Notes under the pieces: model-generated
Told to the model about the DNA's origin: nothing
Databases searched by the model: none
The model's input: only the letters and a program-made list of their open reading frames with translations
Translations under genes and position numbers: made by a program
Part shown: positions 1-64,000 of the stretch, one piece after another
Position numbering within the stretch: position 1 is the stretch's first letter
Layout: every line of letters begins with the position of its first letter
From: Lama guanicoe
Lineage: Eukaryota
Direction: 5' to 3'
NCBI GenBank assembly: GCA_013239625.1
Contig: MU053629.1
Coordinates: forward strand, 468,676 to 532,675
DNA length: 64,000 nt

Positions 1-899
1 TGGATATTTTTTCTTCCGTTCCTGCTTACACCCTTATCTGAAGCTGCATCCCTAGTGGCTCACAAATGAGACACTGACGGAATGTGCTTTCTGTGCCTTT
101 TCAATGAGTCATTAGCAGGAGATGATGGTAGCATATTAAACATGCTTAACCTCGGAAGTTCTGCCTTTTTGCAAAATGGAGAAACGGGATTTGATGACTC
201 TGATCTTCTGCCACCTACATGGGCTGATGCAGGGTATGCCAGCCCCTAGAACCAGGCCAGGAGGCAAGGGCGATGGAACAAAGGCAAGTGTGTCTCATCA
301 GTGGTACACAGGTGTGTAATGTGTGGCGGCTAATTCCTGTTTTGTAGAAGACTCAAAAGTTGGCCTCACAATTCTCAACATAGCACAGTCTCTAGAAGGG
401 AGTGTGTTGTGTGTGTGTGAAACTGAAATTATATTTCTAAAAAAATATTCCTGAAGTTTTAAGAAAGTCTTTGGTGTCTACAAAAAGGAACGGGAAAAAA
501 AACAAAACAAACTGAGCCAGGAGCTGAAGAATGTGTGATATCTTCCTTTGGGGATCTGAAATCTTTATCACTGTAGAGTTGTATGCCTTCCAAATTGGTG
601 TTCATGAATTGTCCCTTCTGCAGAGAAATGGCACGTGACTATCTACCTATCTGGTTTTTGGAAGAACTTGAAAATTTGACCCTAATGTGGAAGGCATAAG
701 AACCAAGTAAGGTTTTACATGGGCATACACGTGTATGCATACCCAGGCACACACTCTTCCACAAGTGACTAAGCAGGTAACCCTCACAGGTTCCATCTTT
801 AATGCACGGGAAATACAGAATCATGAGTAGCTTTTGCTTTACCTCTCCATGGGCGGTAGAACAATATGTCACAGTCTTCTCTCTTTAAAACAGACACTG

Positions 900-1130
900 T
901 AGCAGGGACCGAGGAGGTGGATGGAGAGATGACCATATAGGTCGTTAAGTGGGAAAAGGAGCAGCAAATTGCAGATTCAAGAAGTTCAGTGTGCATTTAA
1001 TAGTTTGAAAAAGTGTATATATCTAGCGATTTTAGAAGCTGTACTTATTAACTGGATTAGGGGTGGAGGTCTTGGGGAGATAACCTGCCGTCCGGAGCCA
1101 TAAAGTGGGTTAGAAATATTCACCTCATAG
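900..1130 (-). mobile_element. L2 LINE fragment
   Basis: AAGAAGTTCAGTGTGCATTTAATAGTTTGA..GGAGGTCTTGGGGAGATA resembles the L2 core. Confidence 0.4.
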
Positions 1131-3229
1131 GGAAGTTACGAAGCTAAAAGCCGAATGGTACGAAGTGGAGAGTTAGAATTGTACCTGGAAGATAGCAAGT
1201 GTTCAGTTCATGGTAGTTGTCGTTGGCATGGAAAATGCTTGGAGCAGTGTTTGTCAAACTGAACATGGGGTTGTTTTGATGGAGGGTGGGGAACAGGGAT
1301 GGAATGAGGTCTGAATTTGTTTTTAACAGCATGGTAGACCTTTGTCAGCTGGAAAATAAAATCAGAAAGATTGAAACAAATCTGAGAGAGAGAGAAGGAT
1401 TTGTAAAATCACCTCTGTGATGGGTGTGTTTTCAGTCTCACTACATTGTTTTGCTCAAGACCATTTAATTATGTATGTAGCTGTCTCGTTTTCTGAGAGG
1501 AGTGTGTTTGTTTAATTCCTTACATATTTAGTCCTTGCCAGGGTGCAGGGTTAAGTTCGAGGCACTTCCTGGTCGCTTGCATGGAAGGAGGAAGAGAGTG
1601 TCCTACTTCAAGCCTTCCCCTCTGTGTTCTCACTGTCCTCTTATTCCTCAGGTACGTTGACAGTGGAGTATGTCTGGCCCTTTGAATTCTGGGCCAGAGG
1701 TGCTGCAATAGCACACTTGAAGCTTGAAGGGCAAGGTGATTATGAGGAGTTTTTTGCTGCAGAGTAGAGGTCACATCACACCCCTGTCTTTCTTCCCTGT
1801 GACTGAGTTTCTCACATCTGTGCCGTAGTTTTGAGGAGAGCCAGCAGCGGCTGATGTGGGTGTGGGGGCCCTGGGGTCGGGCTAGCAGGGCCCCTGATGG
1901 ACGTGTGAACTGGGTTCTTGACACTGGTAACGCTGGCTTGACAAATGGTGGTGAGACTCTCAAGGATTAAAGAAAGCGGGATGTTTAAGTGATACTACCT
2001 CCCTTCTGTCTTAGAGGAAACATACCAAGAAATAAAAGAGAATCTGTTAGTAAATTGATTAAAAACTTTTTTCCCCCTGAGTTTGACAAGCTGTACAGTT
2101 GGTTTGTTTTCCCGTCTCAAGGGACTGGCTTCTTAGTAAGGTTTTAGGCTGCGGAGGTCTGCTTATCAAGCTCCTGGGAATGAGATTCGGTCAGGTCGTC
2201 AGGGTGCCGTCAGCTAGGGAGTGGGCAGGACCGTGCTGGGTCCCAGCAGCTGGATCGCACGCCCTCCTGCACACCCCGTGGGCTCTCTGCAGTTCCCTGT
2301 TTCTAACGAACGTGGCAGTAAAAACTTTTCCTCTAGAGTTGTTAGCAGCGGTGGTTATTTAGTGTTTTAATTCTTTTTTTTCTTTTTTTTTAAATATTTT
2401 AAAGCAAAATCTATGACTTGCTAACCCCCGAGGCTTTCTAAGGATGTTCTTCTGCTCGGTAGCTTTCCTTGCTAGTTTGTTTTTCCTTTTTCCTTTTTTT
2501 TTTTTTTTGGTTGTATTTTCCTGCAGCTGACATTTTCAGGACAGAATGACTCCCCCAAGTGTCAATTTCGGAGTTCAAAAGCCACAGAAAAAAACTGCAT
2601 CTTCTCCCTCTGATGAGCAGTTTACTTTGACTCTGGCAGAGACTTGCTCACCCCACTGGGATGTGGGAGAATGTGGTAGAGAGTTTGAAAGCTGCTAACA
2701 ATATGAATGTTCGGCTCTGAAATTGCTTTCCCCACCACCTCCCACCACAGTACACACATACATGCCATCCTGTGCATCCCAGGGCTGGGTTAAGCCCTCA
2801 CGAGGTATCTACAGTTTATATATTCATTCTCGCTTGCTTTAAATTTACCAAGCGTTTTTCAGAACTAGAAGTTTACAAAGTGCATCACTGCACAGCTGTT
2901 TCAACAGAGCCCTCGAGGCAGCCACATGGAGACATAAGGCCCAGAGAGGAGTGGCTGAACTGGGCACTTGCAGTTAGGCTGGGGCAGATGGCGTGTTCAG
3001 CTGCCGTGGGACCTAACATTCTCAGGGAGCTGTGGACGGGGGAGTGTTCTCCTGTACTTTGCCAACTCTGAAGGCCTAGAATAAACACTTTTGATACATC
3101 TGCCTTCTTCTGCACCCCAGCCCACCTCCTGATGGATAAGAGGTCAGAGGGTTCTGTTTCCATACTATCAAATAGCTACATGATCTTAGGCAAGTCGTAG
3201 ATTGTTTTTTAGCAGCTGGCATCTTCAGA

Positions 3230-3395
3230 GCAGCGCAGTGTGCTCAGTGTATTCTGTGCCCCTTCTTACGTGATCCTCTCAAGAACTTTATGAGGTTCTA
3301 GGCATGTTTTCTTTTTATGGATGAGGAAACTGAGAGTTAGAGCAGGTTACAGAGTTGGGACTCACACCCAAGTCTATACAGACTGAAGCTACCTG
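3230..3395 (-). mobile_element. MIR SINE
   Basis: ATCCTCTCAAGAACTTTATGAGG..TTTTATGGATGAGGAAACTGAG (MIR core). Confidence 0.7.
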
Positions 3396-3499
3396 CAAAC
3401 TATAAATCTGCAACATGGTAAATGGGGAATATATAATAACTCTAAACTTGTTTGCCCTTAATATGTAGCTTTTTATGTATGTGTGTGTATATGTAAAGA

Positions 3500-3745
3500 G
3501 GGCAAAGTTGACAAATCCATTGGCTAGTAGGAGAATTTAACACCGATTTCCTTGTAATTTATATATTGAACAGGCTAACAATAAAAACAGGAAAGAATAT
3601 GGAAGCTTAATGTAGTGGACTTGCATAAAACACAGCTCCCATACCTGGCGCATCCTTACCTTGAAGCACATGTGGAGCAATTCTGAAAAGTGACAAGGTG
3701 TACTCTTCACTAAATTGTGAAGTCAGTATCATTCAGACTACTTAA
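3500..3745 (+). mobile_element. Degraded L1 ORF2 (endonuclease region) fragment
   Basis: TTGACAAATCCA..TAGTAGGAGAATTTAACACC..AAGCACATGTGGAGCAATTC resembles the L1 EN-domain region. Confidence 0.45.
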
Positions 3746-6700
3746 AGTCAAAACCAGTTAAGTGGGAAAGTAAAGAAAAAAAGGCAAGTAAATGGTACAG
3801 TGCTCTGGACGTGAGATGCTCTTGAGTTCCTTTTCCATGCTGATGAGCATCCAGACGCCAGCTGGGCTGATCTCAGTGTAGGGGAGGGTGACCAGGCAGC
3901 AGGGCAGTGGAGAAGCCAGCCTGCTGTGGACCACCCCAGGGCTCCTGGGGAGTAGGTGCTGGCTCCTTTTGAGGGGCTCAAGGTGGAGGGTTGTTTGACA
4001 GGGGAACTACTCTCTGCTTCCCAGTTAGGCGTTTTGTAAACCTAAATCCCTACGCTTGCACTCTCTTAAGACGGAGAGCCCTTAAAACCACCTGGGACTT
4101 CTTGTTGATGGGAACTCCAGGCTATTCCAGCATTCCTGGACCCTGATAACATAGTCTTTTCAATGCTGGGAAATTAAAATGTCTTGTTGCTACATAAATT
4201 AAAATCTCTGGCTTCCAGAAAGCTGTGAATAGGAGCTTTGTACGTGGAGAATTTTACACTGCAAATTTTTCTCTTCATGTAGTAATTCTCATTCTCAGAG
4301 GGATGTGTATGTGTGTAGGAAGCTGTTTTGGTTCCTGTTGGAGCTGAGTGGTGCTGAGCAGTGTGTTATAGGGAGAAGGTCCCAGGCTTGAGAGTTGAGA
4401 GCTGGGGAGAGCACTGCCACTGCGGAGGAAAGCCGATGGCTTCTCTTCTCTGAGTCTCAGATGGGGATCAGACACCTACCTGGACTGGAGGTGGACTCAC
4501 AGAGAATAGATGATACTGTGCATTTTAGACAGCTGTGTCCCTGGCATATAGTAAGTGGCAACAAATAATGCCTGTGGGGGTGGTAGTCACCTACAAATTC
4601 ACTGATTCAGGCTCACAGCTTTAGAACGTGCAGTCACTTGGGTTGCATTCATATATGCATTACACGTTGGCTCTTATTCACTCATTCTTACAGATATTTG
4701 AGAAACTGGTAGGATCTAGAAGTTAAAGTGGGTTTTCTCCTGTCCAGGATGAGTCTCCTAAGCAGGTGAATAGAAAGGAACCTAGAATCAAAGGATTTTA
4801 AGTTGGAAACGATCTTCCTCCCTTCATTTTTCACTTGAGGAGGGGAAAAGGACCACAGAGTTCAAATGATTGACCTCAAGTCGTAAAGTTAGCTAGATAG
4901 GACAAGAATAGTGTTGTAGTCGTTGCCATGGTTACCAGCATAGTCTCTGTGTGCAATAATTCATGTCATAACATCTTTATGAGCATGCTGCTGCTGTTCC
5001 AGTCTTGCACGTAGGGAATCGGAGGCTTAGGGGACGAACATCGCTTGCTCAAGGTCACACAGCGCCTGCCCTGTTCTGTCTGTCTGCAGATCTTGCCCTC
5101 CTATTCGGAGCCCTACGCTGCTGCTTTAGTATGTTGAATCCACTTACTAAGTTGCTAAAGCCAGCCATGTGTCCTTAGGGGAGGGGTCTTCTTGTACAAG
5201 GCAAGGATGGTGTATAAAGTGTTCTCAGATCTCCCTGGAATGTACACCAGTCTCTTAGAGATGATTTAAAACTGGCCAGGAATTAACTTGTACATGTAGA
5301 TTCCTGTGCCTTGGTTCTACTAGAATTTATTGAATCCATCCCCATGTTTGCTTCTGAAATGGGGTCATCCATTTGGTCCCTGGGGACCTCCCCACCTGCT
5401 CTCCCCCGGTCATATTTTCTCAGGCCATTGACAGAATCGTACTTGAGGTTAGCACAATTTCTTTTCTGTGGTAATGCTCGAATTGTTTGATCTTTTCCTT
5501 AGGATCAGAAATTGGTGAAAATGTACTGCAATTTCCCATTTCTTGCCAATTTTGACTACTCCTACTTTGTTCCCTCGTATTACACATTCACAAACAGAAT
5601 ACCAATCGCTTTGCAGAAAATGGGGCACTTGCTTAGTCTTGGAACTGATTTGTCTGGAGGGACCCTTGGGGTCGTTGAAGGGATGAGGAGACCAAGTCCC
5701 AGGGAGGGGAGACACTGTTGGGTATCAGCAAGGCTGAGGCCAGTGGTGCTGGGCTCCTCGCCAGACTCCACACCACGCTCCCGCCTCTAGTTCAGGCCTT
5801 CCGTCAACAGCCCCCTCCCCATACCATCCTGCTGAGGAGTTCTGAGTCTCTTTGTTAGAACCCTTTGCAGCGGCAGCCGGCTTGGTGTTGCCTCCATGGC
5901 GAAAGGCTCTGGTCTAGCGTAAGTGCTGGCAGTGGGGGGCGGAGGGCTGAGTGGGAGTGCCTAGTGGTGTGGCTGGTCATGTAGGCCATGGGTACCTTTA
6001 CTGTTTTTTTCTTAAACAAGTGATACACTCGAATTATAAACCTAGTAAGCAAAATAGTTAAGGAAAACTATTTTCTGGTGACTCTGAAACATTAGTGCAT
6101 TTCCTTTAGACATGCAAACATGCACACGCACAGCCATCATGCTCGTGCACTCTGACCACCGGTGTGTACATTGTGTCGTTGGGACTTTGAATTTTCCATC
6201 TCCTTGGAGTCCCCTGTGAGGCCCAGTGAAGCCAACCCCAGGCCCCAGTGCAGGCCTCTGCTCTGGGGTGGTCTGGCCGGTCACAGTGGTCCTGTGGCCC
6301 TTCCCTCAGTGGGTCAAGAGGCAAACTCCTTCACTGGCCAGGATCCCTGGGAGATCTTAAAGGTATTCTGCCTCCAAACAGAAGCAAAAATGTAAAATCT
6401 CACGTTGTCTCCATCAGCTTAGGCTGCTGGCCCAAGTGGATCTCTCCCAGACCCTGTCCCAAGTGAGTTCTGCTTCTGTTGGAAAGTTTGGAAATAGTCT
6501 CTATTTCTGTGTGAGAGGTGATGGGGATGTTGCAGAAGCTGGATCCTGTTCTCAGAGAGCTTATGCATATGCAGACAAGGCTGTGTGTTTGTGTGGGGGG
6601 CAGGTAAGCCATGAATAACTGAAAAGTCGGGCTGTAGGATGTTCACAAAACTGAAGTGTGTGTGTGGGCTTTGTAGTATGTGTGCACATACACCAGTATA

Positions 6701-7549
6701 CAGCCTGTCCATAGAGTCTCTCAGAGTCTAGATGTGTATATGTGTACATACCTGCACACACGTACAGGTGCGTACACACACGCACGCTTGGTAGCAGAGA
6801 CATTCTGAGCCACGAGTGTCCCTTTGCAAAGGCCTCCAAGGGAAATTCTGGGAGCATGGGCCCTGGAGGGTGGGCTAGATTTTGGATTGTAGGTGATGGG
6901 TGCATATCGTGGCTGGTGGAACTGGGGAAGATGTTGCGAGTTTGATGCTAGAATCTGGAGTTTTCTTTGGATTCTCTAGAGACCATTTTAAGTGATGATT
7001 ATAAGCAAGGTTTGGCCTCCTCTGGGATGTACACTGGTATTAGTGTGACTCCCCTCACAGTGTCCTGCCTGGGTGAACTGGAACCTGTGTCCTTGTACAG
7101 CTGGGACTGGGGATAAAAATCCCAGGGCTTCTCCCTCAGGGAACCACTGACCTGTGTTGTGAGTGTTAAGGGAAACCCCACTTTAATGAAAAGCCCAACC
7201 GACTCGTCAGCTGTTCTTGGGTAGAGATGTCTGAACAGGGCGGGGAGGGGGTGGCCACTGGACTCTCATTTTAGTAATAGCAGCATGTCTGTCATGGGCG
7301 AAGATGACCCCACACCCTTGGGGAAATAGTGGTAAGGCAGTCCAGAGATGAACACGCGCCTTGGGAGCTTTGCAGGGAATTTCTTCCACGTTCTGCCCAC
7401 AGTGGGCCAGGAAGATTCTCTCTGACAGACGGTATTTGACCTGGAGTGCGTGGAGACCTAGAGCTGAATGGAGTAAGGCTTTAACTCAGTTCCTGCGCGG
7501 GCTTTTATCTGGTGGTCCTGATCCACTGCCAGCCTCTTTTTCTCCAAAG

Positions 7550-9330
7550 GAGAAAAAGTTTTTTTGATTATCAAAGTACAAAATGATCATTACTGAAAGT
7601 ATTATAAAAGTGGAAGGCTAAACTAATATTCTAAAACCCACAGCAACTGTTAGCATTTGGGTAATTTCCTCTTAGTCTTTTTCTCTATGCATATTTAAGT
7701 TTTTAATTTTTCCAGATTATGAAAATAACATGTGGAAAATACCAAAAATATTAAGTCATATGCATGTATTATTTACCTTGGAGGTAAGTGCTGTTAACAT
7801 TTTAGTGCCTTTTGTTAATGTTTTCCTTTTTTATAGATATGTGCATATATTTTTTCTTCAATATAACAATGATATATTTAAAATAGTTTATATCCTGGTC
7901 AATTTAATATTATTTTCCAATTAATATTGACAGTGCTTGTTATAATGTTATTCAAGCTGTGTAAATGTAGTTTAAATGGATACATTGTTTGTTAGATATA
8001 TCAAAATCGACTTAATCAGTTCCTGTACGTCTTTATACATAAAGCTCTTTCAATATTTCAGGATAGATTATCAGAAGTGGAATTATATGGGTTAAAGGGA
8101 CATTTTTAGGGCTTTCAACTTATACCATCAATTAACATTGAAGAGAGATGTGTGGAAAACTCTGACTATAACTTTATGCTCAGTTGGGCTCTTCTCCCCA
8201 TCCCATCCCCAGTCCCTGCCTCTCCTACCACTTTTGGTTATTCTCTTATTTTATTCATTAAAAAATTTTTGAATAGCCCTTCCATGCCAGGAGGGCACAT
8301 ACGTAGGGAAAGTAATTAAAGCCTTCTGACCTCTGTATCTCAGGCACCAGTTTCCTTCCCCAGAAGGAACCTTCTCTTATACTTTGTCTTGTACTTTGTG
8401 TCCATCCAGAGATAACCTGCGTGGACAGGCATGCACGTGTGTGTTTCTGTGCATATATAAATATAACTGTATATTTTAAAGCACGAGTATAAAAATATAA
8501 CTATGTATCATTTTAAAGCTCAAGTGATAGCCTACCACATTTACTTTTTTAGTATTTCGCTGTATATTTTATAGATCTTTGCACAGAAGTACGTATAGAA
8601 CTGCTTGTTTCTGTTTCTTTTTTCAAATGGCTGCTCAGTATTCTGTCACGTGGGTGCACCATACATAACCTCTTTGCCTTTTGCCCTATTGATTGACATT
8701 TTTTTGGTTTCTGTGAATTTGATTTGTTATTCCTAATGCATATCCATGAACAAACAGCATTTTGCATATATGTGACTCTGTAAGAAGTTTCTAAAAGTAG
8801 ACTTGTTGAATCAGATGAATATAAATTTTTAAAATGGATAGTTATTGCCACATTTCTTTCTTTGGAGGAAAGATGTGTGAGAAGTTGCATCTCCCCACTC
8901 CTGCATCCACACTTTTAAGACTTTTTGATCTTTGTCTTTCTGAAAGATAAAAAGGTGTCTTACTGTAGTTGTAAATTGCATTTCTCCGGTGAGTGGGGTT
9001 GAGCATCTTTGACTTGCTTAAGAACTGTCTTATTTCCTTTCAACAGTTCTTCATATTTTTATGCCTTTTTTCTGTTAGATTGTTGGTTGATTTCTTATCC
9101 ATTGGTTGCAGCTCTTCATATACTAAGAAAGTTAATCCTTTGAGTTGTAAATCATTTTCCACAATCATTGGATTTCTTTTATGGTGTGTATTGCTACTGT
9201 ATATCAGTATTTTTTCAAAGTTAGATTTACTTGAATTTTTCCATCTTTCCTTATATGGCTCCTAGCTTTTGTGCCACACTTGGGCCTTCCCGACTCAACT
9301 TGAAAACATGAAAGTTTTCTTCCTCCCTTA
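7550..9330 (-). mobile_element. Old L1 (L1ME/L1M-type) fragments
   Basis: AT-rich antisense L1 motifs such as AGAAGTGGAATTA..GGGTTAAAGGG, AAATTGCATTTCTC..GGGGTTGAGCATCTTT and AAAGTTAATCCTTTG. Confidence 0.55.
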
Positions 9331-10349
9331 ATACTATTAGGAACTTGCTTTTCATCCCTGAATCATTATCTATAAGTTAAAAGAGGTTGAGGGTGTATTT
9401 TAGATGGAGTCTCAGGTGAGTCTCCTGAAGCCAGTCCATTTGGGAGTCATTGCATTCAAATAAGTGTGGGTGTTACCCAGGTAATGAGTGACCCAGGTTT
9501 ACATAACGAAGTCTAAGTTATTTTGCATAGTATTCGCTGGGAATAAATTGAATGTGAAGCTAAATGAGCTTTCTTCAGGCCATGGGGATGATATTTGGTG
9601 CCCATGCCCAGCCACCTGCCAGATGCTCAGCACAGCCCCTTACGACACGTGGATTGTCCCTGTGGGCAGTCATGGTCCTGTCCTGGGAAGTGGCCCAGAA
9701 CAGCCCCTGAAGTACTCCTGCAAAAGAGACCATATCTTTTCTTTGTTTGAAAAAGCACTGCCCTTGTCTCATGTGGTAAAATGCTGATTTAGCAAGAGGA
9801 CCACGCTTCCTTGTTCTTTGGTTTCTGTGAATCTGATGTCTTGATTGAGCTGAAAGGGCCCAGCTGTGGTGTGTTAGCCATGGTTGCTCACGCGCTGTGT
9901 GACCTTGGGCGAAACACTCGACTTCCTTGATCAGTTCTTCCTCAGAAAACTGGTAATTTCAGTGCCTCTGAGTTGTGAAGATAAGATTAATGAGCCTGAT
10001 AGTTCTCATTTAACTGTACTTAGATCAGGTGGGCCTTTGACCTCCAAGTTCTATGTGTGCAGAAATCTGTCGGGGAGGGATTGTTAAACACGTGGATTCT
10101 TAAGCCCAGGAATATTTATTTTTAATAATTAAGTGATGCTGAAGCAGGTGGTCTGTGATTCACACTTTGAGAAACTCAAAACTAACTAAACCTTGGAGTT
10201 GAGCGAGTCAGGGAAACCTGGTGGGGAAGGATTTCCCTGGCTCCATCCTCTGTCCCTCTCCTTCTGCTGACAGTGATCCATTTGCATCCAGCTTACATTT
10301 AGTTGTAAAAGCTCTTATTCAGGTTTTCAGACTCTTAAGGACCACTTTA

Positions 10350-10442
10350 TTTTATATATATATAAACATATATATATATCATATATACTTACATATAAAT
10401 AATATGTAAATATATATAAATGTATATATAGTATATATATTT
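10350..10442. repeat. TA-rich low-complexity repeat
   Basis: Degenerate (TA)n. Confidence 0.85.
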
Positions 10443-10999
10443 AGAGAGACACACATTAAGATGATTAGCTGATTTTTATTTTGAGAATAATAATAGTTTT
10501 CTTTTTTACCTCATTTGTTGTTTAACAGAGGCCTTTACTCCTGAGGGTAATGCCAGGTGGGGCTGAATTATGGCGCTGTTTATGTCTGCATGGGTGTCGG
10601 CAGATGTTAGCACCAGGCCTGTAGACATCCCTGGGACTCTGCCCAGAGAGAAACATTGGTCTTTCTGTCCAGCAGCCTATAAGCAGCTCTTGAGAAAGAC
10701 CCCGAGCAGCAAGCCCTGTGAATTGTGAGTCTGTGATGCGAAAGGTGCCTCATTCTGGTGGCTTCACGGCTCAGGTTACTGGCTGTCTTCTGCTTATGGT
10801 GTGATCCAGAGAAGTTTGCTGATTGTCTTGAGCAGCAGGAGCCGGGCCACTCGCCTTTGGGATGGTGTGTACAGTGCTTCCCATGTCAGTGTGGACATCA
10901 GTCACCAGGGATTACAATGCAGATTAGGATTTAGCAGGTCCAGGCTGGGACCTGAGCCTACATTTCCAACAAGCTTCCAGGTGGGAGGTCCAGGGACCT

Positions 11000-11200
11000 C
11001 ACTTAGAGTGGAAGAATGGATTAGGAGTTAGACGGACCTAGATTTAAAGCCTGACTTTGCCGTTTCAACTGTGTTACCTGTGTACCTTTGTTCACTCGCA
11101 TTGCCCTGCCCAGCCTTGGTTTTCATCTTCGTAAGGTACGGTACGGCTGTACAACTGAGTGGGGAAATCTGCATAAGAATTTAGCGGGACACATTTAGCG
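11000..11200 (+). mobile_element. MIR SINE
   Basis: GGAGTTAGACGGACCTAGATTTAAAGCCTGACTTTGCC..AGCCTTGGTTTTCATCTTCGTAAG. Confidence 0.6.
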
Positions 11201-11834
11201 CTCTTCCGGCTCAACAGTAGTTTATAAGATTAGAAGGAAGTAAGGGACACAGGTAATTGGATCTTTACCTCCATGTATCAGAAAAACACATTTTGGACAA
11301 GTCAGAAGGCTTACCAATTGAACAGGTTTTTTTTTTTAAGTACCAGAAGAAAGATTGTGAGTATTAGGTGATGATTGCGGTCAAGACGTTTTTCCTCTCG
11401 CATGTCTATTGTTCATCCTGTTCTGAGACCTCTGAGAAAAACTTAGCCTGTGTAAACACTCTGTGTGGGCCAATGCAATCTAGCAGTGCTGGTTTGCTCA
11501 GGGAGCAGAGATTTATGAGAATTTATATTATATTTCTGATGCCTGGGTTTCCTAGTTTGTAGAAATTTGTAGAAACTGACTTCTAATTAAATTTTTGGTA
11601 ACCTCTGCTGTTTGGAATTATGTTTGTGATTGTGATAGTTGCCTGTGTGCTTAGGAGACGTAGGTTCTAAACCTGTCTCTGCTGCTAACGGGCTCTGTGG
11701 CTTGGCTTTAGTTCCATCTTTTGCTCCATGTAAAATTCTAGAGGATGAATGCTGGTCTGCCCCTCTTCACTACTAGGTACAGTGCTCAGTAACTATCTGT
11801 TGCAGGAATGAGGAGAATCGGACAACATTCATGC

Positions 11835-11965
11835 TCCTTAAACTATAATGTACATTTGAATCACCCAGGATCTTAAGACAGTTTCTGATGCAATAGCTTT
11901 GGGATGGGGCCAAACCAGTTCTAGGTGATGCCAGTGCTGTTTTGTGCGTCACTTTGAATACCAAG
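11835..11965 (+). mobile_element. MER5-family element
   Basis: GAATCACCCAGGATCTT...TTCTGATGCAATAG..TTGGGATGGGGCC...AGGTGATGCCAGTGCTG...CACTTTGAATA. Confidence 0.55.
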
Positions 11966-12160
11966 TCTCTAGACAGGCTGAATCTGATCTGAGATTCATA
12001 GAAATCTTTGACATCTCTTTCTCAAGGTCAGTTTCTAGATGTCAGCCTGTTCACTGAAACTGACCAGTAGTCCCAGAGCTCTTGCTGCCTTGGCCTGAGG
12101 ACTTGTCTGGTTCATGGCTTTCATGTCTCTGGCCATTTATTTAGGCGACTTTGTTTAGTG

Positions 12161-12317
12161 CATTGGTTCTCCAGGCAGGAGCAGCAGCTGCATCACCTAG
12201 GAACTTGTTAGAAGTGCAGAGTCTGGGGCCCCACCTCAGATCGACTGAATCGGAAGGTCCAGGGTAGGGTCAGCGTCTGTTATCCCAAGGATTTCGATGT
12301 TGTGCACAACCGCCCTG
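12161..12317 (+). mobile_element. MER5A-like element
   Basis: CAGCAGCTGCATCACCTAGGAACTTGTTAGAAGTGCAGA..GGGCCCCACCTCAGA..ACTGAATC. Confidence 0.75.
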
Positions 12318-12609
12318 ATTTAAAACTTGTCTGCAAATCTGGAGGCAATTTCATGCACTACTAGTGGGTATCAGGCACCTCTCTTTTTTGGGCTTATGGA
12401 TCATGCTAGTATCATGAAATAAAATGAAGGTTGATAGAAAAAAAATTGGAGACTTGGGTAGATTTTAGTGAACTTCCCTGGGCGAGTGGAAGGTAGGTGT
12501 AGACGTGATTCACTGGTTCTGAGACACATTTCTGTGGGTATATGTTAAGATCCCTTTTGCCTGTATGCTTCCTACTATTTTAGGGGGAATTAAGAGACAT
12601 GGCTGCCTG

Positions 12610-12760
12610 TTGGAATCACCTGAGGGATTTTTGAAACTATTGACATTCCGGTCCCACTAGAGATTCTGATGTAATTGATCTGGGGGGTAGCCTGGGCAGC
12701 AGAATTATTAGCAGCTTTCTGGGTGGTTTTTAATATTCACCTAAGATTGAGAGTTACTGA
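12610..12760 (+). mobile_element. MER5-family element
   Basis: GAATCACCTGAGGG...AGAGATTCTGATGTAATTGATCTGGGG...AGCCTGGGCA...TTGAGAGTTACTG. Confidence 0.6.
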
Positions 12761-14010
12761 GTTAAATGAACACACCATTTGATTTTTTTTTCTCTGTATG
12801 TTTTAAATTTATTTGTAATTTTCATACAATAACTCCTTGTGTGTATGTATGGGTTTTGACAAATGAGTACTTATGAAATCACCAGCACACTCAAGAATCT
12901 GAGCATTTGGTTTTCATAAATGTACTTTCGGAGTTTTTCCTCCTTAACAGGACAAACTGAAGCACATTGCCGTCTCTTGATAGGTATTACTACTGTTGTT
13001 TTTACTGTTATTACTATGACTGCCTGCAATTTTATATCTTCTAGTAAGTGTAAACTTCAGAACGGGTTCCTAGCTCTTACTTTGCTGCACAGCTTGGAGA
13101 CCCTCTTCGTCAGTGGTTTGCAGCCCTGGAGGGCCTTTACAACTATAAATGCCCTGGCCACATCCCAGACCAGCGAAACCAGAATCTCTACAGTGGGCCC
13201 AGATGTTGGGCAGCTTCAGTGGGCAGCCAGGCCCGTGGACCTCTCCTCTGATCCTCCCATAAAGTACCTCTGGTCAAAGGTCAGCGTTCTTGTCAAGGAT
13301 GTAGATGTTTCTGACATTTCATTTTTCCTCCTGTGCATTGGTGCAATTTTGAAAAGGATTTAAGGAAAAATGACTTCTTAGAGCTTACTGATGATTGTGG
13401 ATGGTTAAATTCCTCACTTTCATATTTTCACCTACTTGTGATGAAATACTGTCGACCTGTGGAGCATGTTGGTTTGTATTTTCTCTGTGGGGCCAGTGAG
13501 CAGCATTGTGATTGTGCAGATTGTCATTGTGCGGCCTGTGCAGCAGTGTTGGGAGGTCGTCTCAGTGATGTCCCAGGCTCATGGTGCTTTCACTGTAGGG
13601 GTGAGGGAAGTGATGGATGGATGGATGCTCCCTTCTAGGGCTTTGTAAAGTCAGGGGGATGCTTTCCCCACTTACCTGTTTCCAAGAATAGACGCTGTAA
13701 TTGTAGTTGTTAAAAGATGTTTTCTAAGTAAGTAGTATTCAGGGAACACCCACATCTTTCAGAATGACACCTCCTTGGTATGCTGGGGTTAGGGACTAAT
13801 CTTCCAGCAGTGCTTACTTAGTCCAGAAGCTGAACCTGGTCGCCCAAAGAGGCTAAGCTCCTGGGAGGTGGAGTAACTCTGTACTCTATAAGAAGTTTTA
13901 AAAATTCTTTAAAGAGGATGGTCTCATGGAATGCATAGCACAAACCCATTTTATAGATAAGGAAACTGAGCCTCAAAGGAAGAAGGAATTTACTTGCTCA
14001 GTCCCTCAGC

Positions 14011-14148
14011 TTGTTTTTTGTTTTGTTTTGGCAGGGAGGTAGTTAAATTTCTTTATTTACTTATTTATTTAATAGATGTGCTGGGGATTGAACCCAGGAC
14101 CTCATGCATGCTAAGCCTGCGCTCTACCACTGAGCCATACCGTCCCCC
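14011..14148 (-). mobile_element. tRNA-derived SINE (Vic-1-like)
   Basis: Reverse-complement head GGGATTGAACCCAGGACCTC..GCATGCTAAGC..GCTCTACCACTGAGC, preceded by a T-rich tail; adjacent to a MIR fragment. Confidence 0.88.
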
Positions 14149-15969
14149 TGTTCCTTCTCTTAGACCACAGCCCTGGATGGTTTACCCATTGGTTAGGTTC
14201 ATCCAAGAGGCTGAGGATGAGAGATTTAAAGGGATAGTTCTATCAAATTCAAGCCTGATTGATTGTTCAGCTCTTCTCCTGCAGGTTTTTTTTTTTTTTT
14301 TTCAGTCTTAAGAGCCCAGCTCATTCATGTAGTCAGGGCACCTTTTCCTTTTTATGGTGTTAACTACTTCCTCTTGTCTAAACAATTCTCCTGCTCCTAG
14401 GCCTTGAAGAACACCAGCCTTTGTTTTTACTGTTCTAACATTACCTCTGTTATTTTATCTAGAGTTTAAGGATAACATTATAATGGCTGGCTGGTATATG
14501 AGCCCTTCTGCCCCACTAGCCCTGATTCTTACAGGGTCCCCATAGAGCACTGTTACCATCAGCGCTCGGCCACACTCTGCATTGGCTGTGACATAACTTG
14601 TCCAAGTTCTCAGACCTCAAAGTGCTGGATTGCAACTCAGCTGTGTCAGATGAATACGTTATTTCCAAATTGTGGAATGGGAAGGTCATTCAGAATCTCT
14701 ACGGTGTACTTACAGGACATGGGACGTGTACTTACGGACGTGCACTCACGGAAGCACATTCTGTCCCTGATGTGTGGGCATGGAGGGCTTTTTTGGATGT
14801 CCTGCCTCCTTGGTTTTAGATGTGGGGTCTTAGCTAGGTTTCTACATCCACAGTGTTCAGTGTGCACTTTATCACAGGGAAAAAGAGGTGAGCTCTACCT
14901 GTAAATCAGAAGGTGAAATCTTCCTCTTTCTATGTGAAGAGCAATATGCCTACCTGACACACTTAGGCCATTTGTGAATCAATAAACCTAGGATTGTCAC
15001 TCTGAGAAATGGTTACAAGTTCTAAGTATAAATGGAATTCTTTAAAAAAAAAATCTGGGGGAAAGATATATCTGATTTGATTTACTCTGGAGAGAGGGTG
15101 AGTGCTTTATAACTTGCTGATTACCATAATAAAACATCTTTATTCTTCAGAGGAGCATAAAAGGACAATAGACCTTAAAGTACTAGACCCAGTGCCTTAC
15201 TCCTGTTTGGGGCTGATTTAGGGTGATTCAGTTGTGATTTGCAGAGAGACTACCAGTGGAATCTAAATTTTAAGGCTAACCTTGAAGCAGAAACCATAGA
15301 TGACCTGCATGGGGAAATTTCAATGATTTTTCTTTCCCTGGTGCTACCGCTCCCCCCTGCCCCACCCCCACCTTAGTCAGATGATAAGGAGGCAGATTCC
15401 AAGGCGGTGCTGATAGGAGTGCCTTATCTCAGAAGCTGTCTTGTTTTTATCTGTGTAAGATGTTGGGCGTGGAGAGGGTTGTTCTTTTAAGATACTTGTA
15501 CCAAGCTTGCTGGGATTTGGAAATGAGTTGACCTCTGTGCTTTGAATAGTTAATGGTACTAACAGATCTGTCGCTGAGTGGGCTCAGGTCCAGAAAAGGA
15601 CGGCTCAAGTGATTCGGGAGACAGTGCACCTGCAGTGGGAGGAGGATGCTCAAGGGATGAGGAGTCTGCAGTCGGTTTCAGACAAGAGCCTGACAGAGGA
15701 TGTGATTAAAGTCAGCATCACAGTGAAAGGCATGAGCAGGTGAGCACAAGCTTGTCTGTCAAAGAACTGAGCACTGGAATTAGCTGGGCACCTGTGGAGC
15801 TGGAGGGAGGGAGGAGCAGTGCATGGTGGGGGCTGACCGAAGTGGCTCAAGACCTCGGGGGATCAGTCAGACATCTAAGCATCTCCTAGCCATGAAGCAC
15901 TTTGGAGAGATTTTTAAAGGTTTAAGGTATGCTCTTTGTAGTCCATCTGGCCATCATCTTATTCTTTCA

Positions 15970-16720
15970 TTGGCTTGGTTTATTCAATAAACACTATTTG
16001 AGGACCTACTATGTGCTAGGCCCTCTGTTAGGCACTGGAGACTGAAAACGGATCAGAAGTATATTTTGACTCAAACTCTAGACCTCCAGCTGTTCATCGT
16101 GCAGGTACATGTAAATATTCTTCCTCAGACTCAGTGCTGACAATTTCATAATTATGTTTCCATTAAACATAGAAAATCAACAAAGCCAAAAAATGAGTAA
16201 GTGTGTCAGCCCTCAGGAAGCACTTGATAAAATGGGGAGTCGGAGACCTAAGAACCAGTCGCTATAAAATGATGTGGGTAGGTGTGCAGAGAGAGAGAGA
16301 GATGTGCGAGGCATTGTGGGAATACAGAGGTGTGGTACCCAACATGGCTTCAGGATGGGATGGGTTATCATAGAAGGCTTTCTGGAGGTGAGGAGAGGAG
16401 TGTGAGCCAAAGCCTGTGGTGTTGAGGAGGGAAGATGTGTCAGCCGAAGGGTGAGAAAATGCTTGCAGAAGGCTGGGAGCTGTCCTCTGGAACTCCGAGA
16501 TGTTCAGTGTTTCTGGGGTATTAGGAGTGGCGGCAGACTTGAGAGAGAAGAAGGCGCCAGAAGTGGTGGGCATTTCCACCTGGGGGGCAGCAGTTTGGAT
16601 TTGACCCTGGAGGAGGGTAAGCAATAGATTCACTGGTCAGAGTGCTTGATCTGCTTGGGAAGACAACATTAATACACTTGTGGGGAAGGTCACCCAGGGG
16701 TTCAGGGAGTAACAGTGCCA
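15970..16720 (-). mobile_element. L2 LINE fragments
   Basis: TTATTCAATAAACACTATTTGAGGACCTACTATGTGCTAGGCCCTCTG..AGGCACTGGAGA, AGAAGGCTTTCTGGAGG, AGTTTGGATTTGACCCTG. Confidence 0.7.
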
Positions 16721-18104
16721 AGAGACATTCATATGGCCCTCATGGAATTTATGGGGGAGGGTCAGGATTTGGAGATCTTTCCCTAATCTTGAGGCAACTC
16801 AACTCTGCTGTCTTGTTATTTGGTCCCAGTTCACTACAGAACAGAGATGAACTCTGTTCTTGCCCAGATGAAGGGAGATTCACATGCTTTAGGAACCAGG
16901 CCATGGTTTGTGAAGTCATAGTTAAGAGGTTGACTCAGATTTTCACCCGGTATTGGCGGACACCACGTGCTGGCGCTTTCCCGGCCCTCCTGGTGAGGGG
17001 CAGTGGTGAGCAGTGGGTTGCGTGGGTACAGATAAAGCAAGGGTTGCCAGCTAGATTTTTGTAGCTGGTTATGGTAACGAGGTTCATTGAACTAGTCTGT
17101 ACTGTGTATGTTTACAGTTTTTCATAGTAACTTCAAAGATGGGGAAAATGATAGCTTCACAGGTTTTCGTAATAACAAAATGGGATCTGATACTAGTGAA
17201 CCTCTCACCCCGTGCTGTGCCTGCCGATGATTGACTTGCTCTTGTTGGCTGCCATCTTGGATGAAGTTTACTTTTTCTTTCCCACTCTGTTATTTCTTGC
17301 TCTTTCTTGGCCCTCTCTTCCATTTCTGGCCTAGAATTTTGGAATTTGCCCTGTGGATTTTGGACAATCCAGCTTTTCTGGTTTTGACCCTGGACGGTGC
17401 TTGAAAGGACAAGCCGGTATGGCTTTTTTCTCCACCACGTCTTGCCTAGGAAACCACCTCTGCTCACCTCCTCAGTCCTAGGGCCACCCTGGGATCCGCC
17501 TGCTGGATTGGAGCCTGAGTGGCCCAGGTACCCCTTGTGTAGTGTGTGTGTGTGTGTCAGGGGTAGGGAGGGTGAGGAGTTGGAGGGGGCGTTGCAATAG
17601 GAAGAGAATGTGCCAAAGATGACATGATTGATAACATCCCCCTTTGTAAGGTGGATGGTTCTTGAAATGCTTTGTAAAATTTAGATTTTCCTTGAATCAT
17701 ATTTTTGTTCATATGTGTGAATGTACGGTAGTAAATATGACTTGGCATACCTGCACACATTATTATTTAGATGTTTATTATAACTTTCGGGGTATTTGTT
17801 TTCATTTTGTGTTGAGCCACAATTATCAGTGACTTTCAAGCTTTTTATGGCTTCTGGCCACTCCGGCTGCTTTGCTGAGTTGCAGATTATTTGCAATCAG
17901 TATGTTTCATATACTGGGTGAAAAGACAATTTAGAGGAACTCTGGGGAATCCTTTCCTAAGAAGCAAAGAACATTTAGGACTTGTTAGGTGCCAGTATTG
18001 TCCTGGCACTCAGCCCTTTCTTGTTCCTCATTGATGTGTAAGACGTCCTTTTGAAAGTAAATGTTACCTCCATTGTTGCTTTTCCAATGCCACACACCTA
18101 GTAC

Positions 18105-18600
18105 ATACTAGGATTCTTTTGGTTGTAAGCAAAAGAAAACCTACCCCAGATGTATTTAAACAGCAAAGGGAGTTTAGTGGGGTTTTGTGACTGAGAAATC
18201 TAGCGATGGGAGGTGCCAGAGATTCGTGTTGGAGTTAGGAGTTCTGTGTCTCCAGGACTCTTGGCTCTGCCCTCCTCTTTACGAGGGCCTCACCCTCAAA
18301 CCGCCTGCAGCTCTTGGAAGCAACTATAGCCTCAGAAGTTCTAGATCTTACAAGTGAGTGCTGCGTCCACTATGGAAGAGCCAGCAACTTTGAATCAGCA
18401 CTGCAAGTCCGAGTCTTGAAATTATAGTGTTGGACTGGCTGGGGTCATGTGTTTGCCTTAAACCAATCACTGTGGCCTGGGGAAGGGATTCCACTGCTTG
18501 GATTGACTCAGGACTTGTGTCCTGATGCTGAAGAGTGAAGTCAGCTCCTTCTGAAGCACACGTGCAAGCAGAGGCTGTTTGCTAGAAGGAAGTGAGTGGT
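18105..18600. mobile_element. MLT1-like (ERVL-MaLR) LTR
   Basis: AGGATTCTTTTGGTTGTAAGCAAAAGAAAACC..TTTAAACAGCAAAGGGAGTTTA; GGGTCATGTG..AAACCAATCACTGTGGCC. Confidence 0.6.
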
Positions 18601-18904
18601 GGGGAGGCCATTCACGGGTGTCCACTGCAGGGACAGGGCTGGGGTTTGAATGTAGCATTCTGTCCAATCCCAGAACCTCTTAATCCAAATGACCCCTCTG
18701 TTAAAGTTGCTTTCCCCATGAATGGTTATTCACTGATGGTTAATAACCTTTAGCATCAATGCTGTGTTCCTCAGAAAGCCTTGCTTGGGCCTTTGTCTTT
18801 AGCATGTCGCACCCTGGGAGTCTGGCTTGGCCTGCATCATCAATTGTCCAAAAACTCAAGATGCTCAACTCTTAAATCAGGGGGTTGGATAAGATTAATT
18901 TTAA

Positions 18905-19260
18905 GTTAATATTTACTGACTGCCTGTTACACCAGGTTCTATGTCAGGGGCTAGAGATAAAACAATACGCAGTGCACACATGGCCTCTGCCTTTACGGGC
19001 TTATTGACAGAAGATAGACATTAACTCAATAGTGAGACGGATGTAAGATGGAGTGCTGATACATGCCTGGCCCTGAGCAAATAGTTAATGAATGAGTGAA
19101 ATAATCACACAAATTTATACTTTAAAGCTGTATTCAGGGCTACTGTGGGGAGCGGTAAGGGCATCTGTAGGAGGACTGTAATGAATAAGAAAAGAACCCA
19201 GGACGGGTCCTTGGAGGGCACGTCCACATTTAGAGCCTGGGCTGCTGTGAGGGGCAGAGT
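18905..19260 (-). mobile_element. L2 LINE fragments
   Basis: ATATTTACTGACTGCCTGTTACACCAGG..GGGCTAGAGATA; AGAACCCAGGACGGGTCCTTGGAGG. Confidence 0.55.
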
Positions 19261-19499
19261 GAACTTTGAGAGCCATCTGGGGATTCTGATGGCCTAAGGG
19301 ATTCTGATGACCTTCCAGTTCTGAGAGTTAATGAGGGGACAAGACAAGTCTTTACATGCTTTTCTCTCTCAGAGCACCATAAGAGAAGTTACCTGCAGTG
19401 CTCCATGTAGTAATTGTATGTGTTCTTATAGTTGGTTAATTTCCATGTGAACCTGCTCTTCTGTATGTTAAATAATTCAGATTTCTTAAAAGTGTTCCT

Positions 19500-19856
19500 T
19501 AATGAATGTATAAAGAAAGTGTGGTGTACACATATACAATAGAATATTATTCAGCCATGAAAAATAGAGAAATCCTGCCATTTATGACAACATGGATTTG
19601 ATGGCCCTTGAAGGTATTATGCTAAATGAAGTAAGTCAGAGAAAGACAAGTACTATATAATATCACTTAGTTGGAATCTTAAGAAGCTGAACTCATATAA
19701 ATAGAACAGTGGTTGCCAGGGGCTGGCAGGTGGGGGAAATGGGAAATATTTGTCAAAGGATATACACTTTGGGTTATAAGATGATTAAGTTTTGGGGCTA
19801 TAATGTATAGCATGGTGATAATAGGCAATACTGTATTATGTACCTGGAAGTTGAAA
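19500..19856 (+). mobile_element. L1MA/L1MB-type 3' region
   Basis: GAATATTATTCAGCCATGAAAA..GAAATCCTGCCATTTATGACAACATGGAT..ATGCTAAATGAAGTAAGTCAGA..GTGGTTGCCAGGGGCTGG. Confidence 0.85.
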
Positions 19857-20098
19857 AAATAATGGCCCTTGTTTCTCTAGACCTTTTAAGAAATATTGTG
19901 GAAGGTTCTTGCCTGTAACAGGTATGCACTGTGTGGTCCAAGCCCAGCTCTGTGCCTCTCTTCCCTAGTTCCCTCGACCTCCCTGAGCTCAGGGCAGCCC
20001 TTGCTCCAGACTCTCAGGACTTGTAGTCTCTGCCTCCCGTGGGGCATCTGTATCCTCAGCCATCTTTTCATAGGTGATTTCAAAAGATCATATGTAGA

Positions 20099-20275
20099 GG
20101 GGAGGGTATAGCTCAGCGGCAGAGTGCATGCTCAGTATGCACGAGGTCCTGGGTTCAATCCTCGGTACCTCCATCAACGAACAAATAAAAATAAATAAAT
20201 AATAAATAATGAAACCAATCCCATAAATAAAGAAAGAGAGGGAGGGAGGGAGGAAGGAAGGAAGGAAGAAAGAAA
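20099..20275 (+). mobile_element. tRNA-derived SINE (camelid Vic-1-like) with A/GA-rich tail
   Basis: GGGGAGGGTATAGCTCAGCGGCAGAGTGCATGCT..GAGGTCCTGGGTTCAATCC, with Pol III A box (about 20109) and B box (20152-61). The tail expands into (GGAG)n(GGAA)n. Confidence 0.88.
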
Positions 20276-22903
20276 GAGATTATAGGTGATGATAACTTAA
20301 AAGGAAGGTGTGAGGTTTATCATGTATTCCTAGAACAGCTTGTTACCAGACACCTGGGAAAAAACCTGCAGTGTGGACAGGAAGGGTCATATTTTCCTGA
20401 AAAGGACAGACATGAACTCCATAGCCTTGCAAAGATTCTAGGCTGTGATCTGCTTTGGAACATTTTTTATTTCCTGTTTCTAACTTATCTGCCACCAAGC
20501 CATCCTACACTTTGTCTTCTCTCTTTCCACCCTCTGATCATCTACTCTTCTGGTGAGAAAAACCTTTTAAAAGCAAGTTTTGAGTAGAGTTACCAAAAAA
20601 AGTAACAGTGTGATATTTCCACAGTGAGTGTCTGGAAGCAAAGGGACAGTATCATGGTAAGTTAGCTTTATTCTGGTTTTTCTTGCTCCTTATCAGTTGG
20701 GGCAACATACTCATTGCATTAATAGCCTGAGTCAGTGGAGATGAGGAGATGACCTCAGGGAATAGTTAGTTCACTATGTGTATTATGGGTTTGGTTTTTT
20801 TTTAATTGACTGATGTGTATAGGCAAAGTGAGGGCTGAAAAACAGTATGTTTCTTTGATCTTCCATAAATTGCTTGTTGTAATAATGATTAAGGTACAGG
20901 GGATGGGGGAAGCCCACAGTCTTCTGTACAAAAGGAAAGGGTGGGGAGAAGGTAGGTTATTAGGGTAGGAAACACTTCTAGTGAGGAAACCTCTTTTTAA
21001 CTTTTCAGCTGCATAGTATGTCTTATCCTGCTCTGTGCGCGTGTGCACGCGTGCACGTGCGTATGTAGATGTGCTATTTCCCAAGTTTTCTGGCAGGCTT
21101 CCAGGCATAGCAGAGGCTGCAAATCTTTTGCAAATTTGCATATCCTTTTATGCTTAACTAAATCAATAAGAAACAATTGTTCCCTGTTCCTGGACAGAGG
21201 CCTGAAATTCGTACTGCTGTGTGTGTCCTGGGGAGCCCTTGTGCAAGCCTATCCTGGCTGAGGTGTATTGACAGCACCTTGTTCCAGCTGGGCACTCAAT
21301 AAATATTGAATGGTTACCCAGAATAGCAGCTCGAAGCTGAGGGTGTTTGTGTCCCGGGATGATCCTGTCAGTTCTCTGAATGTGCTTTGGAAAGAAACAC
21401 CAGGGGAGGACCTGGCTGTCTCCGTGAATCCCAGGTCTTCGGATTTTGTTTCCTTCCCATGTCCTGCTGGTTCTGTGAAGCAAGAGAGCCAGACATGCAG
21501 AACACGAGGTGTGGCTGGAACATTGTGGAAGTCTGGAAACTTGATGAGCGGGGAACAGCTGGTTCTGTTTCTTAGGGCAAGAACACGTCCTCTGATGGGA
21601 GGCATGGCTGGTCCTTCCTGGCAGACAGTGTGGTGGTGAGGGGGAGATGGGCACCGACCAGTCTCCCACATCTCTGAAGGGAGATCTTTCCTGACCTGTT
21701 GGTGACAAAGAGAAGCTGTTGCTGCAAACCTCATGGCTTTATTGACATAGGTTTTGGTGGGGACGTGCCCTGCAACACAGAGCCAGGCAGTTGAGCTAGG
21801 ACATGGCTGATCAGCCTCTGTTGGGTTCAGGGAGTGGATTTAGAAGTGTGGACAGATTTTTGTGGTGGTGGTGGGTTGGTTTCTTCCCTTGATGGAACAG
21901 TAGCTATTTGAATTCACTCCTCTAATTTTGTCATATTAATTTTGGTTTTTTCATTTCTTGGTCCACAACAGTTACGAGCTAGTGAGATGTTTTAGAAAGG
22001 AGAAGCAGGAAAGGTGATGTTCCAGAGTGGTTTTTCAGGAGACAGTCTTCCTAACATCACTTTGTTCTAAGGTTTGCTCTTTCTGTCTAGTCACAGGAGC
22101 AGGAGAGAGGGTCCCTCTTAACAATACAGACCCAGTGAGAGTCTGGTCCACTGATAGCTCATGAAGCCATCTTGGCACCATGGACAGTATGGATAAAAAA
22201 ATCAAAACCAGGTTGGTCACTGGCCACAGAACCAAGACAGGGCCCTTTAGAACAGGAAGTGCTTTGAGAACCGTCTCTAGTAGCCACGTGGCTAATAATA
22301 AAGTGTAATTTTGAGAGCATTTATAGACTTGAGCAACTAGTAGAACAGAATTCCTCATGGTAATTATTATAATATGCAGAGACCATGAGAAGACCTGGAA
22401 TATTTCAGTTGACAAGTCTTTGATCTGTAATATTGCATTTCATTTACCAGCCCCTGCAGACCATCTATAAACCTCTTCAGAACCTATTTAAGACCCAGGA
22501 AGAAGGCAGTGTTAATCAGGGAAGAGAGAAGAGGAAGAAGCAGTATTGAGAGGATGACTCTGGGCATTGATCAAAGAAACCAGAGAAACTGCTGGTCTAC
22601 AGAGGGGAGGATTAACTGTTACTAAGCTCTCAATCATTATAGGTGTATACATGTTAGTAGAGTGTTGCTTTACTCTATAATTTATAGTGGTGATTTTACA
22701 TTTTGTGCGGCAGCCCTTCCATTTCTAAACCTGTTGAAAAACACGTTCACATGCTATTAATATAGACCCCAACTGGGGCATCAAAATCCTTGTGCAGAGG
22801 GGAGACCTGTCAAGCCGCACACAAAAGGGTTGACTTTGAGTGGCCAGGATAATATCGATCCTTTGGCTTTATCAACGTCTTTGCCGCTTGTGTGTGAGCA
22901 TAC

Positions 22904-22904
<1 letters not shown>

Positions 22905-22936
<32 letters not shown>
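22905..22936. repeat. (AC)16 microsatellite
   Basis: Perfect dinucleotide run. Confidence 0.95.
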
Positions 22937-22938
<2 letters not shown>

Positions 22939-24903
22939 GCTTCCCCTTTTCTCATATTCTTGGTTGTCATCTTCAATAGAAATGATGCTGGTTCCTGACA
23001 TCATTCTTCAACTTACTCATTGTCTCCTAACCATCTCTGTGATGGACATAAATCTCATTCTGTTTATTTTGTGTCCCTCATTTAAATCTTACGGATGTAC
23101 CCCTGGGTCCTCTAAAGGGACCTGAGGCCACAAGCACGAAAAGGGATATAAAAGGCTTGGAGGTGATCGGAGTCTTCTGTTCTGTGAATGCCTTTGGCTG
23201 TGCTTTCCTGTTTTCTGTTCTGGTGTTGCCCCTAGGATGATTTTATACAGATGTTGGAAAGGTCTGGGACTTTACTTTTTAGAACTTGCAGAGTGAGTCT
23301 GCATCTTCACTGGAAGGACTTCAGAGATCTGCCGATGGGAAGTCAGCCTGATGAATTTCTGATCTTCATCCAGCTGTTACTGCCAGTCTGCTTGTGAAAT
23401 GTGACAGGACCATGGCCAACTGTGTAACGTTGAAATGTGCTGCATCTGAAATTCCTTTCTACCCTCTACGTTGGTATGTGAAATAAGAGGGTACGACTGG
23501 CAGTCATCAAGAGGTTTAAATCACATTTTGCATTTGCCTACAGAGGATTTATTGGTTTTCTGCTAATCACAAGACATTGTACGAGGGGCCATCTAGAAGG
23601 GACTGCAAAATTATACAGAGCTTGAATTCCAGTTTGAGACTATTTGCGAAAGGATAATTAAAGTATTAGGTCAGGATATGGATGACAGCTAGTATCAATA
23701 ATGTTCTCAAGGTCAGAGCTCAGAGGAGATGAGAAAACTGTGGTTCTGGATATCTGCCCTTAGAGGGATTAGGACTCTGGCCTGAGTCTAGAAGACTAGA
23801 CAGGATTTGAATAAAAGGACAAGGGAGGAACATTTTAGGCAGGGTGATGACACACATAGGTGTGGAGGTGGTGATGGATGAGGTATGTTGGGGACGGACA
23901 GTACGCAGACCCTGGGAACAGGAGATCTATGTGTGTGCTAAGAGAAAAGGGAAAGATCAGCTTGAGAGGTAGGAGTGGGCTTGAATCATGATGCTTTGGA
24001 TAACAGAAAATCTGGGTTAGCTTGAACAGTAAAAATAACTAAGTGGTTCGTTCATGGGGAAAAAGACCTACTTTTTAAGTTGCCGACACAGTTCTCCAGG
24101 TTAGATTTCCTCACATTCATAAGATGACTGCTGCCAGCTTCTTCATTCACATCCATAACCATCAAATAAAAGACCTGAACTTTGTTCTCACTGGACCAGT
24201 CTTAACCATCAAGGCAGCCAGAGGAGTGCTGTGTACTTAGTCCTGAGTTTCTGCTCATCCCACAGTGAGTCAAAATGGGGATGAGATGGTGCTGATTGGC
24301 TTACACCAGTAAGGGTCAGCCTCTGAGCTCAGTTTGGGGCCATTAGTACCCAAATCCTGTGGCTGCTATATAGTGATTTCCCAAAGGAAAATCTAGAAAG
24401 GTAGAAGAAGTGATAGGAGGTTAGAAGGATGGGTTAACAATGAAAAAAGTTCATTCTAGCTGTAAATTATGGGCAGCTTCGAATCTTAGGGTCTGTGATT
24501 TCGAGTGAGTCTACAGTTTCTCCTGTGGGCAGATCCATTTGGGCTAATCACAACATTTGTCTTGGTCTTTGATAATAAGAATGTTTAACTTTGGCTGTAA
24601 CCATAATCTCACCCAGAAAGGTTCTTTGGTGACCAGTTTTCCTTCTCATCTCCATTATCTGTTCTTGTCCCTTACTAGGACTGCACATGCTCAATTAGCT
24701 GACTTATCTTGAAGACCCTACAGAGTGCCAAACTTGAGAACTACCTCTTCTCTTTCCTATGGGGCTCCCTGAGAGACATACCCAACTCACTCAAGAGTCC
24801 TCTGTGGGAGGTTAATCAATTGAGTCTTCTGTTTATTTTACATTAACAATCGCAAATTAGGTAAAATGCTGAACTCGAGTAGTGCCATTGACAGGCAGGT
24901 CAC

Positions 24904-24962
24904 CCATCCATCCATCCATCCGTCTGTCCATCCATCCATCCGTCTGTCCATCCATCCATCCA
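24904..24962. repeat. (CCAT)n microsatellite with a duplicated CCGTCTGT interruption
   Basis: CCATCCATCCATCCGTCTGT occurs as a 20-nt higher-order unit. Confidence 0.9.
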
Positions 24963-25270
24963 ACAGATGAGTCCCTGTTATGTGGTAGGAACCATGCTTG
25001 CCACTGGGGATGAGCCCACGTATGCTACGTGGTCCCTACCCTTGATCTCCCAGTCTGGTTGTGGAAGCCAGTAAATACATAATTCTGATTGTATGTGGCG
25101 GATGTTATATGTAGCATATTGAGGTTTAGAAAAGAGGCATTTTTCTCCACTGTATGTGTTAATAGATCACATTTCCTAGCTCAACAAGGCTGCTGAGACT
25201 GGGCTTAGAGGTTAGAGTCAGGCAATGGGAATTGTGATAAATAAATCAAAGATATAATGATGGCGTTTTC
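24960..25270 (-). mobile_element. L2 LINE fragment following a (CCAT)n microsatellite
   Basis: GAGTCCCTGTTATGTGGTAGGAACCATGCT..ACTGGGGAT..GGTCCCTACCCTT..CAGTCTGGTTG. Confidence 0.55.
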
Positions 25271-25301
25271 AGGAAGCCACAGGTGCTACTCTGTGGCGGG
25301 G

Positions 25302-25480
25302 CGGTAGTTCTTGAATAAGTGGGAGGTGGAACGGACATACAGATTCTGAGCTCTTCCATCCAAGAGCCCAATCAGTAGGTCAGGAATGTGGTCTGGGAAT
25401 TGCGTTTTAATCTCCAACATCTTGGGTGTTCTGATGCTGGTGGTCTGCAGAGTACTGGCCTGGAGTGCAGTGTGTGGGTG
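25302..25480 (+). mobile_element. MER5A-like element
   Basis: ATACAGATTCTGAGCTC...CAGTAGGTCAGGAATGTGGTCTGGGAATTGCGTTTTAA...GTTCTGATGCTGGTGGTCTGCAGA. Confidence 0.55.
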
Positions 25481-26530
25481 TGGGGCTGCAAACAAAGGCT
25501 GGAGGAGAGGGCGCGCAGGAGCCTGAGAGAGTGGCCAGGGAGGTCGCAGACGGATGGAGGAGCCTTTCTGGGTCTGAGTGGTCAGCAGGACCCTGTAGGA
25601 AGTTAAAGGCATTTGGCAGCTGAGCCTATAATGTCCAGCAGAGCATATTTAGAACAGGAAGCTGTATCTTGGCCTTATTTTTGCACAGTCGAGCTAAAAC
25701 ATCTTTCCAGAATAAAAGACTCTTGAATTAATCATTTGGCTCTCAACTGGTACAGCCAGGAATCCAGGTTCCAAACTCCAAGCGCAGTTTGTAGTCTACA
25801 AGTCTGCCTCCCATTTGGGAATTATTTACCCTTGTTGTGTTAGTATAGTGACTTTGGAATGCTCTTGAGTGACCTTAGAGGCCACTCTACAAATGGCTTG
25901 ATTCAGTATTTTAAAATATGATTGATTCAAGACAGAATAAATGTATAGTGCTAAATCCACATGAGGGGGGCAGTGGGCAGTAAGGATGTTTAGGGGGCCA
26001 GTTACATTTCATAGAATCATTAAGATTTTTAATTTTCTTTCTCGGACAGGGTGACTATAAGAACCTTCTCAAAGATCCGTGCCTTACTCTGAAAGCTGCT
26101 AGGAGTGAGCTGGGTGTTCCATCAATATACTACAATATGCTGCAGACTATCTTTTACTTTTTTATTTCCTATGCAGTGATGATTTTTACTTACCTGGTGT
26201 TAAAACGGAAGCTGAATTCTAGGCTGGTGCCATGTTTTACATTATTGTTGGAGTTTCCCTGTTCACCGTCATGAGCTCAGTAGAAATGAGTGGGGAAGGT
26301 AGTACTTTTCAGTATAGCTTATAACTGCTTGGTGTCTACAGTTGCATTTAATAAAAATTTATTAGGTAAGTTGGACAATAAAGGGCCAACCAAGGTATAA
26401 AGTAGAAGAGCTTCATCCTTCACATTTAATTATTTATTGTTTTAGGCCTTAAAGTGTATATTGATAGAAGATACAGGAACATACACTGTAAAAAAAAAAA
26501 ATGACAATAGGCCACATAGCACAGGCACTG

Positions 26531-26699
26531 TTGGCACTGTTGACATTCTGGGCCAGATAATCCTCTGTGGTTGGAGGCTGTTTTGTGCATCCCTAGATGT
26601 TTTGCAGCATCCCTGGCCTCAATCCACTAGATCCAGTTTGTCTCCAAACATTGCCAAATGTCCCCTGGGAGCAAAATCACACCTGGTTGAGAACCACTG
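26531..26699 (+). mobile_element. MER20, partial
   Basis: GGCACTGTTGACATTCTGGGCCAGATAAT...CAGCATCCCTGGCCTC...TGCCAAATGTCCCCTGGG...TTGAGAACCACTG. Confidence 0.85.
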
Positions 26700-26795
26700 A
26701 GTTAGCGGAGACCAAAAATCTTTTTGCAGATGTCTCTTGACTCTGCTGTTTAATCTTTTGAGAATTTTGTTCTTCTTAATAAAGGTAAAGACATA

Positions 26796-27446
26796 CAATC
26801 AATTCTCATTATATGCAAATTCCATATTTGCAAATTGGTTTACTTGCTAAAATTTCTTTGTAATCCTAAAATCAATACTCTTGGCCACTTTACAGTCAGT
26901 CTTGGACGTGCACATGTGCAGGGAGGCAAAAAAAAATCCTAGTCACCTGATGTATCTGTTCCCAGCTGAGGTCAAACAAGGTGATGCTGTGCCTTCTCAT
27001 TTCAGCTCTCAGACTGTAAACAAGTATCCTTTTCATGGTCTATTTAGTGCCACATTTTTCAGATTTTTGTGCTTTTTATTGGTGGTTTTGCTGTTTAAAA
27101 TGGCCCCTAAGTGTTGTGCTGCTCTGCTCTGGGGTGTTTAAGTACAATAAGGCTATAATGTGGCTTATGGAGAAAATAAGAGTGTTTTAGATAAGCTTCA
27201 TTCAGACTTGAGTTATAGTGCTGTGAGTTCAGTGTCAGTCATGTCTATCCATCTATCTGTCTGTCTTTAAACAGAACACACATGACACAGGGTTACGTAT
27301 TGATGAGCTGATGAAACTGCCATGACCAGAGGCTCACAAAAACCTAACCCTGGATTTCCCTTTGGAGCGATAGCTGGGGATTGACGAATTCTCTGTTTGT
27401 GGCGACTTTGTAAACTATAACTACTACAAACAACAAGAATTAACTT
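26796..27446. mobile_element. Tigger-family non-autonomous DNA transposon (MER82-like)
   Basis: About 650 bp with imperfect terminal inverted repeats (CAATCAATTCTC / AAGAATTAACTT) flanked by TA dinucleotides. Internal CCCAGCTGAGGTCAAACAAGG...TTTAAAATGGCCCC matches recalled MER82. Confidence 0.75.
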
Positions 27447-29749
27447 TACTATTATTTTTCTAGCTTACATTTCAAAAGCCTAGATTTTAAAGATGTAATG
27501 TGATATAAGTATTAAGCTAGATTACTTTTCTTTATAAAAACTAACATAGCCATATTATGGAAAACTTGTAAAACATAATTGTAGAGTCAATGGATATAAA
27601 TATTTTTAAAGCTGTTCCGTACCTTGTGAAAAGGTGGTAGCACTTTAAAGGGCCCCAAGCAATTGTCTACAGTGCCATTTTCAGTACATTTTTGCCAGCC
27701 TTATTTTGCAATTTTTTCTTATTTTTAAAATGACAACATTGACACGTATTAGAGAATTCAAATAATATAGATATTTAGAAAATGAACTGTAAAAATCGCC
27801 ACCTTTTCCCACTTCTTTCTCAAGAGTGTTAGGAATTTGGTATGTGTCATTTCAAAGCTTTTAAGAAAATGTGCGTAAGAAGAAATGCATTTTATACCCA
27901 TGATTTAATATGAAAGGGACTAAACATTTGCTTACTTGGTGTTATGCTTTGTTACTTTATATAATTTAGGTGGAGAAAAGGCGTCCTTGTTATTTATAAA
28001 ATACTTCAGTTGTCAGGAAAAGCTTACATAAATGATGGTTCTGTTTAATAGTTATAATTTAATTTCTGTGCTAAGCGGCTAGCTTGTGATAAGTGTCTTT
28101 TAACCTAATTTTTATTTATTTGTTTATTTTTGCCAGTAGCCTAAGCTACAGAGCACAACACAGATTCAGTCTTGAAGTTTTATTATTTTCTCTCACCAGG
28201 CTTGACGAAGGATTTCAAAGAATTGAATTTCCTGATAGAAAAGTCCTTAACCCGTGGGTGCCGATGGGTAAACATTGGCCAGGATCAGTCAGGATGCTTA
28301 ATATAAGTCAGTACACAGATGTTTGTGGAATGATTAGAGTGTCAGGAACACTTGGGCATCAAAGGGATTCTCTAACCCGCCCCCACCACCCGACCTCGGC
28401 TGGAGGAAAGAGGACCTTCGAGGGGTGGCCGATGCCCTCTTGTGTGTTCCATGCCCGCAGAGACTACTTGGAGGGGCTGAAAATCCTCAAGGTATGACCT
28501 CCCTGATCTGGAGTGAGGAAGTGAGCCCTTTGTGTACCAGCTGTCGAGACTAGATATGGGACTTTTGGCTGAGTTTTAAGCCCTACTTATATCAGAAAGC
28601 TGTGGTTTTCACTTGGGATGGCATAGATAAGATAAAAACGCTACCGGGAAAGAAAGACTAAAATGTTAGTAGCGTTGATTGATGGAAAAACTCAGAACTG
28701 CAGACCTTTGAAATGAGTGGCATATATTATATTTCTAGAATGATGGGACAGGGAAATTGTACAGATTTAGGGTTACCTGTTGACTATTTAGAAAAAAATA
28801 AAAAGTATGATTTTGCCAAGAAGGACACTTTTCTGGAAAGAATGGAAAAGATGAGATCATGCTCCTGGCTGAGTGTCTTCACCTCACAGTGAGACAGGCC
28901 TAAGAGGCTCGATCTTGCAGGACATAGGATTCTATTTTGCAATCAGGGAGTGTCACTTAGGTAGGAACTTTGCACCTGAATCCTGAATTCAGTACTCTAC
29001 CAAGACTTCAGCAGGTCTCCTTGTAGATGTGAAGAAAACCTAAGGGTTTGGCAGAGATGTTCATTTGCTATAAAAAATGCACAGAATTTTCGAGTTTTGT
29101 GAAATCTATCCCACTTAAAAAGAAAAAAGAACACCCTTCCCATAGGTTAGGAATTATGAGATCTCTTCCTTGTGAGAGTCTTAGTTGACTTATGGGATGA
29201 TGGTTTTCTAGTGCAGGCATTCAGATAAACATCAAAAACCTAGAGGCACACCCACTAAAGTGCATAGTTTCTCTTCCAGAACATCTATGGGAGAGGCACT
29301 AAGGAGAATGTTTAAAGGGAAATATTTCAGACAGTTGTCCACAGTCCTCTAATTTTTTTTTTTTGAGAACATAGTCCTTTTATTTTTATTCCTGACAAAT
29401 AGTAAGGAATTTTTTTCTCCTCTACTAATTTTCAATTTGTGAATATTTATGAAAGGGCTTGCTTAAAATGTTCCTTTATATTAATTTTATTTTTGGTTAC
29501 AAAGTTTAATTATATATATATATATATATGCACACATAATATATATTATTAACAATATTTGAATTCTCACTTGTTAGGAAATATTTAAACATTAGAGGAA
29601 ATTTGAGAGTAAAATATCATAGATCAAGTTAATCATGTTCCCTCCTCAAAAAAATCCTTTGTAAATAATGTCTCATTGCTGCATGTCTTTGGCTGCGTTT
29701 ATAAAACATAGAAGATTTAAGTATATTGTTGCCACATTTGTGAGCTTTT

Positions 29750-30660
29750 CTTTGTCTTCGGGCTCTGTGAATATACATGAGAGTCTTCATAGTTTTTTCT
29801 GGTTCTAGAACTTTTTACCTTTATACCTCTCATCTACCTGGAATTTGTCGTGTGTCTGGTAGTGTTAGACTTGTAACTTAGTGTTCGTTTATGTGACTTT
29901 TTAGTTTCCCAATATCATGTGTCAAATAATTTGCTCTTTTTACTTATTTTGAATGACAGGTTTATTTTCTCCTTGGTGCCCCCACATTTGTTCTGTGTAT
30001 TCTCTATCTTGTTCAATTTCTTTGTGTGATGATACCACATCGTTTTAGTTACTATAGCTTTGCAGAGTGTTTAGTTTTGTCAGGATGAGTTTCTCGACAT
30101 TATTTTAAAAAACATATTTTAGCCGTTCTGAAGCTTTTTCTCTTCCAATTAAACTGTAGGATAAGCTTTGTAAGTTCTGCGGAACATCCTGTTGCTGTGT
30201 TGGCTGGATCATACTGATTTTTTAAATTGCTGTCTGACAGTGTTCAGTCTTCCCATCTGGAAAACGGTAGTTCTCTCCATTATTTGTATCCTCTTTTATG
30301 TCCTTCAGTAAAATACAAAGTAAGACTGAGCTGGTGTATTTATAAGTAGGTTTATTTCTGGGTGGTTTTTTTTCCCCCCTTTCCCTCCCTCCCTTCTGTC
30401 CCTTCTTGATATTATGAGTGGAATTTTTAAAAATGACATTTTCCAAATGGTTTCTGTATCCGACCATCTATAATCAGCTAGATTCTAGGCAGACAGGCAT
30501 TTGATTAACAAGAAATGAAAAAGGCCTGCCTTCTTCCATTTTATCTTACTTGATTTCTCTGCGTTGGTTAGAGGGCAAAGTAAAATGTTGAACAGAAATA
30601 GCAGGCATCCTCTCGACGTCCTCATTTTAGTGGGACGTTACTTGGATTCCACCATTTACT
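29750..30660 (-). mobile_element. Old L1 ORF2 remnant
   Basis: ATACCACATCGTTTTAGTTACTATAGCTTT, AGTCTTCCCATCTGGAAAACGG, GGCATCCT. The minus-strand ORF has LLKDIKEDTN, resembling L1 ORF2 LLKEIKEDTNKW. Confidence 0.65.
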
Positions 30661-30951
30661 GCTTATTTCCTTACGTTTCTAATTTAGTTGTCTTTATAGG
30701 AAAGACAACTTATTTATAAGAAAATATCAAATTGACTATAATCAGGGGAAATGATTAAGGCACTGATTGTTTCCCAAAGGACTTGGCAGCGATGTGGGAT
30801 GTGCGACACACACAAAATGTTCCTAATTCATTGAGGTGCCCCTACTTGATTCCCCTAAGGAAGTCACAGCGTAGAGGAGCCTCTGAGGACTTCCTGGATC
30901 ACAGGACCTCTGCAGCAACCCTTGGAGCACACTTTGAGCCAGGCTGACTTA

Positions 30952-31052
30952 TTTTTTAAATTTTTTACTACTTTTGGTAGAGATACCTGGGATTGAACGT
31001 GAGACCTCGTGCATGCTAGGCACGTACTCTTCTACTGAGCTATACTCTCCCT
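30952..31052 (-). mobile_element. tRNA-derived SINE (Vic-1-like)
   Basis: GGGATTGAAC..GACCTCGTGCATGCTAGGCA..CTACTGAGCTATACTCTCCC, with a 14-bp TSD GCCAGGCTGACTTA (30938-51) / GCTGGGCTGATTTA (31053-66). Confidence 0.85.
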
Positions 31053-34000
31053 GCTGGGCTGATTTACATGAACCTGTTGGTCTGATTTTTCTGAAGGGTG
31101 TAGGTTCAGTAGAGGAGTCTAGCCAGTGGCTGTGACCTAGGCTAAGGTGGAGTCTCGGGGTATAAAAGTCATGTTCTCCTTAAGAAGATGGAGCCACACT
31201 GCCCACAGAATAAATTGGTAGGCTTGGGATTCAGAAATCCTTACTAATGGTCAGATCTTTACATCTGATCTGGGACTCTGAGGTCTTCACGGGAGCAGTG
31301 AATTTAGAGATGTCAAGAGCCAGAGGTAAGAGAGGAAGAGAACGACACACAACGTGCAAGGTGGTAGCCCAGGAGTTTCATGTGGTTGAGGGGCCAGCGT
31401 CTGGGTTGCCGGAGCTGGGAGGGCAGAGTTACAAGCACAGGCTCGGAATGTAACCTCAGTCCTCACCTGTAAACAGTCGTCCTTTTCTGCTTGTCCATTC
31501 CACTACCTGGGAACACTTGCACTAGGTAAATTTTAAATTACCACGTGTGCCTGAAAGACAGCAGCCCGAATAGATTTACAGGAAGGGGTTTCTGACTGTG
31601 ATTCCCAGGCCCCTGCGTAAGCTGCACAACTCGGGGCTCCAGGTCTTATTCGTTTCCGCCAGAGCAGCTCTGCTTCTATGAAACTACCTTGCTTACTGGC
31701 TTCTGAGTAAAATTACAATGAAAGAATACACTTTGCTGCTTTAAAAAAAAAAATCCTTGAAAGCCATCATTGTCATTCATTTTACTAATTTAAATCATGT
31801 CTGCACAGTAATACTGATCTCGCCTATGTAACTTTGGGCATTTTTATATTCCAACTCAGTTGCATCTCTCAGTGAAAATTTCTTCGAATACAGGATTTAA
31901 AAGTGATTTACTTACCCATTTTACATGCATTTTACAGCAGTTAGGATGTGCGTGTGTGATTGGGTCAGTCATGGACATGTTCTATTTCCTAATAAATGAT
32001 AAGCTTCTTAAGGACCAACTTTTGTCATTGTCTTTACTTGTTCTCTGTCTCTGCTCCCACCTTCATCCTGAGTACCTGTCACAAGTTCAGAATGTAGTTC
32101 TGCTTGGACGGCTGTGAATGGACAGCCCCTTCCCCCTCTGCTAATGATGTGAACAAGAAGGCAGCCCAGGAGGACTTCAGAGGCAGGATCTCCCAGCAGC
32201 CTGACGTGCCCCTGGTCTTGCTGTGTGCAGGCCAGTGATGAAAAAGGGAGTGCCAAGTAGCCTACCCCGGGGAATTGCAGTATTTCACTAGGATCACCAA
32301 AAATTGAGTCAGGAGAGCTTGCCAGCCAGAACCTCTCCCAGTTCTGCGTGGGCTATGGTCTGAGTAACTGAGGCCAGCGGATATGGCCTCAGCCCAGAGG
32401 AATTATAATGAAGTCTTGTTCCACAGAGGGATTATCAGCTTCATCCTCAGTGCTCAGCTACACCCTTCCTGGGTAGGTTGGGGTCCTTTCTCTTGTAAGG
32501 AACGTTCTCTGGCAAATCTGGCCCAAAGCGAGCTGCGCCCTCCACTCTTTAGCCAGACTGTGTGTATTACATCACTAACATTTTCTTACAGCCCTGCTGC
32601 TGTGTTCTGCAGTTACCCAGAAAGAGGTTTTGTCTGCCTTACCAGCTCTAAGATAGTGCTGGACACATACTGGGTGATTTATTTCAGCCAGGGGTCTTTG
32701 GTGGTGGTAGAAATCCATTTACACCAGTTTGGTCAACAGGGAAGTTTTCTGTGTGTTGTCTTGGACATCACAGGATGGGAAATACAGGAGCCCTGGGGCT
32801 CAGGGGAAACTGGGCTGAGACACTCAAGGTGCTCTCCTGGGTTACTACATTTCTGGGCCTGTCTTGGGGTGTCCTTGATCCTCTTGTTACGCACTTGAAC
32901 TTGCAAGGCGTACCCTGGCCTTTTTGATGTCCTAACCTTTCAACCTCCCCGCTAGGGTTCCATTAAGTAGAAGCACTCAGAGTTACTGGGGACAATCTCA
33001 GCCAAAATTGGCTTGTTAGAGCCAGGTAGCATACACAGGAGATCCCTGGCCTGACAGTGGGTCAGCTGCCTTAGGGTCAGAGCTCCAGCCCTGCCAGACA
33101 GCTCTGGGTGGGGGGAAGGGAAGGAGGTGGGGCAGGCTCCTTCTGATCGACCTCGGAACCTTTCTCGTACACTCCCCAAGTCTTTGCTCAATAATGATGT
33201 GATGTATTCTTTTTGCCAACTCTAGTACGCACTGCTTTGAAACGATATTTACCTATAACTTCTATCTTTCCTCGAAAGAAATGTCAACCATTCTGGAATA
33301 TGTCTTCCAACGGGCCTGCGAGCCCCCGCCCTGCGGCTCAGCCCTCCTCTGGGGTTGGATCCTAGCTCAAGTATGTGAAGAAGGCAGCCAGATAGCACTC
33401 CTGCACAGCACTGCCGTTCCTGCCAGGAGGCAGAGAGTGAGGAACGGCTCCACTGAGAACAGCGTTTGCAAAGATTCTGTGCACGGATACGGCTTTGTAG
33501 CCTCTGTCACCACCTTTCACCAGCTGAGTGTGCAGAGCGGAGGCAAGCGAGAGGCTGTGTGAGCATCCAGGAGTGTCCCCTGGGCTGGCATGGCTCTTCC
33601 CGGAGAGTAAAAAACGATTTGCCTTTCCGTTTGTACAGAATGTCCCTGCTTCCCCCCTTTCCTCTGCAGAGTAGGAAATGAAAACGAAATCACCATTCTA
33701 AAATGACAGAGAAGAAAAGAGCTAGGCTGCCTGAGTCACAGAAGTCGGTTTCTAACGCTGCGCCTTGTGGCTTCATCAGACCCAGGCATTATTTTGGAGT
33801 GGCTTGAATAATAGGGCTTACACCTAATCAAGGAGAAGGAATTCCAAACAAAAACCCGGGTGGGGTTTCCTGGGCAGGAGTGTGATATTGTAAATGGGAA
33901 GCCGAGTTCTGTAGTCCAGTCTCTGGTCTGATTACACGAATCACTGCAGGGGCCCTGTTTTCAAAGGAATGTGACACGCCCCAGCGGGCCCCTCCTCTGC

Positions 34001-36949
34001 GGGTGTGTCTGCATTTCCTTAAGCCCTCTCCTTAACAGTTAAAGCGTTCGCTGGAGGGGCCAGAGCCTCACGTGGAGTAATTCTGCTGCCTTCCTTAGGG
34101 TCTCTGCCAGGGGACCATTTCACAGGTGAGTTTACCTTACATCCGAGTCCTTTAGGGAGTCCTGTGGCTGGACCCTCCACCCTTCGCCTGCGTTACTCAA
34201 CCGAAAGTGCAGGCGGGGTTCTGACACTCCACGAACAATTGCCAACATTTCCAAACACTTAACAAGCCAAACACTGTATGGGATTCAGGAAAACGTGTAC
34301 ATAAAAGTTCTCTTTTCTTAACAAAGGGCATCATTTTCTGCACCCACGCCTGGTAGCGTGCTGCTGTCCGCTGTCCTCAGGCTTCAGATCACCACTCCTG
34401 CCTCATCTTCTTCCAGAATATTCCCGACCCCCTGGCTTGGCCTGTCTGAACCACTTGAGGCTTCCCTGATGTGCCAGGGTCTTGCCCCTCTCAGGAGCTC
34501 TCTGGCTTACAGTATCCCGCCCACCTCTACCCCCTTTCCTCTCTTCTCAGCCTGCAGAATTGAACATCCTCTCCCTTGAGCAGCCTGCCCCAGTCGAGGG
34601 AGGCCCCTGTCCTCCATCCTGCCCTGACCTCCCCACCCCCCACCTCGCTGTCTCTGTTCGATGCCAAGGACCGTGTCTTACTCATCTTCACATCCCTGAG
34701 ACCTGGTGCAGAATAGGTACACCCAAAGGGTTTGGGGGAAATTCTCTCCTTTTAAACTCACTGTATGTTCTAATTTTATTTTTCTCTAGAGCCAACTGAC
34801 ACCCCATTTCATATAAATATGTTTCTATTATAGCCTTGTCTCCTTACGATCTTGAATTCTTTTTTTCCTGGAAACCACTTTAGTTGGTTCCTGCCCGTGT
34901 GTCTTGCTGCCTTATCTCTTGCCTCATTTCCAGGCACCAGGAGGGCAGGAACTGTGTGACAAGGGGTCGCTGAGAAGGTCGCCTGAGTCCCCGTGTCCCT
35001 GGGTGTTGGCCCTCATTTTAACTTGCAGTTGGTTGTGGCTACAGAGTTGCACTCACGCAGGTGGTGGTGCGCACCCTCTGGCTGCTCCTCCTCTGCTCCC
35101 TGGTCTAGCCTTCCTGAAATGCGCCTTTTCTTTTAAAACACCACGCCTTTGAGCTCCTTCTTGCATATTGTGCCCAATTGCCGCTGTCCCTCTCCAGTGT
35201 GTTAGGTGTGCTTTCTGCCATTTCTCCCGAGTCAGCTCCACCTGGCTCCTGTGGGAACCTTCTGCAGGTCCTTCAGGTTCCATGACCAGTATCCCCCCAG
35301 AACACTTTGGACCAACCCCTCCCCACCCCCTACCCCCAGTGCGTCACGTTATCTTGTAGCTATTTGTTTGTGGGTCTCCCTCCCTCTGGGCTGGGGGATG
35401 GTTCTGTGGCAGAGACTGGCCGAGCTCTTGTGTTTTCAGCGCCTAACCCAGTGCTCTGTGTGCACTTCCTACTTTTTGGGCCAGTACATTTGTTCAGAGG
35501 GGCATTTAATTTCTAAAATAAATAACCGTATGCACATCCTCAGTGGTGGTGTTTTAACTTTTAAAATTATTGCCCATGTCCTAATATTGTCAAAAGCTGG
35601 GGCTATAAACAGGTTGTGCCTTTTTCACAGATGAGGAATGGAGACCGGGGGGCCAGACCTGTAGCCACACGTCTTGCATGAGACAAGAGGGTGACTGAGG
35701 CCTGGGCCTTCAGAGGTGGACTTTCCCCCATGTGTATCCCATAGTCGCGGACACTTGGAGCAGGATGTCTCTGGTCTGACCTTCTGTGTCTAGTGCCCCA
35801 GCTCCTTCGCAGGAGAAGCCGGGAGACGGAGAAAGTTCCCACCGGGGCAGACGTGAGCCTGGGCATCGGTGCCGGGGTTGCCAGGAGATCAGGTTTGCCA
35901 TCTCAGGTGCACCTTGGCACCCAGACTCCCTTGGCTGGAGAGCAGTCAAGAGTTCACACGTGAGGTTGGCACAGTCTTTAGTGGGAAATCTCTCGGCTTC
36001 TCATCTAAGCAGGTGGACTTGGTTGGTAGTAGCTGTAACCACAGTTGAATTTCGGTGATAAAGGGGAATGAATGGCTGTGAAATAAAGCAGCTCTGTGGC
36101 ACGTGAGGGAACTTTTGTGATGGTACAGATGAGTTGCCGCTGTTTCAGTTGCCAGACGTGTCTGTTACACACACGGGCCACCTGTGGGAAGGTAAAGAGT
36201 AGAAACCAGACAAGAAGAGAATCTATGACTGGTCACTGTGGAGGTCGGTTGTGAGTTCTAGTTCAGGGTTAACAGTCAAGCTAAAGACAGTCTCTCCCAG
36301 CTTTAAAACTGCAGCTGATGGAGCAGTGATTAGGTGTGAGTTTGTTCTCCTTTCTGCCTTCTTCGGGTGAAAATGCTGTTAAACTCTTTGGTGATCACCA
36401 TTCTCCCTCTTCCTTGCCACTCTGTGTCGTTTTCCTCGTGCCACTGCCCTTCCTTGTCCTGTTCCCAAGATCCATGCTGCAGGGGAAAATGTTAACATCC
36501 TTGCCCTGTTGACAGAAGTGTGTCTCCAACGTGGTTTCAGAGGCTCGGTCCAAAAGCTTAGGTGGTTTTTAGACATTGGTCTTCTTGAAACCCATCCCCT
36601 CTTGCCCACTGTGGGAAAGGATGCCAGACTGTTCCCTGGCTCTATTCCAAGTGTGTCAACAGCCAACTGGTCTCCAGTTCACCAAGGGCAAAAAAATATT
36701 GGGTAAACATGGCCGTTGGAAAGAAGCAAATATTTGTCTTGGCAGTTGTAGTTTCTCAAGTGTCTGGCCCCTCTTGTGTTAGTGAACAAAAAATAAGAGC
36801 TACCCCAGGGGGCATGGCATCAAATACCACATCTGGTTAAAGAATATTGCTAGAAATATGTAAATACAGGGCTTGTGAACACCAATATGATCCTCTCTCT
36901 CTAAACAAGCCTGAATCTTCCTTTAGCCCTTAATTTTGATTGCTTAAGG

Positions 36950-37159
36950 CAGGTCTTCTCAACGTTGGCCCATTGACTTCTAGGTCAGATGGTTGTAGTG
37001 TGGGGCTGCCCTGTGCACGGGAGCATGTTGGGCAGTGTCCTTGGCCTCTAACCATCAGATGCCGGTAGCACCCCTCCCTAGTTGTGCCAACTAAAAATGT
37101 CTCCAAACAATGCCAGATGTCCCCTGCGGGGCAAACTCACCCCGGGCTAAGAACCACTG
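36950..37159 (+). mobile_element. MER20, near full length
   Basis: CAGGTCTTCTCAAC...AAAAATGTCTCCAAACAATGCCAGATGTCCCCTG...AAGAACCACTG, with a degenerate 8-bp hAT TSD GCTTAAGG / ACTTAAGC. Confidence 0.88.
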
Positions 37160-37867
37160 ACTTAAGCCGATCCTTTGCAGAGTAGCAGTGCGTAAGGTGT
37201 CCTGAGTTTGGTGATGAAAGGGTAAGGATGTGTGCGTGTGTCTGTCTGTGTGGGGTAGGGAGGCGTGGTGGTTGGATTGCCTTACTTTCACTCTTACTTC
37301 TTGAGTCGTCTTTCAACCCAGCTGTGCTCAATATGGTCCCGATGTGAGTCTCACAGAAGTGAGGGCAGTAGGTGATGATCAGATCAACATTGTTGGCTGT
37401 TACCTTTTAGAGCCGGTATTATGCATCACCTCTGGCTTATTGCCATTCCTCTGGTGGCTTTAAGATGGGGATGCCAGTCACACTGGCGGTGCCTGACACT
37501 TGGCACCTTTCCATTGCTTGACTCCTCAGCTGAGCAGCAAAGCATAACAGGAGTCTATTGCCCATCACACCTGTGAATCAGTCAAACTTACTTCATGTCA
37601 TCGGAGGGGAAGGTGCCAAACTTGGATGTCAAGGTGACACACTGTTTGAGCAGGTGTAGTTCCCGGACCATCTCAAGCGTGACTGCATGTATGTACAGCC
37701 AGCTAGTCTTGCTTCCTTAGAAAACTTACAGAAAAGACTCTATCCCTATGGAACTGTTGATCTACCTTTAAAGCCTTAGGCATTTTCATCATTTCAGCAC
37801 ATTTTCAGAGTTTCGAGTTTGCTGCTGTACTGTCATCAGACTAAACACAATTAGGTTGCAAATAATC

Positions 37868-37917
37868 GCCACAACATTGTAAAAAGACTATAACTCAATA
37901 AAAAAAAGTTAAAAAAA
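37868..37917 (+). mobile_element. Tiny L1 3'-terminal fragment
   Basis: ACAACATTGTAAAAAGACTATAACTCAATAAAAAAAA resembles the laurasiatherian L1 terminus. Confidence 0.55.
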
Positions 37918-37949
37918 TGGACTGTACCTTCATATGTTGCCTCTCATTT

Positions 37950-38320
37950 GTTTTTGGTTTTTAATTGGAAATTGGAAACATCTGCTGAACTAGAATGAGC
38001 AGTATAGCCTCCTGGTACCCATCACCTTGCTTCAGTGATGGTTAATATACAACCCCTTTTGTTTCATCAAGAACCCCCCCTTCTCCACCCACTTGACTAG
38101 TGTGAGCGTCCTGAGCATTGCATTTCATCTGTATGTATTTCAGTATGTAACTCTGAAAGACTGGGGCTTTTTTCTTAAACATAATGATCATCTCTAAAAA
38201 TAAATGAACCAGCATTAAACCTAAAAACGCCTTTATACTACATAAGTGTTTCCTCTGGTTGACTTGGTCTCTTTTAGTCTATTGGATACTCGTCTTAGTC
38301 TCCGGGTGCAAGGACAGGAC
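37950..38320 (-). mobile_element. Old L1 (L1MC/ME-like) 3' fragment
   Basis: TACCCATCACCTTGCTTCA, CATTTCATCTGTATGTATTTCAGTATGTA..TCTGAAAGA. Confidence 0.5.
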
Positions 38321-39814
38321 AGGTTCCGGAAACCGTCTTCACTGGCTCTGTGTCCAGCGTGTTGATAGGTGGAGGTGCGGTGCCCAGGGCAGGTAGGAAC
38401 ATAATAGGTACCTGCTTGTCTTCTGACTCTGGGAGCTCTTCCTTCCAGGTTCTCTGGCTTGATGTGGGTTACAGGCAAGGGAAGTACTGAGATGGCAGGT
38501 ACCTTGAATTGCCTGGCCGCTCCTGAGCACATACCTGGTGTTAGGTGCCTGCCGTCTGCCTCCCCCCTCCCTCCCACCCCTGCCTTCCCCCTTTCAGTGA
38601 AGCCTTTTAACCTACTCTCTGCCGGACTCTTCTATGCCAGTATGTGTGGTAGCAGCCAGAGGTCTGGAAGTGCATGAAAACCTAGTGCAGGAATACCTAG
38701 TGACCAAGCGCTGCGTGAGTGACGACATGGAGCCCGGAATGCTGCTTCCCAGCACTTTCATTCCAGGCTCCTTCCTGGCCCTTGCCCTTCCTGAGTCACT
38801 GTTGCCCTGGCCGGCCTCCCTGGGGTTGTGTTCCCTGTCCCACACTCCCTAGGGCCCCGGGTCTGGAGGAGGGAGCTGACTCACTGCTGCCACCTCCCAG
38901 TTGCCCTTCCTGCAAGTCCACCTCCTCCTGCCCTGTGCCAGCTTGCCCCGTGGCGCCTCCCGAGCCATGTGCTGCGCCCCTCCCCCCCATGCCCAGCTAA
39001 GCCAGGGAGCTCAGCCCCCACCCGTCGGCCTTGCCACCTCCCCCATCTCTTGCCTGGCGGGCAGCTGCAGCACCCCGGCAGGGGCACCTGTGAACTACTC
39101 GCTGACCCTTGGCTGGCTCTCCGTCCAGGCCTGGCCTTCTGGCTTCCCTACCCACACCCTGAGGCAGGTGTGGGTTTTCCCAGAAGAGTGCCCCCTTGGC
39201 AGTTTCTGTGCACCTTGGCGGCACCCCCACTCTCTGGTCTTTGACCTCACTGAAACCTCCCTGTCGAAACTCCTCCTTTTGCTCCCACTCTGGTAGGCTC
39301 CCCTGCTTTCACTTCCTCCTGGCTCAGGGACCTGAGCTTCCCGATGCCTTTGCCCTGAGCCTTGGGGAGTGAAGGCTGCATGGTTTCCTCTGGGGACGTC
39401 ATTAGGGGCCAGCGACCGCACACACCGTGAGCCACTGCCTCTGCTCAGCGCCTGGTCCACACACGCTTAGGTTCTCCCGCGAGGCATGCAGACTTCTCAC
39501 CTTGCTTTGAGTACCCTTACTCCACCTTCTCCTTGGCACTCACTTTTCATAGAGAACACCCCTCCCATGCCACATGGAAAACGGTGGTCCCTGAGGTGCC
39601 TCCTGCCCTGCTTCCATCCTCTCTCCCTGCCAGTGTCCAGTGTGAGGGAAGAGCCCTGGGGGGGAAGGACCTCCTTTTCCTCATCTCTCCAAGGCCTCCC
39701 TTTTCCCGGAATCCTTCTCCTCTGGCTGTGGTTTCTCCTTCCCTTCCGTCTACAACTTGCCCAACTGCCTGAATGTTTTTTAGCATCAAAACCCACTGTC
39801 CTGGAAACCCTGAG

Positions 39815-39940
39815 GGATATGTGTTATTAACCCTTTTTATAGATGAGAACACCGAGGCTCAGAGAAGCAGCAGCTTCCCAGGCACGAACAGCTGGTGACT
39901 GCCGGCTGCGGGGTCAGAACACGGCTGCCTGACTCCTTGC
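39815..39940 (-). mobile_element. MIR SINE
   Basis: TTATTAACCCTTTTTATAGATGAGAACACCGAGGCTCAGAGA..CTGCCTGACTCC. Confidence 0.7.
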
Positions 39941-40691
39941 TCAGCCCCGAGCCTTGGGCCACAGGCTCCGGGAAGGCTGCAGCCTTCTTAGGATCCTGTC
40001 CGTTGGCTGGGGCAAGACTGAGGAGGAGTTTTGAGACCCAGTGTAATTGAGCTGACCGCCAGGGCGAGTCATTTGATGCTTAAGCTGCTTAACTCTCTGC
40101 TGCTTGATATTTTGGGTACCATCTATCTTGCCACCTCAATTGTGAATTCTTCAGGGGCTGCCTCTTCTTTTTTCTGCCCCTCAGAACATTTTGTTCATTG
40201 TTGCCGCTTACTAATGGGCTCCTTACTCCCCTAGAAATTTTTAGCTTTTAGCTTCCACCTAGAAGGCTTTTTAAAAAAACAGCATTACTTAATTTCCCTG
40301 TGTGTTTGATGAACACTTGACATTTTTGTTTAGTTGAGGTGTAATCATTCCACATGTGAACTTTAATTTGTATACAATTTAATGTTCAGGTGGGACCCAT
40401 CACTTCTGTGTTGTATCCTAATGTGACTGATAACCCATTGGCATTTTGTAATTGAAGAAATATAGCATTGTAATTGTAGAGGTAAAAGTACTCTAGTGTT
40501 AGGGACCCTAATCCTAGCTAAGTCATGGAAATAGTTCTGCTTTATTCATGCTCTCCTAAGCGGTGGTTTCTCCCTGCCTAAAAACATGGTCTCAGCTCCC
40601 TCTCCCCTGTAGTTGTCTCCTGCCCCCCCCTCCTACAAATGTAGAATGAAATGGCCAGAAAAAGGGAGGATTCTGGTGAGTTGGTCTAGAT

Positions 40692-40925
40692 GAGTGTTTC
40701 TGAAAGGAATGGTGGGTAATTTGTTTTTGTCAATAAAAAATAGGATAGAAATGAAATATTTGAAAAAAAGACATACAAAATATAAATGCTTTTATTTTTG
40801 TTACATTCAACCAACATAAACACTTTGTCGCGTTGCTGTAAATGTTTACTCTCAACTTCTGTACTTGTCTTACTGCAGAACAGTCACAAACGAGTTGTGG
40901 GCAGACCACCCTGTGGGTAGCAGTG
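40692..40925. mobile_element. hAT-Charlie MER-like element
   Basis: Ends resemble CAGTGTTTCT / TAGCACTG, with a degenerate 8-bp TSD GTCTAGAT / GGCTAGAC (NTCTAGAN-type target). Confidence 0.5.
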
Positions 40926-41111
40926 GGCTAGACACTTAATTCATCAATTTCCATGGAGTCACTTTCTTTTTTTAACCAAATTACTCCAACTTACTCTGAT
41001 CTCCGCTGATTTCAAAGAAGCACAGCTGGGAAGCATGTTAAAGTCTACTTACCTTCAGAAGTCGGGTGTAATGTTTGCTCAACTTTCCTTTAAGGAAAAA
41101 TCAGTGTTCAA

Positions 41112-41222
41112 TATGAAAACAAATATATGTATGTATATGTATGGCTGAAACATTATGCTATACGCTGGAAACTGACACATGGTAACTCAGTATACTGCAA
41201 TTAAAAAAACAAAGGAAAAAGC
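41112..41222 (+). mobile_element. Extremely 5'-truncated L1 3' end with TSD
   Basis: TATGTATATGTATGGCTGAAACATTATGCT..GAAACTGACACAT.GTAACT..TATACTGCAATTAAAAAAA, with TSD ATCAGTGTTCAA at 41100-11 and 41223-34. Confidence 0.8.
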
Positions 41223-41769
41223 ATCAGTGTTCAACCCGCAGTTGAGTCAGATGTTCATCATTTGGTCCTTCGGAAACCAATAAAAGGCAGGTAAGTGGCT
41301 TCCCTCTTGTTTGTGGAGAATGCCCAGCCCTCCATTGTCTTGTAGGAGAAACGTGGGTTTGAATATTTTCTCAGCTGTGTAGAGTGAAATTCTGATACTC
41401 AAGGTCATAACAGCCAGAAGAAATGTTATATTCTGATTGTGAGATTAAAAAAATAGAGACTGGGGATTGCTTTTTAAATAGCACAGCATATAAATGTTTT
41501 AACTCTCAGTCTGAAGAGGTCTATCTGGTGATTATGTGATATTTTACACTCAAGGTAACTGTGATTGTCTTACTGGAATGCTTAAATTAAATATTTAAAT
41601 CTTAATGGGAATTGGCAGGAACTTTTAGGGGAAGTAGACAAAATAATTCCATAGAGAAGTCCAAGTGAATTAATATTAGCTTTAGGGTTGTATTCAAATA
41701 AGACTAGTTATGGTGAGTTGATGTGAAACCTGTTTATGCTGTTGTGGAAAGGAATCAGAATCCAGAGAA

Positions 41770-42040
41770 GCTGTGTGCTAGAAATGTAATCTGAGACATA
41801 TATAATTTAAAATTCTCCAGCAGCCACATTAAAAAAGGTGAAATAATTTTAATGTTTTATTTAACGTAGTACATACAAAATGCTAACGTTTCAAAATGTA
41901 ATAAAAAATTTACTAATGAGTTACTTTATATTCTTTATGTAGTCTTCAGAATCGGTGGACTTGACCCTCACTGCAAGTATCGATTTGGATTAGCTCCCCA
42001 GCGGGTGGTCTCTGGTCACAAATGGCGAGGTGCTGTGCAG
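41770..42040 (+). mobile_element. MER33-like hAT-Charlie element
   Basis: AGAAATGTAAT...TAATTTAAAATTCTCCAGCAGCCACATTAAAAAAGGTGAAAT..ATTTTAAT..TTTATTTAAC matches recalled MER33. Confidence 0.75.
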
Positions 42041-44774
42041 ATGGAGAGAGAGTCCACAGTGAGGGAGATAATTTGCACAATTACTCAAGTGGTTCTGTAT
42101 TTGAATTCTGATTTGGTCCAAAATAATGTTAAATGATTTCACAGTTACCTTAGAGGGGACAGCGGTGGACCCCTCTGGAGAGGTGTCCCCTCCCCAAAGG
42201 CCTCTGGCTACCTGCATCAGTGACATTTTGCAGGTCAGCTCTATGGGCGGGCTGGTTAATGCACCCAAGGGCGGGGAGGGAGTGCAATATTTGCCTTCAC
42301 TTGTTCCGTGAGGACAGAGACCGAGGGAGAGAATCAAGCAGGGCACTGCTTTGTATTTTTGTTTTTTATTTGAAGAAAAAACAGATAATGGAATGATTTT
42401 TTTTTTTAATGAAAGGTTAATATGTAGGCAACTTGTACCTACAGAAGACTTTGCTGTTTGAAAGCTATGTACTTACTGATTCTGTTTTTAGCAAAGAACA
42501 AGTAGAGGCAAAGTTACTGTAGGTAGCGGAGCCACTGCTGGGAATGACAGAGAAACACATAAAAGGGAAGTAGAAAGTCCTAGTTGTGTCTAAGCAGCTG
42601 AGCTGGGAGCCTCAGAGCCCTCATGCCCTGACTTCCTCCTTGGGAGCAGGGCTCTAGGGGGAGGGGCTGTGGGGGTGCCCTGTGCTGCTGGGAACCCTAA
42701 CTCACACCTGCTCAGCCTGTCTTGGGTCATCTGTGTCTTGCTGTGTGCAGCGGGGACAGAGAGATGGTTGTAACTTTACTGGAAAAGCGTGAAATTTTTA
42801 GTTTTTCTAAGTACAAACAGCTTTATTAAGCATTCTTCTGATTTAAAAATAACTAGTTTTATAAGGCAGTTTTATTGAAAGGGCCTGAGAGCTGGAATCA
42901 TCTCCAGTGAAGGAGATTTGCACAAGGAAGTAAGGGGGATCTGGATGAAATGGGGGTGACTATGACTTATAGTTGCTGAAGCTGGGTGTTGAGTATTTAG
43001 GGCTTCATTATTCTCTTTATTATCTATTTGAATTTTTAATAGAAAACTTTAGGTATTTAGATGGTGCATAAAGGTGTAAAGAAAAAGCTCTGGATTTCCA
43101 TTATTCGAAAATAACTACCATTAACTTGAAAACCATCTACTGGACATTCCAGACTGTGAAAATGCCTTAAAGAAGTCAGGAAAGATGTGAGTCCTGATTG
43201 TGCTCTTACAGAGATTTGATTCTAGTTCCAGAGCCTAGAGGTCACGTATGCGGACAAGAAAGTCAGTGTCTGCTTCAGGTGTATTTTATGCCAGGCCTTA
43301 TGCCTATGTGGACCTTAGGCTGGCTTGTGAGGGAGGTTCTCCTGCAGTGAGGCTCAGAGGACCACATGGCCCATGAGCACTCAGCATAGGTGTAAGGAAA
43401 CCAGGGTGCCACTGGCCTTGGGTGACTGAGTGCCAGGCTCCATGCTGAGCACTTGAGGATGCCTCAACTAATGTCATTGTGGAACCTTGGGGAACCAATA
43501 TTAGAAGGCGTACAATTTGATATAATGAATTGCCAAATTACGCAGAGAAATTTACCAAGACCCATGAAAACTGAGAGAACAGCATGAGCAGGGGAAACCA
43601 CATGGGAAAGAAGGCTGCTTGGAAAAGGGGGAACTTGGAATGACAGATCGGGGACAGGAAGGGAGGACACATATGGCTCAGGAGATTTAATTCTCAGAAT
43701 GTTCTAAGAGGAGGAGGAAGCTTCAGTAACCAAAGGACTGTTTGGTGTGGGGTATTTTGGTTTTGAATGAAATGTACCAAAATGAATCTGTAAAGAAGAA
43801 TCATTGACCAGTTGAGCACAGATAAGAGGGATTTAGCTTTTTGGAAAATGAATCAGGTGGCAATTCTTGAAGACCAGATTGCACGTAGTAAGATATATTC
43901 GGGCAGCCAAATTACTTTGGAAAGATGAATTTTGAGGGATACAATTGCAACTAATCAGAGCCAAGTGATGGCAAGTTCTTACTGATAAAAAATAAGTGTC
44001 TCTGATTGCCACATTGTGTATACCTGAGTAGCTTACTTGTTCTTGATTAGCCAAACCATCTTCCCAAAGGGCCCCATGTTCTTGTTTGTAATACCTATTT
44101 CAGGTTGCCCAGAGCCTGATGAAATTTCACAGTGCACCTTAATTCTTCCTCTGACTTTTATGTTGTCATATGTTGACTCACAGCCCCTGGGCAGCCGGGC
44201 TTTGAGGGCTGGAAGAACGAGCCATTATGCTTGTTCACAGGAGTTTAACGAGTCTCCAAATGGGAAGGCCACTCCTTCTCTTGGCCACAGTGCTGGGATA
44301 TTCCATTAGAGTTGATGGGTTTTTCATTGGCATGGAAAATTAGATGGTTTACCCCTTAGGAGGTCTTATTCTCTCCTCATGTTCTTCAGTTGAATTACGT
44401 CAGTGCAGAAGAAGTTCTTGAGGTGCTAGCATGAAGAAGTGGCCCTCAGATTAAAGATTGAGATGGCAGCAACAATAAAAGTAGGGGAGGATACAGCTTC
44501 TCAGCTCAGTTCTAGCTTCAGGTGGAAGCTCTGTGTGGGCAGCCCCTGTTGACCCTCACTGCTCTGCTGTGTGTAAGTGATGTCCAGCTGGCTGGGTGTC
44601 TGGCTGGACCCCAGATCCTCCATCCCTGCTTCTATGGGCCATGCCCACCTTGTCTCACTCTAAACCTCCCCCGGCTCTGCCAGAGGAGTTTCCCTGGCTT
44701 TGGTGCCTGGTGGCGGGGGTGGGGGGGGCATCTGTAGCACCACACCTCCCCCTTATCTTCTAGTTCATTTTATT

Positions 44775-45326
44775 TCTGTTTTCTTAGACTTCATTTTTTG
44801 CAGTACTTTCAGGTTCACAGCAAAACTGAGCAGAAGGTAAGCCCAGTTCCCAAGACACCACTGACCTCGCACATACACAGCCTCCCCTATTATCACCACC
44901 CCTCACCAGAGGGTACATACGTTACAATTAATGAACCTACATTGTCACATCTCGTAATCACACAAGATTCATACTTAGCATTAGGGTTCACTCTTGGTGT
45001 TGGACATTCTAGGGGCTTTGACAAATACATAATGCCATGTATCCACCATTGCAGTATAATGCAGAGTAGTTTCACTGCCCTAAAAATCCTCTTTGCTCTG
45101 CCTGTTCATCCCTCCCCTCAGCCCCCAACCTCTGGCAACCACTGGTCTTTTTACTGTCTCCATAGTTTTGCCTTTTCTAGAATGTCATTTGGTTGGAAGC
45201 ATGCAGTGCATAGCCTTTTCAGATTGGCTTTTCACTTATAATTTGCATTTAAGTTTTCTCGATGTCTTTCCATGGCTTGAGAGCCTATTTCTTTTCAGTG
45301 CTGAACAAGGATCCAGTGTATGGGTG
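44775..45326 (-). mobile_element. L1MC1-like 3' end
   Basis: AGGTTCACAGCAAAACTGAGCAGAAGGT..AATGAACCTACATTG..AGTTTCACTGCCCTAAAAATCCTC..CTGGCAACCACTG..TTTTGCCTTTTCTAGAATGTCAT. Confidence 0.85.
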
Positions 45327-45919
45327 AATGCTGCAGCCTCTCACCTCACCTTCCTGACGGAAATGCACTGATGGTTGACGAGCAACACGTGTCTCTTCCT
45401 GTGTCTCAGATTCCACTGTAGGTGCTCTGCCTTACTCTGTGCTCTCCCACAGGGTCCAAGCTGGAGTGAGCATAACGGATGCTCTTGAGGGGTTCGGATG
45501 GGGAGTAGTATAGAGGGACATATTGTTGTACCATTCCGTAATCGTTAAACCTCATGAAGCCTTTGCTTGCTTTCGGGATGGGAAAAAAGGTATAAGTATG
45601 AAATGCTGTATTTCCCTGATTGACAACAGGCCAAACAGGAAAGATGCTCTCTCAGACACTAGGTTTGTGGCAGGAGAGCGAGTCATCGGCCAGTCCCTGG
45701 GACTAAAAGAGGAAACGGGGAGGTGGGCAGCGGGTTTTTAACTGCGACCTTGACCTTGAAGTACCAGGAAAGAGGATCCTGGAGAGAGGTAGCCTGTTCT
45801 CTTCAGTGTGGGTGTGCATGGACACAACATACACCCTGACCCCATCCGGACCCTGCTGCTGCACCCCAGCCTCTTAAAGCCCCCTGCTCTCATCCCCAGC
45901 GCCTTATTAATTATCTAAG

Positions 45920-46400
45920 ATATATTTGTTAATTCTTCAGATATTTACCGAGCACTTAATGGGTGTCAGGGACTGTGCTCTGAGCCTACGGGGGGAGCCA
46001 CAGCTCTTGCCCCCTGAGAGTTCACAGTCTAGTGTGGAATACATATCCTTCAATGAAGTCTCCCTGGAGTGGGTGAAATTGATGGGCTGCCAGGTGAACA
46101 GAGGTGTGGGGGGCTGTGTCAGGCACGGGAGACGGGAGGTCAGAGGCCTCTGCAGGGAAGCAGCACTGCAGGTGCAGGGTCCAAGGGGGAGCGTGGCCTC
46201 GGTGGTGCTGGCACTGACTCCAGGACGGGTGAGGTGCGGGGCGAGAAAGTGGGCCCCAGAGATTCCTGGAGCCGGGAGCTGGGGACAAACTCAAATGACT
46301 GCCCTAGATGGTGTACGCTGGGGTGGAGGGGAGCTGGCACGCGGGTGGCACTGGGCAGGGCTGCTGCAGTAGATGGGAATGTCGCCCAACAGAAAGTTGG
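45920..46400 (-). mobile_element. L2 LINE fragment
   Basis: AGATATTTACCGAGCACTTAATGGGTGTCAGGGACTGTGCT..GAGTTCACAGTCTAGTG..GGTGCAGGGTCCAAGG. Confidence 0.6.
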
Positions 46401-46554
46401 GAACTACCAAACAGGAATACCCTGGCCATTGACAGCTTTGTAGGGGGAACAGGGGTGGGAAGGGTCCAATCAGTTTAATTTTCTGAATGATCAAGGAAGA
46501 AGTAAAATACTATTTTCCTGCTCTTTCCTCTTCTTCCCCTTAAAGGAAAAGCAG

Positions 46555-46928
46555 ATTTTTTTTTTGTCATTTTGTGACTAGTTTATTTCAATTAGCATAT
46601 GCTCAAGATTCATCCATGTTGTGGCATATGACAGGATTTTCTTTATCTCAAGGCTGAATAATAGTCCATTAGATGTATATATCATATTATCTTTATTCAT
46701 TCATCCATCCATGGGTCTATTTTTATTTTAGGTAAACATTTTTGTTAATACGTATTAAGTAATTTTTATTTATTGAGATAATAATTGACATGTAACATTC
46801 TGTCAGCTTAGGGTGTACACGGTGTTAATTTGATACATTTTATAGGTGTTGATATATTTCTATATCACAAGAGGATTACCAATGTAACAATAACTAACAC
46901 CTCTATCACTTCACATAATTAACATTTC
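46555..46928 (-). mobile_element. L1MA-type 3' fragments
   Basis: TTCATCCATGTTGTGGCA..AAGGCTGAATAATAGTCCATT and TTTATTGAGATAATAATTGACATGTAACATT..ACACCTCTATCACTTCACATAATT. Confidence 0.7.
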
Positions 46929-49877
46929 TAGAAGAAGCAGAATTATTAATTGTTCTAAAATGCATTGTTCTATTTTGTCTTAGTGAATCAAGTTTAGCAA
47001 AAACATTTGTTTTTATTTGTTCATCTGAAGGGGTTGCAACTTCTCAGGGTAATTTTAAGCATTCTGTTCAGAATATTGAAATTAGTAGTTTATGATATTT
47101 CTTGATACCTGAACTCCATGGTTTGTTGCTTTTTTCAGCAAATTGGTGATTAAAAAAAATTTTTTGGTGTAGTTGCCACTTTCTAAAACATGCATGTGTT
47201 TCTTCTTCCTTCACCCAAAGGAAACTCTCTTCATAGCTCTGACTAATTGAAATTCCTTGTCATTTGAATGTTAGTGAATTGGGCTTTTATTGAAAAAAAA
47301 AATTGGTTGTAATAATGTCCTGAATATGGTAGTCTAGAGACAGAAAATTTCTTCTAAACAAAAAGTCAAAGGAAAAATTTCTTTTTGTGGGGGTTGCAAA
47401 GGATGGGAGATGATGGAATGAAATTGGCAAAACAAACTTTTTTGAGAAAAGAGAAATAGGAAATTCTTTCAGAGTGAGCATTTCAGAGTCAATTTAACAG
47501 AAAACTGTAGAGTGTATATTTTGGCCAGTTTGGCCATAAAATAATGAGTTAATGATGTGCTTATGTAAGCTTATTTATTCATTTTTTTATTCGTATATTC
47601 GACTCTGTGGGGCATCCTTGAACCCACACTGTTCCAGGGCTGGGGGTATAGCCGTGTACCAGGTAGAGTCCCTGTTCTCATGAAACTTACGTTCTAGCCA
47701 CTCACGTTACTAATTTCATTTTATTTGTATTGTTATATACAGACATATAAATACAAGTGAGAGAGGGGAACAGTGAATTATAGAACAGCGGGGAATTCAT
47801 GACGTTTCTCAAGCTGCCCAGTTGGGAAAAGCCCATAAAGACTGAGCGAGGTAAAGCAGTGTAATTACAGCACTTCCCGAGCCCGTAAACAGAGTTTCAC
47901 ACCACTTTGCATTGCTATTGTTTGCACCCTTACCTGATCCTTAGAGGCCTTGTGCCTTCTCATGTGATTGTGAGTGTAATGGGCAGAGTGAGCCTTCAAT
48001 TGTCATTTGCATAAAAGAACTAATTATAGCATTGTTTTCCAAACTGTTGTGTGTGGTACTTGTACCAAGACAGAGACTGCAAAAAAGTACAGGAATTTGT
48101 GTCCAAATAAGATTGGAGCAACTTATTTATGATCAATGTTCGCTCACGAAGGTGTCCATACTGTTCTTGTATTAGAGAAACTCCTTCATTTGGTTTAAAC
48201 CAGCATTTCCCACATGTATATTGAGAATCTTTTTTGGCATGTAACACCTCTTCCTAGTTTGCTGAAATGGTGCTTTTAGAGGAATATCGAGGAATTTCTG
48301 GAGCCTTTCTTTCTGCTCTGCAGAAGGCAAGGTAGTAGTATATCATTCCTCATCTCTGAAGGCCTTGGGCACTGATGCTTTGAGCTTGGCTTCACTAAGT
48401 TTCATTTGATCTAAGAACTCAGCCTCTAGCTGGAAAGTCAGCCAAGAGAAGCCCTGAAAGGAGAATCGGGCACTTTCCCTTGGAGGCAGATACCTTATGA
48501 CACCCTTAAGCTGAGCATCCTTCATCACTGAGCTGTGCTTGTAACGAACACGTTCTCAAGGTTTCAAGGAAAAAAAAATCCTTGGCAAGTCATAGAAGTT
48601 GGAAGAATTTTGTTTTCACAGTTTCTCCTCTTTTCTCTCTTAGGCTCTCCCTGTCTCTGTTTTATGGTTACTGAAAAATTATTTGGCTTCTTTCTTGTTG
48701 GATTTTGTTCCTGAGCAATTAGTAATAAATGTGTCCAATGTTAGTGATAACTTCAAGCTAAGAGTCGTATGTACTGCTCATCTTTAGCTAAATTTAATGG
48801 ATACCCTGCTGCTTTGTTTGGTCTTATAAAAACACTTTGGTTAACGTAGGGCAGCAAAAACACTTGGGATGGTGCCCATCCGGGCCTGTCTTTTGATTTG
48901 TACGTTCGTGTCGATGGGTCCAGGGCAAAACTTGAGTGTGGTGTTCAACTGTTCTCCATCTTTCAGTGAAATGTGAGGGCAGATGTGTTTTTTGGCTCCT
49001 TGGGGTCTGTACTCCATTGTGAGATTTCAGCCCTGTGCAATGTGCAGCTCCTTTGAGACCCCTTTGCCTCCTCAGATCCCCTTCAACTTGGCCCCAGATT
49101 CCTATGGGGATTACACTGAGTGAAATGTGGAAAACAGAGTCCATAAAACTCTCCATGAAAAGGTGCCTTGTATGGTCTCAACCAGATTATTTATTATGTG
49201 TTTTGCTTCCTTATTGCTGTTAAGATGATAATCGATAGTAGATACTCCATTTCCTGGACACTTACCGGGCTCCAGGCACTGTGTTAAGAACTTCACCCAT
49301 ACATTCTGATTTCACTTCCACATCTGCAGTGTCTCGGTATTACCATCTCTGCTCTGGTGACAGGCTGATCTAGGGCTTGGAGATGTAAGCTTCCCCAAGG
49401 AGGTAGGAAGTGGTCTGAGATGCAGAACCAGGGAAGCCCTGCTGTTGGTGACAAGCCAGTGTCTTTTGCTGCTTTTTGGTCACATCTCCGTATGCCTCTC
49501 AAAGATGGTAGAACTTGGGAGCTGCCAAGTGATTTCTCATATGACCCAGAGAAGGCTACTTTAAGGCAACGTTAGTTCCTTGAAATAACAAGCTCCTGGT
49601 ACCTTATAGTAAGTTTCTATATAATTGGACATGTCTTATTCACGTGTAAAATAAGCATTTTAAATAGGTGAGTGTCCTACGTAGAGACATACTTCATCCC
49701 AGAGTTCTTTAGGGACCGTGTTCCGTTCAGGCAATGAGTTTCAACCTATGGGCAGTTTCCCTCAAGGCTCGCACGGAGCTGGAACTCACATAAGACCATG
49801 TGTGACTCTTGAGCGTTGCTGACTGCCTTAGATATACTGTCGCCTTGAATGCTTACAGTGGCCCTTTTCTTGGGCAT

Positions 49878-49985
49878 TGTTACGGAGGAGGAAACTGAGG
49901 CACAGAGAGGTTAAGGCACAATAAGGCCAGGCGACTAATTAATGACAGAATCAGGATCAATCACTGTACTTGAAACCACTGTGCT
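49878..49985 (-). mobile_element. MIR SINE
   Basis: GAGGAAACTGAGGCACAGAGAGGTTAAG. Confidence 0.7.
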
Positions 49986-51299
49986 TTTGCCTCCCCCAAA
50001 TGCAGTGTTGTGTCTCGTAAACCCTAATGCATCTCAGCCTCGAATGCAGACTTGCCCGGCTCCCCATCCATCCATCCATCCATTCCCATCTGTGGAGGGG
50101 TCAGCGGCTGGCACTGGCTGGCCTGTGGGTTTGTCTGGGTTACACCCTGGAGGTGCAGTACTTTAGTTGAGTCTTTGATTGCTCATCTTTGAGATTGGAT
50201 AGTGGTTCTTGTCCTTTATCTACCTTCTAGGGAAATTTTCGGGGGGTGGCGGAGAGAAGGAGGCTTCAGGAGATAAAGGTGGATTAATTAGATTTGTACT
50301 TGGCATCCAGCACACCTATAAAGGGATCTGTACATCTGTGACTTTTTAGCCAGGTTTATAATTATGATATTATGGGGATCTATGTATTATATGGAACTTT
50401 TGAACCTTTCAGAGTAGGGCAATGAGAAGAATAAATTTGTTTGCTGGAGATAAAGTGAACATAATGAGCCCATTATGGGAATATGTTTCTGTATTTTATA
50501 GTCTAAATAGGGGAAAAAAAACCTTTTCACCTGTAAATATAACCCAATAAAAATAAATCTGCAGAGTGGTTAAAATATGATAATAGAGTCTATTTCAACC
50601 ATTGAAATGGCCTGTCTGGATAAATGTGTCCTCGTTTTCATTCTTATTCAAATAGCCGTTTCATCAGTTCTCATATTAGTCAGGAATGAACCCACCTGTC
50701 TCTTAGAGTAGTTTTTCCGCCTTTGTTAGACTAGCTTTGAGCGGCTTGCTCCAGTTACTTGAGCTGTAGGCCATGAACAATACATGACATTGTGCACGAT
50801 AAATCTCCATTCATGTGATTACAAGATTTACAGTTCTGCTTTCAAATGGAATGGAATGACTGAGAAGGTGGTAAAGAAAAAGCAGCGCTGTATTACATGG
50901 GACTCCTTTGCTCACCACTGACAAACCCGCTGGAGCTGGCTTGAGTCACCGATGAGATTTACAAGGGGACAGGTGTGGACAAAGGCAAGGACGAAGTGGC
51001 CCTCAGGACTGAAGAGAGGAACCAGAGATGAGGAAGGGAGCTCTCTGATCAGTGTTCACAACAAGCACACGTGTGACACAAATGTCACTAGGGTGAGAGA
51101 AGGAAGGTAAAATCTGTGCAGTCTCTTTACCCTTGAGCACAAGATTAAAAAGTAGCTGTATTCTTGGGAAAAAATAACTCAGGCTCATTATTTGAAATTC
51201 GAACAGTATAAAAAAAAGTAAAAATTGTATTAAGATTCTAATAATCGGGAGCAGTCGTAACTAGTTCAATAAACATCCTTCTTGGCACATGTAAGGACA

Positions 51300-52330
51300 T
51301 CCAGGAACACAGTGGAAGCATTCTGTGCTTGGTCATTTCCCTGTTTGATTCACTCAGAAGTGTATCGTGGATCTTTTCATATCAATAAATATCAATAAAT
51401 ACCTGTTTACTTAGCATCTCCTATTTGTGGACCTTTAGGATGGTTACCTTTTTGTCCCCTCGTGATGATAAGCAGGGCTGTGTATTTCCATCTTTCTTCT
51501 TTCACAGCAATCAAATTGTGTAAATTCTCTGAGTGAATTCTTGGAGGAAGGGTTGCTGGATCAAAGAGTTTTACATTGTACACTTTACATGCTGACATAG
51601 TTACCTAAGTGGCTCTTACCCGTCTTGGACATCCCTACCCATCTGACGGGTAAAGTAAGACCTCAGTTTTCTAAAGGGTACTTTTTCATCATTAGTATAG
51701 CTGTGTATCTTTTCACATGTTTATTTCTCTTCTGTTCTCATGGAAAATTGATTAATTTGCTTTGTCCATTTTGCAGGGGATTATTAATTTCATTACCGAT
51801 TTTTAAGACATTTTTGCGTTAAGGATAGCAACCACTCCTATGTCTCTTGTATAAATATTTTACCTAGTTCCATATTTTATCTTTTGACAAAAGTATGTAG
51901 GTTGGTTTGTGCTTTTTTTAAATTTTTTGATTTGGTTTTGCTTTTCGTGTATTTGAGATTCAAAAACATGTTGCCAAATGTCTTGGTTCTTGAGTTTCAG
52001 ATTTGGATGTCATGTTTAAAAAGACCTTTCTTATCCCTGTATTATAAAATTGTTTGTCTGTATGTTCTTCTAGTACTCATATGATTCTATTTTGAGCTGC
52101 TTCTCTTTAAATAGAGAGAGAGAGCGTGTGCTAGGTTTTTTCCCTCCCCCTAAATAGCTTACCACCACCATTTACTAACTAGTCTCACCTACTACCTGGA
52201 TTAGATTACATGTATGTTGTCTGTTTCATACAAATACTTGACTCTGTAGCTGCATGTTTATTCTGGTTCACATGTGAGTTTTCACTCAGACTACTGCTTG
52301 TTAATTGTGGCCGGCCCATTTTGTTGGTTT
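51300..52330 (-). mobile_element. Old L1 (L1ME-like) fragments
   Basis: CTCCTATTTGTGGACCTTTAGGATGGTT, GGGTTGCTGGATCAAAGAG, CTTTGTCCATTTT. Confidence 0.55.
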
Positions 52331-52909
52331 CAACAATTGATTATGGTGCTTCTCTATTTCAAATTAGGTTTGCATGGATAAGGTGTCAAATGGTTAGCCT
52401 TCAATGCATCAGGGAACTGGGAATGAGACTGGAACAGCTAAAGCAGGAGGGGACTGCTTCACAGATGCGTTATAGGAACTAAGTAGGAAGAAAAAAAAAA
52501 GTGAACGAGACAAGACCTTGTGAATGCTGATTTTGAAAAGAATCAGAGTGCAGTGCCTGTGATTTTTAAGTGTTGGTGGGGGCAGGGAGGAGAATGTATA
52601 TATTTGATCTTTGTTTAAATTCAAAGCCATTAAGCATTCCTATCACAGGGAAGCAAATAATGTGTTCTGCTTCTTTGCCAACTGTAACATAATTTAGGTC
52701 TTCCAAATAAGTGTCTTGGGACCTCAATTCCCTGTTGGTAAAGAAAACTCCCAGTCCATGTGTTGCAGCGGAAATTCATTGTTTCCTGAGTTATTTCCTT
52801 TCAAGCTTAGTGTGGGGGGAAATGGCCAAATGTATAGATTGAGATTTTTTTTTCGAAATCTGATGTCTATAACATATCTTGATTCTGATGATTTTTATTA
52901 TTGTTTTAG

Positions 52910-52987
52910 GCATTGCTGCTGAAGGCTTCTCAGATGCTTCAGGCTATTTTCAGGGACACTGATTCTTTACATAAACCGAGAATTTAG
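52910..52987 (+). other. Candidate internal (probably non-coding) exon of the host gene
   Basis: T-rich acceptor ATTTTTATTATTGTTTTAG, 78 nt of non-repeat sequence, then donor AG|GTGAGT. There is a stop in all three frames. Confidence 0.4.
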
Positions 52988-54076
52988 GTGAGTCCTTTAA
53001 AAAGATGTTTTATTATCAGCTGGCTACCCTCCTGTGTTGGTCAAGTTTTATGGAGACTTAAAATGTTGTTGCTTTGCACTGTCTTGTTTGATTTGTACCC
53101 CGGTTCTGTGAGGCAGGAATGAGGCTCCCTGGTCTTACTACTTCCATTGCTGTTTGATTTTTCCACTCAGTCATTTGGTGGGGTGATGGGAAGGCCTGGA
53201 AGAGGAGATGAGCAGTTGGTTTTTTAACTTACTGCATGAATTCTCATTCATTCACATATGTTTGCTCCCTAAATTTTTTTGTGGTTGGAGGGAAGTGCTG
53301 GATAAGGAATTAGTGTAGAAACTTCCAGTAATCTTTGCCCTGAAACGATCTGGTGGTTCCTGTAGCCCTCCAGGGATGGCACACAATTAGTCTAGCATGA
53401 AATGAAGTAAACTTTGATGATAGATTTTTGATTTTCTCCTTTGGTGGTTCTGGTTGTGGCTGCACGCTCCCACGTAGTGTGTATCCAGTGCCCTGGGCAG
53501 ATAAAAAAGATGACCTTCTGCAAGTCTTGGCTCTGCCTTGATTAAAGTCTGACAGGTTAAAAAGGACTGGTTGATGCTCCTTTCCTCAAAAACCGTGTCC
53601 TGGCACACAGGGGGTTCCCTTCTGTTCTTGACTAGCTGTATAGCGAGGTGCAGATTCTTCTCTGCTCATCTCCATGTCCTTATCTGTAAAAGGCAGAAGC
53701 TGGCCCAGCCTCATCCTTCCCACACTTTTAGAATTTGTGGACTAGCAGAAAAAAAATTAAGGCCCAATTTTTACTAGATATTTTGGGCTCTACATAAACA
53801 TAATTCATAATGGTTGACAGCAGATAAGTACGTGAGAGTTCACTCTATTTGCAGGAGTCTCTGTTCTGTGTTTAGAATTTGTCATTAATGATGGTGGTGA
53901 GCTATTTAGGAGGAGGGAAAAAAATCTAATGTGCATTCTCTCTCTACTTAATTTGTCATTAAGATTTTTAATAAAATAACTACCGTCTACCAACACCATT
54001 TCATGAAAGAAGAAATATTTCAATTCTAAAAAAGTAGGAATTGCATACATTTGACTTTAAATTATATGTGTTTAGT

Positions 54077-54180
54077 GGGGAGGGTATAGCTCAGTTGGTA
54101 GAGTGCATGTTTAGGTCCTGGGTTCAATCTCCAGTACCTCCATTAGATAAATGAATGAATGAATGAATGAATGAATAAAT
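54077..54180 (+). mobile_element. tRNA-derived SINE (Vic-1-like) with internal deletion of about 10 nt and (TGAA)n tail
   Basis: GGGGAGGGTATAGCTCAGTTGGTAGAGTGCATGTTTAG|GTCCTGGGTTCAATC, with a 12-bp TSD TTATATGTGTTT (54062-73 / 54181-92). Confidence 0.88.
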
Positions 54181-57100
54181 TTATATGTGTTTTGCCTTGT
54201 GAAAAAGCTCTTAATTTCCATCCTTTTTCTTGTTTCTCTCCTGACCACTGACTGATAGCCATGAGCTCATCAGCACTGGCCTAGGGACCGGTGTTTGGGA
54301 AATACTGGGGTGCGGCACTGCTAAGGGCTTGTCTACCTCTAAAACTGTATCATTCTTCTGAGGAAAGGAAAGGTACTCTATTTATACATCCGCTATTTCC
54401 AGAAAATGCTGTGACAGCTAGCATGGCTGAACAAAGAGAAGTCAGAGGTCAAACAAAAGACAGGGTATTGTTCTGCTGGGAAACCCAAATAAAAATGGCT
54501 CATCCACGTGAAGGTTAAATTTAGCTGTGAGCCACCTTGCAGTCAATGTAAAAATGAAAACATGACAGCATGTTGAGTTGTCTGTTAAAATGTACAGAAT
54601 CCCCCCTTCACACTACTATAGGCAGCCTCTGCCCGGGTGGTATTTGACAGATAAGTGTCTGCTTGCCGCGTGGGGATGCTGAGAGCTAGCAGTCAGGTGG
54701 CCTCAATGACTAACTCCAGGGACATAAATGCAAATGCCAAGTGTGAGGCATGCCAGGTTGGGTGGGCGCCAAGGATATGGGCAAGAGTTATGAGCTGAGG
54801 ACGGTTGGGTGAGATGCACACAGGATAGGGAAGAGTAAAGGAGCTGGTCTGCCCTGGGCTCATCTGGGTGTCTTGGCACGGATGTTGTCCTTTGAGGATC
54901 TGCAGGTGGCACTAGGTGGGCCAGTCTGGCTGAGGGCTCAGTGGACGGGAAGCAAGTCAGATGAATGCCTTTCCCGTGCAGTTCACATTTCAGATCCGAC
55001 AGCCATGTGCCACATGGGTTCTTATGCCATGGGTCCATAGAGAATGGAAGAATACACTTCCTGTTTACCTCTCCTTGGGATGTGGGGCTGTGTTTGAGGG
55101 GTAGGACGGGTGGAGGACAGAGGCAATAATGGACTGAGTTAATAGGACAGTAAGACAGTGTGACAGAGGAGCAACAGTTCCACCTGTTTCAAGACGCCTG
55201 CCTGGCCCTGACTGCCTCTCAAAGTTCTGTGATGTCGTACCATGGTCTTTGTTGACTGCAGCATGGTGGTTCAGTTCTCTTGAGTCCCACCCCCGCCCCT
55301 CGTGAGTTCTGGCTTTCCTATGTTTTAACATTCCTGTTTTCTGGGAAACGTAAATGAAATTGGACAGACTTACCTGGTTGTTTTCCCTTCTGTCAGCCCA
55401 ACGCTTGGTTTACTGCCTGATTTGTATGCTTCGATTGGATTGCTTCCACTCCAGGGATATTTATTTCCCTGCCCTTTCTTAGGAAAAAAAGCTCTATCAA
55501 ATAACAGTGATGATCACAGCAGAAACATTTATCTTAAACTTATAGGAATACGAGAGATGATCTGAAATGTTGACGTTTCTGGGAGTGTCTAAAGTCATGA
55601 ATCAATGCCGGCAGGAACTTTTGACATAAATGAGGAAGTAGAATTTCTTTAAAGGATCTGGGAGAGTCCAAGTTTGAATAAAATGTAAAGAATGAACAAT
55701 GTAATCGATCAATCATGTTCTGAGCCTTTCAGGAGGCCAGGCCATGCTGGGTCAGATGTTGTAAGGATGAGTAGTTGAAAATTTGAGACAGCCGTGTATC
55801 ACAGGAGTAAATGTGGTGCTTTAAAGGGCTGCAAGCGTGAGACAGAGAGGAGAGAGATTGATGGAGAATAAATTCAGGGTAGCACGTGGTAAATGATTTG
55901 CTTAGTGTGGAACTTAACGACTCATGGTATATTCCAGATCTGAGAATAAATGCGATATTCTGAACTTATCTCCATTTTCCCTCCAGGCTGGTAAGAAAAA
56001 TATTTTAAAACCGATTTTAAATGAAAAACATTGTTTTTGGCTCTCTGGGGATTTTTAGTTCCCAGTGCTATTTAGGGAGGGTATTGAATCTGTAAAATTC
56101 AAAGCGGGATCTGTATAGCTCTTTGTTACTCCGTATCAGTCACTTCCAAGGCTGTGATGTCAGAAAAGATAAGTTGTTCCTATGTTTGCTTTTCTTCATT
56201 AAAAATGCAGTCTGTTATGCACTCTTGTCTCCCTGCCATCCTCCATTAGCCAGATTCTCTGGATGACTCTGCTTGTTGACTGTAGGCATTGCCACTTGCC
56301 ACCCTCTGTGGGCTCCCTGAGTGGCTGGGAGTCTTAATTAGCATCATCTCGTTGATCAGGGTTTCCAGCCATGTGGTGGGGTGCTGATTCTGCTGTCTGT
56401 ACTTGGTCAGTGTTTCCAACAACAACAACAATCTCCAGATTGTTTTTTGTAATTAAACTTAATGCATGGGTGTTGTAGAGTGTGCTGTTTCTTTAAGATC
56501 TTTGGCTAATTATGCACAGCAGTTAATTTCTCTCAAAGTTAAAAAAAGCCCTTCTGGAGAACTCAAGCTTTGAGCCTTTTCTGTCTAAGAACTGATTGGA
56601 TTTATGGACTCGAAGGCTCTGGAATACCTGCATTTAACTATTCTCCTATAGGATGTGAACCTTGAAAGACGACTTTTTTTTAGCTGTTAAGTCCCATATT
56701 TTGAAGATCTGAAATGACCATCACAGCCTTTCTGTTCTGTTTACAACAAAGCAGAATTGGACAGCTTTCCAGAACCATGAAATAACTAGTGCACTTGCAG
56801 AGTTTTAAACATGACTTTGCTAAGATTTAAAAAAAGTAAACACACGGTAAGGCCAGCTGCAATCTTCTCAACACACCACTGTAAGGCCTGGTAGATGTGG
56901 AGGAAAATCCTCCTGCTGTGATCTAAACAATGGTCTCATAGAGGATCTTTCATTTAAAACAAAAAAATTCAAAGTAATGCATGCAAATAGCTAAAAATAG
57001 AAAACACTATAGAAAGCTTTTAATGGAAAGAACAAGTTATCTTACTTGCTCTATTCCTTCACTTACGAGCCTTTCTTCTTAGAAGCAGCCACTTTTTTCC

Positions 57101-59005
57101 CCTCTGCAGATCGTTTTTGCAGCTTTTGGTGATTTCCACATGTATAACTATATTGCTTGCAGCACCATTTCTCCCTGTGTCAGTTTTAGAAGCAGTTTCT
57201 TGGAGTCTTGCGATCACTGATTAGCTTGCTCTGACCGTCTGCATCTCCCTCCCTCTTGACGGCTGATTCATGCTTTCGGTCCTCCTGCTGTACCCTCAGA
57301 TGGCCCCTGCGGCCTCTTCCATACTTACTCTGTCTCCTAGAGACACTATTTCTTGTCCACCACCCTTCTCCCACCCGGCCTTTCCATTTCGGGGAGCTGT
57401 ACCTTTTAAATGTATATGCTCGGAGTTGATAATAATTATATTCTGTTCTTTAATCCCAGTAAGGGCTTCCATGATTTACCTGTAACTTGACTGCGAATGT
57501 TAAAACCAAGAAGCAGCATTTTCTCTGTTGTAATTAGGTGGCTGCCGTTCCCATGGCAGCCAGGTTGCGTGGAGGGCCGATATTCCTTCCTGTCTCAGCC
57601 TGCCGTCCTTACACCGAGGCCCCCTCCATGCAGACTTGAGTGGGTTCTGCCTTTCACATGGCACCAGCTGTCTTGAATGCAGCCTCAAGTTTTCCTAGAC
57701 TCAGGCTTCCCATCTCTCCTGGGCACCCACTATATTTTTGGAGGTCTCACTCCCACAGCACCCCATCCTCCACCTTTCAATGAGAACAGTGTGGTCTCTG
57801 TGTGTCTCTACGCCCGTGCTGATGGCCAGAAGTTTGTTCCCACTGTTGGAAACACAGCTTCAGGGTCTGGTGTCTCAGAAGGGACAATAGTCTGGTCTTT
57901 GAAATTAGCCACCATCTAATGAGGACCCATCGTGTTAGGTACCCAGGGACTAGAGGCTTGGTGTCTGTTGATAGCCTCACACCAGCCCCAGGGAACAGAT
58001 GTTACTACTTGACATTTTGTACATACAGGAGTTGAGCTTCTGAATGAGAAACCTCGAAGGTCTCCCCTGGGAAGTGCCTCTTAGATCCTGGGACAGGCTG
58101 GGGACCTGGTGCCAGCGGAAGTTGTGTAGGCTAGAGAAGACTTCTGTCTCTGAGCTGTCTTGCATGCTTTCTGCAGCCAACCTCCATCCTCCTCCCAGAA
58201 AGTCCTGCTGCTCCAGGAGAATGTGCACTGCTCTGGTCCCCAGCCTCAGCCTTGCTGTGGGCACACTGTGTGGCCACGAGCTGCTCATACGCAATGGCTG
58301 GAAATGGCATATCCTTCCTGACTGAGGTTCCCTTTGTGAGTCTGAAGTGAGAAAGAGGGCTTCATACTCAGCCCCGCTGGTGAGTTGGAAAGGCGCTTTG
58401 TCAGTGGTGGTGGCTGATCTGGCACCTGAAGTCTGTGCCCTTCGTTTAGTCCTGAAGTCCTTCATTTAGCGACCTCAGTGTAAGCTGTGTTTTGGTAGTT
58501 GTTTTAGGAAGACAGGAAGGCAATCAGGTTTTACTCTGAACACTTTATTTTCTCTCATGAATGCAGTAGTCTGCACGAATCTTCCGTTATAACTGTGTTT
58601 AGTGAGTTACTGTTGTGATAATGACCAGCTGGATGGCGGCTGGGTCCCTCACACCGTGCTGGCATTCTCCCCTCTCCGGGCTGCCGGCTTTCCTCACTTT
58701 GAAGATCCCAGGTGGAGCCTTGGCAGTGGAACCAGCAGTCTCTCCACTGTCGACCGGGGGGCTGGTCATCTGCTTTCTGAGCGACAGGTCGGTGACTGTC
58801 CGTGGAATTCCTCCTTGTTCCTCTGTTAGGTCAAGGCGGTGGCTTTAACGTGGGCTACTCGGTGGGATTTGTTCTCCAAACATCTTGACCTATTATGTTT
58901 ATGCCCCCAAATAAGTACTGAATGGAAAGGAAATCTTGATAGCCTTGCCTCGTTTAGTTACAGAGGGGCTATCTGGGGTTAGTGAAATCCAGACTGGACG
59001 AACAT

Positions 59006-59140
59006 CTGTAGTCAGCTCAGCTGACCGTGCTCGTCTCCCTGTGTGCGCCCAGTGTGCAGAGGCTGCAGACAGCAGCCTCTTCAGTAGTATATGCAGCCTG
59101 TTTTCTGTATGGGTTGCTCTCGTCGACCTTGGAGACAGCC
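59006..59140 (+). ncRNA. SNORA70: Retroposed copy of H/ACA box snoRNA SNORA70 (U70)
   Basis: 135 nt. The 5' stem CTGTAGTC (59006-13) pairs with GGCTGCAG (59061-68). H box ACAGCA (ANANNA) at 59069-74. The 3' hairpin upper stem is GCAGCCTGT...ATGGGTTGC. ACA box at 59135-37 lies 3 nt from the end. It matches recalled SNORA70 motifs (CCCAGTGTGC, GCAGCCTGTT, TGTATGGGTTGCTCT, GACCTTGGAGACAG) and is directly followed by RPL10 sequence, its known host gene. Confidence 0.9.
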
Positions 59141-59183
59141 CTTCCCAGCGGACATTCAGGCCCGGATGCCGTCCCCATCTTAG
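59141..59183 (+). other. Retained 3' part of the RPL10 snoRNA-host intron with 3' splice site
   Basis: 43 nt ending in ...CCGTCCCCATCTTAG immediately before GCTCCAG, where RPL10 homology begins (R-L-Q of DRLQTGMR). Confidence 0.8.
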
Positions 59184-59583
59184 GCTCCAGCCAGGTATGC
59201 GCAGTGCATTTAGGAAGCCCCAGGGCGCAGTGGCCAGGGTCCACACTGGCCAAGTCATCATGTCCATTCGCTCCAAGCTGCAGAACAAGGAGCAGGTGAT
59301 TGAGGCCCTAGGCAGGGCCAAGTTCAAGTTTCCCAGCCACCAGAAGATCCACGTCTCCAAGAAGTGGGGATTTCCCAAGTTTAATGCAGATGAATTTGAA
59401 GACAAGACAGAGAAGCAGCTCATCCCAGATGACTGTGGGGTCAAATACATCCCTCATTGTGGCCCCCTGGAGAAATTGCGGGCCCTGCACTCGTGAGAGC
59501 CTTGGCGCTGTCCCCTCCTTCACTCAGGCCCACCAATAAATCCTACTTTCCTGTCCAAAAAAAAAAAAAGGAAAAAAGAAAAA
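59184..59583 (+). pseudogene. RPL10: Partial processed pseudogene of 60S ribosomal protein L10 (uL16), C-terminal half plus 3'UTR and poly(A)
   Basis: Translation [63 protein letters not shown]...[11 protein letters not shown] matches the RPL10 C-terminus, with about 20 substitutions and a one-codon deletion versus the recalled human protein. There is no intron at CAGAAG|ATC (59346/59347). Stop at 59494-96, AATAAA at 59535-40, A-tail from 59557. Confidence 0.95.
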
Positions 59584-61466
59584 TGAATAGATAGGGATAA
59601 ATCTTTACCTTGTTGCTTTGGTAACCAAAGGCGAGTCTCCACATTTAAATTAGATAGCATTAAGCTGTCCAAGATTCCCCTGACATCATCTTGCTGTGAT
59701 TAATTCTGGCTTGGCAATTTGTGACTTTTATCTTGATTGATTGTAAGGATAGGAAAGAGTGCTAAGCAGAGTTGTAATCTGTGTGAGACATTTTTGGTTC
59801 CATTATACAAAGATCACTCATCTTCACAGTTTTATAGTTAAGTGATACTTGGGCAAAAGTGACTTAGGGGGAAAAATCCTTTGGGACAACTTAAATCTTG
59901 GTCAGACTTTAACCTAGGAATGTAGCTTTTAGAAGGCAGGGATAGAACCCAACCCTTCAGCAAGAGAAGGAAATAAGTAACATTTAAAAAGTCATTTTTT
60001 TTAATTACCTGATTCTAAACATCCCCCAAGTCCATTATATATTCTTCCGTTTATTTACCTCTCAGGAGCGAAGAATGACTCAATCTCCGCTGCAGGAGGA
60101 CTTTTGGCTCCAGGCGTCTGGGTCGTGCAGGATTCTCAGTTCATTTTGCTGTCCCTTTGGAGAGTTTAATGCAGGCATGGGGGACAAGCTGTGGGGAAGT
60201 GAGGCTCTTGTCCTCCCTGGTGGCCACTGTTCGCAGAAATTTGGATTCAGAGGAAATGTGTTCAGTACTCTGAACTAGGAAGGACAGAAATAAAACTTGG
60301 CTCTGGAGCATATAATGAGGCTGTTCTGTTTGGTCTGCAAGTTTCCAGGAAGAACACAGTGCAGAGGTGTCTTTGACAAATGTGCAGCAAGAGAGAGTAA
60401 GTTCAGAGGAAGAAGCAGAGACTTCTAATAGGGTAGAGTAGGCTTCCAAGAGAAAGGAGAATTTATTTCCGGGTTAATTGGTGTACGGGCTGCTCATAGT
60501 GGAGAAGACTGTAAACAGCAGCGGATTGAACAAGATAGCAGTTTATTTTCTCTTGATTAGAATGAAGGTCAGAGGTGGGTCCGCAGCTCCCAGTGCTTGG
60601 GCTCCTTCCAGGATGAGGAAATGTCACACCTTACTTGGGGGTGAACGTCTGCATTCAGCACTTAGGGCCAGAATCCTTTATAGACAGACTTACTCTTGAA
60701 CATCCCTTAGGAAGTTGCCACATTAGATGCCCGAATCCTAGCTCCCGGTCAGTCTAGCACAGCTTAGCGGGTTTTTCTCCAAGCATTGGACTGGCTTGCA
60801 GCTAAGTAGTTGGCTCCCATGTTTAAGGGCCATGTTGTAAACAGTAGAATTACTCTCAGCATCCAGATAGGACCCCAAGAGGCACTTAGAAACTGAACAA
60901 GCCCAGGCAACCATAAGTTCCTCCCTCCCCCCGCCACGGTCATTCTGGGGCTTATGGGCTCCCTGAGAGAAATGGGAGTGGAGTTGCCAGCCAGACTGAT
61001 TTATTCATATCTTTCTATTATGGAAACTTTCAAACATACCCAGAAGTGAAGAGAATTGTATAGTGAACCATGTGCCCATCACTCGGGTTCAATGATGATT
61101 AATTCTTAGCTAGTCTTACTTCATGCATACCCTTCTTTCTCTCACCAATTACTTTGAAGCACATTTTGCTATTTTTCCTCTATGTCTCTACAAGATAGGA
61201 TTTAAAAACATTTCTATGAAACCTTATCATACCAAAAACATGAACATCACCAATACCTCCTTTCTATCATTAAATAGCAAATTAATGTTCGCATTGCCTC
61301 AACTGTCTTATTCTTTTTTTTTTATTTCTTTGAATTAGGATCCAAATAAGGTTTACATATTGCAGTTGATTGACATGTCTGTAATCCCCTTCTAATCTGT
61401 AGGTCACCATTCCACCTTTTAACCCCCTTGTGATTTATTTAAGAAACTGGGTTGTTTGTCCATTAC

Positions 61467-61672
61467 AGCAGAGATTCTCCAGGGGGCATGGTCCCTCCCC
61501 CCATCACTTGACACCATCTGGAGACAATTCTTGTTGTCACAGGTGGGGATGCTGCTGGCATCTGGTGGGCAGAGGCCAAGGATGCTGCTAGAAGGCCTAT
61601 AATGCACAAATCAGCCCCCATCACAGAGCTATGTGGTCGAAAATGTCGGTAGTGCTAAGGTTGAAAACTATG
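61467..61672 (-). mobile_element. MER20 (hAT-Charlie DNA transposon)
   Basis: TCTGGAGACAATTCTTGTTGTCAC...GCTGCTGGCATCTGGTGGGCAGAGGCCAAGGATGCTGCT...AAAATGTCGGTAGTGCTAAGGTTGA is the reverse of MER20; it also resembles the other MER20 copies in this window. Confidence 0.85.
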
Positions 61673-61918
61673 CTGTGGACTTTTCTACAGCCTGGGTTTT
61701 GATGATTGCTTCCCCCGTGGTGCCATTTAACATGTTCTTCTGTTCCTTGTGTTTTCTGTAATTTGTTCGTTAAATCTTGAGTTTTGGTTAGGTGCATATA
61801 TGGGCTTTTGTTCTATTTGGTGAGACAGCATCATAGGCTGTGGATTTTCATTTAGAAATATGTGGTAGCCTCTTTCTGTGATATTATTCATTATTGATAA
61901 TAAGTGCCTGTGTCTTTA

Positions 61919-62924
61919 GTTTTTTTTTAAACTTTTATACAATTTTTAAAGGTTAATTTCCATTTACAGTTATTACCTAATATTGGCTATATTCCCCATG
62001 TGGTACAATATATCCTTCAGCCTGTCTTACACCCAACAGTTTGTACCTCTGACTTCCCCACTCCTATATTGCCCCTTCACCTCCCCCAGTGGTAATGATT
62101 AGTTTGTTCTCTGTGAGTCTGCCTTTTTTTTGGGTTATATTCACCAGTTTTTGTCTTTTTTAGATTCCACATATAAGTGGTATCATGCAAAGTGTCTGTC
62201 TTTCTCTGACTTATTCACTTAGGACGATGGCCTCCAAGTTCATCTATGTTGTTACAAATGGCAAATTTTCATTCTTTTTTATGGCTGAGTAGTATTCCTG
62301 TGTGTGTGTGTATGTGTGTGTGTGTACACCACATCTTTTTTATCCATTCTTCTGATGGACACTTAGGTTGCTTCCTTATCTTGGCAATTGTCCATAATGC
62401 TGCTATGAACATTGGGGTGGATATACCTTTTCAAATTAGTGTGTTTTGTTTTTTGTTTTGATATGTACCCAGGAGTGGAATTGCTGAGTCATATGGTAGT
62501 CCTAGTTTTAGTTTTTTGAGGAATCTCCATATTTTCCATAGTGGCTGCACCAACTTACATTCCCACCAACAGTGTACAAGAGTTCCCCTGCGATCTATTG
62601 AAAGTCAGCCCTTGACACAAGGGTTTGTAAAATAACGAAGATAAGATTGAGGTAAAATAATAGAAAAAAAAAAAAAGATAAGAGCTCCCTTTGCTCCACG
62701 TCCTCCCAATATTTGTTATTTGTGGTCTGTTTGGTGATGGCCATTCTTACAGGTGTGAGGTCATCACGGTTTTGCTTTGCATTTCCCTGATAATGAGCGA
62801 TGTTCAGCATCTTTTCATGTGCCTGATGACTATGTGCATTTCTCCTTTGGAAACAATGTCTGTTCAGTTCTTCTGCCCATTTTTTAATTGGGTCTTTTTT
62901 TTTTTTTGATATTGAGTTGTATTG
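61919..62924 (-). mobile_element. 5'-truncated L1 LINE (3' end of ORF2 and 3'UTR), relatively young, interrupted by the 28S fragment
   Basis: Poly-T at about 61920. Classic antisense L1 motifs (GATTCCACATATAAGTG, GCTGCTATGAACATTGGGGTG, ACATTCCCACCAACAGTGT). The minus-strand ORF has ORF2 C-terminal-like text (PIKKWAEELNRH, LTPVRMA). Exact 11-bp TSD CTGTGTCTTTA at 61908-18 and 62925-35. Confidence 0.88.
62588..62679 (+). mobile_element. Retroposed 28S rRNA 3'-terminal fragment with A-rich tail (SINE28-like)
   Basis: CTGCGATCTATTGAAAGTCAGCCCTTGACACAAGGGTTTGT (62588-62628) equals the recalled last 41 nt of mammalian 28S rRNA with one CpG>TpG change. A-rich tail at 62629-62679. TSD AAGAGTTCCC (62578-87) / AAGAGCTCCC (62680-89). 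Confidence 0.9.
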
Positions 62925-64000
62925 CTGTGTCTTTAATTCAGTAGTGATTGTAAAATAGTCATATGCCAAATCGATCATTCTTTCCTTGTTTATATATGAG
63001 AATACTTACATAAAAAGGAATTTAATCACAACTACTTGTTTACTCTGAGCTTCACATAGGGAAGTCAGGATAAATGCTTGAGACTTTGCCTTTATTTTCA
63101 AAACAGTGACTTCCCTGGCAGCATCGTCTAGAAGTACATCTGAGGTTTTATTTTGGGGGAGCTTGTTTTCTTCTTTTGCACTGTTTAGTGTAGCTGACAT
63201 GTTTCAATTTAATATTCTTATTGATACTAAAAGTCTCCATATTTGGTCAGTGGAAACTAATTCAAGTTGACCGGTGGAAACTTAATTACTGCATCCTTTT
63301 GACATGACTTGTATTTTTGTATTTTTGTGTCCTTCCTGGTATGACACAATGTTACTGGCTTGTCTTATCCATTTTGTGCTCCAGACTCGATCCACTACTT
63401 CTCTGAGGAGCCCTGGTTCCTTTGAGTTTTTAGAAGGCATGTTGTAGAAACTAGGAATATTTATTACTATGGGTTTATTGTTATTCCTAAATCCTCTCAG
63501 TGAACTGAACTAGGAAATAGGTATGCATGTATGTGTATATTGTGTCTGTGTGTTTGTGTATATTGTGTCTGTATGTTTGTATGTGTGTGTGTGTACAGAG
63601 ATAAAACCAATTATTAATTCATACTAATATTGCCAAGTGAAATTCCGGGTTATAAGGTCTTTACTTAGCTTCATCAACTTTATATCTATAGCCTTTTATC
63701 CACCCGGAAATTCCAGTCCACTGATACCACCATGTTTTTTCATCTGCTTTGTCTCATGCTATATACACAACAGACTGTATTTTAAAGACATTTGGGATAG
63801 TTCTTTGTGATTGTGCCACCAGCTGGATACATAGTTAGGTTCATTGGTTTCATTTTTGTTTGTTTGTTTTTGGAGTTCCTTTTTTCAAATTCAACTTAGA
63901 TAATGTTGCACAATATTGTCAAGGTTTCCAAGTCTCACCCGTGACATAGGGCTTGCATATTCAGAGGTGTTTGCTTTTGCCTCAGTCCCTTCTCCGTCTT

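Follow-up and report, generated by a model that had tools for sequence, protein, structure and literature searches.

The H/ACA small nucleolar RNA U70 (SNORA70) is located within RPL10's penultimate intron in species ranging from fishes to human, and retroposed copies derived from this gene pair have been described in several mammals. Weber (2006, PLoS Genet, PMC1687206) defined the Type-3 U70 snoRNA retroposon (snoRT), which accounts for 30 of the 42 human RPL10 processed pseudogenes and is also present in rat, mouse, elephant and rabbit. Cleavage by an endonuclease, with subsequent exonuclease digestion as far as the snoRNA's 5' end, was proposed there as the source of such elements, and the TSDs of snoRTs were found to peak at 13–16 bp. 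The same architecture was reported independently by Luo & Li (2007, Nucleic Acids Res, PMC1802619), who derived H/ACA retrogenes from 'partially processed, exon-containing hnRNAs', illustrated the exon-containing design with the retrogene U70m (their Figure 1D) and counted U70, with 21 copies, as the most-copied human H/ACA snoRNA. Theirs is a human catalogue, and the sections of it cited here do not stress the snoRNA 5' end as the end of the template.

The RNAs that could give rise to such elements have been detected more recently. In ONT data the 5' ends of reads coincide with the starts of C/D snoRNAs, and for H/ACA snoRNAs they lie at the start or 2 nt upstream of it; the corresponding snoRNA-started poly(A) RNAs were named 3'-snoRT, and RPL10-SNORA70 is the H/ACA example that was quantified by ddPCR (PMC12152556, 2025). 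H/ACA forms of this kind have been tied to dyskerin binding and to the cSPA concept (PMC9394076, 2022); 5' RACE of EIF4A1-SNORA67 placed its end at the end of the preceding exon and not at the snoRNA (PMC9394076). SPA and cSPA RNAs are snoRNA-ended at the 5' side and polyadenylated at the 3' side (Wu 2016 and Lykke-Andersen 2018, as cited in PMC9394076).

The sequence analysed here is a 64,000-nt stretch of the Lama guanicoe genome, referred to below as the window. Positions 59006–59583 very probably represent an old, inactive Type-3 U70/SNORA70 snoRNA retroposon, that is, the retrocopy of a single RPL10 RNA molecule. Its parts, in order along the forward strand, are as follows.

59006–59140, + strand: full-length but decayed copy of the H/ACA snoRNA SNORA70 (U70), Rfam RF00156
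59141–59183, + strand: 43-nt remnant of the RPL10 penultimate intron 3' of the snoRNA, from the alignment with the parental gene
59182–59183, + strand: acceptor AG closing the intron remnant, from the parental alignment
59184–59346, + strand: RPL10 penultimate coding exon, 163 nt, from the parental alignment and Pfam Ribosomal_L16
59347–59496, + strand: coding part of the last RPL10 exon through the TGA stop, from the parental alignment
59494–59496, + strand: TGA stop, read from the sequence
59497–59557, + strand: RPL10 3' UTR up to the parental cleavage site, from the parental alignment
59535–59540, + strand: AATAAA, read from the sequence
59558–59583, + strand: A-rich tail of 26 nt including three G, without counterpart in the parental gene, from sequence and alignment

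The original prediction, which had described the locus as SNORA70, an intron remnant and spliced RPL10 3' exons closed by AATAAA and poly(A), was thus accurate in each of these parts and in their coordinates. The SNORA70 model, whose gathering score is 40, matches 59006–59140 on the + strand over its whole length (1–135 of 135; 105.1 bits, E 1.3e-19), so that the snoRNA named from the letters is also recognised by Rfam. Its 3' end retains the ACA box, with ACA followed by 3 nt, and the motif ACAGCA occupies what we take to be the position of the H box. The translated exons match the C-terminal part of Pfam Ribosomal_L16 (profile 81–131 of 132, E 7.4e-9). Two long open reading frames run across the element, 58915–59496 on the + strand and 58899–59453 on the - strand, and neither is accepted as a gene; the former is open because the RPL10 frame happens to continue through the snoRNA.

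The parental gene was sought in the window's own assembly (2.05 Gb) and was found on contig C3191: a multi-exon RPL10 with GT-AG introns and a frame that is open across the exons examined, whose penultimate intron hosts a SNORA70 of 145.5 bits, 44 nt 5' of the acceptor. Aligned with this gene, the window copy is collinear in every segment. The snoRNA is identical in 107 of 134 bases; the 43-nt intron remnant matches the parental 44 nt between SNORA70 and the acceptor end to end (32/43 identical); the penultimate exon aligns ungapped (146/163); the coding part of the last exon shares 135 of 150 aligned bases, with one 3-nt deletion; and the 3' UTR shares 54 of 60. The two exons are contiguous in the window at 59346|59347, a junction at which the parental gene carries an intron of 80 nt. 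Position 59557, the last templated base, is the parental cleavage site, beyond which the parental genomic sequence diverges and the A-run of the window begins. As the last intron is absent and an A-tail starts from the cleavage site, the copy must have passed through a spliced, polyadenylated RNA. The alignment with C3191 therefore bears out the earlier claim that 43 nt of intron and an AG acceptor precede an exon whose next junction was already spliced. On the SNORA70 model, two retrocopies elsewhere in the genome, L031 (C5737; 153.6 bits) and L032 (C4963; 150.2 bits), score above the parental locus itself (L033, C3191; 145.5 bits); the parental SNORA70 departs from the Rfam consensus just past what is presumably the H box.

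The part of the window that is homologous to the parental gene starts at 59005/59006. Upstream of this point, a BLAST comparison of 58700–59005 (306 nt) with the 10 kb surrounding that gene gives nothing above chance, its best E being 0.44, and local alignment of the last 110 nt upstream of 59006 with the parental upstream intron reaches a score of 9, as do 428 of 500 shuffled sequences. RPL10 intron homology upstream of 59006, to which the original prediction had drawn attention as the mark of an ordinary truncation, was looked for by both means and was not found.

The snoRNA of the window copy is much altered. Five consensus pairs are non-standard in the Rfam alignment, the copy scores about 40 bits below its parent on the SNORA70 model (105.1 vs 145.5), and its minimum-energy fold is no longer hairpin-hinge-hairpin. 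Because of these broken pairs, the lost score and the non-canonical fold, the copy looks dead and is presumably non-functional now. The copy has diverged from its parent by about 10% across the exons and by about 26% across the short remnant of the intron; at a typical mammalian neutral rate, this would correspond to an age of tens of millions of years.

Elsewhere in the window, three weak matches to the tRNA model, scoring 33.6–36.6 bits over the three, were recorded.

14081–14137, - strand: weak tRNA-model match
20102–20173, + strand: weak tRNA-model match
54080–54142, + strand: weak tRNA-model match

These are probably the heads of tRNA-derived SINEs and not tRNA genes. At 62595–63005 on the - strand there is an open frame of 136 aa whose likeness to the C-terminal part of LINE-1 ORF2 was judged by eye.

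Whether the snoRNA 5' end is a common starting point of such copies can be judged from the family as a whole. An Infernal census, which scored the best 42 of about 121,000 first-look candidates and whose counts are accordingly lower bounds, yields at least 26 SNORA70 loci above the cut-off in the genome, the parental gene and the window included, and all 26 span model positions 1–135. Against these loci a BLAST template built from the parental gene was run; it places 401 nt of upstream intron before the snoRNA and follows the latter with 44 nt of intron and the two exons in spliced form, so that the first nucleotide of the snoRNA is template position 402. Among the 26 loci listed, the parental one alone aligns upstream of the snoRNA. 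The alignments of 21 of the 25 non-parental loci start at template positions 390–406, i.e. from -12 to +4 nt of snoRNA nucleotide 1. The other four start at 421–448, and these late starts are alignment losses or a contig edge, because Infernal aligns model positions 1–135 at all four; one of the four opens a contig of 344 nt. At none of the 25 non-parental SNORA70 loci listed did BLAST show more than 12 nt of possible upstream intron, a count to be read with the reservation that copies with upstream intron may have been missed in the census, though the search does not disfavour them. The apparent 12-nt upstream extension of one copy, L040, falls within that copy's own TSD.

In 9 of the 16 full-length copies, defined as those reaching the poly(A) site, TSD candidates scoring at least 10 end between -2 and +6 nt from snoRNA nucleotide 1. 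The clearest abutting TSDs are those of L043, L036, L038 and L040, for which 0, 4, 8 and 13, respectively, of 240 cross-locus controls are as good; the TSD of L046 also scores highly, though in A-rich flanks. The pile-up of 5' ends that the original prediction suggested looking for is thus present among the loci listed, with TSDs abutting it in several copies.

The 5' flanks of the copies are mutually unrelated, save those of L039, L045 and L049, and the at least 26 loci therefore contain about 22 independent insertions of the same design. L039 (C3997), L045 (C2221) and L049 (C243) have common 5' flanks of 89–95% identity, and so represent either one Type-3 insertion that was later duplicated at the DNA level or redundancy in the assembly. 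L029 (C39922), on a 344-nt contig, could not be told apart in its hit statistics from the C3997 locus (L030, covered also by L039). The retrocopies are between 62.5% and 92.9% identical to the parent, so the insertions built up over a long time. Ordinary processed pseudogenes of RPL10, containing exons only, occupy at least seven loci; when these are set against about 22 events, the snoRNA-started form predominates, as it does in human.

Several members of the family differ in how much of the host transcript they carry. L034 (G000:C55230:17770522-17770700, - strand) consists of SNORA70 and the whole 44-nt downstream intron, its acceptor being followed at once by an A-run and exon sequence being absent; it looks like a Type-2 snoRT made from an excised intron tail and, at 93% identity to the parent, is comparatively young. 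L047 (C6804) likewise ends within the intron, and has no clear tail. L052 (G000:C5471:47260-47868, - strand) is a snoRNA-started retrocopy that retains the last RPL10 intron and ends in a short A-run; its identity is 74% to the intron-containing genomic template and 66% to the spliced one, and hence retroposition of the snoRNA-ended RNA sometimes took place while the last intron was still in it. Among the ordinary processed pseudogenes, L012 (C5492) and L013 (C7381) are missing the 141-nt exon situated just before the SNORA70 intron and join exon 4 straight to exon 6, in frame, which suggests an exon-skipped RPL10 isoform as their template. In L010, a 26-nt gap is located at the end of the same 141-nt exon.

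The flanks of the window copy are less clear than those of several siblings. No TSD abutting its snoRNA start could be recognised, the best score there being 5, which is reached by 223 of 240 controls. A gapped local alignment delimits the following segments.

58919–58970, no strand assigned: candidate 5' copy of a TSD, with its partner at 59584–59632
58940–59005, no strand assigned: 66-nt stretch separating the candidate 5' TSD from the start of the snoRNA, or 35 nt if the duplication reaches 58970

The similarity between 58919–58970 and 59584–59632, the best in the flanks and one to which the original prediction had already pointed, scores 15; among 1000 shuffles 1 attains this value, among 240 cross-locus controls 11 do, and an ungapped repeat finder returns several chance pairs of similar quality. 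The candidate 3' copy, 59584–59632, starts directly 3' of the A-rich tail. For the 66 nt at 58940–59005, no homology was detected with the parental RPL10 locus; comparison with the upstream flanks of the other copies gave a maximum score of 11, which 113 of 200 shuffled controls also reach; the rest of the genome returned the self match only; and Rfam gave no match at E up to 10. The RNA fold of this segment is unremarkable (z -0.91). A paralogous empty site was sought through repeats, and both flanks are unique in the genome at the sensitivity of the search.

These data bear on how the 5' end of the copy arose. The window element could be the chance product of 5' truncation, with reverse transcriptase stopping at the snoRNA 5' end while copying a full-length, capped, intron-retaining RPL10 mRNA. 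Truncation of this kind is common among LINE-1-mediated retrocopies, and a single copy cannot by itself separate the end of a template from the stop of the enzyme; moreover, full-length intron-retaining RPL10-SNORA70 transcripts do occur in human cells (PMC12152556). Random stops would, however, scatter the 5' ends, whereas 21 of the 25 non-parental starts listed cluster within the range given above, several copies have TSDs that abut snoRNA nucleotide 1, and the 12 apparent upstream bases of L040 belong to its own TSD. Chance truncation is consequently very unlikely. Because reverse transcriptase copies from the 3' end and has to traverse the whole snoRNA before it arrives at nucleotide 1, the pile-up, with its abutting TSDs, most likely marks where the template ended, not where the enzyme halted. 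A partial duplication of RPL10 at the DNA level, or a template-switch chimera of mature snoRNA and RPL10 mRNA, is more improbable still. The missing last intron and the A-rich tail at the cleavage site contradict the duplication. Joins of small RNAs with mRNAs or repeats by template switching are known (cited in PMC1687206 and PMC1802619), with nothing specific to this locus in their favour; here snoRNA, 43-nt intron remnant and exon are contiguous exactly as in the gene, which argues for one template and not two.

A variant of the snoRNA-started reading, involving the same kind of element, concerns the upstream boundary of the insertion. The retroposed unit might start near 58940 or 58971, after a real TSD at 58919–58939 or 58919–58970, and its first 35–66 nt would then be filler from non-templated addition, from a switch of reverse transcriptase to another RNA, or from repair synthesis at the 5' junction. 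The rarity of the flank similarity among shuffled sequences speaks for it, as do the position of the candidate 3' TSD straight after the A-rich tail, where it would be expected, and the lack of a TSD at the snoRNA start, which sets the window copy apart from 9 of its 15 full-length siblings. Against it, 11 of 240 cross-locus controls reach the same score, comparable imperfect repeats are scattered around the region, and the 66 nt match neither the parental locus, nor the other flanks, nor the rest of the genome, nor Rfam; a TSD of about 50 nt would also be unusually long for LINE-1, and a short one may simply have been lost at about 15% decay. The variant is for these reasons rather unlikely, and that the 35–66 nt separating the snoRNA start from the candidate TSD are anything other than target DNA appears somewhat more doubtful again. 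If they were not target DNA, the copy would record the retrotransposition machinery reaching the H/ACA-snoRNP-capped end, and the lineage would confirm that RNAs of this sort reach germline levels high enough to make them the chief route by which RPL10 is retroposed.

The preferred reading, a snoRNA-started template, may be set out as a sequence of steps. The template RNA very probably started with the 5' end of SNORA70, the H/ACA snoRNA encoded in the intron, and retained the 43–44 nt that separate it from the acceptor; the last intron of this RNA had been spliced out, and its 3' end had been cleaved and polyadenylated at the normal RPL10 site. Its 5' end may, as Weber (2006) proposed, have been generated by a cut further upstream in an intron-retaining pre-mRNA or mRNA, after which 5'->3' exonucleolytic trimming would have been blocked by the assembled H/ACA snoRNP. 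Integration was most likely carried out by the LINE-1 machinery, as the TSDs and A-tails indicate. The evidence thus supports as template a polyadenylated, snoRNA-started RPL10 RNA that had been spliced in part, as opposed to the mature mRNA or the mature snoRNA. The snoRNA-ended poly(A)+ template put forward in the original prediction likewise gains support from the pile-up, the abutting TSDs and the lack of upstream intron homology. A snoRNP block of XRN-type 5'->3' decay is a plausible source of the template 5' end; the pile-up fits a snoRNP-capped polyadenylated template of SPA/cSPA type, while the enzymology is not visible in a DNA fossil alone.

Compared with the systems described at the outset, the window copy shares with the Type-3 snoRT its start at snoRNA nucleotide 1 and the absence of upstream intron, the entire downstream intron followed by spliced 3' host exons, the poly(A) tail at the host polyadenylation site, and an identified parental host, the C3191 RPL10 with its intronic SNORA70. 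The dominance of this class is shared as well: about 22 events against at least 7 exon-only loci here, 30 against 12 in human (PMC1687206). It differs in coming from another mammalian genome and in having no clear abutting TSD. Ordinary RPL10 processed pseudogenes resemble it in that their exons are spliced, they carry a poly(A) tail and their insertions are dispersed; they hold upstream exons and contain neither intron nor snoRNA, whereas the window copy is snoRNA-started and has no upstream exon. The 3'-snoRT RNA is the living counterpart of the RNA that the fossil implies, and the data given for it in the cited parts of PMC12152556 were obtained on human material, from somatic cells, cancer cells and plasma, and neither from the germline nor from this species. 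SPA and cSPA RNAs follow the same design, in which a 5' snoRNP shields the polyadenylated downstream RNA from 5'->3' decay; their described ends are box C/D snoRNPs, while that of the window copy is H/ACA and is known from DNA only. The copy is therefore real but ordinary, since elements of this kind, the pairing of the two genes and the mechanism have all been published already. The novelty implied by the original prediction is not supported by this comparison, as the cited parts of Weber 2006 (PMC1687206) describe the architecture and propose the mechanism, and those of PMC12152556 the RNA.

The proper annotation of the locus is a SNORA70 Type-3 snoRNA retroposon with a partial RPL10 pseudogene, and not a snoRNA gene or a plain pseudogene; beyond annotation its significance is small. 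The census is a modest addition, in that about 22 independent insertions starting at SNORA70 nucleotide 1, as against at least seven ordinary ones, repeat the human ratio of 2006. It is also in keeping with the more recent finding of poly(A) RPL10 RNAs that begin at the snoRNA, and suggests a long-standing presence of RNAs of this kind in the germlines of mammals.
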